A program made the position numbers and the translations under genes. DNA of 64,000 nucleotides, taken from positions 620,001-684,000 of the forward strand of contig JASTWF010000098.1 in NCBI GenBank assembly GCA_030390025.1. The letters are read 5' to 3'. Numbering within the stretch: position 1 is the first letter of the stretch; the number at the start of each line of letters is the position of its first letter. Under the pieces are notes generated by a model. That model ran no database searches and was not told where the DNA came from. It worked only from the letters and a program-made list of their open reading frames with translations. This document shows, one piece after another, positions 1 to 64,000 of the stretch. The stretch comes from Squalus acanthias. Taxonomy: Eukaryota.

Positions 1-189
1 ACAGTTAATCTTTCTGACTGCCTTTTATCACACCTCGGCAGAGAAACAATCAGGTCAGGAAGGCATTATATCAAAGACATAGCAAGATACAGCTAAGACA
101 ATGAGGTGGGGTCACGGGGGGTCGAATGTGTCAAATGCAGTCTGTATGGAAAGCCATAAACTTTAAAATTTTTACTTTTTTTTACTGGA

Positions 190-373
190 AATCACATCTG
201 TGAACAAGCCAACGACGACTCGAGTCTGGATGACTCTACGTCATGTAGCGTGACATGAACCCAAGATCCCGGTTGAGGCCGTCCTCATGGGTGCGGAACT
301 TGGCTATCAGTTTCTGCTCGATGATTTTGCGTTGTCGTGTGTCTCGAAGGCCGCCTTGGAGAATGCTTACCCG
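190..373 (-). mobile_element. Penelope-like element fragment (GIY-YIG C-terminus and degenerate pLTR)
   Basis: 373-236 translates RVSILQGGLRDTRQRKIIEQKLIAKFRTHEDGLNRDLGFMSRYMT*, typical of a PLE ORF end. Confidence 0.8.
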
Positions 374-893
374 CATATTTAAGGAAGGATATACTTGCAT
401 TGGAGGCAGTTCAGAGACGATTCACTAGGTTAATTCCAGAGATGAGGGGGTTGACTTATGAGGAAAGGTTGAGCAGGCTGGGCCTATACTCATTGGAATT
501 TAGAAGAATGAGAGGTGATCTTATCGAAACATATAAGATACTGAGGGGGCTCGACAGGGTAGATGCAGAGAGGATGTTTCCCCTCGTGGGGAAATCTAGA
601 ACTTGGGGCCACAGTCTCAGAATAAAGGGTCGCCCTTTTAGAACTGAGATGAGGAGGAACAACTTCTGAGGGTCGTAAATTTGTGGAATTCTCTGCCCCA
701 GAGAGCTGTGGAGGCTGGGTCATTAAATACATTTAAAGTGGAGATAGACACATTTTTGCAAGATAAGGGAGTGAAGGGTTATGGGGAGCGGGCTGGGAAG
801 TGGCTTTGAGCCCTAGATCAGCCATGATCTTATTGAATGGCGGAGCAGGCTCGAGGGGCCAAGTGGCCTATTCCTGCTCCTATTTCTTATGTT
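374..893 (+). mobile_element. CR1 LINE 3' fragment
   Basis: LEAVQRRFTRLIP...YSLEFRRMRGDLIETYK; 3' UTR ending tatttcttatg; inverted CR1 piece follows at ~894-975. Confidence 0.92.
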
Positions 894-1614
894 AATAGCT
901 GAGGCCCAAGCTCTGATCCTTGCGGTACCCCACTAGTTGCCAGCCCGAAAATGACCCGTTTATTCCTACTGTCTGTAGGAATCCTCACATTTGGTAACCA
1001 GGGAACTTGCATTTCTTTAGTACCTTTCATGACCTTGGGACGTCCCAAAACACTTTACAGTCAATGAAGTATTTTGAAGTGCAGTCACTGTTGTAGCGAA
1101 ATGCAGCAGCCAATTTTCTAGACATGATTGAATCCCCTATTGGTTTTATTAGTGACGACTGTCTTATATTTATGATTTCTCATTTTGGACCCCCACAAGT
1201 GGCAACATTTTCTCTACGTCTCCCCATACAAACTCTTTCATAATCTTAAAGACCTCGATCAGGTCAGTCCTCAGCCTTCTCATTTCTAGAGAAAAGAGCA
1301 CCGGACTGTTGAGCTTTTTGTGATGTGTATATCCTCTCAGTTCTGGTCGTATCCTCTCAGTTATGCTTTCTTTTCTTGCTTGCTTGAGTTTGGGATGGAA
1401 AACTGTTAGAATCAGGAATTAATTCATTCACATTTTACAAGTTTTTCTCCCTCTTTCCTCCTTAGTTGTCCATCCTAAACTATTTCTGGCCACTTAGATA
1501 TTTTGAGAATCTCTCCCAATGCGGCTCTGTTAGAGCATCTTCTGTGTGATTCTCCCTTCTAGTTTTCTCCTTTCTTGTGGAAAGCACCTAGCTGTTGCAT
1601 GGTATTTCCCTATA

Positions 1615-1978
1615 CAGGAAACTCTTTATTAACCGGCACCGACTGGACCGGCGTGGTGCCGGTTAATCAAAAAGTCCGGATAATGGAGAGTTATATCTCC
1701 CAATGTACGAGAGCCCCGTACACACTGACATGCGCCTGCATTCGGAGCTCCGTCTCCCCGGGGACCGCCAGCTGACCATCTGTCGTGTCCGCTGCCTACC
1801 CGGGCTGCACATTCCCCTCCCAATCTACACGCTCCGATACAAGGCAAACGCCTCGGGGTTTTTTAAAAAGTTATTTTTAAAGGAGAGATGAAGGAAAACC
1901 CTGGTTACCTACTCAAGAATTTTGCCGGTTAAGAGAGATTTCCGGTTATTTGGGTGCCGGTTAAAAGAGAGTTTCCTG
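1615..1978. mobile_element. Tc1/mariner (pogo/Tigger-like) MITE
   Basis: TIRs CAGGAAACTCT / AGAGTTTCCTG, TA on both flanks; related copy at 59337-59675. Confidence 0.88.
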
Positions 1979-2377
1979 TAGTATTATGGCTGAGATCGGT
2001 AACTGGAGTGTAGGGCCACTGGCATTTCCTTTTGCCCCCTGTTTTTAAGGGAAAGGTTTGAATTTAAGATTCATTCCCAAGGTGCATCTTGAAAAGGAAA
2101 AAAATAATTGACAAAAATGTCAGAACTGAAGCTGACTGGACAACCCTTCGAAAGTGTAAAATACTTATCAGTTTGTAGCAAAAACAAGTTTGGCTGTTTT
2201 CTTCTGGTTAAAATGAACGTCATTAGAGTTCTTGAATTTTCCTCTCACTTGTCGGGATGTGGTCCCATGAGTACTGTTAATACTTTTTACTCGTCACTTG
2301 GACTAAATACAATGTGAGCCCAGACAGCAAAGATCAGTCACAGGCTATCCAAACATGGGAGTGGAGGGCCATCATGA

Positions 2378-2813
2378 TTGAGTAGACGAGGCCTATATTC
2401 TCCAGAATTTAGAAGAATGAGAGGTGATCTCATTGAAACATACAAAATTCTTCCAGGACTCGACAGGGTAGATGCAGGGAGGATGTTTCCCCTGGCGGGG
2501 GAGTCTAGAACCAGGGGTCACAGTCTCAGAATAAGGGGTCGGCCATTTAGGACTGAGATGAGATGAGAAATTTCTTCACTCGGAGGGTGGTGAATCTTTG
2601 GAATTCTCTACCCCAGAGGGCTGTGGAGGCTCAGTTGTTGAGTATATTCAAGTCAGAGATCGACAGATTTTTGGATATTAAGGGAATCAAGGGATATGGG
2701 GATAGTGCAGGAAAGTGGAGATGGAGTAGAAGATCAGCCATGATCTTATTAAATGGCGGAGCAGGCTCGAAGGGCCGAAGGGCCTATTCCTGCTCCTATT
2801 TCTTATGTTCTTA
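2378..2813 (+). mobile_element. CR1 LINE 3' fragment
   Basis: YSPEFRRMRGDLIETYK...; tail ttcttatgttctta. Confidence 0.92.
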
Positions 2814-3605
2814 TTTAGTGTAATCCTGCCAATGTTCAGGGCATAATAACAGTGGAAAGGTTGGCTGGTTTGTTTTCTTCTTCCATTCCCCCCTGGCAGA
2901 CTCAGGCCAGTTGTATCTCTCTCATTTCTATGGTTCTATATAGGGCAGTGGGAGTAGTCTGGATTGTTCTAGTACAGAGCTGGAAAAGAATGGCCTGCTC
3001 CTGTGTTACAAACTTCTTTATTTCCATACAATCTTCCCTCACTAATTCAGCACATACCAACCTTCCAATTTTAGCTGGCTCAGTTCCATACTAGGCACAC
3101 ATTTATCCACTATGCAATTGCGTAGTCAATTATGATTCTTTAAACATAGTTTTTTGTGTTGGCAACTAGAGTCATGCCATGGTGTTAGGATGCTAATTAT
3201 CTTTCCATTGATGGATGTTTATGGCTGTGAAATATTTCTGTTGAAACTTCTCTCCCTCTGCAGTAGCAAAACAATATTGATATGAGCTAGATACTGCAGA
3301 AAGGTTCAATTTATTAAATATTAATCACCTGATTTCCCTTGAGCAATCGAGGGACAAAATAGTATTTGCTCCCATTGTAACTATAAGACCCCAAGTACTA
3401 ATGGAATAATATACAAGAGACTTGGTGATTTGTGCATAATTTTAGTTTCCATTTTCCTAGTTATGGCGCGGGTCAAAACATAAATCAAAGTTTAACGTTG
3501 TTAAACATTGTGTAAGGGCAGATTATTGGTGGATTGATGCACTGGGTGATGACGTGTAACTTCTGCCGTGGGTTCATTGGTTTTTGGGTTGTCAGGGCAG
3601 CAATT

Positions 3606-3916
3606 CACAGAATCCCCACAGTGCAGATAGAGGCCATTTCGGCCCATCGAGCCTGCACCGACACATATCCCACCCTATCCCCGTAACCCCACGTATTTAA
3701 TCCCCCCGAACACTAAGGGTCAATTTATCATAGCCAAATTAACCTAACCCGCACATCTTTGGACTGTGGGAGGAAACCGGAGCACCCGGAGGAAATCCAC
3801 GCAGACACTGGGAGAATGTGCAAACTCCACACAGACAGTCACCCGAGGCCGGATTCGAACCCGGGTCCCTGGCGCTGTGAGGCAACAGTGCTAACCACTA
3901 TGCCACCGTGTTGCCC
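3606..3916 (-). mobile_element. HE1-like V-SINE (tRNA head, V domain, CR1 tail)
   Basis: A box TGGCATAGTGG, B box GGTTCGAATCC; V-domain gtgtggagtttgcacattctccc...tccggtttcctcccacagtccaaaga. Confidence 0.88.
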
Positions 3917-4571
3917 TTGTTCAGCACTGTGGGGTTTAGGAACAGCTGTTTGAGTTTAAATTGGTGGTGTGATCTGAGTTTAAATCGGTGGTGTGATCTG
4001 AGTTTAAATCCGTGATGTAATCTGCACATAAAGCATTCTGAAAATCAGATCTTGGAGCAATATGAAGCATGTCCTAGAATCTTACAGCCATTCGGCTCGC
4101 CGTGCCTGTGCTGGCTCTTTGAAAGAGCTGTCCAATTTAGTCTCTCACCCCAGCTTTTTCACCATAACCCGGCAAATTAGTCCTCTTCAAGTACATGTTC
4201 AATTGCCTTTTAAAAGTTCTTATAGAATCTGATTCCACCACCCTTTCAGAATCAGAGGCGAGAGTGTTGACACTGCTGATTGATATTTTATATGAAGTAG
4301 AATACATATTTCGTGGCTCTTGCTTTGAACAACCAATGTTAGTTGGCTAGCTCTGCAGTGTCCATCTTTTCACCGGTCTATAAGGTGATGAGTTTGATGT
4401 ATTGCTTTGTACTTGTGCTTTTATTTCCTATTTAATAAAATTTAAAGCTGTTCAATGAGCAGCACAAACCTTTCAGGCAGTTCTATGCATCGGACTAGTC
4501 AAGCGGAACTGAATGCACCATTTTATGTCTTTGCTATTGTATTTGAACATGCTGTTTTGCTTATTTCCTAG

Positions 4572-4623
4572 GATTTTATGGACGCCCATGGAGCATGGAA
4601 CAGAGGAAGGAACTGTTCAGAAG
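4572..4623 (+). CDS. OGA: OGA exon 2 (GFYGRPWSMEQRKELFR)
   Basis: ttcctag|GATTTTATGG...AGAAG|gtgagt; GH84 (E)GFYG motif. Confidence 0.96.
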
Positions 4624-5327
4624 GTGAGTTTCATTATAAAAATAACTGTATTCAGCAGCTCTGTTTTGAATTTTGGGTGGCCCTCTAACCCCGTGCAGCT
4701 AAATAAGCAGCCACTTGATGCTGCATGAGAAATACCATAATAGTTTGTTATAATAGAGCCTTGGACCTGTCTCTCTTGGTGCTTGCTTTCTGCACTGGGT
4801 GCTTTAGCTGAATCCTTGGCTCCTGAGGAAACTACAATAGTGTGAATTACTGGTATTTAAAAATAAAAAATGATGAAAGCCACTTGGTCCTTCTCAGGCC
4901 ATCTATCGAGAAATAACCTACAGTCTCCCATCGTAAGCTCAGACTTCGTGATTCCAAGGCTTTTGTCTCCTCTGCCCTACCAAGAAGTTAATTCCTTTTA
5001 TTGACCACTTTCTTGTGTGAAGATCTTCACAACATCAGTCGTAAATTTGCCTTTTTGCTAGTTTGAACTTGTGCCCCTTTTGTCTTTCTCCTAATTTGGC
5101 TTGTAGTGTTCATGATTTACTGTTTTCTGTTTCACTTTTAAATAGCTACACAAAGTCCCCTCTAAGTTGCCGCCTTTGAGGCTGAATATCTCCGGTTTTT
5201 CAGTCTTTCCTCACAATTCAGTCACCTGAACTGTTGTATCCCAGTTTGTGTCCAGCACATTAGCACTGGATACTATCAATGAGAGGGCTTAATTTGCACA
5301 TGTAATGTTGATTACACTCTTCAACAG

Positions 5328-5425
5328 AATGCGCAAGTGGGGATTGAACACCTATCTGTACGCACCAAAGGATGATTACAAGCATAGAATGTTCTGGCGG
5401 GAGATGTACTCTGTTGAAGAAGCAG
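5328..5425 (+). CDS. OGA: OGA exon 3 ([32 protein letters not shown])
   Basis: caacag|...GCAG|gtgagt; YAPKDD motif. Confidence 0.97.
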
Positions 5426-5557
5426 GTGAGTGCTGTAGTGGTGATGTTTCCCTAGTTGTCGGGCACTATGTTGTACAGTTTATTTTGCACATTAATTTCC
5501 ATTTATATTAGAGCCCTGTCTCTAGTTCGAAGATGCAGCTGAACGCAACAGTAGTTA

Positions 5558-5725
5558 AGAAACATAAGAAAAAGGGAGCAGGAGTAGGCCATTCGGCACC
5601 TCGAGCCTGCTCCGTCATTCAGTAAGATCATGGCTGATCTTCTACCTCAACCCCACTTTCCTGCACTATCCCCATATCCTTTGATTCCCTTAGTGTCCAT
5701 AAATCTATCAATCTGTCCTGAATAT
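5558..5725 (-). mobile_element. CR1 LINE 3' UTR fragment
   Basis: Reverse complement of the CR1 tail seen at 2700-2813. Confidence 0.8.
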
Positions 5726-6806
5726 TAGTCACCACTTGATGATTTGAGTATTAAGTGAGCCGCTCCTTAATACAAATGGCTTTTAAAAGAATATGATGGA
5801 TTTCAATATATTGTGGCCGATATAATCAACCCTTCTTTATTGCTGTGTTTCTTCTCAGTTTTACCTGCTGCTTGTATCGGCTGTGCTCGGCTTCCTGTAA
5901 CCAGCACAGTAAGTTTGTGAACACAGACTTGCGTATAGCAGTGATATTTAAAAGCGGTATTGTTAACCTAGTGCGAACAAATTGTCTTTGTGGCACCTGT
6001 AGGAATGTATATTTAGTTAGCTGTTAGAATGGGTTCTTAAGTGTTAGGGTTTGGCAACAATTCTACTGAGGTTGCCTTGCTGTGCTACAGTGTATGATAG
6101 TACAGTGAAGCTGTTATTTAATACCTTGCTTAAATTGAGAAAGTAGTTCACCAGTTTGGGGCTGAAGTTCCTAGTTTGCACTACAAGTTGACTTCATTTG
6201 TTAGTTGGGTTGGGAGACTGTATTGGCTGGCAATATGAAGACAGCATTACTGGCCTTTGTGGGTAGAGATGCCAGTCAGCAAAGTACTACAACAGCATGA
6301 CAAGCTGACGTCCAATGTCAGCGGCCCTTTTTGTTTGCCTCTGGAAACAGCACGATAATAACAGGGTCTGCGACTTCCTGTTGGATTCTACTGTGACATT
6401 GCTAAACATGACTATTTGTCTGTCACCCTGTAAGACCTTCTAACTAAAGCCTTAGAGGAGATTGTCACAGTTGTGGTCATCCTTTCTCAAATTCCTTGGA
6501 GCAAGCTGCTATGCCTGGGGTGATTTTGGGTGTTGCTTCCTTTCTGTCCTGGGGTGGGGGAGGGGGAAAGAGAGAAGAGTACATTGCCTCTGCTCATCCT
6601 GAATAGCGCAGCGGAGTGCGAAGCTTGTGCCCTCCCAATGTTTTGGTACACCAACACGCCGCTGCTGTCTGTCCAGTTAGTCCTGCTTTGTTTAAGGATT
6701 GTGTCTCCTTGGTTCTAGCATTGAGAGTTATTTTTTCCCTCCTGCCCCACACCCCTTTTTTTGTTTTCTTTAATGGTTATTTATAATCTAATCTCTTCTA
6801 TTCCAG

Positions 6807-6937
6807 AACAACTGATGCAGCTAATTTCTGCTGCAAAAGAACACAATATTGAATTTGTCTATGCCATATCTCCCGGACTTGATATCACATTCTCGAATCA
6901 GAAGGAGGTTGCTACCCTTAAACGCAAATTGGATCAG
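6807..6937 (+). CDS. OGA: OGA exon 4 ([43 protein letters not shown])
   Basis: ttccag|...CAG|gtgggt; YAISPG motif. Confidence 0.97.
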
Positions 6938-7049
6938 GTGGGTGTTTTTATGATGTATTCATTCATCAAGTAAAAGTGATATAATCAGCACGTTTTCCCT
7001 CTTGTGTATGTTGGCAATTGAAACAGAAATTGATTATAATAAATAAAGT

Positions 7050-7290
7050 TAGCTTGCCTGCCTTTCTTCGAATAATGCCATGGGATCTTTTACGTCCACC
7101 TGAGAGGGCAGATGGGGGCCCCAGTTTAAAGTCTCATACGAAACACAGCACGTCGCGCTGATGCTTGCATGCTCTCATGGATACTTCCTCAGTACTGCAC
7201 TGAAATGAAATTGTGTTCAAGCTTCTGGAGTAGCTTGAACCTACAATCCTTTGACTCTGAAGCGAGCTACAGAGCCAGTGCTGACACTTA
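7050..7290 (-). mobile_element. DeuSINE (SacSINE1/AmnSINE1-like) fragment
   Basis: gccatgggatcttttacgtccacctgagagggcaga Deu core, homologous to 58800-58880. Confidence 0.75.
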
Positions 7291-8099
7291 TCTTGCTCTC
7301 TCTGATCCTCACACTAACCACTTTGTGATTCGTGCTCACATGTGCTCTAATGTTCACCTTGATTCTCTCTCTCTGACACTCTATGATCTCATGCTCAGTC
7401 TGATCCTGATGCTCACATTATTTCACTTGCTCTCTCTACGATGCTCACTCTTGTATCTCACTCTTTCTGATACTCAGTGTCTCTCAATGATGCTTCTTTC
7501 TCTCTAGGGCTATCTTTCAATCTTTGTGTTTGACTCTGTCTCACTTTCTGTCTTTCACATGCTCCTATGTGAAGATTGGCTCCTTAGGGAAGTTATGAAT
7601 TGGACCTGGTGATAATCCTTACTCTAGCATGAGTTGTGACTGAGAATATTGGTGGTGCGGTTGGGGGGGTGGGAATAGATACTTGCTGTACATTAGTGGT
7701 AGGAAAACATATATTAAAATATTATTGTCTCCACGTAAGCAGAATGGGATTCACCAAATTGAGCGTATTCACTTGAGAAACTTTATTTGAAGATTGGGTT
7801 GGTGTGGCCATTCAGAGATGCTTAAGTACCTTAGTGATGTGACTGTTCAGTTTCCTTTCTCCCACCTCACCTCATCTTGAAAAGGCACCTCTCTTCCATT
7901 CAGATCCCACCACACCCATGGTGGGGGTGCCCTTGTCCACTGCACCTCCCAAACTTGCATGCTTAAACTGTTCCTGAGTTAAAGAGCTGTTTAATCTGCT
8001 CCTTGATCCCTTTTTCTTTCCGCACATCCAAAAAAGCCCACATGGTGTTTTTAGTTTGCAGCCATAACTTCTGAACATCATTGTCTCCATGTTTTACAG

Positions 8100-8271
8100 G
8101 TGTCGCAGTTTGGATGCAAGTCCTTTGCATTGTTGTTTGATGACATTGACCACAATATGTGCCCAGCAGACAAAGAGGTCTTCAGCTCATTTGCACATGC
8201 ACAACTGTCTGTTACTAATGAGATCTATCAGTACTTGGAAGAGCCAGAACACTTTTTATTCTGTCCTACAG
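8100..8271 (+). CDS. OGA: OGA exon 5 with catalytic Asp-Asp pair ([10 protein letters not shown] at 8139-8144)
   Basis: ttacag|GTGTCG...ACAG|gtgagt; [21 protein letters not shown]...FLFCPT. Confidence 0.98.
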
Positions 8272-8610
8272 GTGAGTGGGCAGCAGTAAATCAGCCTGGG
8301 GCGGGTAGGGATTTTGTTACCAGTGAACCTGTAAATACTGTACTTTTTAACATGGTTTTTACTTGGTTTGTTTGTTCTTGTCTGGGGAAAGGAATCTCTG
8401 TGCGCTGCTGTACCCCTTTTACATTTGGCATTGGGCAGCTCCAAAGGTGTGTGGACTCAATGCAGAGATTGTTTACTGGAGTGTGTAAGCATGCAGGTTT
8501 GCTCCTCTGCTTTACAGTGCTACAGGGACCGTCTTCAATCCGGCAGATTTTGTAAACCCACATTTTCTGAACTTTGGGTCATTAAGATTAAGCTGAAGGA
8601 CCACAAGGCT

Positions 8611-11100
8611 TGCTGCCTGCATGCCTCAATTGTAGAAGAGTAGTAATAATGGGGGACTTCAACTATCCTAATATAGACTGGGATCGTAATAGTGTTGAGG
8701 GCAGAGAAGGGGAAGAATTTCTGAAGTGTGTTCAGGAGAACTTTCTTGATCAGTATGTTTCCGGCTTGACGAGGGAGGAGGCATTGCTGGATCTGGTTCT
8801 GGGGAATGAGGTGGGTCAAGTGGAGCAAGTGTCAGCAGGTGAACATTTAGGGAACAGTGATCACATTATCATAAGGTTTAGATTAGCTATGGAAAAGGAC
8901 AGGGAGCAATCTAGAGTAAACATGTTTAACTGGGGGAAGACTAATTTCAGTGGGATGAGAATGGATCTGGCCCGTGTAAACTGGAATCAAAGATTGGCAG
9001 GCAAAACTGTAATGGAACAATGGGCTGCCTTTAAAGAGGAAATAGTTCAGGTATATTCCCACTAGGGGTAAAGGCAGGGCAACTAAAGTCAGGGCTCCCT
9101 GGATGATGAAAGAGATAGAGAATATGATGAAGCAGAAAGAGCACGTATGACAGATGTCGGGTTGCAAATACATCTGAGAATCAGGCTAAATATAGAAAGG
9201 TCAGGAGAAGTGAAAAAGAAAATAAGAGGGGAAAAGAGCGGGTATGAGAATAGAATGGCAGCCAACAAAAAAGGTCATCCAAAAGTCTTCTATAGGAATA
9301 TAAATAGTAAAAGGGTAGTAAGAGGAGAGGGGTGGGGCCGATTAGGGACCAAAACTGAGACTTATGCATGGAGGCAGAGGGTATGGCTGAGGTAATAAAT
9401 GAGCACTTTGCATCTGTCTTCACCAAGGAAGAAGATGCTGCTATAGACATAGTAAAGGAGGAGGTAGTGGAGATACTTGATACGATAAAAATTGATAGAG
9501 GAGGTATTAGAAAGGCTGGCTGTACTTAAAGTAGATAAGTCACCAGGAGCGGATGGGATGCATCCGAGGATGCTAAGGGAATTGAGGGAGAAATCGCGGA
9601 GGTACTAGCCAGAATATTCCAAACCTCCTTAGATACGGGGTGGTGCCAGAGGACGGGAGAATTGCAAATGTTACACCCTTGTTCAAAAAAGGGTGAAAAG
9701 ATAAACCCAGCAACTACAGGCCAGTCAGTTTGACCTCGGTAGTGGGGAAGCTTTTAGAAACAGTAATCCGGGACAAAATTAACAGTCACTTGGACAAGTG
9801 TGGATTAATTAAAGAAAGCCAGCACGGATTTGTTAAAGGCAAATCGTGTTTTACTAACTTGATTGAGTTCTTTGAGGTAACCGAGAGGGTTGATGAGGGT
9901 AATGCAGTTGATGTAGTGTGCATAGATTTCCAAAAGGCGTTCGACAAAGTGCCCACACAATAGGCTCGCCAGCAAAGTTGAAGCCCATGGAATAAAAGAG
10001 ATAGTGGCAGCATGGATACGGAATTGGCTAAGTGACAGGAAACAGAGTAATGGTGAACGGTTGTTTTTCAGACTGGAGGAAGGTATACAGTGGTGTTCCT
10101 TAGGGGTCGGTTCTAGGACCACTGCTTTTCTTGATGTATATTACTGACTTGGACGTGGGTGTACAGGGCACAATTTCAAAATTTGCAGATGACACAAAAC
10201 TTGGAAGTATAGTGAACCGTGAGGAGGAGAGTGATAGACTTCAAGAAGACATAGACAGGCTGGCGAAATGGGTGGACACGTGGCAGATTAAATTTAACCC
10301 AGAAAAGTGTGGTGATACATTTTGGTAGTAAGAATGAGGAGAGGACATATAAACTAAAGGGTACAATCCTGAAGGGAGTGCATGAACAGAGAGACCTGGG
10401 GATATGTGTGCACAAATTGTTGAAGGTGGCAGGGCAGGTTGAGAAAGCAGTTAAAAAGGCTTACGGGATCCTGGGCTTCATAAATAAAAATATAGAGTAC
10501 AAAAGTGTGGGAATTATGATGAACTTGTATAAAACACTGGTTCGGCCTCAACTGGAGTATTGTGTCCAATTCTGGGCACCACACTTTAGGAAGGATGTGA
10601 AGGCCTTAGGGTGCAGAAAATATTTACAAGAATGATTCCAGGAATGAGGGACTTCAGTTACGTTGATGGACTGGAGAAGCTGGGGTTGTTCTCCTTGGAG
10701 CAGAGAAGATTGAGAGGAGATTTGATAGGTGTTCAAAATCATGAGGGGACTGGACAGAGTAGATAGAGAGAAACTGTTCCCATTGGCAGAAGGGACGAGA
10801 ACCAGAGGACACAGATTTAAGGTGATGATTGGCAAAAGAACCAATGGCGACGTAAGAAAAAACTTTTTTATGCAGCGAGTGGTTAAGATCTGGAATACAC
10901 TGCCTGAAAGGGTGGTGGAGGCAGACTCAATCACAGCTTTTAAAGGGGAGTTGGATAAGTATCTGAAGGAGGAAATTTGCAGGGCTACGGGGAAAAGGGC
11001 GGGTGAGTGGGACTAGCTGCAGTGCTCTTGCAGAGAGCCAGCATGGGCTCAACGGGCCGAATGGCCGCCTTCCGTGCTGTAACCATTCTATGATTCTATG
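8611..11100 (+). mobile_element. CR1 LINE, 5'-truncated ORF2 (APE end and RT), frameshifted
   Basis: MGDFN, LDLVL, SDH, QHGF, DFQKAFD, FADD motifs; (ATTCTATG)2 tail. Confidence 0.95.
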
Positions 11101-11521
11101 AATTGCCAATGCTGTCCTTTGGACTTCATTTCTACTGTAATTGGCCCTTTGTTTGGTGCTGTGGGACTCCAGATGGATCTTTATGAATGAGCAACCACCT
11201 CTGTTGGGATTTGTGCCTGAATTTGGCACGAATGTATTGTGAAGACAATCAGATTTCCTTGTGTGTGTTTCCCAATATGTTTTTTACTACCTGCATTGGG
11301 CTCCATTGTGCGTGCAAAACAATTTGAGCAGCAGTGCAGGTGTTTCATAGGTTTCGTGCTGCAAGTGGGGTCCTCTCAGTAATCTGAGTTCATGTTTATA
11401 CATCCATTTACTGACTGGAGCCAGTGCAAGCAAGGCATTGTCGGGAGATTCAGTTGGGTTCAGTGTGCTGCGCACTTTGTTGTGTAATCAAATCAGATTT
11501 AGTTTGTTAGAATAAAATAAT

Positions 11522-12266
11522 GGCCCAGAAATTGATCTCGCTCTGTTCCCGCGGGGGTAAGGCTTCCCCGCGATCTCTCACTCCGCTTGTGCTTTTTCAG
11601 ATCCAGCTCGCACGAACTTGATGTTCCAGACATCAGCTGGGCAGTGCTTGCGTATCCCACCGGCGTAGTGAATTCGTGCGAGCTGTGGGATCACGTGACT
11701 CAGTTAGAGCCAATGGCAGCACACCATCTTCCATTCATAAGTTTCACATACGTGCTGTGAAATCTATGAATCTTACACCCCCCCAAAATAACAGCTAAAC
11801 CTCAATTAAATTTAAAAAAAAAACCCATCACATTAATAAAATAAGTATAGTTAAATAAATTAACCATTTTAAATAAAAAATTAAATTTTTGAAAAAATTT
11901 AAAATCTTTTAAAAAGTTATAAAAATAAACTTACCTGTCTTTAAAGTCTCTAAAAAAGATATACCTGTTAAAAAAAATTCAAAATAATACTTAATTCACT
12001 ACTTACCTTGTTAAAAGTGGGTCTTACTCCTCCTTTTTCCATTTCTAAAATCTTCCGTACTTACCTGCGCGTCCAAAGCATGAAGTGCACAGCGTGCGCG
12101 CAGCCTGTAGCGCGCACGCGATGCACCGAGGAACCGCCCCCTTTTCAAAAGAGCAAGTGCCGGTTTTCAGCGCATGCGCAGGGCATGCAGAAAACCGGCA
12201 ATTGGAGTGGGAATACGCGAGAGTACGCAGTGCATACTCTCGCGTCGCGGGATGAATTTTTGGCCC
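11522..12266. mobile_element. Non-autonomous DNA transposon, PIF/Harbinger-like
   Basis: Imperfect TIRs GGCCCAGAAATT / AATTTTTGGCCC (10/12), 3-bp AAT duplication, GC-rich arms, AT-rich core. Confidence 0.65.
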
Positions 12267-13012
12267 AATGTTCCCATTTCAAATGCAACATATAGTTACA
12301 GCCAAGTTTAGAAGCTTGGCAAAATCCAAAGTGAAACAGTAACCCTATTCCCATAGTGACTTCTATAACACTGTACCTGAAAGAGGAATTACAAAGTCCA
12401 ATAATATGTTTCGGTTTATCTCTTTATAAATACTAATGATTCTTTGTGGCATTGCTTATGGTGAGTCAGTTGATGCGCTGGCTTATAAGAACAGGAGTGT
12501 TGATCATTGTGTTGCTAGTCGATTTCCTGTGACGTTGCACACGGGGAGTCAGGACCAAGTGTAAGGTTGAAGCGTTTTTAGAGGGCAAGGGATAATTGTG
12601 TAGATGCATTTAGTCCTCATTTTTAGCCGTGCCCTCTGTCTTTATTTTTCTATGATTTTATATAATTTGTTAAAGCAAAACTTGGGAAGTAGAGAAGTAA
12701 AGTTGGTTGGAGCATGGGTTCTCTTTAGTATAGGCTGAGCAGCTGGGAGATACAGAACTGGTGCTACCATCACCACCACTGGCAGGAGGGTATCTAACCC
12801 TGTGATGCCACATACTGTTTGAATATATTAAGTTTTCTTGTGAAAACATTATTATTGTGCCATTTGGCTTTATTATCTTGACCAGTTTGGAGATGTTTGT
12901 CTTTTGAGGTGTCTGGTGACTGCTGTCCATTGACCATATTAACTAAGGTTATTGTTGGAAGTGGAATTGGTATTGATTTAATTCTACTTAATTTTTTCTT
13001 AATCTTGTTCAG

Positions 13013-13111
13013 AGTACTGTGGAACCTTTTGCTACCCCAACGTTGCACACTCCCCATACCTTCGGACTGTTGGAGAAAAGCTACTCCCTGGCATTGATGT
13101 ATTGTGGACAG
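13013..13111 (+). CDS. OGA: OGA exon 6 ([34 protein letters not shown])
   Basis: ttgttcag|AGTAC...ACAG|gtgagc; frame not shown in the ORF track. Confidence 0.96.
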
Positions 13112-14992
13112 GTGAGCTGTGCATTTTGGTTAGTTTGGCTTGCCAGGCCATTGTTGTTACTATGCTTATTTGTATTTGTATCTGCTGTAGAACAGTGTTT
13201 TTGAATATTCCTGTGTGGGTAATCCCTGCAAACATTGGCACATGTTCACAGACTTCTGAAATAATGATGTCAGCAACCCAAAGGAAAACTGTGCTATCAG
13301 CACAAACAGTGTCATTGTAATTATTGTCAAAGAAACATCCTGCTTGCAATGCTAATCTATTGCAATTGTCAACTAAAATCCACTTTTTGTGAACCCCAGT
13401 TGGAGAGCTAATATGTGGGGTGGGGAGAATTGCACTTAATCCAATATGCTTCTTTAATGTTAATTCATTACCTCAAATTTCTCCCAGCACCAATGACGTG
13501 CCTGTACCTACCAGTACTTCAGTATTACACAGCTCAAAGTGCTCTATCCAGACAACCCAAGTTTGGAAGCACAGAATCTAATGGTTTTGCTGGGGCAATT
13601 GTTTCACGGCCACCGTTGCACTTCAGTGGAATCCAAGTGGAAACAGTGTGTGGACTGTAAATTGTATCCTTGCGATAGTAATGAATGTTGGTGCATCGTG
13701 CCAACTGGTTTGGTAGCGTCCGTCCATAATTTTGACTTTTCAAGAAAATCCCGCTGAAAATATTTTCCCCAACACAAAATCTTCCTGCTGGATCACTCAG
13801 TCCTGTTATACCGACTGTTTGCATTAAACAGTGGGTGGGGTCGGCAGTTGAAATGCATGACCAAACTTAACAAAAAATAAAGTAACGGCTACCTACAAAG
13901 ATTGGGAAGTGGGAAGCAGGTGCAAATCTGAGATTGATCTCAAAACTACACGGTTCTTGATGTTAGAGGTTTCGTTTAACTGCAGCTTGCGTTTAAATAG
14001 AGCCTTTTAATGTAAAGAAAGTCCTAGGGTGCAACAGTTGGTATTGAAGCTATGCAGCTATAACTTGTGGGGGGGGGGGGGGATTTCTGATATTTGTTGA
14101 ATGTTACGCAGATGAAGTGTACTCTTTTCAGATGCAGTTGCTGGGTTCAGCTGCAAAGTGAGTTTCTGTTTTTAAAAAAAAAAGCCTTGACTTTGCATTG
14201 TGAACTTATGGTCATGTCCACTCTAAACTACAGCTGTCTAAATCTATCCAATCCCAAATGTAATATCGCCACTACTTAGTCCAAAATTGTTTTTGTTTTC
14301 AGAGGGTGTATCCTCCCTCAAGTTGGGCGATAAGAACTTGCAGTTTAGTTAATTAGAGCAGGGAAAGTTAAGGGAGAAATTTAGTAGAAGCCTTAACTGA
14401 TAAGAGTACGACCAGGCAAATAATGCAAGATTTGCACTTGGTGAATTAGCAACAAGGGGGTTTACACCCAAGCTTAGTACTAGAAACATGGAAGGAATTT
14501 TTCCATGCAAAGGGCCGTTAAAATAATGGAATACATGATAAGTGGCATGGACCTATTGGGCCGAATGGCCTGTTTCTTTGCTGAGCCAGAGTCGAGCAGG
14601 AAATTTTGAGAGGAATTGAGTACACACTTGAAGAATGATATTAAAGGCTATATGGAAAGAGTGGGGAAATGAGATTAGATGGGATTGCTCTGGGAAGAAA
14701 GTAGAACCTGCACGATGGGCTGTGAGGCTTCCTGTGTTGAAATTTCTAATGTTTAACATAACTGGGTACAGCTAAAACTTTTGCTGGAATTTTCTTTGTT
14801 ATGGGAGACAGTTCCATGGTACCTTGCCAAAATGGTGATCCAAACCATGCTCATTGACGGGAGTTGTTGGTCAGCACAGCCGAGCCTCATTCATTCCACA
14901 CAATACTTTCTGGTAAGGGTACAGCAGATAATCGGTGGTGGGATCTCTGGCTTTTACCCTCCTTAGCCTGGAGCAATGAAGCCAGTTTTATT

Positions 14993-16685
14993 GGTATTAA
15001 TCTTCCAGAATTCCCTAGATTCTAGAACAGTCTCCAAGGATTGGAAAGTAGCAAACATAAACCCGCTATTTAAGAAAGGAGGAAGAAAAAACGGGGAACT
15101 ATAGGCCAGTTAGCCTGACTTCAGTACTAGGCAAAATGCTAGAATCTATTATTAGGGATGTGGTAACAGGGCACTTAGAAAATTGTTATGTGATTAGGCA
15201 GCGTCAACATGGTTTTATGAAAGGGAAATCATGTTTGATAAATCTGTTAATTTTTTGAAGATGTAACTAGTGGAACCAGTGGATGTAGTATATTTTGATT
15301 TTCAAAAAGCATTCGATAAGGTGCCACACAAAAGGTTATTACACAAAATTGGAACCTATGGGATTGGGGGTAATATACTAGCATGGATCGAGGATTGGTT
15401 AATGGACAGAAAACAGAGAGTAGGAATAAACGGGACTTTTTCGGGTTGGCAGGCTGTAACTTGCGGGAACCGCAAGGATCAGTGCTCGGGCCTCAGCTAT
15501 TTACAATCTACATTAATGACTTAGATGAAGGGACGTATCCAAGTTTGCTGATATAAAGTTATGGGAAGGTAAACTGTGAGGAGGACGCAAAGAGGCTGCA
15601 GAGAGATATAGACAGGTTGACTGAGTAGGCAAGAGCATGGCAAATGGAATACAATGTGGGGAAGTGAGAAATTATCCACTTTGGTAGGTAAAACAAAAAA
15701 GCAGAATATTTTTTGAATGGCGAGAGACTGGGAAATGTCTGCATTCAGAAGGACCTGGGTGTCCTGGTACATGAATTACAGAAAGTTAACATTCAGGTAC
15801 AGCCAGCAATTAGGAAAGCAAATGGTATGTTAGCTTTTGTCACAAAGGGATTAGAGTACAAGAGTAAAGAAGTCTTACTACAATTATATAGGGCATTGGT
15901 GAGGCCACACCTGGAGTACTGTGTACAGTTCTGGTCTCTCTACCTAAGGAAAAAATGTGAAGTCGCACAACACCAGGTTATAGTCCAACAGTTTTATTTG
16001 AAATCACAAGCTTTCGGAGCGCTGCTCCTTCGTCAGGTGAAGTGAAGAAAAGGAGCAGAGCTCCGAAAGCTTGTGATTTCAAATAAAACTGTTGGACTAT
16101 AACCTGGTGTTGTGCGACTTCTCACATTTGTCCACCCCAGTCCAACACCGGCATCTCCACATCATACCTAAGGAAAGACATACTTGCCTTTAGAGGGAGT
16201 GCAACGAAGGTTCACTAGACTGGTTCCTGGGATGAGATGGTTGCCCTATGAGGAGATTGAGTAGACTAGGCCTATATTCCCTAGAATTTAGAAGAATGAG
16301 AGGTGATCTCATTGAAACATATAAAATTCTTAAGGCACTTGACAGGGTTAATGCTGTGAAAATGTTTCCCCTGGCTGGGGAATCTAGAACACGGGGTCAC
16401 AGTCTCAGAATAAGAGGTCGGCCATTTAGGACTGAGATGAGAAATTTCTTCACTGAGGGTTGTGAATTTTTGGAATTCTCTATCCCAGAGAGCTGTGGAT
16501 GCTCAGTTGTTGAGTATATTCAGAACAGAGGTCGATAAATTTTTGGGAACTAAGGGAATCAAGGGATATGGGGATAGTGCAGGAAAGTGGAGTTGAGGTA
16601 GAAGATCAGCCATGATCTTATTGAATGGCGGAGCAGGCTCGAGGGGCCGAATGGCCGACTCCTGCTCCTAATTCTTATGTTCTTT
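14993..16685 (+). mobile_element. CR1 LINE RT fragment interrupted by a Penelope mini-element
   Basis: DFQKAFDKVPH, RPHLEYC, RGDLIETYK; tail ttcttatgttct. Confidence 0.92.
15953..16164. mobile_element. Penelope-like inverted-pLTR mini-element with hammerhead ribozyme (intact on - strand)
   Basis: 12-bp TSD tacctaaggaaa (15941-15952, 16165-16176); long inverted repeat; - strand tcac-CTGACGA-a-ggagc/gctcc-GAAAG-CTT-gtga. Confidence 0.85.
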
Positions 16686-16891
16686 AGTTCCCCCGCTACT
16701 GCTTCAGCTGAGAATAGCTAACTCAGTTAGGATCAAATCGGGCTCTTTCTCGTCTGTTCCTTTAGTACCGCACCATGGGATCCATATGCTTACTGAGCCT
16801 TTGGGACATTGTTGTAATGGAATAAATTAAAAATTTCCTCAGACCCTGTAAATCGTGTGAAATTTACTGGTGAGAAACTAAACTTTTTAAT

Positions 16892-17804
16892 CTTGGAAGT
16901 ATAGTGAGCAGTGAGGAGGAGAGTGATGGACTTCAAGAAGACCTGGACAGGCTGGTGAAATGGGTGGACACGTGGCAGATGAAATTTAACGCAGAAAAGT
17001 GCAAAGTGATACATTTTGGTAGAAAGAATGAGGAGAGGCAATATAAACTAAAGGGTACAATTCTGAAGCAGGTGCATGAACAGAGAGACCTGGGGGTATA
17101 TGTGCACAAATCGTTGAAGGTGGCAGGGCAGGTTGAGAAAGCGGTTAAAAAAGCAAACGGGATCCTGGGCTTCATAAATAGAGGCATAGAGTACAAAAGC
17201 AAGGAAGTGATGATGAACCTTTATAAAACACTGGTTCGGCCTCAACTGGAGTATTGTGTCCAATTCTGGGTACCACACTTTAGGAAGGATCTGAAGGCCT
17301 TAGAGAGGGTGCAGAAAAGATTTACGCGAATGGTTCCTGGGATGAGGGACTTCAGTTACGTGGATAGACTGGAGAAGCTGGGGTTGTTCTCCTTAAAGCA
17401 GAGCAGGTTGAGAGGAGATTTAATAGAGGTGTTCAAAATCATGAGCGGTCTGGACAGAGTAGATAGAGAGAAACTGCTCCCATTGGCGGAAGGGTCGAGA
17501 ACCAGAGGAGACAGATTTAAGGTGATTGGCAGAAGAACCAAAGGCGACATGAGGAAAAACCTTTTTACGCAGCGAGTGGTTATGATCTGGAATGCACTGC
17601 CTGAAAGGGTGGTGGAGGCAGACTCGATCATGGCTTTCAAAAGGAAATTGGATAAGTACCTGAAGGATAAAGATTTGCAGGGCTTACGGGGAAAGGGCGG
17701 GGGAGTGGGATTAGCTGAAGTGCTCTTGCAGAGAGGCGGCACGGGCTCGACGGGCCAAAAAGCCGCCTCCTGTGCTGTAACCATTCTATGATTCTATGAT
17801 TCTA
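16892..17804 (+). mobile_element. Young CR1 LINE 3' fragment abutting the OGA exon 7 acceptor
   Basis: 295-aa ORF of CR1 RT C-terminus; tail ATTCTATG-ATTCTATG-ATTCTAG; same family as 8611-11100. Confidence 0.95.
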
Positions 17805-17805
17805 G

Positions 17806-18090
17806 GTCCAAAAGTAGTGTCCAAAGATATCTCTGTGGACTCCATTGAGGAAGTCACCAAATTACTGAAGAGGTCTCCTCTCATCTGGGACAATCTCCAT
17901 GCCAATGATTACGATCAGAAGCGTCTTTTCCTTGGACCATACAAGGGGCGGTCGACTGAGCTCATTCCGCGACTGAAAGGAGTACTGACAAACCCCAACT
18001 GTGAATTTGAAGGGAACTTTGTCGCCATTCACACACTGGCTACCTGGTACAAATCCAACATGAATGGTGTGAGGAAGGATGTTGTGATGA
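17806..18090 (+). CDS. OGA: OGA exon 7 (PKVVSKDI...[11 protein letters not shown]...VRKDVVM)
   Basis: attctag|GTCCAAAA...ATGA|gtgagt; WDN.HANDY motif; the acceptor directly abuts a LINE tail. Confidence 0.97.
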
Positions 18091-18983
18091 GTGAGTACAC
18101 TATGAAGCTCTGCTGCTGGGTATTTCTGAAGTGCTGCAGCTTATGCTTTGCATGCTTCATGAGGGAGGGTGTGCACTACTGTGCTATTGCAATTAAAACA
18201 TGTCCAAAGTCAGCTTCAGCTGCAAAGAGAGAGCCCTCTCATTCTGCATATAACTCTACCCAGTTATCCACCTCTTCTCCCACCTCAGCAAAACAAAATG
18301 TGGTGACTTAGACTAAATGCAGTTCCACAGCTGCTGTCAGTCCTCTCATACCTCACCTAGCTATCTGTTCTTTGTCTATTCCTAAACAGGAAATGGTGAC
18401 AGGTTTTCAACATGAGGGCATCACAGCTAAGCCCAGGCCTGCACCAACACAAACCTTCCAGAGAGTGAACAGGAATGGAAACTAGGTCGGATTTGTGCTC
18501 CTCTTTCTATTTCCCCCAAGGGACGGACTGTTGAAGATGGGTAGATAAGTGTAGCACCATTGCTGCTGCCCTCACCGAGATCCTCTAACTCCACCCAGAT
18601 CAGAAATTGAAGCTGGGACCTTGCTGCTCTTTACGGCCCAGTACCATGTTGAACAGTACGTTTTACCCATGTCAAAAGTGACAATACTGTATCAAGTGCA
18701 GTGTAATTGAACTGTCTGGCTAGTAAACAGTGTAGGTCCTGATCCCCATGGTGGCTTCTTTTCCTATTAACCTATTCAATCTTGTGTATCTATACTTAAC
18801 TCGCTGTACTGACCATTTCCCTGATGTGAGGGCAAGAGGGCAGTTGTCCCATCTTGTGTTCATGTTCTCTCCTGTGGCTGGAGTTTGGGGCCTGCCACAT
18901 CTGTTTGACTCATGTTCTGATTCCTTCACGCTCATGATTTTATTTTTGGTTGTACAGTAGCATTAACTCTTTATTTCCTCCAG

Positions 18984-19142
18984 CTGACACAGAAGAGAGC
19001 ACTGTATCTATCCAGATCAAACTCGAAAATGAAGGCAGTGATGAGGAGATAGAAACCGATGTCTTGTACAGCCCTCAGATGGCTTTGAAGATGGCTATAT
19101 CAGAATGGCTGCAGGAATTTGGAGTGCCACATCAGTACAACT
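18984..19142 (+). CDS. OGA: OGA exon 8 ([52 protein letters not shown])
   Basis: cctccag|CTGAC...AACT|gtaagt. Confidence 0.96.
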
Positions 19143-19973
19143 GTAAGTGTCCTGTGTTTAAGGATATTTTTTCCTCCCCGCCCTGAATAAGGTTTTCCCA
19201 CTGTTAATCCACCAAGATTTGCACCTCCTGTCAAGCAGAAGGATGGGCTACTCACTCCCAAACGTCTGACAGTACCTCCCTTTTTCTGCTTGCTTAGAAG
19301 CACAGTGCTGCCCAGGCAAGACTCTTCTTTCCCTCCCCACCCCTTCTGTAGGTCTTGCTATTTGCTTATCAGTTTGATTGGAGAGCGAGATAAAATCTCA
19401 CCTCTGCACATTAGCACTACTGGACTGATGCTTCAGTTTCCAGTTGGAGTGCGCTGTCATGAGTGCAGAGGGGGACCTGCATCCAAATTGAGCAATGTTA
19501 AAATAAGAGCAAGTATGAATACTGCTACAGAGTGATGCTCTTTGATGAATTGGGAACAAAGTAATGGCTGTAGTGATATTTGAGAGCTGAGCATGCAGTG
19601 AACTAGGAGATACTTGTAGTAGGGAAATGGGTTCCTTTGTACTGACAGATCTTGGAACGGCTGGATATTAATTACAGTGCTGTTCCATGACTAGTGAATA
19701 AAGGTACATGCCAGTGTCGGACCAAGACCAGAAGGTCCCATGGTCAATATTTGCCCTGCTACTGCCGCCCTGACTCAGATCATGTAACTCGGCACAGGTC
19801 AAGATTTGACCTTGAGACCGTCTAGGCCTTGTGGCTTGGTGCTGGCAAGGCTGTATCTTTATCCACTGAGCCATTGGCCAAGCTGCTTGCTAAATGTAGC
19901 TTTTTCCACTAATAGTTGATTAGTTCTAGTTTGCCGTGGTTTTTTTTTTTAAAGCATTGCTTTTTGTTCTCAG

Positions 19974-20590
19974 GCCGAACAGTCCCTCACAGCGGCGCAA
20001 AGACAAATGCAATTCATATAGGAGCGCTAGACACGCCCTGCCTGAACTCCTCCACGACAGTGACCACTGTCTACCAGCAGCCCATCATGAGTCAGGGAAG
20101 CCCGCTGAGTGGCGAGCCAGCCCCGCTGGCTAAGGAAGAGGAGGAGAAGAAACAGCAGTCCGATGAAGAACCAATGGAGATGGTGGTGGAAAAACCGGAT
20201 GAACAAGAAGCCAAAAACGTCAATCAGATCCTTACAGACATCGTCAAGGCCAAAATGTCTGAGGATCTCAAACCCATGGAGATGGACAAAGACAGCATTG
20301 CTGAATCCAAGTCTCCCGAGATCTTCATGCAGGAAGACTCTGGGAGTGACATAGCACCCATGCAGACAGATGAGCAGATCAACAAGGAGCAGTACATCCC
20401 AGGTCCCAATGAGAAGCCGTTATACACTGCTGAAGCTGTGACTCTGGAAGACCTGAACCTCTTAGCTGAGATGTTCTATCTGCCTTATGAGCACGGGCCC
20501 AAAGCTGTTCAGATGCTGAGGGAGTTCCAGTGGCTTCGGGCCAACAGTAGTGTCGTTAGTGTGAACTGTAAAGGAAAAGATGCCGAAAAG
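19974..20590 (+). CDS. OGA: OGA exon 9 (disordered linker and start of stalk)
   Basis: ttctcag|GCCGA...GAAAAG|gtgagt; RTVPHSGAK...FYLPYEHGP...KGKDAEK. Confidence 0.97.
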
Positions 20591-20661
20591 GTGAGTGCAC
20601 TTGTGTGCCCTCATGAAGGTGGTTGTAAATGGTTTGATTTCAGAATGTTGTAGAAGTGGAA

Positions 20662-21060
20662 AGGGCTAGACGATGCAATTGGTTGAACACTGACATCTCA
20701 CCTCTGGAACCAGAGTTTGAATCAAGCCCAGGTGCATGTGGCTGAGAGTCTGCTCTGTTGATTTGAGCAGTCGGAATCCAGCTCCATGTTGCCACCAGCC
20801 CTCTTGGGGGACGGGGTGGTAATGGTGGTTATCTGGTCTCGGGAACTGCTGGGTAGCTAGTGTGAGAAATCGAAAAATAATACAGTAGGATGAGCATTAC
20901 TTGGATTGGGGCTGAGGCACATTGGTGGGAGAGAGGAGCGGAAGCCATCCACTCCCTGTCCTGGTTATACCTGAACTGGAAGTGTTTGATGTTAACACTG
21001 GGTAACTGAAATGTAAGGTTTCATTCCCCAGTACTGGCAGTCAATAGGGCAAAATTAAAA
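20662..21060 (+). mobile_element. Degenerate LF-SINE-like element
   Basis: tcacctctggaaccagagtttgaatcaagcccaggt and gggctgaggcacattggtggga resemble LF-SINE blocks as recalled. Confidence 0.55.
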
Positions 21061-21169
21061 CATGGAAAAAGTAGCGCTGCACTTCGAATCCAATAGCTTA
21101 ACTTTATACAGAGGGACAAAAATGCACTTTTTTCATAAAGTTGAGGATGTTTATACCATGAATGAAATG

Positions 21170-21365
21170 CTCCCTCTACACCTTAAGATCCTGTACTACT
21201 AGAGCAGGTACAGCACGGGTTAGATACAGAGTAAAACTCCCTCTACACTGTCCCATCATACACTCCCAGGACAGGTACAGCACGGGTTAGATACAGAGTA
21301 AAACTCCCTCTACACTGTCCCATCAAACACTCCCAGGGCAGATATGGAATGGTTTAGATACAGAT
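21170..21365. repeat. About 2.5 copies of the 67-bp minisatellite unit
   Basis: Same unit as 56074-58318. Confidence 0.85.
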
Positions 21366-23070
21366 TAGATGTAGTGAAAAATACCTGAAAATGTTAGAAA
21401 TATGCAGCAGGCCAGTCATTATCTGAAGAGATGAGATGAGTTAACATCTTGGGTGTCGACCTAAAGTTAACTGTTTTCTTCCCTGTGCAGATGTTAGATT
21501 TGCTGAGTATTTCAGCATATTCTGTTTTTATTTCAGGTTTCCTGCATTTGCAATCTTTTTATCTCTTGATGCAGAGTAAGGTTCCCTTTACAATGCCCCG
21601 TAAAGTCCCTGTGCTTGATACATGGCTTTCACCTGTGTTTCTTGCTGATTCTAATTTCCAAATTTGCCTGTAAACTGGCATTCTCTCATGCCTAGCTGCT
21701 TCACCTCTAACTGAAACAAGCTTTTTTTGCCCCCTCCTCCTCTCTTTTTCCCCCCCCCCCCCCCCCAAACAACTTGAAATGAAAACATTTTTGTATACCC
21801 TGGTTTTGTCAGACAGGTATTATAAAATTTGACACTTGTGGGTTTGTTGAGAATTGAGTGAATGGGCGACATTCTTGTGTACCCGTAAAGCTGTTACTAA
21901 TACTGACTTTCCTGTTGCTTGTTTTTATTTCTCTGTCCCTGTCCCCCTCTTCCCCTATTGCTCCACACGTTGAGTTTCATCTGCTGCTTAATGTTGGTTG
22001 ATGAGTGCATTTCCCTGCAGTAGGACTGGATCCAGTTTTTGTTGTGGCTGTTGCCTACCTTTGTCAATGGTGTTTTGTTGATTCCCTCACACGGTAGAAC
22101 TCTCATACAGAGCTGAAAGTAATTAGCTAAGGGACTGTTGACTCTATTCTGAAGTGATCTGCCCAGATGTTACAGAAATACCACAAAGATCCCCCTCTAG
22201 GGAGACCGGTATTTGTTTACGTGGCAAGCGGAGAGAGATGGTGTGGTAATGATCTCCCCTTTGATGGCATGTACATACTTTATAATGTCTTTCCAGGCGT
22301 CATTGTCTGGAACTGTCAGCTCAAGTTAAGTGCAAGGCAGCTTGGAACGAATAGATTCTCGGTTCTGATTTTTGCCGTACTTTAATTTACATGTACATAT
22401 GGGGCAAGGGACTTCGTGCCATGCCACGCCATTCCTTGACCGATCCCACAAATGTTTCCACATGCAGCCTGAACTGTGGTTTGTTCAAGTCTTGTAGATT
22501 TGCCAGAAAAGTCTCGGGCAGTACAAATGGACAATTTCCGAGTAGATCTGTATGAAATCACTTGCCCTAATGGTGAATGTTGGGTTGCCTACAGAAGGCT
22601 TGGTTTTTGTCCACTCAAGTGCAGCTTCTATAGACAAAGCTTCCACCTAGCTTGCTGTCTTTCTTTCAGACCTGCTTTTCTTAAGTGTATTTCTTGACTT
22701 TTTCCAAGTGTGTATTTTTTTGTGGGCTCAATACCACCCTTCCTGTCAACAAACTTGGGTGCAGCTCAGAGTGAGACCTTGGATGTGGCAGCGTGGGGCA
22801 AGGTTGCTCGACTAGGATGGTTGTATGTTGCTCAAAATTGCAGTGTTCCCAGATGAATTCTGCCCATTAACACCCCCAGAAGTATCAACTTCTTTCAAAG
22901 AATGAGAAAAGCTGCCTCTCCAGTGGGAGATTATGGACGGGGATGGGGAAGGGTGCTGTTGAAGTGGGTGTCTGCTTTTAGAATTGTACTCCGTATAAAA
23001 CTATGCTTCACTGGGTTATGCATCCAACATATATTCAGATACTATAAATCGTTCTGATTTTCTATTCCAG

Positions 23071-23245
23071 ATTGAGAAGTGGCATTTCAGAGCTACTAAA
23101 TTTGAAGAGATGTGCTGTGGCGTAATGCAGATGTTTACCCGTCTTGCCAACTGCGAAAACCGATCCATTCTATATGATCTCTACCCATATGTCTGGGATA
23201 TAAAGGGTGTGGTATCTATGGTGAAATCCTTTGTCCAGTGGTTAG
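23071..23245 (+). CDS. OGA: OGA exon 10 ([15 protein letters not shown]...VKSFVQWL)
   Basis: attccag|ATTGAG...TTAG|gtaggt. Confidence 0.97.
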
Positions 23246-24687
23246 GTAGGTACCATCGCAGTCTGGTCTTGTTCCCTCATGCACTTGGTTTAAGAATCTT
23301 CAATTGTGTCAGCCCTTGAAAGCAAATCTACTTCAGCACGAAATCTGGGGGTAGCAGTATCAAAATGGCATTAAAATGCTCCTCACTAAATTCTGCCATT
23401 TGCTATTTTTTTTTCTCCTCCAGTTAGCATTTTATCTAATTATCCCATGGTGATCTTGATTTTTCCCTGAGTCGCCTGTACAGTGCAGGATATTGGCAAG
23501 CTGATGTCCTGTTTCTACACTTGCGTTTGAAACCAACACCGGGGCTAATGTGGCCAATTTGAGCGAATTGTTTCCAAGGCACTTGTGAGCGTTTCTTTTT
23601 CTGGCTGTTGTGTTTTTCAGGGGCTGATGTAATTGTTCCCAGTAACTATTTTAAGTACACCAGTAGATTGTTTTTTTTTAAAGAAACACCCCATTGCATT
23701 TTATTTTTGTGTTGTCTCTTTTTCTGGGACTGACTGTGGACTGCATCATGTCACTAGAACTGGCTAAATGTTGCAAAATTGAAGAATGCTTCCGGGGAAA
23801 AAAAAGTAAGCAAGAAAAACACGAGAGAACTGAAATGTGCCGTGATCGTACAGAGCTGTTGGGAGCTGCTTGCTGTGTGTTTTTGTAACAACATTACTGT
23901 TTTCAACGGAACAGTGGCAGGCCAGCAGACGCAGCAATGCGAAGGCTTGGAACGCAGCCTCCAGCCCCCGCGCATGCGAGCTTTATAAAACGCGCAAGGC
24001 TATTCTGGTGTCTGCTGGTTCAGCCAGAACTTCAAAAGTGCGGCCAGTTTAAAAAAAAAAAAGACGGGGAGCTTTTCCGAAACTAAAACTGGAGACGCCA
24101 ATCTCCCTTTCCAAAAACAATTGGAATGCAGTCGTGGAAACGGCAGCAACGGTGACTTATTACATGTATATTGATTGGGATGGGGAAGTGCAGGCTGAGT
24201 AAGGCACCAGCATGGTCTGGGTTACGGCATGTAACCGAATTTTATTCACAGGTTTCTACGCAGATGGCAGGGAATATGGTGTGGATGCAGTCTTTTAAAA
24301 GTGATGCAGCAGGCAGCTCTGCTAGCACTGTGATCACGGCTCGGGTTCAGATCATGAGTCAGCTTTTGGAATACTCGGGGTTAGGGATTCTTTCTGTTTT
24401 AGCTGGTGGGTCTCCAATCTAAGCAAAGCATTGAGTACACACTTTGAAAAGCGTGGCTGCCATTGGTAGTGGGAAATGGGTGAGAAGAAGGTTATCTACT
24501 TAAAAATGCCACTTTGGATTTGAGACTGAAGTTTTGCAATCTGATAGCAGTGAAACCCAGGCCTGGGGAGATCGTTTTGACACACTCCAGAATTTTATAT
24601 AATAAATTAATCTCTATGCAGTATTTGAAATGATGAACGAATCTTCCTGTAGAAAGCACAAGGGCTATATATCTGCTCGTCCTGTAT

Positions 24688-25063
24688 ATAGAAACATAGA
24701 AACATAGAATCTAGGAGCAGGAGTAGGCCATTCGGCCCGTCGAGCCTGCTCCGCCATTCAATACGATCATGGCTGATCATCCAAATCCAGTACCCTGTCC
24801 CTGCTTTAATCCCCACAGTACACATATCCCACCCTACCCCCGTAACCCCACGTATTTAATTCCCCCTAACATATCCCATCCTATCCCCATAACCCCACAT
24901 ATTTAATCCCCCCTAACACTAAGGGTCAATTTATCATAGCCAAATCAACCTAACCCACACATTTTTGGACTGTGGGAGGAAACCGGAGCACCCGGCGGAA
25001 ACCCACGCAGACACGGGGAGAATGTGCAAACTCCACACAGACAGTCACCCGAGGTCAGATTCG
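24688..25063 (-). mobile_element. CR1 tail joined to a 5'-truncated HE1-like V-SINE
   Basis: CR1 3' UTR at 24688-24808; V-SINE body nearly identical to 3606-3860, with an internal ~48-bp duplication. Confidence 0.85.
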
Positions 25064-25517
25064 ATCTGAGCACTCTTATAGGTAAAAGTTTCAACAAAAC
25101 TTAATTGCTGGTTCTCAAACATATTAAGTGCTTAAGTGGGCACACTGATTCATCGTTTCTATAATCAGCACATGTGCATACAACAGTTTGTTGCTAGGTG
25201 GCAAACACTAGATTTCATTAAATCCACTATTGGAGACGTATAGCTTTGGCAGGAGCACTGATCAGGTTACACGAGCAGCAGTGCTTGACTAATTCCGTAC
25301 TAGGTCATCGAACGCTGGGGACCACAAGTTGTAATGAGAAACATGGCCCACCTGTCTCCTAGAAAAGGTTTAGAAGTCCGGTATTTGTCGGAGATACGGT
25401 CCTAGTGTATGTAGTGATGCAGTTCTCATTCTGTCGTAACCTGAGTGTGATGCTGTGATGTGACGGGTTACTAACGGCCTCTTCTATTGTCTTGTCTTCT
25501 TCCCTCATTGTGTACAG

Positions 25518-25571
25518 ATGGAAGAATCCTCAGCACAAGTTACTACAGCTGTGGGATCGACAACGCCACAT
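25518..25571 (+). CDS. OGA: Putative alternative in-frame cassette exon of OGA between exons 10 and 11 (DGRILSTSYYSCGIDNATW)
   Basis: TACTAAC branch point at 25469-25475, long pyrimidine tract, tacag|, 54 nt stop-free, phase 1 at both ends, weak donor CAT|gtacga. Confidence 0.75.
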
Positions 25572-26847
25572 GTACGAAGCGTGGCGCGATTATTCATTTA
25601 GTTTAGAATGATAGGCAGTGAGGTTTTTTAAAAAGATGTGTATTGAAAAGTTTTGAAGTCACATTTGCGCAGCTACTATTATAAGAAATGCTTTAACAAT
25701 TTTTTTTTATTTATACAGCGCTTATGTTAATCTAGATAGTCTTTGAAATCAAAGCTAGCTGTGTTACTGTCCAAATGTACCCGTTACGGCTTTATGAAAT
25801 TTAATTGCCATACAATTTTGGTGGTCTGTTACAATGCATGAAAACAATTTCTGAAGCTGCTGACATTAGAAATGGGTTGCGTTTCGTAAACTGACCCACG
25901 TTATATGGACACAAAAGCAGTTGCAGCTTAAAACTAAAGCAACTTTCCACTCCCCCCAAAAAATTATTGAAGCTTCAGTATTTGCCTACCATTCTTCCAT
26001 GTACTTCATTTTTGTAAAGTTTACATTGCCCATCTCAGAACAGCATGTAACTTGGGTACTGCTCGGGACTGTATCTCACTAGTGAATTGAGAGGGAATGC
26101 TTCCTTATTCTTAGCCAGGTTTCAGACTCATTTGCATTGATGCATTAAAACGAGCAAGGCCCAGAAATTGAAGCTTTTCCTCTTGCGCTGCTGCGCTGAT
26201 CCTGTCAGATGACTGAAATGGTATGGACTGTACAGTAGTGACCGTCTGTTCACGTATTTGGGATGGTGAGGGGAAGCGAGCAAGCGAAAGTAAAGTGAGT
26301 TTTCCAGTGCGTCCTGCAGTAAAATCTCTTTCTGGAAGAATTCTGACTGTTTAGTGGAGGATGGAGTTTAATATATCTTGCTGTAACAAGGTGAGAGTCA
26401 GAGTTCCTGAAAATGGTGTGGAGCTGATTTGTCTTTGTGCATGTGCTCAGCAGTCTGTACCGTAGGATCTGAACCCATGTGTTTTTGTTAGCTGTTAATT
26501 TAAAATGTTCCAAGCTTTGGTTTCTTGTGTTGTGGGTAAGGCTGATGGGAAAACACTAGCATTTGTCTACTCGGGCAACTGCTTGTTTGTCGTGTCTATT
26601 GTCCACCCAGTCCCAAACTGTTGAATGCTTTTTTTAAGAAAAAGGTCTTTCTGACTGGTTCTGGGTTGCACTAAGACTTTCTGACAGCCCAACCTGGCCA
26701 GCCCATTAAAATCAATGAAACAAATTCTGACATGTCTGCTCAAACCTAGTTCATCCTTTTCCTCTTCTTTCCCAGCCCTCTTCCCCGTCTCCCAAAATGC
26801 TTGTCCTGTAGTTGAGCCTCGACAGGCCTGCTGTTCAACCCAGTTGT

Positions 26848-27320
26848 AAGAACATAAGAATTAGGAGCAGGAGTCGGCCATTTGGCTCCTCAAGCCTGCT
26901 CTGCCATTCAATAAGATCATGGCTGATCTTCAACTTCACGTTCCCGCTCGATCCCCATATCCCTTGATTCCCCTAGAGTCCAAAAATCTATCGGTCTCAG
27001 CCTTGAATATACTCAAAGATTCAGCATCCACAGCCTTTTGGGGTAGAAAATTGCAAAGATTCGCAGACCTCTGACTGAAGAAATTCCTCCTCATCTCAGT
27101 CTGAACAGGCCGGCCCCTTATCCTGAGACTGTGTCCCCTGGTTCTAGACTCTCCAGCCAGGGGAAACAACCTCTCAGCATCTACCCTGTCAATCCCCCTC
27201 AGAATCTTGTATGTTTCAATGAGATCACCTCTCATTCTTCTAAACTCCAGAGAGTATAGGCTCAATCTCTCCTCAAAGGACAACCTTCTCATCCCAGGAA
27301 TCATTCTAGTGAACCTTCGT
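26848..27320 (-). mobile_element. CR1 LINE 3' fragment
   Basis: ORF 26936-27343 (-) RRFTRMIPG...RGDLIETYK. Confidence 0.92.
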
Positions 27321-30300
27321 TGCTTGATTCCCTTGGTATCCAAAACAATCTTTGTACCAGTACCAGTGAAATTTCAGTCATACACCTGGGTTAGTGTGGT
27401 TCCTTTATGGATTAACCCATATTTACATGATTTGAAGCACAGTCTTGGTTAGGGCACGACTTCAAGCTTTCACCCAGTCTTATTCAGTCCCAAGTGGGTG
27501 GCCTGCGAAGTCACTGACTAGGGAATGGATTTTGTAGTGGGGATCGTAAACAATTCCTTTGGTCTTCCGGTGCTCATCTGTAGGAAACTTTGGTTTCTGC
27601 ATGGTTTAGGCAGTCTGACCAAAATGGTAGTGAGGTGGAGTCTGGTGTCACTGGCAAATGTGTGGGAGCTGACCCTGTGCCTCAGGATAATGTCAGAGGG
27701 GCAGCATGTAAACACGGGGGGGGGATGGGAATGCACAATTCTAAGGATTTCTATTGATGAGAAAATCTCCCTTTTTTTTCTTTGAAACGCCTCTTCCTCC
27801 TGTCATAACTTTCTAAATGGTTATTTTAATGTCTGGCGAGCATGTCTGAATTGAATATTTTTCTTGTCTTTTCCCTACTTGCTATCAAATGCTCGCTACA
27901 TTATTGGCTCAAAGTCTGCTTCAGAGTTTGAACAAAAGAGTGTATTTGCCAAACCTATCTTTTGTCTCGTGTTCTCTCCGTTTGAAGGTATCCCGCTGTA
28001 TTTAGTTACGTCACACTGCGGTGATTATTGATGGTATTCTGAACTTGAAGCTGCTGGACCAGAAAGCTAATTCAGAAGAAACAAATCCTTGTGCTACAAT
28101 GGAAGATTAGCTGCCGCTGACTCCCTTCAGACTGCACTCTTTAGCATCACTCTTGTTCAGTGTTTTAAAAAAAAGTTCATTTCCCCCCCCACCCCTCTCT
28201 GGTCAATTACCATAGCAATAGGCTGTTTTGGGGTGGGGGTTGTTTACACATCCAGCTTTGATCCTTTAGCTGCTGCAGCCCACACTATTTCTGGATCGTT
28301 AACTAGCCATTTTAAAGCATAGAACTTATGTGGGAGGCCTGGCAGCAAGTGTGTAGCTGTCTTCCTTTTATAATATGTGATAATTTCAGCAAACTATACA
28401 TTTCTTCTCCCTTCTTTTCTCCCCATGGTTTGGAATGAAGATGATCTGTGCTGATTTCTCATAACTATGGAAAAACAACCGAGGATTGGTTCTGGCCTAA
28501 CTACAGTTTTGTATTCTGGCCCCGGAGGAAGCCTGCACTTTGGCCCAGCCTATTGTACTCCTTTTCTTCATGGTGTATTTGGCACAGAAGGCTTGTTTCA
28601 GAATTACTTGTTTGATCAGATTTCAACAATCCCATCTGCATCATGGTTTTTCCCTTCATTCTTTTGGTTGCACATTCTAAACTTCTGCAATCTTTTTTAA
28701 ATGCATATTTAAAAAAAATCTACGACACTCTGGTTCAACGAGCTCTGATACTACTTACTATACACCTGAAGTTGTGATAATCGAAGATTGCCCAAAAAAC
28801 TGCTAGGCTTATTTTCCACTTCTTTGGGACAGTTTGATTTCCATGAGAAATTACCGATGGCTTCAGTTGCAAAAACCTATCCATTCGTTATAGATCATTA
28901 AGAGTACTGTGTACAATTCTGAGATGCCCTGCTTTCAAAGGGAATCAATTCATCGAAGAGCGCTTAAAGAAAAAACTGAAGCTGCTTAAGACTTGGGCTT
29001 TATGCTACAGTGTTAAGAAACCGGATTTCTTTTCACAGGACAGAAGACTGAGCAGGGACACGATCCAGCCTTTCAGCGGGTGCATCTAAATATAAATAGA
29101 CTCTATTTGACTTGGATTATGAGTGCAGATCGAGACAAGCACACAATTAACCAGCCTCAAGCAAAGTGAAAATTTAGAAGAAACTCACCCCCATCTTTGC
29201 AGAGTAGCAGATGTGTAGTCGAGTTATTAATATAACTGCCTCAAAAACAACCTGGATACATATCTGGTTAGAACAGAAGTGAAGATCATTTGAGATAAGT
29301 GCAGGCAGAGGTCATAAAATACTCAATGGAACAGTGTTTCCGTGCTACTGAAACGGGTGATGCCCCACCTGGTCATGTGAAAGTCTAGGTCTTGTGTTTC
29401 GCTTGATTACCTTTTGGGCTTGGAAGAATTTCTGTGGAACTTCTTGAGATGGAGTAGATTGCTTGCAGTAAGCGATGGAGTGAATTTTTGCGTCTTTTGT
29501 GGAAGAAGCAAGCTGGATGGGCAGGAAAGACCTTATTCCTTGCTTTGTGTTGTGTATGTAAGACAGCACCTGTAATTGTGCTCCTCATGGCACTCTGGCT
29601 GCCCAGAACAGGGATGAACTTGAGAAAGCATTGCCCAATCATTGTGTAAAGGAAGCAGCAAGGTAGAATGTACCAAGTGCTGACTTCAATTTTAATGTGC
29701 TGACATTGTATATTTGCTTTGCAGTATGGAGTTTTTCCATCCTTTTGAAAATCTTCCAATATACAGGAGTTCAGAGCAGCGCAAGAGAATACTGTAGGTC
29801 ATTGTGACTGTGTTTTCAATGCTTCAATTGTCTTGCTGATTAGTTTTGAAGACCTGTTGATTTAGTTGAAGCTTGTACTGTTTGTGGTCTGTAACCAGTG
29901 CAGGTCAGGAAAGGCAAACATATCCTTATACCAGATGTTATCTGACATGAGCACCTGAATGTGACTTCAGTTAAATTAAGATATTTCTGAATTACTTGGG
30001 GCTGCAATGGAACCTCTGGGGGCATCCTTTCAATATTTGAGATGTATCCAAAAGATAGAAGGGGAGAAAAATTGAAATTAATATTAAAAAAAAAAAATTG
30101 TTGTAAACTGAGCGCCATTGCAGACCGTTCCTCGATTTGCGGTGGCGCTAGATGGGTTAATAGTCGACTGGTGCAGATTTTGCATATTGTAGTTCCCCCA
30201 AAAAAGTGAGCCATAAATGGGGGGAAAAGAGTGATTCTTGAATAATGTTCATCATTACAGCCCTAAACCTTTTTAAGAGGTAGTTCTAGGTCAGATAGGA

Positions 30301-30415
30301 CGTTCCTGGCCGCGCGCTTTTTCTTTCTGTTGAAAAGGTGGTGTGTTGCTTCTGCGGAAAAGTAAGACCACAGGAAGCCCCCACGTAACATTCTCCGCTT
30401 GGATCTGATCAACAG

Positions 30416-30501
30416 GGTGTCGTAGTCAATCTTCAGCACAGTTCTTGAGTGGCGACCAAGAACCCTGGGCCTTTAGAGGTGGTCTAGCAGGAGAGTTTCA
30501 G
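30416..30501 (+). CDS. OGA: OGA exon 11 ([28 protein letters not shown])
   Basis: caacag|GGTGT...TTTCAG|gtattc; EPWAFRGGL motif. Confidence 0.96.
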
Positions 30502-31531
30502 GTATTCTACGAATTCCCGATGACTGATGTTTTTTTTTCATTTTGAGAGAGAAAACTTGTACAAAGAGAAAGGATTGGTCTGTTGATGGCTAGCTGGTTT
30601 CCTTAACAGAATCTGGTACATTTGGTACTGGCACTAATTTGCTTTCTTTTCAGTTGGAAGGAGATGCTGGAATCCCATTGCGCCTGCGCGCGCTGCAAAT
30701 TTTAGTTTGTATATGTCTTTCACAAAAATGTTCCTTTGCAGGTCGCGCAGCGTTTTCTCAGCGCCTGCGCTAGCGCCGCTTGCTTGCTTTGGTCTCGAAG
30801 TTCCATGAACAACCATGACCACGTTATGAAGTGAATATTCAGCCTCTAAAGTGTGGGCGGGGTGGTGGGGGGAAGAGAATGCACAAGGGTTTCTGACTTT
30901 AAACTGAAGTGAAATTTTGCTGGCCTTGTCGAATGGGAGGGATGACGGAGGAGAAAGATCAGTTTTGACTGAATACTGCTGAATCTTCCTGGTTTTGCTG
31001 AAATGTTCATGGAGTTTCGCTGCGCTGTTTTTCTTTTCTCCCCTACAGGTGCTTTTGCGCGCAGCCTGCGAAACCGCGCTTGCGAAGAAGCTCAGGATGC
31101 ACGGCTTCATCAGCCAGTTAACCCTCTCCAGACCAAACCTCCTCCCCGAAAATTCCTTTCCCCCTGCCCTCCCCCTCAGAAGAGTTCATTTGGCTTTTTA
31201 AAAAAAACCTCTTAAAACGCACACATTTTGCATAGTAAGTACATTAGTTTATATCCTGACTTGTTTGCTGCCGTAGATACTGGTCGGCATTTGGTGTCGT
31301 TTTAAAGTGTAAAATGTAGCCCTTTACAGAAATGAGCGGTTTCCCACTTAAAAAGAAAACTAGGAACTTTTTTAAAAATTGTTTCCTTCTGCTTGTTAAA
31401 CTGTGGTTGCTTTACACGGTGCCTTCAGTAGCAAATGAGTTCGAAATTGGAAAGGTATGTTGTGTGGAGCAGATGTTGGTGTCCAGACTCTGAAGTAGAG
31501 CTGTACTGACTAAGCTGTTTGTTCTTCACAG

Positions 31532-31636
31532 CGTTTGTTGCCAATTGAGGGGGCAAATGACCTCTTCTACCAGCCACCACCACCCATGCCTACCTCAAAA
31601 GTATACGCAATCAGGCCATACTTTCCAAAAGACGAG
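31532..31636 (+). CDS. OGA: OGA exon 12 ([35 protein letters not shown])
   Basis: ttcacag|CGTTTG...GAG|gtacgt. Confidence 0.96.
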
Positions 31637-34600
31637 GTACGTTTACTAACTTGTGTATCTGAATAAAGTTGCTATTGAAATGCTCTTAACTTTGAAATTT
31701 AGTTTTTATGTGTGCTAATGTAAACTTGAACAAACTAAATTTTATTCAGGTTGCAATATGTTCGATATACATCAAAATAACCCACCCCCAGTAGCCAACC
31801 GTGAAACTTGGTATTGAAGTCGGTCACAACTTCACATGTGGTTACTGTTGTTTGGCCAGATCCCTGTCATAGAACCATAGAGGTTTGCAGCACAGAAGGA
31901 GGCTATTCGCCCCGTGGTGTCTGTGCTAGAGCATCCAAAACGAATCCTCCTACCTTGATCTCTCCCTATAGCCCTATATCTTCCTCTGCTTCAAATATTT
32001 ATCCAATATTCCTTTGAGAAGCCATGCTCCACCACTCCCTGTGGCATAGCATCCAAAAATCCTCTGTTAATTTTCTCCTAACTTCTTTCCTTACTGATAC
32101 TTTTAAATTGCTAACTCCCTTATTACTGTCGCTCCAACCAGAAGAAGTTTTATTTCCCTATTCATTGCCATCCAAACACTTCATAATTTTACCAACTTCC
32201 ATTAAATCTCCTCTTGGCCACCTCTGCTCCTGTGGAAATAGTCCCAGTATCACGAGTCTCCCCTCAAAGCCTCACCCACACTCTTCCTTCACCATCAGTT
32301 GCTAAATCAGGAGTGGGAGCATTTTTGTTTGTATAGGGATGCAGAGTCAAATTGTAAACCTTGGTTCTATTAAACATTTGAAGCAGAGGAAGGTGCAGAG
32401 TTATGGAGAGAGGGGAAATGGGATTAATTTTAGATTTCTCGAGCAAAAGAAAGACTTGCATTTCTACAGCGCCTTTCACGAGCACCGGACGTCCCAAAGT
32501 GTTTACAGCCAATGAAGTACTTTTTGAAGTGCAGTCACTGTTGTAATGTTGGAAACCAAAGACCTGGCACAGATGCATTAAGCCATATGGCTTCCTTCTG
32601 TGCTGTAAGCGTCTGTGGTTCTTGCTGCAGTGACTGCACTGGCTGAATAAAATCTGGAATGATCCTGACCTGTAAGCTGGGGGCATCATCGGACAGGTTT
32701 CTGGTATGCTGTTGCTCATCAGTATCCGAGATTACTGTGTTTAGGTTCATCAAGGGAACAGATGTGCATTGTCGGCTGGTTTGCAGTCTGTATATGTGAA
32801 AGATCTAGCACCCTGATTTAAGCCATGCAGGCTTATCTTTTTGTCCTGTTAGTATCTGAAATAAATCTCTTTCTGAATGTAGATATCCTCGACTCCTATT
32901 TTGGTAAGGAGCAAAATCGTATGGTTTGCTTTGGCAGGACTTCTGACTCTCTGTACCTTTTGAAACAAACCAAGTGGATGAGTCGCCTGCTCTCTTGTCT
33001 CCAGTGATTGATGGTTATTCTGCACAACAGAATAGTGATTTCCAGGTAAAAGAATCTGGGAACCTGGAATGTTATGGGATGAAGGATTTGTCCTCCAGGG
33101 TATCGCTCAGGCAGAAATCACCACTGATATCAAACTTACCAAGTGAATTCATATCAGATTGGACAGCTACAGTCATCCTTTCAAGAATTGAGACCCTGGT
33201 CTTTGTTGCAGTGACTCTGGTACCTACGCAGGAACCCACCTCTGTTGAAATCACTTCTTCGGGCTGGTCTGCCAGTCTCTGGATATTGGATCATTGGACA
33301 TCTCGTTCAGATTATTGCAAACACTTTGTCAGCATTAAGGTTGAGAGCCTTGTCTGATTTAAGAGCAGGCATGCCATGAATTAGCTCTTTCTGCCGGTCA
33401 CCGGACTAAAAGGTTTGGACCATGGCAGGGTTACTTTCCAAATATATCTCTGGCTGCAGTCAAGTGCCAACATTCTGGCAATGGTTTCTAAAGACCCTAA
33501 AAGGAGTCATTTAGTACTTGAGTTTTCTAATAGAACTGATTAAAAGATTACTTTGGTGTTTCCCGAATTGGGAACAGGGAGATAGTCTTGGGGGTTTGTG
33601 AATTTGCTTAAGAATTCTTTTCCTAGCCCTCAATTACTTGAGGCTCCTTTCCACCTGAGAGATACTTCAACACTACTTCAATTCTCCTGGTATGTTTGGA
33701 ATTGCATGGATGCAGTCATGATTAGGACAGGAGGCATGGGAGTATCCTGGGCCCAGACCTAGTGAAAGATTCTGCAGGTACTGTTCCTTAATCCTGTCTA
33801 GTGCCTTGCAGGGTCAGAGGATGTACCAGTTCCTCTGCGTAGGGGTAAGAGGTTTCCTTTCATTGTATAGATGGGATAATATCAAACAATAAACATACTG
33901 AAGGAGAAAAAATGGCAAGGTTGTCCCTTAGATCAGATCTAAGTTAGCATGTCTACTATAGACAACCCATTTAACAGTCTGGGGAACAATTCTGCCGGCT
34001 TCGTTGCTCTGCAATATCTAACCAAGTCCCATGCTGCATACCTTTGACTAGCTCTCTGCCTTGGCATGACATTCCATGATCCCTGTACTCATGGCATTTG
34101 ATCAGTTATTATCCATGTTTCTAGAGGTACTAATGGGCACGTTATCTGCTTCAGTTGGGAGTTTATTCTACGTATTCACCATTTTGTGGTGAAAAATTCC
34201 TGCTAACATTCTTGCTTTGAGTTAACTATAAAATAAGCCTAGCTGTTTTGTGCCCTTTGTAGTATTGCCTTAATGCCCTTCTCCCATTCCCCAGTACATT
34301 GGCAGATTGTTGCCCTCATGGGATTCAAATCTGGCAATATTTGAACAGTTGTCTGTTGCCAGCTCAGCTGGGCTCCAAGAATCGGTGTAAGATGATCCCA
34401 GCTGTTCAATATTGGTCTTGTCTTGCTATCCTCCTTGATCTCTTCCTGAGAGTGAGATGAAAGTGGTGAAACTATTAACTGCTGGAAAGCTGAGGTCCCA
34501 CACCAGAAGTTTTATCAGTGTGCAAAGGAATTTGGATAAATCAAGATTAAGACCAAGTTTAGCATTCCTTTCGTTGGTTTTAATTGGCATCACTGCCAAT

Positions 34601-34752
34601 TCAAATGGAAAAACTCATTAACCAATAGAGCTTCTGTTGTCACATTTAATTATGAAGTTGCTAACTCAACCATGTCCATCTTTACACTTCTGGGATTCCT
34701 TTTTTGCTGACAATGCCATTGGAGCTTTTTTAAATATGCCCTTCTCTACTTA

Positions 34753-34973
34753 TGTGAGAAGTCGCACAACACCAGGTTATAGTCCAACAGCTTTATTTGA
34801 AATCACAAGCTTTCGGAGTGCTGCTCCTTCGTCAGGTGAAGTCTTCACCTGACGAAGGAGCAGCGCTCCGAAAGCTTGTGATTTCAAATAAAGCTGTTGG
34901 ACTATAACCTGGTGTTGTGCGACTTCTCACATTTGTCCACCCCAGTCCAACACCGGCATCTCCACATCATGGG
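34753..34973. mobile_element. Penelope-like inverted-pLTR mini-element, hammerhead motif on both strands
   Basis: 11-bp TSD ttctctactta (34742-34752, 34974-34984); 90-bp inverted arms with a 1-nt spacer. Confidence 0.88.
34845..34881 (+). ncRNA. Minimal type I hammerhead ribozyme motif (PLE-associated)
   Basis: Stem I tcac/gtga; CUGACGA; stem II ggagc/gctcc; GAAAG-CUU palindromic helix III. Confidence 0.75.
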
Positions 34974-36851
34974 TTCTCTACTTAGTTACAGGAGATTTAT
35001 TTCTTGAATTTCCATCATCTTCAACGCAGTCCTCTTGCCAATCACTACTCAACATCCGTGTTCCTTGGACCTTCTAACCCAATGGTGGACTGATCTATAA
35101 CAGCTGGTTGCAGGGAGATAGACTGGGGCGGGGGAAATTGTGAATTTGCGCAAGAATGCCTCTTCCAGCCCTCAATTACTTGAGGCTCCTTTTTACCTGA
35201 GACACTTGGACACTACTTCAATTCTCCTGCTATATTTGGAATTGCATGGATTAGTCTGGGCCTAAACCCAGTAGGTGCTGTAGGTCACTGTTCCTTAATC
35301 CTGGCTAGTGCCTTACTGGTTTAGAGGATGCACCAGTTCTACTGCATGAGGGTAAGGTGGTTTCCTTTCATTGTGATTTGCAGTTTGGAGAGAACCAAAT
35401 CTGTATAGTTGAAACTTATCAACAGCTATGGATATGGTGTTAACCCAGTCTCTCAATTAATGTGTTGCCATATTAGTCCTTTACAAAATTGAGATTGGAG
35501 TAGGACCATGTGTTTTTTTTCACCCTCACCCGTGCCATTTTTCTCCCGTTCTTGTGGAAAACATTGAGTCTGTGCTAGGGTCCAGCTCAATAGACATTGG
35601 GCATCTTGATACATTGGCAAAGTGACCATTATTTGTGTGTGAATCTTGAATGGTGAATATTGGCACCATAGCAAAGCTTGGCCATTTTCTCACCTGAAAT
35701 ACATACATGGGCACAAGCACTTCTATTGGCTCTTAACTCGAGGAACTTTGGAAGAAAGAACCATGGCTGATTTTTGTGTCTCCCTCCCCCTCCCATAAAC
35801 TAATGATGTGCGATGAATTGTGACGCCCCCTTACTATCACTCGAGCTGAGATCATCCAACTCATCCTAGACCAGGGAGTGAAGCCGGCACCTTTCTGGTC
35901 GATGTGGCTCTGTAATTCCCTGGATAAACTTAAGTCTTTGTTTCTGCTAGGTCGATGAGCTGCTACAGTTTTACCTCAGTATGGAATAGCAGCAGAATTC
36001 TCCCCACTGAGGCTCATTCCCAGATGGTGCTTTCACTGGAACTTTGAGCTTCTGACTGCAAGGGATAAATGCAGCTTTCATGCCTGTTGCACCAGTCGGA
36101 GCTTCAGAGCGATGCAAATTCTTCTCTCTACTTAGCAGCCAGCGACCTTTTCATGAGACTTCTATTCTGGTTTTTATTGGTTACCTCCAACATCATTTCA
36201 TTGAAGTCACCTTAACCCCACACAAGTGGGTGAAGATAGCATTCTGCATGATCACTGGCTGCTATTTAAGGCACCTTAAAGCCTGGCCTTGGTGTATCTG
36301 CAAAGACACCACGCGCTTTCACTGAGTCCACCTTCCCCACCTGGAAGGCCGTAGTTTGACAGAACAGTACTTGTACCTGTGTACAATATAGCAAATGAAG
36401 ATTTAGTATATTCCTGCCCTTCAATTTAAATTAAGTTATACTTAATGTATCCTACCTTTTATCTGAGTTAGCCTTGTTGGACATTCTCATGGCAGATTAC
36501 TTACAGGAGATGCGTTTCTCAGTAGGTACTAGATTTTGATCTCCCTTTCAGTTAAAGTGCAAATAGGATTTGGTTGGTCTCACCAGGAGCCCTGAAAGTG
36601 AACCCCAGTTCCACCAGCTATTTGATTAGAACCAGCCCAGTTTGGTTGCCAGTCGGTAGAATGAGTAATGTGACACTCCAAAGAGATGGCTCTTGGTGTC
36701 TTTGTGATTCACCCTGTCTAATGTCCATGTCACCAGAAACCCAAGCATAAAATGTATGCTTGTCGTGTGTTTATCAGGGACGGTTCCACTGTATTAATGC
36801 ATACTCTGCGCGCTGAAGTACTCTATTAGCCAGGTTTGCTTTTCTCCACAG

Positions 36852-36940
36852 GCCTCTGTGTACAAGATCTGTAAGGAGATGTATGATGATGAAATGGATG
36901 GTGACTCAATGTCTTATCAGCCGGATATCATTGGTGACAG
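36852..36940 (+). CDS. OGA: OGA exon 13 (ASVYKICKEMYDDEMDGDSMSYQPDIIGD)
   Basis: ccacag|GCCTCT...GACAG|gtgagt. Confidence 0.95.
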
Positions 36941-36977
36941 GTGAGTGTACAGAGAGATGGCATTTTGTGTGTGTTGA

Positions 36978-37121
36978 GGGGGGAGGGGGGGGGGAGGGGG
37001 GGGGGGGGGGGGGGGGAGGGGGGGGGGGGGGGGGGGGAGGGGGGAGGGGGGGGGGGGAGGCGGGGGGGGGGGGGGAGGCGGGGGGGGGGGGGGAGGCGGG
37101 GGGGGGGGGGGGGGGGGGCGG
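36978..37121 (+). repeat. Poly-G low-complexity tract
   Basis: About 140 nt of G runs with single A/C spacers. Confidence 0.95.
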
Positions 37122-37146
37122 AAGGAAGGAAGGGCTACCTATTTTC

Positions 37147-37236
37147 TCCTCATCTTGATTGCTTTACGGCTTCTGCTGGGGTCTAGTTCTGGCTTCTGCT
37201 GGGGTCTAGTTCCGGCTTCTGCTGGGGTCTAGTTCC
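37147..37236. repeat. Short tandem repeat ggcttctgctggggtctagttc(c/t), about 3 copies
   Basis: Direct inspection. Confidence 0.85.
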
Positions 37237-37997
37237 ACATGTGCTGACACCCTCTTGTAGGTCACTCAGGTGGTCGTTTTTCACCGATGAGGCTGGAAAC
37301 GTGTGTATGTTATTCGATCGTTGAGGAAGTCCTCAGCACAAACGGATTGCCCAATACTACATTTTTTTTTTTTTACCTCCCTAATCCAGAGTTGTTGAAG
37401 CAAACTGTAGTGTCCCTCCTACCACCTTAAGATCAACACTGACTAGGGTGAAACCTGGGCTCTTCTGTTATGTCCACAAATTACCAGAATTTTGAATTCA
37501 GTTTCATGGTGAGATTTGAACTTGTGACTTCTAGTTATAGAACCACTAGGCTACTGTTCCGTCTAGCTTTGACCCAAATCTAGTGTTACCTAATATTGTA
37601 AAGGAGATGCACTGAGGAAACTACTTCCTACAAAAAAAGCTTTATTTTAATTAGCTAGCCTAAGTGGCAGTAAGGTTGCTGCAATTGGCCTTAATCTCCC
37701 TTGCTTTAAAGGGGATAAATCAGCCAGGATTCCTGCTACTCATTGCTATCCAGTGTATGTGCAAGGGTGCCAGGTGAGAACTGGCTTTGTTTTGGCTGTT
37801 ATAATAAGCACTGCTGTCAAATAGTTGACACTCGCTGTCTAAACATCTTGGGCAAGGTACCAGAGAGGGGTTGCCTGTCCCTGTGGAACTGTACCTCAGC
37901 AGGAATTGGTGTCTTACTGAGAGAGAATATTGTTTCTGTACCTTTATGTTGGGTGCTTATTCTGTGGCTCATGGCAAAAGGAAAAATTCAATATGGT

Positions 37998-38170
37998 CAA
38001 TGTTCCCCTCTTTTTAAAAAAAATAATAAAAATTTTAATTACGTGCGTGGTCCCTTTAAATTTGCTGTGCAGCCGCGCATGCGCGGCATCTTCCAGTGGC
38101 AACAGCTTATGAGCGGCCTGCACGGGACCTCGCGATTGACGTGCAGCTGCGCACCTTTGGGGGAGCATTG
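37998..38170. mobile_element. hAT-superfamily MITE
   Basis: TIRs CAATGTTCCCC / GGGGAGCATTG; perfect 8-bp TSD aatatggt (37990-37997, 38171-38178). Confidence 0.9.
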
Positions 38171-38238
38171 AATATGGTGTAATGCTCTGTACCTGTATCG
38201 GTTTTTAGTGTAATGTGCTGTCTTTGCTGTGTTTGCAG

Positions 38239-38431
38239 TTTGGTGGGCGGTCTTCTGACGCTGAGCCCAGATTATTGCTTCGTGTTAGAGGATGAGGGCA
38301 GTGTATGCGGTTATGCCCTTGGGACTGTGGATGTGAAACCATTTTGTACAAAGTGTAAAGTCTCCTGGATACCTGCTATGCGGGAGAAGTATATTAAACC
38401 AGAGGCTAGTAAGGAACTTTCAGAAGAACAG
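38239..38431 (+). CDS. OGA: OGA exon 14, pseudo-HAT ([19 protein letters not shown]...KELSEEQ)
   Basis: tttgcag|TTTGG...CAG|gtactc. Confidence 0.96.
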
Positions 38432-39364
38432 GTACTCTCCCAGAATAACTGGATTCACTTTTACTGTAAATTCAATGAGTGGTTTTAACAGAACCTTAAG
38501 AGACCATTCTCTCTATTCTGGTACAAGAAAATACACTGGGTTTCTTGCATCTGTCTTCTCCAGATGTGTCTATCTGGTGACTTGCAAGAAGGAACTCGCC
38601 ATTTCTTTCTGATACTTGATGACCATCTGAGAGCCCCATGGGCCAATTCCCGGGGATCCATTGGGTGTCACAGTTGTGGAAGTAGGGAGCTGATTTGATG
38701 TCCAGCGATTGCCAGAGCTCTTGTCAAAAATAATCAAAACAAAATAGCTGTTTTCCTAAAACCCCAAGGTGTGTCTGCCTCAAGCTGTGGGCCTGTCACT
38801 GGGACCTTGCCAGGTGTAACCGCACTGACGTACAAACACACACTCTTAATGGTCTTAGATTTTTAATGGCATAGAACGTGCTCTGTACAACTCTTCGTGT
38901 GGCCCCCCGCCAACCTAATGGCTCACTCTTTGCCACCCCTCTCCAGCTTCGAAAGTCTCTTTGAACCTTTCTAACACCTGTCTTTTCTTTCTCCTCCCTC
39001 TGCAATCCTGATGTACCATCAACAAACCACAGAACTTCCTGTCAGACACTTTATCAAATGTCTTTCTTTGGTGCTGTTGCCTGTGGTCCATACTTTTTTT
39101 TTCTTTACTGTTTAATGGGCAAACCTAACTGCCTTTTTGCACACAGCAAGGTCCCACAAGCAGCAGTGAGATGACCACTTTTGGTGGCGATGGTTGTGGG
39201 AACAATGTTGACCAGAATATCGGGCGAGTGCCACTTCCTCATTGAGTAGTGCTATGGGATTTTTAATGTTAAACGGGCAGGTCCTTTAATGTCTTGCTGC
39301 ATCTAAGTGAACACTGCCAGTAATGAGTGTGCCTGTAAGTCACTTGTCTTCGGTTCCCATGTAG

Positions 39365-39524
39365 AAAATGATGCTAAGCTTCCATGAAGAGCAACAAGGC
39401 CTGCCGGAAAACTTCCTCGCCACCTTCCCCTCGCTAATTAAAGTGGAGGTGCACTCGAAAGTGACGGATCCTAGTGTTGCTAAAAGTATGATGGGCTGCT
39501 TGCTTTCATCCTTAAAAGCTAATG
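39365..39524 (+). CDS. OGA: OGA exon 15 ([10 protein letters not shown]...LLSSLKAN)
   Basis: catgtag|AAAATG...AATG|gtaagg. Confidence 0.96.
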
Positions 39525-42023
39525 GTAAGGGCCTTTTTTCCCCCTTCGCTCTCCAAATGTTTTGCCTCCTTATCTGAAGAGAAACCATGGTGATTACTGA
39601 TTATTGGGAGTAGGCGATACACTGGTTGAATCATGTGGAGTAAATCAAATGGTTACCCATCAAAATATTGATACTTCCCCCTTGCCTGAAACACGTGCAG
39701 ATAAATCGACTACCATCCAAACGGTTGAAATCACGGGACAAGGTCCCTTTAAGATGTGACGACCTCACAGTAATGTTACCAGGGCGAGGGGTTGCAGTCA
39801 TGAAGGGGAGATTTTTTTCTCCAGAGCTGGGAAGGTTGAAGTGAGCTTATAGAAGTCTTCAGGGTTATGATGAGGTAAGTAGTGACATTCTTTCCACTGG
39901 TTGGCAGAATGGTAGTGAGAACTTGTATAATTAAGATAATCACAAATGGAATCAAGGGGGGGGAGGTAAGAAAATACTTTCTGCAGAGAGGGTGGTTAAA
40001 ATATGGGATTCTCTTATCACAATCTGAATTTAAATATGTAAATATTTTTCAGGGAGTTGCTTGAACAATAGAAATATTGACGGGTTTGGTGAGCGAGCGG
40101 GATTAAACTGGGTGGGTCATGTGCAGGCTTGATGGGTGAAATGTCCTGTTTCGTTGCTATACACACGAGGAATCTAGCCATGTGACCTGTGTGATTGCAT
40201 GCTCTCTCTCTCTCTCCTCCAATATCAGGCAAAGGTTAAGCCCCTAGATTTGTCATATTTTATTGTGTTTACTTGTCTTTTGCAAGATTCTTTTAACCCA
40301 AGTTTCCCCAAGTGTGTTTTTGCCAGTTCCTTCCACGTTCTAGGTTTTGGTAACCTGTTTTCTTTTAGGAGTGTGGTGCCTCTTCTGCAATGAAACCTTT
40401 TGATCAGGGTGAATGCTGCTGAGTTGGGAGGTGCTCCTTAGCCAGATTACATCTGAAGTGCATGATGCACACTGATTCCCAATCAGAGAGCTGAGTATAG
40501 GGCATAGCCTTGGATCAGACCAAAGATTGTGCAGAGCCTGAACCCTCGGCAGATCTCTCGATAGCCTGCAGCTCCTTTCGAAGATCCTGGAGACTTGTGT
40601 ACCGTCCATTAGTGGTGCAGATACTGCCTTGGGGAGGGAATATTGTGTGGCAGTCTTGATACTTTTTCCAGTGAAGGAGTTTCCACTAAGGAGAGGTGGG
40701 TGACCATCTATGCTCCCTGTAAGTATTTACTGATACCCTGCCTGGTTATTGTGAAAATAAAAACAGTCTTAAAACAGACTATTGCCCTGTTTCGATGGCT
40801 GCCTGTGCATGTGGCAAGTGATTACAATTTGCACCGAAACTGGCACTTTTGTCATCACCTGGGATTTTTCATATAAAACTTTAGTACTGGGGGCAGTGAA
40901 TCACACCGCACATTGCGTGTAGAAATCTGTGTGATGTCCTTTTGCACAGAATCACCTGCTGTAGCTACAGGTAGTCGGAGAGCAAACTTTATACGAAGAA
41001 TGAAGAAATTAATTAAACTGCATAATCAAGGCTTCTGTTAAGTTAGCTGCTGTGTTACGCATGTACACTCTTGGTTCTGCTTCAAATCCCGTTGAATGCA
41101 TTCAGCGAAGAATAACGGACTGAGGTGCACACATTTACAGTTTGGTTTTGCAAGGTTTTTATTTAGTAACTGAGGCAGCGCTGATCTGGGATCTTTGTAG
41201 CTTCCTGCTCTTGGGGCCCCACTTCTAATTGGTGATTCTAACCGCTGGAAATAGTAAGCTTTTAGATAATTGTTTATATTTTGTTTCACATCTTGTCTGT
41301 TTTTAATTGTGCAGCATTCACATAAACATTGTGAATGGAAGTTCTGTACAGTGCCAAGCTTTTTTTTAACTTCACTGTCTTCAGGTGAATTACTTTGCAG
41401 ATTTAAACATCAGTGGGCCTTTCTGAGACACTGCTTTTGATTCTATCCTTTGTAATCCTAAGCCGCAGTCGTCTTCAGTGTTTGGCTCAAGGCCCATATT
41501 TCAGGAATGCTGGAATGTGCTCCTCCAGCAAGTGACGCACCTACGGTCTCCTCTCGCAATCTCTTGATTTCACCCAGGACTCCATGAACAAGTACGGATG
41601 CCCGGGCGCCTTCCCACACGATGTGTGGGGGAGGGATGGGGAAGAGAGAACTTGGTTCTATTCATGTTTTCTCTTTACTAGGGAGCAATAGAAAGGGAAT
41701 GTTACTGAATCCCAGGTTCAACATAACTGTCATTTATATAGCACCTTTAATGTAGTAAAATGTCCAAAGGTGCTTCACAGGAGCGATTATCAAACAAAGT
41801 TTGACACCGAGCCACATGAGATATTAGGACAGGTGACCAAAAGCTTGGTCAAGGAGTTAGGTTAGTCAATCAAGTCACGGATGGAGTCTCCTAAGACAGC
41901 AGATGAGGCAGATGGCCTGCGACAGATCCTGGGTATATTAGGAGTTCTTGTTCCTCTAGGTTGTTTGCAGTGGGTGTCCTGCGAGTCGAACTCTACTTAT
42001 TCCCATCTCTCTTTTTTGTTTAG

Positions 42024-42160
42024 GATCCCGAGGAGCATTCTGTGAAGTAAAACCCAATGACCGACGAGGTCTAGAATTCTACAGCAAGCTAGGCTTCTTA
42101 GAGTTGGCCAAAATGGAAGGATTCCCGAAAGAGATGTTGGTGCTGGGAAGGAACTTGTAA
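42024..42160 (+). CDS. OGA: OGA exon 16, last coding exon ([25 protein letters not shown]...LGRNL*)
   Basis: gtttag|GATCCC...TTGTAA; matches the OGA C-terminus. Confidence 0.97.
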
Positions 42161-45100
42161 CCGGCGCCCTGTGCAACGTAGTGTAATTAAAGGATGTGTA
42201 TAATTAAATGTATCTAAATTTAGCCTTAAGCTGAATAACCTGTGTTTAATAATGTTTTATATTTTCTTTTTTTTTTAATTTGCAATACACAATAAGGTGA
42301 ACTCGATCCAGATGGCACTTTGTGAGATGGGTGGACCTCCACTGATGCAGTAACAAAGCATTATCTTTTCCCCACTTTTTTTTACCCTTCTCTTTCCTTC
42401 TGTTCTTCCTTCCTCACCTTCCCCCTATTAGATGAGAGGCTGGCAAAGTGATGACTAGTTTCTCTCACTTCTGATGCCAGTCCCCAACTGATGGTGTGTG
42501 CTTGCTGTGCAGCCAGTTAAACTAACCATTTCTCTGTCATAATGTGGCTCTGCTTATAATTGACCATCTGCGGAGGAATAATTGGAGTCCTTGGTTTGTG
42601 GTGACTGAGCCCAGTTCAGTTTCATTGGATGGGATTTTGAGACTTCAACTTGTGTTTTGGAGTTTGCTTTTTGCAATTCCTGTGTTTTTCTGTGAAAATT
42701 AATGGCCTTTTGGGCTGTAAGTTGATAAAAGGCATTTTATATGTAGCAATTCTCATAATTTCGGTCTGAACGGTTAAATAGAATTGTTTCTGGATAAAGG
42801 AACAAACTGTAAATGTTGGAAATGGGAAATCAGAGCAGCAGTGCTGGGCAAACACAGCCGGTCCATCAGCATCTGTAAGGAGGAAAGGCAGGCTAATGCT
42901 TTGGGTGCATACCCTTATCACAACCTGATTGAGCTTGTAGATCCAAACCATTGCGTGTGGTGGGAGAGCTCCTTGTGTTTATAAAGACCACCTGAAGTCG
43001 GACTCTGAAGTGGTCCTGCACTGGGTTTCAACAACAACAACTTGCATTTATATTGCACCTTTAACGGAATAAAACATCCCAAGGTACTTGTTAGCAGCAG
43101 TCCCATAAATGACTTCCCCTCCTGTCCTAGTAGTGTTGATGATTTTGTAAATTAGGGATTTGTGTGTGTGCTAGCCCCTCTCCTTCCCCCCCCCCCCCAA
43201 TCCCCTGTAAATATCAATACCCTCCTGGGACCTCGTGTCCTAACTTCCATAAGTCATTGTTTGCTGTGCAAAGGAGAAACCATTGCACAAGTTGGTATAG
43301 AGGAACAGAAATGATGTGCACTCTGCAGTCTCTTGTATCATGGCCTGCTTTGGTGTATGGGACCAGCAATCATTTACACTGTGACCCATTTTGTTACAGT
43401 TACAAGTACCTGAGATTTCTGGTGTCACCTTGTGTCCTTTTACTGCGTGCTACATCTCTTGGCTCTTCGGGCTGTGGATGCACACTAGCCAAGGTGTGTC
43501 TCTGTCCTGGCCAACTGATGGGAGCAATCTGACCTCCCATTCAGTCGCCAAGACACGAGTGCCAGTGAGGTCACATAATGGTCTGCTCATTCACCTGGTC
43601 GAGTAACCCTACCTTTTAGATTAGTTCGAACCACTTCCAGGAATGTATTCAACATTCTGTAACAAAACCATGATTATAGTCTGTTGCATTGTCACTTTCC
43701 AGCCATATGCTCTCTCGTTCTAAGAACCGCTCGATCTACTAAATGGAGCCTGTCTTAAATTGTTCAACTTTTGCTTTTATGCTTGAGGCATTAAGTCAGA
43801 GGCAGCAATAATGGCATGTTTTACATATTCAGTCCAACGTCCGGTCATGCTGCCCATAGCATTGACACGGAATAATCAGTGAACACCTCCCTGTGAGAAG
43901 CTGGAAAGGGGCAAGATCTGGAGTCCGCAGCATCCCATAACTTAAAGTGCTCACGTCTGTGAATCTAGAGGTTAAGATTTCACCCTCTGCAGTCACCCCC
44001 TGGCTGGCTTCAGGCAGTCGGGGTGGGTGGGGGGAGAGAAGGGACTGGCGACTGAGCAGCTACTTTATCCCGATTTATAGTTTGTAGTGCTGGGAGTCGA
44101 TGAATTTGCTTTTCTACCTGCACTGTACAGACAGCAGCGTTCCTGCAACCAGTGTCCGTTGTAGCAATATGGTCTCTGGGATAACTTATTTTCTTTAGTT
44201 TCTCGTTCAATCGTCTCACTCGCTTGCTTCCTGAATCTCGTACCGAGTGAGAATTAGCCGTACCCCGCATTAAATTCCATCCACTCTTGCCCGTTAATTT
44301 TTTTGAATCCACTTACTATTCTGCATCTGCAGGCACTGTACAAATCTCGCCTTTACTCCTTGTCTGCTCTCCAAGTGGTTTCATCAAACTGATGGGCAAT
44401 ACACTAGAGCGGGGATGAATTTTTCACATCTCTTTCTACCCAAACCCAAACAATCTCTAAAAACTACTCTTCACAGTGTAATATATCAGTTCAACAACAA
44501 CGTGTATTTATATAGTGCCTTTAACCTAGTAAGACATCCCAAGGCGTGTTATAAGACCAAAAGAAACCTCACCTCCAGTCAGACATAGAGGTTGTCTCAA
44601 TTGAGTAATGGGAACAGGTTGAATGGAAGTTTTAAAATTGGACAGAAGTAGAGTTACCAGTAATTGAATGAATGCGGGAAGATGATGGATAACAAAATTA
44701 TCCAGATATCATGACCCCGGATAGATAGAATCTGATCTTACAGAATCCTTGGGATCCATAGACCAATCCTGTTTGAAAATCCATGCTATAAATAAACAGT
44801 TTAGTACCTTTTTCTTTATCTCCCACTCTGCCTTGTCAGCACCCCACCCTGTCCCACATCTGAGAAATGCAAAGATACAGCATATCTTTATTTTAACTGG
44901 TGTTTCCTTGCTGTGCGTGCTTCAGAACTGCTGCTCTTCGCCTGCTTTCTTTGGTCGTCTAGTGTTTGGTTTCTGGCACCTGTGCAGATAACATCGGTGG
45001 GGGGGTCGGAGAAATGTGGGCTGTGCTGAGGTATCGCTGCTCACAGGAAGTCTCTGGGACTGCAGTTTCATAGCTTAAGCTACAGGAACTGAAAGCATCA

Positions 45101-47539
45101 CCAAAACACCAGAAAATGCACCAATCTCATGTGGAGATTCTAACGAGCCATTTTCTTTTGAAGGGGGTGGTGGATGAGAACGGGAAACAGACAGTCAATG
45201 CTGAAAATCTAAAATAGAGAGAAACACATAGCAGATTGAATAAAGGTGCCCGTCTGCAATACTAATCGTTCTCTTTCAAACACCAACCTGCTGTGTATTC
45301 TAGCACTTGGAATTTTTGCCCCATCAGGTAAAATGAGAACAGCACCTTGTTTAATATTTCCCTCACTTAAGGTGAACTCGTCAACTCTGCCCCTCAAGGA
45401 GCCAGATTCCCATTGGACTGCAATCCACCTACATTCAGCAGCCACCTGCTCATGTGCCTCGACTTAATTCAAAAATAGGGAGGAGGGTGGAGTGAGGAAG
45501 TGTGTAGGGGAGTGGTTTGGGTACATAACTAGAACCCGAATTGGAGAGTGACCTTTCAGCCAGTACTAAATTGGTTTACAGCTGCCATTTGGATTTTGAG
45601 TTGCGAAGGCTCTTGGTTTTCAGTGTTTTGTAGTCTGGTGCAGTCTGGTTTTAGTGTGTTGAAGTGCTTGATGCAGGTTTCAGTGGCTCCCCCTCCTCCA
45701 GGGACAAAACTCATTTGGTATTTTATCACCAGGATTTCAGTGAAGTGTAGTGAGTGTGAGGTTTTCACACTCTGTGCGTTGGGCACCCAGAGGTACAGTG
45801 GCAGATTCTATCCTCCCGAACCTGGGTTGTGGCTGGTGAGCTGTACATCCACAGGATGAAGAACTAGTGGCTACAGTTCCGCAGAATCACATTGGGGTGC
45901 TGCATTGCCTATTGCACACGAAAGCATATTGCATCTGATCATTACTGTGATATATCGACACCAAACACAGCAGGTGACAACACTTCATTCGTTTCCGTAT
46001 CTTGGTGGGAATTTAGCCGCGTTCTCCTTTACCTTCTGCAACCCATTTTGACCAAGCACAAACATACTGCTAGCTCTTGCATCTGTCGGCTGTAGCTATG
46101 AATGGGTGCCCCCTCCCCAAAACTCCTGACATGCATCAGTGGAGAGCAAGCCCAGACAAGGAGAAAACTGTACATATAAATCTTTTTAAAAGATCATCTT
46201 TTTGTGTGTGTCTCTTTGTTCGGGTGCAGGATCGAAGGGTTTGTTTGCACAGCATTCACTGTCCCAGTATTGTTACACCAGTAACTAAACATACGCTGCT
46301 GGTCGTTTTTTTTCTGGATCGTGTCCTGATAACCATAAATCCAACAGTTGTGCTGATTTGTTAATGTGAACAAACTAAAGCAGTCCTGGTGGAAGCCAGG
46401 GATCCTGGAGGAAAATGTTCACTGAAGCATAAACTAAGTAAATGTGAAGACTTGTAGCAGTCATGTTTTCACAATCAATGCTGAACCTATTCTAATTTCC
46501 GTGGCTATCTAAATGACCCGCTTCATTACTACTTTTGGGGATATTATGAGTGCAAAGCTCGGCTCCCTCGCACACATTGATGTGGCTTGGCATCATTGAT
46601 TGTCAGGCAGCTCTTTCTCCCCTGCTCCCACAGATCTGGTGGTTGTCTTCGGCTGTGTGAGCTGAATTTGTCACTGCAGGTGGTATTGCTGCCATTTTGG
46701 ACTGGCTCGGTTTCAAGTCAGTAGCAAAGTATTTCCTCCTTCACTGGCTTAGTCACAGGTCTCATTATTGAAACCATTCCCGAGCAAAACCTCAAAAATT
46801 ACCCGAGTACGCTTACTTTTGTGGCCAGAGGTACATCTATTGAGCGAGGCAGTGACCATGGGGCGTCCGGCACTACTTATACTGTATAATCACACCTAGT
46901 CCTTGGGGCTGTGCATGCACACCAGGCAGAGTGAGTATCCTGCTGGCTGAAATGGGAGTAATCTGACTGACTCACTAGGTTACAGAATAGTCTAATTGCT
47001 TATCTGATTCAGAGTTTCCTGGTTTTTCTCTCTCTTTAATGTGACTCGATATTTTGAAGCTATGATGCAATTGATGGGCCAATCCTGTGGCTACAGAAAG
47101 GGGGAAAGAGCATCCAAACCTTTCTTGTTACTGTCTAAAGGAAACATGTTTCCTAACCAGGTTGTTTGTCTGAGACATGACTTGTTATGTTGCTGGTGGC
47201 CACCAGAGGGTGGCACAGGCCTACTTTTCTCTGGCCAATGACAAAGGAAGTGCTGATAGTTTGATCAGTTTAATGTAAAAAGAAAACATCCTTGTTTGCA
47301 AAAGGTCAGTATTATGAACTCCAGGGATAGGGATCAAAGGCAATAAACGAGCAGGAGAGTGGCAGAAATCGAATAGCTCTTTCAAAGAGCTGACACACAC
47401 GATGGGCCGAACGGCCTCCTTCTGTGCTGTGATTCTATGAAATAGATTTAAGATACGGATCAGCCAGAGGATGACCTTGAGACCAGTACCCAACAGAAAC
47501 TATCAATCTCAGTATTGAAAGCTCTAACTCCCTCAGGAC

Positions 47540-50500
47540 TGTGGGTATGCTAGCATAGTGGTTATGTTACTGGACTAGTAATCCAGAGGCCTGGACTAGT
47601 GGGGGGGGAGGTTCCAAGAGAGCAAATAATAAAAATGACAACAGAGAAGGTCATAGACTTAGGTAGCAGTGGGGAAATTAAAAACCAGAGTGTCAAGAAG
47701 GGGCAGAAGGTATGGAGTAATAGGTAAAGTAATAAAACGGGCAAAAGCAGGAACTAAGTGTCACAAAACATATTTGAAAGTTCTCTATCTGAATGCACGT
47801 AGCATTCGTAACAAAATAGACTAGTTAATGGCACAAATAACTACATATGGGTATGATCTTGTGGCCATTACAGAAACATGGCTGCAGGGTGACAATGCCT
47901 GGGAATTAAACATACCAGGTTATTTAACGATCAGGGAGGTGGGGTGGCTATGTTAATAAAGGAAGGAATCACTGTAATACAGAGAAATGATATTGGGTCA
48001 AAAGATCAGGATAATGAAACAGTTTGGGTGGAGATAAGGAATAATAAGGGGAAAAAACACTAGTGGGCGTAGTCTATAGGCCTCTGAACAGTTGCAACTC
48101 TGTTGGACAGAGTATCAATCAGGAAATAGTTGAGGCTTGTAATAAGGGAACATCTATAATTATGGGGGATTTTAACTATATTAATTGGACAAATCAAATT
48201 GGGCAGGGCTGCCTTGAGGATGAGTTCATTGAGTGTATTAGGGAGGGTTTCTTGAGCAGTATGTAACTGAACCGACCAGGGGGCAAGCAACCTTAGATCT
48301 GGTCCTGTGTAACGAGACAGGATTAATTAAAAATGTCCTAGTAAAGGATCCCCTTGGAATGAGTGACCATAACATGGTTGAATTCCATATTCAATTAGAG
48401 GGTGAGAAGGTTGGATCTCAAACAAGCGTGCTAAGCTTGAATAAAGGAGACTATGAAGGTATGCGAGCGGAATTGAGTAGAGTGGATTGGGAAAATAGAT
48501 TAAAGGGTATGACGATACATGATCAGTGGTGTACATTTAAGGAGTTATTTTACAACTTCCAAAAAATATATATTCCACTGAGAAGAAAAGGGTGTAAAAG
48601 AAAAGACAGTCATCCGTGGCTAAGTAAAGAAATTAAGGATAGTATTCGACTAAAAATAAGAGCTTATAAGGTAGCCAAATCTAGTGGGAGGATAGAGGAT
48701 TGGGAAAACTTTAAAAGACAGCAAAAAATAACAAAAAGATTGATTAAGAAAGGGAAGATAGATTATGAAAGTAAATTAGCAAAAAATATAAAAACAGATA
48801 GTAAGAGTTTTTATAGTTCTATAAAAAGAAAAAGGGTGGCTAAAGTAAATGTTGGTCCCTTAGAGGATGAGACCAGGAAATTAATGGTGGGAAATATGGA
48901 GATGGCAAATACACAATGAATAGTTTGTATCAGTCTTTACAGTAGAGGACACTAAGAATATCCCAACACTGGACAAACAGGGGGCTATAGGGGGGGAGGA
49001 GCTAAACACGATCAAAATCACTAAGGAAGTGGTACTCGGTAAAATAATGGGACTCAAGGCGGATAAATCACCTGGACCTGATGGCTTACATCCTAGGGTC
49101 TTGAGGGAAGTGGCGGTAGGGATTGTGGATGCATTGGTAATAATTTTCCAAAACTCCCTGGACTCAGCAAAGATCCTGGCAGACTGGAAAACTGCTAATG
49201 TAACACCCTTATTTAAAAAGGGCAGTAGACAGAAGGCTGGAAATTATAGACCGGTTAGCCTAACATCTGTGGTAGGTAAAATTTTGGAGTCCATTATTAA
49301 GGAGACAGTAACGGGACATTTGGATAATCATAATTTAATAGGACAAAGTCAGCATGGTTTTATGAAGGGGAAGTCATGTTTGACAAATTTGCTGGAGTTC
49401 TTTGAGGAAGTAACATACAGGGTGGATAAAGGGGAACCAGTGGATGTGTATTTTGACTTCCAAAAGGCATTTGACAAAGTGCCACACAAAAGATTATTGC
49501 TTAAGATAAAAAATCACGGGGTAATATTCTGGCATGGATGGAGGATTGGCTATCTAACAGAAGGCAGAGTTGGGATAAATGGTTCATTCTCAGACTGGCA
49601 ATCAGTAACTAGTGGTGTTCCGCAGGGGTCAGTGCTGGGTCCCCAACTCTTTACAATCTATATTAACGATTTGTAGGAGGGGACCGAGTGTAACATATCA
49701 AAGTTTGCAGATGATACTAAGATGGGAGGGAAAGTAGTGAGTGAGGAGGACATAAAAAATCTGCAAGGGGACATAGACAGGCTAAGTAAGTGGGCAGAGA
49801 TTTGGCAGATGGAATACAATACTGGGAAGTGTGAGGTTATGCACTTTGGCAGGAAAAATAGTAGAGCAAGTTATTATCTAAATGGCAAGAAACTGGAAAG
49901 TACTGAAGTACAAAGGGATCTGGGGGTCCTGGTGCACGAAACTCAAAAGGTTAGTATGCAGGTGCAGCAAGTGATTAAGAAGGCCAATGGAATGTTGGCT
50001 TTCATTGCTACGGGGATAGAATATAAAAATAGGGAGGTATTGCTTCAGTTGTACAAGGTATTGGTGAGACCGCACCTGGAATACTGCATACAGTTTTGGT
50101 GTCCATACTTAAGAAAAGACATACTTGCTCTCGAGTCAGTACAAAGAAGCTTCACTCGGTTAATCCCGGGGATGAGGGGATGGACATATGAGGAGAGGTT
50201 GGGTAGATTGGGACTCTACTCATTGGAGTTCAGAAGAATGAGAGGCGATCTTATTGAAACATATAAGATTGTGAAGGGGTTGGATCGGGTGGATGCGGGG
50301 AGGATGTTCCCGATGATGGGTGAAACTAGAACTAGGGGGCATAGTCTTAGAATAAGGGGCTGCTCTTTCAAAACTGAGATGAGAAGGAACTACTTCACTC
50401 AGAGGGTGGTAGGTCTATGGAATATGCTGCCCCAAAAAGCTGTAGAAGCTACATCATTACATAAATTTAAAACAGAAATAGACAAAAAGGGATTTAAGGG

Positions 50501-51136
50501 TTACGGGGAGCGGGCAGGAATTTGGACATGAGTCTAGGTTCGGATCGGTCATGGCCCTGTAGGGTAGCGCAGCGGGCCCAGGGGCCGTGTAGCCTGATCC
50601 TGCTCCTATTTCGTGTCCAATTCTGTTAGGTTCAGGAGATGGTTCTGTGATAGTAGATTGGCGGTTAGGATCAGATCAGCCATGATCTTATTGAATGGCG
50701 GAGCAGGCTCGAGGGGCCGATTGGCCGACTCCTGCTCCTATTTCTTATGTTCTTATGATCCGGAGACATGAGTTCAAATCCCACCACAGCAACTGGGGAA
50801 TTTAAATTCAGTTAATTAAATAAATCTGGAATAAAAAGCTAGTATCAGTAATTACAACTAGTGGATTGTTGTAAAAACCCATCTGGTTCACTAATGTCCT
50901 TTAGGGAAGGAAATCTGCCGTCCTTACCTGGTCTGGCCGATATGTGACACCAGACCCACTGCAATGTGGTTGACTCTTAACTGCCCTCTGAAATGTCCCA
51001 GCAAGACACTCCATTGTACCAAACCGCTACAAAGAACAGTGGTTCAAGACCACCACCTTCTCAAGGGTAATTAGGGATGGGGAATAAATGCTGGCCTTGC
51101 CAGTGACGCCCACATCCTGAGAATGAATAAAAAAAT
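47540..51136 (+). mobile_element. tRNA-derived SINE with L2-type tail, split by a CR1 insertion
   Basis: A box tagcatagtgg at ~47551; B box gagttcaaatcc at ~50770; body to aataaatgctggccttgccagtgacgcccacatc...aataaaaaa. Confidence 0.75.
47600..50757 (+). mobile_element. CR1 LINE with near-complete but frameshifted ORF2 (APE and RT)
   Basis: YLNARSIRNK, ITETW, GVVYRP, MGDFN, SDH, PGPDG, NYRPVSLTS, GVPQGSVLGP, FADD; tail ttcttatgttcttatg. Confidence 0.96.
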
Positions 51137-52132
51137 AGGAAACCGCCTTTTGCTGAGTTCCAGATTTCCACTAGCCTGTGTGGAAAAAGTTCTAATACGA
51201 TAGCAAAATACTGCGAAAAAGTTCTTCCTGATTTCACTCCTGAAGGGCTGAGCTCTAATTTTAAGATTATGCCTCATTTTAATTACCCCATCAGAGGAAT
51301 TTGTTTTTCTGTAACTACCCTGTCAAATTCTTTCAACATTTTAAACACCTCAATCTTCTATACTCAAGGCAATACAGGGATTGAACCTGAAGTGGACGGC
51401 TTGTGAGCTGCTGCAGCACCTGCTCCACTCCCCTCACACAACAGACTCCATGAAACCAGGCGCTGACGCGATGCTCTCTGACTCACCACTCACAACGGAA
51501 AGATCTGGCTGCTATGCAGTTATTGATCAGAAACCGCTCCTTCAGTTCCGGCTTTACTTCCTCTGAACTGAGGGTTACCAAATCCTTGTCCCATCCCACA
51601 CCCCAGTGTCGTGCAGGCAGGCAGCAGTGCCTCTGCCGCCTTCGGCCCGTGGTTCCTTTGGTTTCTGATTCTCACCTGAGTGCGAATTACGTCCACAAAC
51701 CCATCAGGAATGTCCCAACACCAGGCAGAAGAAAAATGAGCGCCTCGTGATGCCATGAGAGGATATTGTTGCACTCGTTCATTAACCAATGGATAATATC
51801 ACTGGCCTCGTAATATTTGCACCCCCTCTAAGGTGGGTCCCTCAGCTTCAATGTGATCGCAGACTGATGGTGGGGGGCAGTTTATGTATTTAACCCTGGG
51901 GGGGGTGGGGGGAGAGTGGGTACGGTGGTGTACCGGCTATGTAACTGGACATAATCCAGAAAACGCAAGTTCAAATCCCACCATAGAGAATTTGAATTCA
52001 GCTTAAAACAAATCAAGTGACCGTGAAGCTGTCGAATTGTCATAAAAACCCAACTGGTTCACTAACGTCCTTTAGGGAAGGAAACCTGCCGCCCTTACCC
52101 AGTCTGGCCGATATGATGGAGGAATGGAGATT

Positions 52133-52398
52133 CAGTCTGTGTCTGGGAGCCTGGACCCGCTCAGGCTGGGTCAGTCTGTCTGGGAGCCTGGACCCGCTCA
52201 GGCTGGGTCAGTCTGTCTGGGAGCCTGGACCCGCTCAGCCTGGGTCAGTCTGTCTGGGAGCCTGGACCCGCTCAGCCTGGGTCAGTCTGTCTGGGAGCCT
52301 GGACCCGCTCAGCCTGGGTCAGTCTGTCTGGGAGCCTGGACCCGCTCAGCCTGGGTCAGTCTGTCTGGGAGCCTGGACCCGCTCAGCCTGGGTCAGTC
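52133..52398. repeat. 37-bp minisatellite, about 7 copies
   Basis: Unit cagtctgtctgggagcctggacccgctcagcctgggt. Confidence 0.95.
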
Positions 52399-53502
52399 CA
52401 GGAGCTGGTGAAGCAGGGGCAAATAGAGATGAGGCAAAGATCTATTATTATTTATTGCGATCCCTGACGTGTCAGTGAACTAACAACAGATCACACCCTT
52501 GTCCAGCCACCTGGAGAACTGCACAGACACAAAGGCTCAGAATGGAATTACCCTGGGACTCACTCCATTCAATGCGGCCTGACTTTATTTTTATTAAACA
52601 TATACAAACACACGGGTACATGGAGCCACAAATACATAATGGTTAGTCATCAAATCTCTAAAAAAGTTTGTTTTTCTGTGTCCATTTACAAATCTAAAAA
52701 GGATTTAATAAAATTCTGGGGAAGTGAGTGTCCATTAGAGAGAAACATGATTCATTCCCTTCCTCCCCTGATGCACTGACTCCCACTGGGATAGGGTCGC
52801 TCAGGTGATGGATACCCTCCCTTCCTCTGAATCTGGACAGCGGCTGTCGGCAGTCGTTCGACTGTGGAATGCTTCACAGCTGAGCCTGATGCTGCCTTTG
52901 ATTAGTGTCCACGCATGCACTTTCCATCAGGGGGTCATTGCACAGTGATCAAAAGGGCCCCATTTGATTTCTAACCTAGCCAGGGGGACTGAGGCCAGTG
53001 GTAGTGTCTGACCGCCAGATACCCTGGCTAAAATCAGCTAACTCCAGCAGCACGGGGCGGGGGCGGGGTAGACCCTTCCTGGACTTTCAGTTACGCACCC
53101 AGCAAATAAAAATTGCACACATGCTTTCCAAACATTTGCCTGTTGGGTGACCCATATTCCTCTTTAAATATTCAATGGGAAAGATTTATTTCTGTCCACA
53201 AGGTGGCGACAAATCCCCTGTTTCGGCTTAGAGTGAACAGCAGCTGTCTGGGTAAAGTCGATCAGCATTAAGGCAGCTCTCCACACCCACAGCCCCCGGG
53301 GGAGAGGGAACACTGAGGGAGGTGCATTTAATACAGCTACTTAAAATAAGCCTCAGTATTGATGGGGTTAATATACTTTGTTACACTTTAAGATGATTAA
53401 AAGTGTTGATAGGGGAGATAGAGAGAAACTATTTCCTCTGGTTGGGGGGGGGGGGGGAAAGAGTCCAGAACAAGGGGCATAACCATAACCTTATTAAAAT
53501 TA

Positions 53503-54322
53503 CATAGAACTTCATCGAATATACAGCACGGAAACAGGCCATTCAGGCCCAACAGGTCCATGCCGGTGTTTATGCTCCACACGAGCCTCCTCCCCCTTCA
53601 TCTCGCCATATCCTTCTTTATTTTCTCCATCGTGTGTTTATCTAGCTTCAACCACTCCCTGTGGTAGCGAGTTCCACATTCTCACCACTCTCTGGGTAAA
53701 GAAGTTTCTGAATTCCCTTTCTGATTTCTTGACTATCTTGTATTGATGGCTTCTAGATTTGCTCTTCCCCACAAGTGGAAACACTCTACGTCCACGCTAT
53801 CAAACCCTTTCATAATTTTAAAGACCTCTATTAGGTCACCCCTCAGCCTTCTCTTTTCAAGCGAAAAAAGAGACCCAGCCTGTTCATCCTTTCCTGATAT
53901 GTATACCCTCGCATTTCTGGTATCATCCTTGTAAATCTTCTCTGCACCCTCTCCAGTGCCTCTATATCCTTTTTATAATACGGAGACCAGAACTGTACGC
54001 AGTACTCTAAGTGCGGTCTAACCAAGGTTCGATACAAGTTTAGCATAACTTCACTACTGTTCAATTCTATCCCTCGAGAAATAAACCCTAGTGCTTGGTT
54101 TGCTTTTTTTGTGGCTTTGTTAACCTGTGTCGCAACTTTTAGTGATTTGTGTATTTGTACTCCGAGATCCCTTTGCTCCTCTACCCCATTTAAATTCTTA
54201 ATTTCCAAGTAATAGGTGACCTCTTGATTTTGCTTACCAAAATGTAATACCTATTTATTAATGTCTTCTTGTAATTTTTTGCAGTTCTCCTCAATATTGA
54301 CAATCCCCCCAATTTGGTGTCG
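53503..54322 (-). mobile_element. CR1 LINE 3' fragment
   Basis: RDLGV...RPHLEYCVQFWSP...LERVQRRFTRMI. Confidence 0.9.
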
Positions 54323-54796
54323 TAATTAGAGCCAGGCTGTTCAGGGGTGATGTCAGGAAGCACTTCTTCACACAAAGGGTAGGGGAAATCTGGAACTCTC
54401 TCCCACAAAAAGCTATTGCGGCAGGGGGATAATTGGAGCTTTCAAAACTGAGATTGACAGATATTTGTTGGGCAAGGAAGGGCTACGGAACCAAGGCGGA
54501 TAAATGGAGTTAAGATACAGATCAGCCATGATCTAATTGAATGACGGTACAGGTTCGCTGGGCTGAATGACCTCCTCCTATTCCTAATTGACAAGTATGT
54601 GTGAGCCTGGGATAGTGGGCTGTGGTTGGCTCCTTGTGGGGGTGGGGGTGGGGGGGGAAGCCTGACTTGCTCAGTCTCCACGCGTGGCCCACGGATCGGA
54701 GGCCATAGAGGGGGCTGCACTGCAGAGGGTGGAAGGTCACCCTGGATCTGAGGGATTGAACGTGCAGACAAGGGTGAGGTGAAGTAAATCGGAGAG

Positions 54797-55395
54797 CCAT
54801 AGAATCTTACAGCACAGGAGGCCATTCGGCCCATCGTGCCTGTGCCGGCTCTTTGAAAGAGCTCTCCAATTAGTCCCACTCCCCCTGCTCTTTCCCCATA
54901 GCAAATTTCCCCCTTTTAGTATTTATCCAATTCCCTTTTGAAAGTTACAATTGAATCTGCTTCCACGGCCCCTTTCAGGCAGCGCATTCCAGATCACAAC
55001 AACTCGCTGCGTAAAAAACTCTCTTCACATCTCCACTTTGGTTCTTTTGCCAATCACCTTAAATCTGTGTCCTCTGGTTACCGACCCTTCTGCCAGTGGA
55101 TACACTGGTTTACTCTATCAAAATCCGTAACGATTTTGAACATCTCTATTAAATCTTTTCTTAACCTTCTCCGCTCTAAGGAGAACAACCCCAGCTTCTC
55201 CAGTCTCCCAACATAACTGAAGTCCCTCATCCCTGGTACCATTCTGGTAAATCTCCTCTGCACCCTCTCCAAGCCTTGACATCCTTCCTAAAGTGTGGGG
55301 CCCAGAATTGGACTCAATACTCCAGCCTAACCAGTGATTTATAAAGGTTTAGCATAACTTGCTTGTGTTTGTACTCTATGCCTCTATTTATAAAG
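54797..55395 (-). mobile_element. CR1 LINE 3' fragment downstream of the POLL stop
   Basis: ERVQRRFTRMVPG...; same family as 16892-17804. Confidence 0.9.
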
Positions 55396-55610
55396 AATCA
55401 GCTGCTTTGCTCACTGAGGGGGCGCTGTTCTGTGTTATTGACACGAGGCGGGGTGGGGTGGGGGTGGTGCTGAGAGCCACCACAGGCAGCTCAGCACGGA
55501 CCGCGAGTCGAACCTGGCTCGTTCCTGGCCAGTGTGGCTCAGTACTGCACCGGACGACGCACTTAGCCACCGGGTCACGGAGGGATGGGCTTTTGCCGTC
55601 CCCTCACGCC

Positions 55611-55972
55611 TCACCAGTCCCTTTCTCGCGGCTCCCTGTACGGCAGCCCCAGATGCTCAAAGACAGCTCGCTCGGTTGGCGTGGAGACGGTTACCCCGGC
55701 GCTGACCTTCGTGCTCCCCTTCCTCAGGACGTGGCGGTTCAGCGAGTGCTCCGACAGGCTCATCCCCTTTGTCTTGGCCAAGGCCCGCATGGACCGGTTA
55801 AAGTGCGCCGATCCGGTGAAGTACATCAGCGCGCAGACAAACTCGCTGTACGGCACCACGATGACATCGAGCCGCCGGTAACGGTGCCCGGGACCCGGGA
55901 GACGGCAAACGCCCAGATACTTCTTCTGATTCCCGCTGTCCTCCTGACTGACCAAGTCGTCGGTGAGAAATC
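55611..55972 (-). CDS. POLL: DNA polymerase lambda, last coding exon (GFLTDDLVS...RRLDVI...[13 protein letters not shown]...REPRERDW*)
   Basis: Pol X palm/thumb motifs; acceptor gttgaaag|GA; TGA at 55611-55613. Confidence 0.97.
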
Positions 55973-56073
55973 CTTTCAACGGGAAATTCAGGAGTTAATA
56001 AACTTCCAAAAAATATTCTTTGGGTTTATGAAAGTGAGAGATCTCTCTTAGAGATTTTAAAATCTACTCCATA

Positions 56074-58318
56074 CACTCCCAAGTCAGGTACAACAGGGTT
56101 AGATACAGAGTAAAGCTCCCTCCACACTGTCTCATCAAACACTCCCAGGGCAGGTACAGCACGGGTTAGATACAGAGTAAAGCTCCCTCTACACTGTCCC
56201 ATCAAACACTCCCAGGGCAGGTACAGCACGGGTTAGATACAGAGTAAAGCTCCCTCTACACTGTCCCATCAAACACTCCCAGGGCAGGTACAGCACGGGT
56301 TAGATACAGAGTAAAGCTCCCTCTACACTGTCCCATCAAACACTCCCAGGGCAGGTACAGCACGGGTTAGATACAGAGTAAAGCTCCCTCTACACTGTCC
56401 CATCAAACACTCCCAGGGCAGGTACAGCACGGGTTAGATACAGAGTAAAGCTCCCTCTACACTGTCCTATCTAACACTCCCAGGGCAGGGACAGCACGGG
56501 TTAGATACAGAGTAAAGCTCCCTCTACACTGTCCCATCAAACACTCTCAGGGCAGGTACAGCACGGGTTAGATACAGAGTAAAGCTCCCTCTACACTGTC
56601 CCATCAAACACTCCCAGGGCAGGTACAGCACGGGTTAGATACAGAGTAAAGCTCCCTCTACACTGTCCCATCAAACACTCCCAGGGCAGGTACAGCACGG
56701 GTTAGATACAGAGTAAAGCTCCCTCTACACTGTCCCATCAAACACTCCCAGGGCAGGTACAGCACGGGTTAGATACAGAGTAAAGCTCCCTCTACACTGT
56801 CCTATCTAACACTCCCAGGGCAGGTACAGCACGGGGTTAGATACAGAGTAAAGCTCCCTCTACACTGTCCCATCAAACACTCCCAGGGCAGGGACAGCAC
56901 GGGTTAGATACAGAGTAAAGCTCCCTCTACACTGTCCCATCAAACACTCCCAGGGCAGGGACAGCACGGGTTAGATACAGAGTAAAGCTCCCTCTACACT
57001 GTCCCATCAAACACTCCCAGGGCAGGGACAGCACGGGTTAGATACAGAGTAAAGCTCCCTCTACACTGTCCTATCTAACACTCCCAGGGCAGGGACAGCA
57101 CGGGTTAGATACAGAGTAAAGCTCCCTCTACACTGTCCCATCAAACACTCCCAGGACAGGTACAGCACGGGTTAGATACAGAGTAAAGCTCCCTCTACAC
57201 TGTCCCATCAAACACTCCCAGGACAGGTACAGCACGGGTTAGATACAGAGTAAAGCTCCCTCTACACTGTCCCATCAAACACTCCCAGGACAGGGACAGC
57301 ACGGGTTAGATACAGAGTAAAGCTCCCTCTACACTGTCCCATCAAACACTCCCAGGGCAGGTACAGCACGGGTTAGATACAGAGTAAAGCTCCCTCTACA
57401 CTGTCCCATCAAACACTCCCAGGGCAGGGACAGCACGGGTTAGATACAGAGTAAAGCTCCCTCTACACTGTCCTATCTAACACTCCCAGGGCAGGGACAG
57501 CACGGGTTAGATACAGAGTAAAGCTCCCTCTACACTGTCCCATCAAACACTCCCAGGACAGGTACAGCACGGGTTAGATACAGAGTAAAGCTCCCTCTAC
57601 ACTGTCCCATCAAACACTCCCAGGACAGGTACAGCACGGGTTAGATACAGAGTAAAGCTCCCTCTACACTGTCCCATCAAACACTCCCAGGACAGGTACA
57701 GCACGGGTTAGATACAGAGTAAAGCTCCCTCTACACTGTCCCATCAAACACTCCCAGGGCAGGGACAGCACGGGTTAGATACAGAGTAAAGCTCCCTCTA
57801 CACTGTCCCATCAAACACTCCCAGGGCAGGTACAGCACGGGTTAGATACAGAGTAAAGCTCCCTCTACACTGTCCCATCAAACACTCCCAGGGCAGGTAC
57901 AGCACGGGCTAGATACAGAGTAAAGCTCCCTCTACACTGTCCCATCAAACACTCCCAGGGCAGGTACAGCACGGGCTAGATACAGAGTAAAGCTCCCTCT
58001 ACACTGTCCCATCAAACACTCCCAGGGCAGGTACAGCACGGGTTAGATACAGAGTAAAGCTTCCTCTACACTGTCCCATCAAACACTCCCAGGGTAGGTA
58101 CAGCACGAGTTAGATACAGAGTAAAGCTCCCTCTACACTGTCCCATCAAACACTCCCAGGGTAGGTACAGCACGAGTTAGATACAGAGTAAAGCTCCCTC
58201 TACACTGTCCCATCAAACACTCCCAGGGCAGGTACAGCACGGGTTAGATACAGAGTAAAGCTCCCTCTACACTGTCCCATCAAACACTCCCAGGGCAGGT
58301 ACAGCACGGGTTAGATAC
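56074..58318. repeat. 67-bp minisatellite, about 33 copies, in the last POLL intron
   Basis: Unit cactcccagggcaggtacagcacgggttagatacagagtaaagctccctctacactgtcccatcaaa. Confidence 0.98.
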
Positions 58319-58880
58319 GGATAATCTGCTCCAACAATGTTTTTTAGTCCCAAATTCAGAAGTTCGCCAGGTATTGCACTAATTAGACACCAGCAGAACA
58401 CCCAGCGAATGAAGAGCTGTGCCCCACCCCTGGGACTCGTCACTGGCAAACCCAAGGCGCCTCTGATCATCCCCAATACACCAGGGCAGGCTCAAAGGGC
58501 CAAATAGTCTATTCCTGCTCCTATTTCTTATGTTCTTTCTTACGTACACCAGGGCGGGTAAAAGAAAAGAAAGACTTGCATTTCTCCAGCACCTTTCACA
58601 ACCTCAGGACAGCCCGAAGCGCTTTACAGCCAATGAAGTACTTTTTGAAGGGTAGCCTAAGAAACGCAGCAGCCAGTTTGCGCACAGCAAGCTCCAACAA
58701 GCAGCAATGTGATAATGACTAGATAATTTGATTTAGTGATGTTGATTGAGGGATAAATATTGGCCAAAACACCGGGGAGAACTCCCCTGCTCTTCTTCGA
58801 AATAGTGCCATGGGATCTTTTACGTCCGCCTGAGCGGGTAGACGGGGCCTCGGTTTAACGTCTCATCCGAAAGACGGCAC

Positions 58881-61759
58881 CTCCGACAGTGCAGCACTCC
58901 CTCAGTACTGCCCCTCCGACAGTACAGCACTCCCTCAGTACTGCCCCTCCGACAGTGCAGCGCTCCCTCAGTACTGCCCCTCCGACAGTGCAGCGCTCCC
59001 TCAGTACTGCCCCTCTGACAGTGCAGCGCTCCCTCAGTACTGCCCCTCCGACAGTGCAGCGCTCCCTCAGTACTGCCCCTCTGACAGTGCAGCGCTCCCT
59101 CAGTACTGCCCCTCCGACAGTGCGACGCTCCCTCAGTACTGCCCCTCCGACAGTGCAGCCCTCCCTCAGTACTGCCCCTCTGACAGTGCAGCGCTCCCTC
59201 AGTACTGCCCCTCTGACAGTGCAGCCCTCCCTCGGTACTGACCCTCCGACAGTGCAGCGCTCCCTCAGTACTGCCCCTCCGACAGTGCGACGCTCCCTCA
59301 GTAATGCCCCTCCGACAGTGCAGCGCTCCCTCAGTACAGGAAACTCTCGTTTAAACAGCACCAAATTATCCGGAATTCTCTAATAACCGGCAAAATTCAG
59401 GAGTAGGTTTTGAGGCTTCCGTATACTGTATATTTGTGGCTGTGTAACCGGGGTTCTCATACGTTTTGCCGTGTAACCATGGCTCCTGCACCTCTGGTTG
59501 TGTAACCGGGTCCCCTGAACCTGTGGCTGTGTAACCGGGGCTCCAGCACTTGTGGCTGTGGGAAGGGGCTCTTGTACCTTGGGCCATTGTCACTCCATGT
59601 TGCTTCGTTATCTGGAATTTTTAATCAACCGGCACCATCCCGGTCCCGTAGGTGCGGATACCAAAGAGTTTCCTGTACTGACCTTCCGACAGTGCAGCAC
59701 TCCCGCAGTACTGCCCCTCCGACAGTGCAGCACTCCCTCAGTACTGCCCCTCCGACAGTGCAGCACTCCCTCAGTACTGCCCCTCCGACAGTGCAGCACT
59801 CCCTCAGTACTGCCCCTCCGACAGTGCAGCACTCCCTCAGTACTGCCCCTCTGACAGTGCAGCACTCCCTCAGTACTGACCCTCCGACAGTGCAGCACTC
59901 CCTCAGTACTGACCCTCTGACAGTGCAGCGCTCCCTCAGTACTGCCCCTCCGACAGTACAGCACTCCCTCAGTACTGACCCTCTGACAGTGCAGCACTCC
60001 CTCAGTACTGCCACTCCGACAGTGCAGCGCTCCCTCAGTACTGCCCCTCCGACAGTGCGGCGCTCCCTCAGTACTGACCCTCTGACAGTGCAGCACTCCC
60101 TCAGTACTGACCCTCGGACAGTGCAGCACTCCCTCAGTACTGCCACTCCGACAGTGCAGCGCTCCCTCAGTACTGACCCTCTGACAGTGCAGCACTCCCT
60201 CAGTACTGACCCTCTGACAGTGCAGCACTCCCTCAGTACTGCCCCTCTGACAGTGCAGCACTCCCTCAGTACTGACCCTCCGACAGTGCAGCACTCCCTC
60301 AGTACTGACCCTCTGACAGTGCAGCGCTCCCTCAGTACTGCCCCTCCGACAGTACAGCACTCCCTCAGTACTGACCCTCTGACAGTGCAGCACTCCCTCA
60401 GTACTGCCACTCCGACAGTGCAGCGCTCCCTCAGTACTGCCCCTCCGACAGTGCGGCGCTCCCTCAGTACTGACCCTCTGACAGTGCAGCACTCCCTCAG
60501 TACTGACCCTCGGACAGTGCAGCACTCCCTCAGTACTGCCACTCCGACAGTGCAGCGCTCCCTCAGTACTGACCCTCTGACAGTGCAGCACTCCCTCAGT
60601 ACTGACCCTCTGACAGTGCAGCACTCCCTCAGTACTGCCCCTCCGACAGTGCAGCACTCCCTCAGTACTGACCCTCTGACAGTGCAGCACTCCCTCAGTA
60701 CTGACCCTCTGACAGTGCAGCACTCCCTCAGTACTGCCCCTCCGACAGTGCGGCGCTCCCTCAGTACTGACCCTCTGACAGTGCAGCACTCCCTCAGTAC
60801 TGACCCTCTGACAGTGCAGCACTCCCTCAGTACTGCCCCTCCGACAGTGCAGCGCTCCCTCAGTACTGACCCTCTGACAGTGCAGCACTCCCTCAGTACT
60901 GACCCTCTGACAGTGCAGCGCTCCCTCAGTACTGCCCCTCCGACAGTGCAGCGCTCCATCAGTACTGCCCCTCCGACAGTGCAGCGCTCCCTCAGTACTG
61001 ACCCTCTGACAGTGCAGCACTCCCTCAGTACTGCCCCTCCGACAGTGCAGCACTCCCTCAGTACTGACCCTCCGACAGTGCAGCGCTCCCTCAGTACTGC
61101 CCCTCCGACAGTGCAGCACTCCCTCAGTACTGCCCCTCCGACAGTGCAGCACTCCCTCAGTACTGCCGCTCCGACAGTGCAGCGCTCTCTCAGTACTGCC
61201 CCTCTGACAGTGCAGCGCTCCCTCAGTACTGCCCCTGTGACAGTGCAGCGCTCCCTCAGTACTGCCCCTCCGACAGTGCGGCGCTCCCTCAGTACTGCCC
61301 CTCCGACAGTGCAGCGCTCCCTCAGTACTGCCCCTCCGACAGTGCAGCACTCCCTCAGTACTGCCCCTCCGACAGTGCAGCACTCCCTCAGTACTGCCCC
61401 TCCGACAGTGCGGCGCTCCCTCAGTACTGCCCCTCCGACAGTGCAGCGCTCCCTCAGTACTGCCCCTCCGACAGTGCGGCGCTCCCTCAGTACTGCCCCT
61501 CCGACAGTGCAGCGCTCCCTCAGTACTGCCCCTCCGACAGTGCGGCGCTCCCTCAGTACTGCCCCTCCGACAGTGCAGCGCTCCCTCAGTACTGCCCCTC
61601 CGACAGTGCGGCGCTCCCTCAGTACTGCCCCTCCGACAGTGCAGCGCTCCCTCAGTACTGCCCCTCCGACAGTGCAGCGCTCCCTCAGTACTGCCCCTCC
61701 GACAGTGCAGCGCTCCCTCAGTACTGCCCCTCCGACAGTGCGGCGCTCCCTCAGTACTG
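58881..61759. repeat. 33-bp minisatellite, about 77 copies (14 + 63), split by a MITE
   Basis: Unit ccgacagtgcagc(a/g)ctccctcagtactg(c/a)ccct. Confidence 0.98.
59337..59675. mobile_element. Tc1/mariner-type MITE inserted in the 33-bp array
   Basis: TIRs CAGGAAACTCT / AGAGTTTCCTG; TA of cagTActg duplicated. Confidence 0.9.
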
Positions 61760-61950
61760 GCACTGGGAGTGTCGGCCTGGATTTTGTCTCTGGAGTGAGA
61801 CTTGAACCCACGACCTTCTGACTCAGAGGCGAGGGTGCTACCCACTGAGATCCTGCCCGGGGGCTCCGAGCTTCGCCTCCATCACGGGACTCTGCGCAGA
61901 CCAGCGCTCTGTCGCCTGTACCCGTTACCGCATCACCTCGCGACGCTCAC

Positions 61951-62119
61951 CCGTGTCCCTCAGACCGCCAAGGATTTTACTGAAAACGCCTCTGTGCGAT
62001 TTTCCGTCCGGGTGTGTGATGAGAACGTCCACATCCCCACAGGTGGGCTTCCCGCGTCGATAGGACCCACAGGCCAGAGCAATCAGGGCCGGATTAATCG
62101 AGTGAGCCATGTCACTCAC
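61951..62119 (-). CDS. POLL: DNA polymerase lambda, penultimate coding exon (VSDMAHSIN...[22 protein letters not shown]...LRDT)
   Basis: GSYRRG...GDVDVL nucleotidyltransferase motif; gtccag|GTG...ACGG|gtgagc; 169 nt, phase fits the last exon. Confidence 0.97.
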
Positions 62120-62157
62120 CTGGACAACACAGGGAAGAATGTTCGATAATGACTGAC

Positions 62158-62302
62158 CCTGGATTACTCCTCATCCCTCACTCCACTCCTCCAACACTGG
62201 ATTACTCCTCATCCCTCACTCCACTCCTCCAACACTGGATTACTCCTCATCCCTCACTCCACTCCTCCAACACTGGATTACTCCTCATCCCTCACTCCAC
62301 TC
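62158..62302. repeat. 38-bp tandem repeat, about 4 copies
   Basis: Unit cactggattactcctcatccctcactccactcctccaa. Confidence 0.93.
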
Positions 62303-62509
62303 TTGGCTGTTCCTCCAGTCCCTGCTCTTTGTCTCTCTCTCCCTGTCTGCCCCCACAATCACCCTGCCTCATGACCGCTCTCCCCTCCGTTAGACGCTTC
62401 TTAACTCACGCCTCCCCGATCCTGCTTTTTAATTTCTCCCGCCTCCTGTAAAACGCTCCAAAATGTGCACCTCTGTGAGGAGCGCTATATTAATGCATGG
62501 ATTTTGTAG

Positions 62510-62745
62510 TAAAGCCATTGAGTGTAACTACATTGTGAGGCGGCTGAAGGAATCTTGACAGATTCAGTCAAATCTAGCTAATCCGTGTGACACACAGATA
62601 GACGGTATAATCCTGTTAATCCCTTTCTCAACCCCTTACAGCCTCAATAGGGTCCCAGTGGTTGCTGTGAGTAATCCTATCACTGAACAATGGGCTTAGC
62701 TCCCCTCAAACTGACAATTGTTGGGCCTGGTGATTGATTTGTGAG
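62510..62745. promoter_or_regulatory. Candidate developmental enhancer in a POLL intron
   Basis: Four TAATCC within 100 bp plus AACAATG, CATTGT, TGACAG and TGATTGAT; no recognisable TE. Confidence 0.45.
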
Positions 62746-63337
62746 CTGAGACCGGCGCTCGCTCCCTCCGATCCCGGACAGGAGGCCCATTCCCTATTTA
62801 TGCTGCACAGTGAAGCGGGAACGACAGGCCCCACCCCCCTCCCCCGACGCACCGACATTCCTCAGGTTCGGCACTCCGTGGCCGGTGCGGCAGCTTCGAG
62901 CTGCTCGCTGTTCCCGTGACAACTGTCGGGGGCAGCTGTGCATGTGCGGGCATGCTCAGCAGGACCTGCCAATCACAGTTTGCCCCAGGGATCGGGGCGG
63001 GGAGGGGGAATCTGCAGTCCTGTGCATGTCTCTATTACACACCAGCTCTTAGCCGTGGGGACAGATTCCCTCATTGCTTCTTCTGCGCAAAATACTCCTG
63101 GGTCTCCCGACCAAGTTCAGTCGAAACCCTGGGATTTTGAGCCGTTTTGTTTTTCTCAGTGTCGCCTGTTCTGTAGCAGGGATTGGTTCATTTCCCGACA
63201 TTGCAACAGTGAGTACACTTCAACAACAACAAGTTGCATTTATATAGCACCTTTAACGTAGTAAAATGTCCCAAGGCGCTTCACAGGAGCGATTATCAGA
63301 CAAAATTTGACACCAAGCCACATAAGGAGATATTAGA

Positions 63338-64000
63338 AATAACAACAGAAAACGCTGGAAAAACTCAGCAGGCCAGGCAGCATCCGTGGAGAGAGAAAGA
63401 GAGTTGACGTTTCAGGTCGATGACCTTTCATCAGAACTGGGAAGAGCTGAAATCTCTTCCTATCTCGACTCTATTTTTTCTCCCCTTGTCCAGTCTCTTC
63501 CCACCTACATCCGCGACTCTTCCGATGCCCTCCGCCATTTTAACAGTTTCCAGTTTCCCGGCCCCAACCGTCTCCTCTTCACTATGGACGTACAATCCCT
63601 CTACACCTCCATTCCCCACCAAGATGGCCTGAGGGCGCTCCGCTTCTTCCTTGAACAGAGGCCCAACCAGTCCCCATCCACCACCACCCTCCTCCGCCTG
63701 GCTGAACTTGTTCTCACATTGAACAACTTCTCCTTTGACTCTACCCATTTCCTCCAAATTAAAGGTGTTGCTATGGGTACCCGCATGGGTCCTAGCTATG
63801 CCTGCCTTTTCGTGGGATATGTGGAACACTCTTTGTTCCAGTCCTACTCGGGTCCCCTCCCTCACCTCTTTTTCCGGTACATTGATGACTGTATCGGTGC
63901 CGTCTCCTGCTCTCGCCCTGAACTAGAACATTTCATTCACTATGCTTCCAATTTCCACCCTTCCCTCACCTTCACATGGTCCATCTCCGACTCTTCTCTT
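63338..64000 (+). mobile_element. Penelope-like retroelement: inverted pLTR, then RT ORF running off the window
   Basis: Open frame from 63452: ISSYLDSIFSPLVQSLPTYIRDS...TMDVQSLYTSI...KGVAMGTRMGPSYA...FRYIDD (63875-63889). Confidence 0.93.
63402..63438 (-). ncRNA. Minimal hammerhead ribozyme motif in an inverted Penelope pLTR
   Basis: agtt-CTGATGA-a-aggtc/gacct-GAAAC-GTC-aact. Confidence 0.72.

Follow-up and report, generated by a model that had tools for sequence, protein, structure and literature searches.

A CR1 LINE as the probable source of the branch point and pyrimidine tract of a catalytic-domain exon in shark O-GlcNAcase

Where does an old coding exon find its splice signals when a mobile element reaches right up to it? 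This question is raised by exon 7 of the O-GlcNAcase (OGA) gene of Squalus acanthias, where a sense-strand, 5'-truncated CR1 LINE (approximately 16889-17804) abuts the acceptor and ends one base short of the exon. The window analysed here is a stretch of 64,000 nucleotides (assembly GCA_030390025.1, contig JASTWF010000098.1, positions 620,001 to 684,000, forward strand), and all positions refer to it. The features of the locus are listed in Table 1.

The window contains exons 2-16 of the OGA gene on the plus strand, with exon 1 outside. Joined together, these exons form 851 codons with no internal stops, the NAGidase domain is present and the nearest proteins are named O-GlcNAcase, i.e. the gene is an O-GlcNAcase (GH84) orthologue with an intact frame. 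The product of exon 7 (PKVVSK...WDNLHANDY...KDVVM, Pfam: NAGidase) is equivalent to residues 252-345 of human OGA. Frame and translation agree with the original prediction that this exon of 285 nt can be skipped with the reading frame preserved, and that the WDNxHANDY segment is then lost. D285 would go with it; according to PMC7988489, D285A abolishes the activity of OGA and causes perinatal death in mice.

The original prediction also called the exon essential. The mouse data back its importance; however, the label is weakened by an intact-looking paralogue, and we use it with caution because genome G000 contains another gene resembling OGA in which both conserved motifs are kept. This second gene (C2:9278700-9324300, loci L066-L071) has 13 exon matches at 41-82% identity, retains FDDID and WDNLHANDY and has no stop within its exon matches.

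Table 1. Coordinates of the OGA exons, the CR1 element and the splice signals in the window.
Feature	Position	Strand	Remarks
OGA exon 6	13013..13111	+	99 nt; 3' end joined to exon 7 in transcript-like contig
OGA exon 7	17806..18090	+	285 nt; GH84 domain; WDNLHANDY with D285 equivalent; spliced in contigs X2 and X11
OGA exon 8	18984..19142	+	159 nt; join to exon 7 seen in X1, X2 and X11
Second copy, same CR1 family	10197..11101 (aligned part; extends further 5')	+	Intron 5; same tail; away from splice sites
CR1-type fragment, other family	14997..16690	+	Intron 6; separate from the acceptor element
Single-copy intron DNA 5' of CR1	16691..16888	+	Single copy in G000; runs on into the LINE in X13 record 16
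CR1, C-terminal part of ORF2, 5'-truncated	16889..17714	+	5' junction between 16888 and 16892
CR1 3' UTR with stem-loop	17715..17782	+	Last upstream AG ends at 17762
Branch point TGTAAC, predicted	17776..17781	+	Branch A17780 at -26; LINE-derived
Octamer tail, perfect (ATTCTATG x2 + ATTCTA)	17783..17804	+	22 bases, at the position of the pyrimidine tract
ATG in the tail	17796..17798	+	Intronic; shares the frame of exon 7; -3 is T, +4 is A
Acceptor AG	17804..17805	+	A fits tail and host alike; G not tail

Elsewhere in the window, the final coding exon of a gene of the DNA polymerase X family, which we take to be lambda-like, is found at 55614-55994 on the minus strand, convergent with OGA. A 33-base tandem array (58740-61800) has about 77 windows in register and several open frames, and a reverse-transcriptase fragment with YIDD and a weak RVT_1 match, presumably Penelope-like, is located at 63326-64000 (+).

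Intron 6 (13112-17805) is approximately 56% repeat. The element at its end closes with GCTGTAACC, two copies of ATTCTATG and ATTCTAG to 17805, followed by GTCCAAAA, as in the earlier description of a CR1 of about 0.9 kb running up to the AG of exon 7. It belongs to a high-copy, 5'-truncated interspersed repeat with the C-terminus of ORF2, a short 3' UTR and varying 5' ends. For its last 166 bases there are 2,709 genomic candidates, and the 40 that were scored match at 90-100%, the element itself included. A Pfam search of the CR1 fragment gave no match, and the RT core is missing from this copy. We assign the clade name provisionally, from the tail and from the likeness to CR1 ORF2 C-termini. 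The 3' end carries ATTCTRTG octamers rather than poly(A), the motif described for CR1 in PMC2612034.

The family stop TAG at 17712-17714 is out of frame in this copy due to a 1-nt insertion near 17684, and the frame continues to 17788. Selection on the frame of the LINE was considered and ruled out: it is intact in 4 of 21 copies, with 10 synonymous versus 26 non-synonymous changes. The ORF2 remnant looks as if it decays neutrally.

A copy near 11080 had been described as a sister with the same tail. The tail is identical, but the copy is not a close sister, since 812 of 901 aligned columns are identical (16889-17799 versus 10197-11101) and other genomic copies are 92-95% alike.

Two further observations concern mobile elements in or around CR1. 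An ORF2 break point (GGCA/TAG, equal to window position 17185) is shared by eight of the 59 fetched loci of the family (L008, L013, L021, L036, L038, L039, L043 and L045); in four of the eight the LINE restarts some 0.75-0.85 kb further upstream, and the intervening insert has GGG...CCC ends. Non-autonomous DNA transposons thus seem to have a second insertion hot spot here. An element of about 200 bases is present in two copies (15951-16163 and 34752-34945), with a hairpin of 80-90 bases that is 95-99% perfect, and the first copy sits within a CR1 between repeated TACCTAAGG. We take these to resemble Penelope-derived hairpin elements.

According to the original prediction, the LINE supplies the 3' splice site of exon 7. 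This holds for the zone of the branch point and the tract, which is LINE, but it is overstated for the AG itself. G17805 is the first base beyond the tail, and genome-wide the tail is followed by G at 102 sites and by C at 98, therefore G17805 is whichever host base stood there. Most simply, the AG is the old host acceptor, probably TAG or CTAG, with its A shared with the tail.

Could the junction be a product of misassembly, or a private allele that is rare? In favour of this, the contig that holds the window (C3861) is small and not one of the large scaffolds. However, DNA contigs from three runs and two related organisms (X12 from organism D, X13 and X14 from one sample of organism E) are unbroken over 17712-19300, with 52 differing letters in 1,579 (about 3.3%), and X13 also has a contig that spans the passage from the unique flank into the 5' end of the LINE (16690-16918). 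Neither the flank nor the exon has a second copy in G000. Since two organisms show the 3' junction and one of them also the 5' junction, misassembly, a concern of the original prediction, is largely refuted, and we give an artefact or a private allele practically no weight.

The same junction of tail and exon occurs in D and E, and therefore the insertion is old and shared: it is older than the split of about 3.3%, and is neither a private allele nor a misassembly. Nine letters are absent in the contigs of the relatives at an unplaced position; part of the LINE may be affected, possibly with one octamer among the missing letters, and a tail shorter by one octamer would bring the branch A to -18. 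The copy differs from the family majority by 4.7%, and the median of 31 copies is 4.4%; the majority was built from the 30 other copies, chosen as the best matches of this copy. At the 3' end, no other genomic match exceeds 94% among the 40 scored. The description of the CR1 as young is contradicted both by the sharing with two relatives and by this family-average divergence. Substitution rates in sharks are slow, and at such rates the insertion would be roughly tens of millions of years old.

Next to its age, the use of the acceptor matters. In the transcript-like contig X2 (2,276 nt), the final 30 letters from exon 6 (window 13080-13109) stand directly before 17804, and the contig joins exons 7-10 (18090>18984, 19142>19974) with one differing letter in 1,063. 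The match of the X11 contig begins at 17804, its preceding letters not being displayed, and joins exon 8. The X1 contig covers 17821-20590 with zero differences and does not extend back to the exon 6-7 junction. These runs are presumed, rather than recorded, to be RNA, and the GT..AG joints agree with this. In X2, exon 6 is thus joined to 17806, i.e. the acceptor is used in mRNA, in agreement with the original assignment. The runs are nearly identical to G000, even in two intron contigs (0 differences in 277 letters and in 267 letters, the latter from the run of X2). From this near-identity and from parsimony, as more distant relatives have the LINE, we infer that organisms A and B carry it, and its presence at the junction used in X2 is likewise indirect. 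The X9 and X10 contigs (organism C) covered just one 40-base repeat.

The X1 contig stops precisely where exon 9 does (20590), and X2 continues into exon 10. The stop of X1 may mark a branch, either another isoform or a retained intron.

A leaky acceptor would make the LINE an unproductive outlet of the gene, either through skipping of exon 7, which gives an in-frame but catalytically dead product, or through splicing to an AG (16903-16904) that follows the old tract. In the latter case exon 6 would be in frame with the CR1 frame up to a stop at 17789-17791, and the transcript would be a likely decay target. The sequence permits both outcomes, and the CR1 fragment is open over 305 codons without a stop. 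However, an open frame is ordinary in this family and its substitutions look neutral, as described above, and the cryptic AGs are preceded by 11-12 pyrimidines in 20, with purines immediately before them. The comparison of exon 6-7 and 6-8 junctions that had been proposed is answered by the contigs for the first, which is present; no 6>8 join, retention or LINE-exon contig was seen in X1 and X2, where contigs show presence only and drop rare forms. Nor do the spliced X2 and X11 contigs contain element sequence at the junction, as exonisation of the transposon would give, although rare forms are possible. Altogether, we consider a leaky acceptor unlikely.

Exon 7 is thus joined at 17806, and the element occupies the zone where its branch point and tract should be. 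As originally described, everything upstream of the AG is LINE for about 0.9 kb, and the distance from repeat to AG is 0; the other 14 OGA acceptors are at least 68 nt from a detected repeat when searched against the fetched loci. GTAAC with A17780 is the only T-N-A between -18 and -45 and thus the best candidate on the sequence, as first proposed. It does not have the pyrimidine at -3 of yUnAy. The acceptors of exons 3, 11, 14 and 15 show GTAAC, GTAAT or GTAAG at -23 to -28, resembling that of the LINE. According to PMC4315302, 90% of human branch points are located at -19 to -37, with a median of 25, and 77% of the stretches between branch point and acceptor are free of AG. Before exon 7 the AG-free zone is 41 nt.

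The tract of exon 7 was originally called weak. With 13 pyrimidines in 20 (-23..-4) it is ordinary, as the 15 acceptors of the gene span 12-18. The RNA fold of 17700-17830 (z -1.6) is uninformative. The ATG in the tail is present and in frame, as noted earlier, and there is no sign of its use; as a start codon it was rejected, given its poor context, its intronic position and zero supporting evidence.

The branch point and the pyrimidine tract of exon 7 most likely come from the 3' end of the LINE, the branch point being a predicted one, because the old flank is 0.9 kb away, behind 98 AGs. The displaced native site might instead still act as a distal branch point, with the LINE a mere spacer. 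Exceptional cases of distal branch points exist (PMC4315302), but here the same 98 AGs intervene over the 0.9 kb, and we regard this as very improbable. A distal branch point is expected to have an AG-free path to its acceptor.

How did signals of the LINE come to stand at this exon? We rather favour a direct insertion into the acceptor, in which both the microhomology and the displaced tract are deduced from the sequence. The CR1 would have entered the native acceptor, priming on a TCT- or TTCTA-like target; the old (C)TAG would have stayed in place, and the native branch point and tract would have been shifted about 0.9 kb upstream. The insertion may have been tolerated by virtue of what the CR1 end offers, i.e. 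a T-N-A, a run of 70% pyrimidines and 41 nt free of AG. Its spread through the lineage would have been complete before D and E split off, and what remains of the LINE decays neutrally. The 5' flank ends AATCT, which fits the TCT at the 3' junction and agrees with the TTCT preference of bird CR1; in a goose, TTCT is the preferred target and the octamer tail is described (PMC2612034). At the same exon in a non-shark vertebrate locus (L034), the intron ends TTAG with 16 pyrimidines in 20.

The same function could have another history. The LINE could have inserted upstream, or with loss of the target, and the original tract could have been lost in a deletion between the TTCTA of the tail and the native CTAG. 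In that case the AT-rich stretch (16874-16891), a candidate for the displaced branch point and tract, would be ordinary intron. The original prediction was correct that an AT/T-rich stretch is present 5' of the LINE, and the flank is single-copy, but its pyrimidine content (9-12 in 20) is at chance level, attained by 31-44% of the 20-mers of the gene region (4630-42000). This speaks for the deletion, as do the target-site duplications: in 37 two-ended copies of the family their lengths are 1-5, equal to those of shuffled pairs, and the TCT 'duplication' does not exceed these in length. From this count we left out 13 copies beyond the locus or reference, plus copies where the LINE resumes upstream. 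Against the deletion stands the fit of the AATCT flank end to the junction. In organism E, two extra letters within the T-run of the flank bring it to 12 in 20, equal to the weakest acceptors of the gene. Two events are also needed, and a single one is simpler. We consider this history possible, but doubtful compared with direct insertion.

No empty allele is present in G000, where the flank is single-copy and exon 7 has one paralogue only, or in the contigs of D and E, which carry the insert; a metagenome scan gave one non-shark locus.

Direct insertion into an acceptor can be compared with several known systems. In merle dogs, a SINEC_Cf lies at the boundary of PMEL intron 10 and exon 11 (PMC6091007). 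As at OGA, a retroposon at an intron-exon boundary gives pyrimidine-rich sequence and the original AG is still usable. However, merle involves an antisense SINE with oligo(dT), is polymorphic, has a competing acceptor and gives a phenotype, whereas the LINE at OGA is in sense orientation, has octamers as its tail and is common to three organisms, with no added exon sequence seen. Inverted Alus that become exonised bring along branch points and poly(U) tracts (PMC4315302). There too, a mobile element gives branch point and tract. In the cases described these serve new Alu-derived exons through antisense poly(A), while the exon served at OGA is an ancient coding one and the spliced contigs are without element sequence.

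In mammals, elements closer than 20 bp to exons are rare, rarer still at acceptors and often harmful (PMC3088655). The OGA insertion, with no distance at all to the acceptor, lies inside the depleted zone reported for mammals and has survived there as an exception; replacement of acceptor signals is not among the topics treated in the accessible part of that paper. Exonisation of CR1 and HE1 is known from chicken and zebrafish (PMC2911107). The CR1 of PMC2612034 and PMC2911107 is of the same element class and has the same type of tail (ATTCTRTG), which offers a route into a pyrimidine tract. The available parts of these two papers do not describe a tail that replaces the signals of an existing constitutive exon, and in the open-access literature we found no description of a CR1 tail that serves an existing coding exon. 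That mobile elements donate tracts and branch points is already known; the OGA case resembles these in the way it works, without being an exonisation.

Does the same happen at other exons? There are 102 exact copies of the tail followed by AG. We fetched 100 others, and 67 of these have an open frame of at least 25 codons past the AG (96 frames). A Pfam search of the 96 frames gave no family at the cut-off, in a test that overlooks exons that are short or match nothing in Pfam. One weak match (E 0.0023) is within a tandem repeat. At this low sensitivity, the 100 copies yielded no second case. Tentatively, the CR1 3' end might be a ready-made sense acceptor cassette that homes by microhomology and heals a broken splice site, so that many old exons depend on it, but this is rather doubtful at present. 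If it were true, constitutive coding exons in cartilaginous fishes would rely on LINE or SINE tails as a class, and the number of octamers would tune the distance to the branch point.

At the single locus, there is no change of the protein and no new mechanism. Insertions less than 20 bases from an acceptor are usually purged, and the known survivors mostly use antisense poly(A) or give rise to new exons. At OGA, the element is a LINE in sense orientation that lacks poly(A); it stands where an old catalytic exon has its splice signals, and it persists across species. The locus is a natural swap experiment: if the last 30 bases of the LINE proved to be constrained and lariat-bearing, the end of a mobile element would have become a needed splice signal.

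Follow-up and report, generated by a model that had tools for sequence, protein, structure and literature searches.

Intron 12 of the OGA gene of Squalus acanthias appears to hold a short palindromic insertion with a hammerhead ribozyme motif on each strand. It lies at positions 34742..34984 of the window, the whole stretch of 64,000 nucleotides that was analysed. The question raised by this locus is whether such ORF-less units form a mobile family of their own or are a recurring product of a larger element and, in the latter case, how two copies of the same sequence come to lie head to head.

OGA is encoded on the + strand; 15 exon hits were obtained when two shark OGA proteins were used as tblastn queries. 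The insertion lies between the exons which are the twelfth and thirteenth by count. It would be in intron 12, as an earlier note made from the sequence had it, provided that the unfound exon 1 lies upstream and that the 16-exon layout, which we take to be that of vertebrate OGA, holds. The closest named proteins, for OGA as well as for the transposon, are from sharks. Directly after exon 13 there is a low-complexity G-rich stretch (about 36900-37200), and from about 58740 onward the window contains arrays of a 33-bp tandem repeat with at least 77 overlapping copies. The features are as follows, with leader positions numbered from C3 of the hammerhead (34849 = 0):

15953..16165, + strand: second insertion of the same family, OGA intron 6, with a 12-bp target site duplication (TSD) at 15942-15953 / 16165-16176
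31529..31663, + strand: exon 12 of OGA by count, upstream of the insertion (tblastn)
34742..34752, + strand: TSD, left copy, 11 bp
34752..34843, - strand: inverted arm without tail, parent leader from -7 (34842) to +83; 90/91 identity to the leader of the parent copy L347
34803..34839, - strand: minimal type I hammerhead, with one mismatch closing helix II
34843..34932, + strand: direct arm, parent leader from -6 to +83
34845..34881, + strand: minimal type I hammerhead with UCAC/GUGA as helix I, its core at 34849-34855 and helix II at 34857-34869, plus GAAA and palindromic AGCU, in the layout of PMC4209133
34887..34892, + strand: AATAAA, a candidate poly(A) signal of the parent pLTR
34933..34972, + strand: 40-nt tail, ending just beyond the parent start codon (ATG 34969-34971)
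34974..34984, + strand: TSD, right copy, preceded by one unmatched G (34973)
36849..36938, + strand: exon 13 of OGA by count, downstream of the insertion (tblastn)

The two arms (34752-34841 and 34843-34932) are 90 nt each, 99% complementary and 1 nt apart. Their sole mismatch, T34819 against G34865, is a U-G pair in the + RNA. The palindrome folds as RNA at -178.9 kcal/mol (z -28), and none of 200 shuffles is equally good. The 11-bp TSD TTCTCTACTTA is present at 34742-34752 and again at 34974-34984. Arms, mismatch, tail and TSD are thus confirmed as first described. The single base between the arms is also present, but it is likely to be the last templated base of the left arm rather than the 1-nt spacer that it was taken for. 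None of the 15 contig joints listed at the locus, out of 20, is an empty-site joint. Contigs aligned to the locus show no A>G difference within the element, which is uninformative on editing in a multicopy repeat.

Extension of longer copies upstream, and of the tail downstream, led to a parent unit of about 3.13 kb. The ORFs of 19 of 20 long candidates fetched are broken. L347 has an intact ORF of 891 aa with a reverse transcriptase (RT; Pfam RVT_1) containing YIDD, a linker CHGNLCKTC (CX4CxxC) and a C-terminal motif VYLI..C..C..WYIGET. Pfam scans of the parent gave no GIY-YIG hit; the nuclease is read from motifs, and several homologs carry PF01541. The parent has the features of EN+ Penelope-like elements: a single ORF with RT plus, at its C terminus, a GIY-YIG nuclease with CCHH (the nuclease by motifs), pLTRs flanking the ORF, a tail, an inverted 5' copy and a TSD. 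Neptune elements are defined, according to the available part of PMC8557442, by a CX2-5CxxC linker between RT and nuclease; this linker also occurs in Nematis. By the definitions of PMC8557442, the parent would be Neptune-like, a placement made by the linker motif.

Positions 34843-34972, the right arm plus tail, are identical to the upstream pLTR of L347 at 130/130 positions, which supports the proposed derivation from a Penelope-like element. Because this stretch is the L347 leader and the tail ends past the AUG, the mini-element amounts to the parent leader twice, head to head. The start of the L347 3' UTR (also in L130 and L157) holds a second, degenerate hammerhead-like motif without GAAA. 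It also holds sequence that resembles the 3' end of another Penelope family, so the UTR may be composite. Window positions 1-373 (- strand) are 78% identical to the parent ORF end and 3' UTR, and represent an older related element. A second subfamily (L191, L201, L217, L220, L250, L251, L262, L263) is near-identical from -7 downstream and diverged upstream.

The CUGACGA...GAAA core starts at 34849 on the + strand and at 34835 on the - strand; the + motif is presumably cut after 34877, as hammerhead numbering predicts. Core, helices I and II and a palindromic 15.2-16.2 are those of minimal type I hammerheads, and bear out the claim of one on each strand; on the - strand the closing pair of helix II is lost. 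The 51-nt + motif forms helix I with 4 bp and helix II with 5 bp, and shuffles fold as well (z -0.87). An Rfam scan at E<=1 found no hammerhead family; its weak hairpin (miRNA) matches, far below gathering score, were rejected as hairpin artefacts. The motifs resemble the type I hammerheads of metazoan Penelope-like elements in their short helix I, the extra base before helix II, the missing helix III loop and the palindromic 15.2-16.2 (PMC4209133). As far as that source is available, minimal hammerheads were inactive in vitro as monomers, and Schistosoma has opposite-strand hammerhead pairs 100-700 bp apart. In contrast, the shark motifs are 14 nt apart and mutually antisense, so they can form no same-strand dimer with each other. 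Within the full + RNA the computed pair probabilities of helices I and II are below 1e-17, and the antisense arm is transcribed first; the 90-bp duplex is therefore predicted to lock the + ribozyme in OGA pre-mRNA, as had been proposed. The silenced ribozyme is likely a by-product rather than a regulated switch. A hammerhead core from a different Penelope-like family is found elsewhere in the window, at 63434 (- strand, about 63320-63450).

Copies of the insertion are abundant. A first search with the unit returned 40 near-full-length matches at 98-100% among 2,287 candidates. A flanking repeat of at least 9 nt is present in 27 of 30 near-full-length matches examined, a set biased by the query. 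The exact 43-nt motif which joins arm end and tail has 6,218 genomic copies, the intron 12 junction has 231 exact copies, and 5 of 40 random 10-kb stretches held a family copy. The sample analysed consists of the first 90 tail-motif places on chromosome C1 in genome order, less 2 segmental duplicates (88 loci in the first 63 Mb of that chromosome); being drawn by exact motifs, it is biased toward young copies. An adjacent inverted arm is present at 64 of the 88 loci, with a flanking repeat of at least 9 nt in 58 of these. The 64 palindromes have 54 different junctions. That of intron 12 is found at 1 of the 88 loci, in the opposite orientation. Of 30 among its 231 copies, 8 have the tail on one side and 21 on the opposite side, and 1 lacks it; the junction also occurs on several subfamily backgrounds, in both arms.

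These counts bear on the view that the palindromes make up a non-autonomous family of their own, similar to retrozymes or MITEs, in which the whole unit is transcribed and inserted again and the centre is thereby inherited. The 231 exact junction copies and the 40 near-full-length hits speak for it, as do local groups with a rare junction in common (below). Against it stand the 54 kinds of junction, the single occurrence of the intron 12 junction in the sample, and the appearance of this junction in both tail orientations and on several backgrounds; the fixed internal structure of a MITE- or SINE-like family is not seen across dispersed copies. Nor are there tandem arrays of the unit: a short direct tandem is found only in L118 among the 88 loci, with an ORF fragment. 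Non-LTR retrozymes are likewise ORF-less, pLTR-derived and hammerhead-bearing, but those described in the accessible part of bioRxiv 10.64898/2026.07.22.740005 are head-to-tail tandems of a defined monomer, whereas in the shark unit the pair is inverted, the centre varies and a TSD is present. In the data available from PMC11167929, moreover, the anole enzyme required an RNA that continues far beyond the tail, into the ORF, and such a stretch is missing from the mini-element. An independent family is unlikely and, for the family as a whole, largely refuted.

With variable junctions, and 231 copies of the intron 12 junction against 6,218 of the motif, the evidence points to a stereotyped product of insertion more than to a retrozyme-like mobile family. 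The earlier note had left the choice between a mobile family and a stereotyped truncation product to a comparison of junctions. The comparison speaks for a recurring product and against an independent mobile family; plain truncation does not stand either, given the promoter-like cluster of ends and the extra G described below. Its view of two near-identical units in OGA does not hold for their centres: the intron 6 copy has an asymmetric junction unlike that of intron 12, and a right arm without a complete hammerhead. One other genomic copy, L269 (G000:C64:1148469), has the intron 6 junction, with different flanks and the tail on the opposite arm.

Rare junctions are shared between neighbours at several places. 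One, which contains an insert of 2 nt, occurs 5 times in 3.7 Gb, each time at C1:12.2-14.9 Mb (L221-L225) and with different flanks; this cluster has three outer haplotypes and one copy with the tail on the other arm. At C1:3.43-3.98 Mb (L266-L268), two independent copies 0.53 Mb apart have a private variant in common. At C1:7.561-7.563 Mb, L317 and L318 lie 1.2 kb apart; they are alike in junction and arm asymmetry, and differ in TSD and outer variants. A seventh rare junction has 14 copies, of which 12 are dispersed and 2 lie 6.4 kb apart. Six further rare junctions are not local: two are single, others have 2, 17 and 5 dispersed copies, and that of the intron 6 insertion has its sister on another contig. 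Neighbouring insertions at C1:11.80-11.81 Mb (L207, L050) have a rare centre in common and differing outer ends.

The local cases were chosen because neighbours had been noticed within the sample. When 107 C1 junctions are permuted, 0.93 pairs of the same type are expected within 0.3 Mb and 4 are observed (p 0.014); without the two clusters, 0.84 are expected and 3 observed (p 0.05). For the intron 12 junction at 91 positions on C1-C6, from which tandem duplicates were removed by hand, there are 6 pairs within 0.3 Mb against 2.2 (p 0.02); the result is not significant at 1 or 3 Mb. Local sharing is not general, and its permutation support is marginal. Where it occurs, it implies that not every centre is built anew. 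The outer haplotypes of the five clustered copies are of three kinds. It is therefore likelier that a neighbour supplied the centre, through gene conversion or by serving as a bridge during insertion, than that whole units were re-mobilised; the haplotypes fit copying of the centre only, which again argues against an independent family.

The recurring product ends at a preferred base. Among 152 arm 5' ends, -7 is the exact position of 25, while 83 fall within -14..+7 and 44 lie beyond -30; single-arm copies likewise end around -7. Genome-wide, the 20-mer from -7 has 4,265 copies without the parental C at -8 against 14,837 with it, and part of the former belong to the second subfamily with T at -8 (5/6 T in the first 30 loci) or reflect point mutation. 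Position -7 is the A of TCACTTC, with TATATAT about 30 nt upstream, and the TATA-to--7 spacing is kept in two subfamilies despite differing intervening sequence. A rotifer pLTR has TATATATA plus an Inr-like TCACT, in the portion available of PMC3846280. A splice acceptor at -7 was considered and rejected, as no AG precedes it.

Many joins at -7 also carry a base that the parent does not have. In the 71 arms that end at -7, the next base is G 47 times, A 14 times and T 10 times (parental C; 79 arms continuing upstream left out). Without natural microhomology, G is found in 26/37, or in 23/34 with one local cluster counted once; the latter excess has p 5e-5 against 1/3 and 1e-3 against 0.4. In five dispersed palindromes both arms are complete, with CG between them. 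L118, L294 and L300 are template jumps from -7 into ORF nt 73-74; they are non-palindromic and carry a G that is absent from both partners. Arms at -7 without a partner arm have G in just 6/14, which goes against the reading of an extra G. Reverse transcriptases can add an untemplated C at any template end, so an extra G is a safer sign of an RNA end than of a cap. We infer that -7 is an RNA 5' end, and most likely the capped start of a polymerase II transcript. Short partial tandems (L118, L285, L286, L292, L294, L297, L300) have the leader from near -7 behind the first 70-100 nt of the ORF. Their joins are mostly at ORF nt 73-82, which suggests a third preferred priming or landing site.

For the OGA intron 12 insertion, the left arm would then be complete, its extra base being the single base it has in common with the right arm: C34843 would be the extra G on the - strand and double as right-arm base.

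It could instead be argued that -7 is a site of polymerase stalling or of processing at the edge of the folded hammerhead, even if the palindrome is otherwise formed from two primed cDNAs. Position -7 does lie 7 nt before the ribozyme core and just 3 nt before helix I, and the ends are spread over -14..+7. However, the TATA and Inr-like spacing is kept in two diverged subfamilies, the extra G is present, and no AG precedes -7. The ribozyme's own cut is at +29, where 240 arm ends are found against 95 at +26 and 157 at +32, the control positions. This modest enrichment is at most about twofold over neighbours, and microhomology explains part of it: 21 of the first 100 listed +29 ends are the helix I microhomology junction. 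Stalling or processing is accordingly held to be improbable, and a capped start is preferred.

The outer ends are also clustered: those of tail-less arms at about +82..+85, those of tailed arms at +120..+122; the tail ends at +120..+122 in 52 of 88 loci. The two clusters match, by analogy, the two internal start sites and both-strand nicking of the anole element: in vitro, both strands were nicked and extended, and two internal start sites bound the tail (PMC11167929, as far as available). Either arm may be the longer one (31 against 30, with 3 equal, in 64 palindromes), the tail-less arm sometimes by about 1 kb (L113, L137). At a subfamily marker, the arms agree in 88/98 pairs and differ in 10/98. 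Indels of the helix II loop were tried as lineage markers and discarded, being mostly confined to one arm. Unequal arms and marker differences fit two separately primed cDNAs, and fit self-priming poorly.

Self-priming, in which a single strand folds back on itself, has been proposed for rotifer elements with an antisense template (PMC3846280, in the part available); it would account for the head-to-head geometry and for the usual agreement of the arms at the marker. The junctions of L031, L151 and L160, with 5-nt complementarity, would also permit a hairpin. Yet the tail-less arm is longer in 30/64 palindromes, which is impossible for a folded-back tailed cDNA, and many junctions leave no room for a loop. 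The marker differs in a minority of pairs, and the extra G fits a sense RNA end. Self-priming is thus very improbable as the source of the inverted arm.

The insertion is quite probably made of two target-primed cDNAs of the parent leader, joined head to head at the landing site. From comparison of copies, the RNA would start at -7 from a TATA/Inr promoter in the pLTR, and the enzyme would nick both target strands 11-13 bp apart. Each cDNA would be primed at one of the two staggered nicks and copy the leader of about 127 nt. A start of the RT at about +83 would yield the tail-less cDNA, and one at about +121 (AUG) the tailed cDNA. Each cDNA would halt at the RNA 5' end, often gaining a C opposite the cap. 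The 3' ends would then be joined over 0-5 nt of microhomology, a single shared base in OGA intron 12. A minority of centres would be copied from a nearby palindrome, through gene conversion or during insertion. The hammerheads would ride along because they are located right behind the start site. Copies which extend far beyond -7 would require a template jump or a multimeric RNA. L1 twin priming also joins two nick-primed cDNAs by microhomology; there, the second primer is used at varied internal sites and the parts do not overlap, whereas both shark cDNAs copy the same stretch.

The strong-stop DNA of LTR elements is a short, tRNA-primed cDNA ending at the capped 5' end. It is possible, and tentatively suggested here, that the pLTR is a true LTR, made up of a promoter section, a repeat that runs from the start site to beyond the AATAAA, and a downstream section that ends at the AUG. 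All insertions would then begin with strong-stop DNA, target-primed and copied from the 5' leader. Jumping to the 3' pLTR would give long copies and rebuild the promoter; two cDNAs which do not jump would join into palindromes, sometimes bridged by a palindrome up to megabases away.

That the host has selected a self-silenced ribozyme or dsRNA switch to regulate OGA is extremely improbable: the 90-bp hairpin predicted on the sense strand of the pre-mRNA and the two family members in OGA introns would suit it, but there are thousands of similar copies, the near identity with an intact parent points to a young insertion, and the locus shows no sign of conservation or of selection.

The inverted pLTR, tail and TSD are already published as a layout (PMC3846280, PMC8557442). 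EN+ Penelope-like insertions have an inverted copy head to head with the pLTR, a tail of 30-40 bp at one end, a TSD of about 9-13 bp, and TATA plus TCACT in the pLTR, according to the sections available of both sources. They differ from the commonest shark product, which lacks an ORF and has a fixed terminal base plus an extra G. In the same sections, the origin of the inverted copy is left open or put down to self-priming. Anolis Poseidon (PAc) is similar in its both-strand nicking and in two internal start sites bounding the tail, and its hammerhead is dispensable for insertion (PMC11167929). It belongs to a different clade, the Cys linker being present in the shark element. The shark leader and tail lie upstream of the AUG, whereas the PAc start sites are inside the ORF, and the portion of PMC11167929 available does not describe palindromic run-off products. 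In a literature search, neither local junction sharing nor an extra G at a fixed 5' end was the subject of any paper listed, and searches on twin priming, on local hopping, on cap or untemplated bases and on shark Penelope hairpins returned nothing relevant. The family may already be catalogued in Repbase or Dfam, which were outside the search.

The single insertion in OGA is a real, ordinary member of a known insertion type. The family is useful since head-to-head repeat formation and pLTR rebuilding are stated as open in the available parts of PMC2377424, PMC8557442 and PMC3846280; fly Penelope has an internal TATA-less promoter, and no obvious mechanism for pLTR regeneration is given (PMC2377424). 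The shark genome offers thousands of young junctions, a start site predicted to the base and a natural intact copy in L347, by which twin priming and strong-stop transfer become directly testable. Local sharing of centres would imply unusually long-range copying between short palindromes. The joins likely record the start position of the element's RNA and, if the pLTR is a true LTR, the thousands of junctions would be a fossil record of the Penelope cycle.
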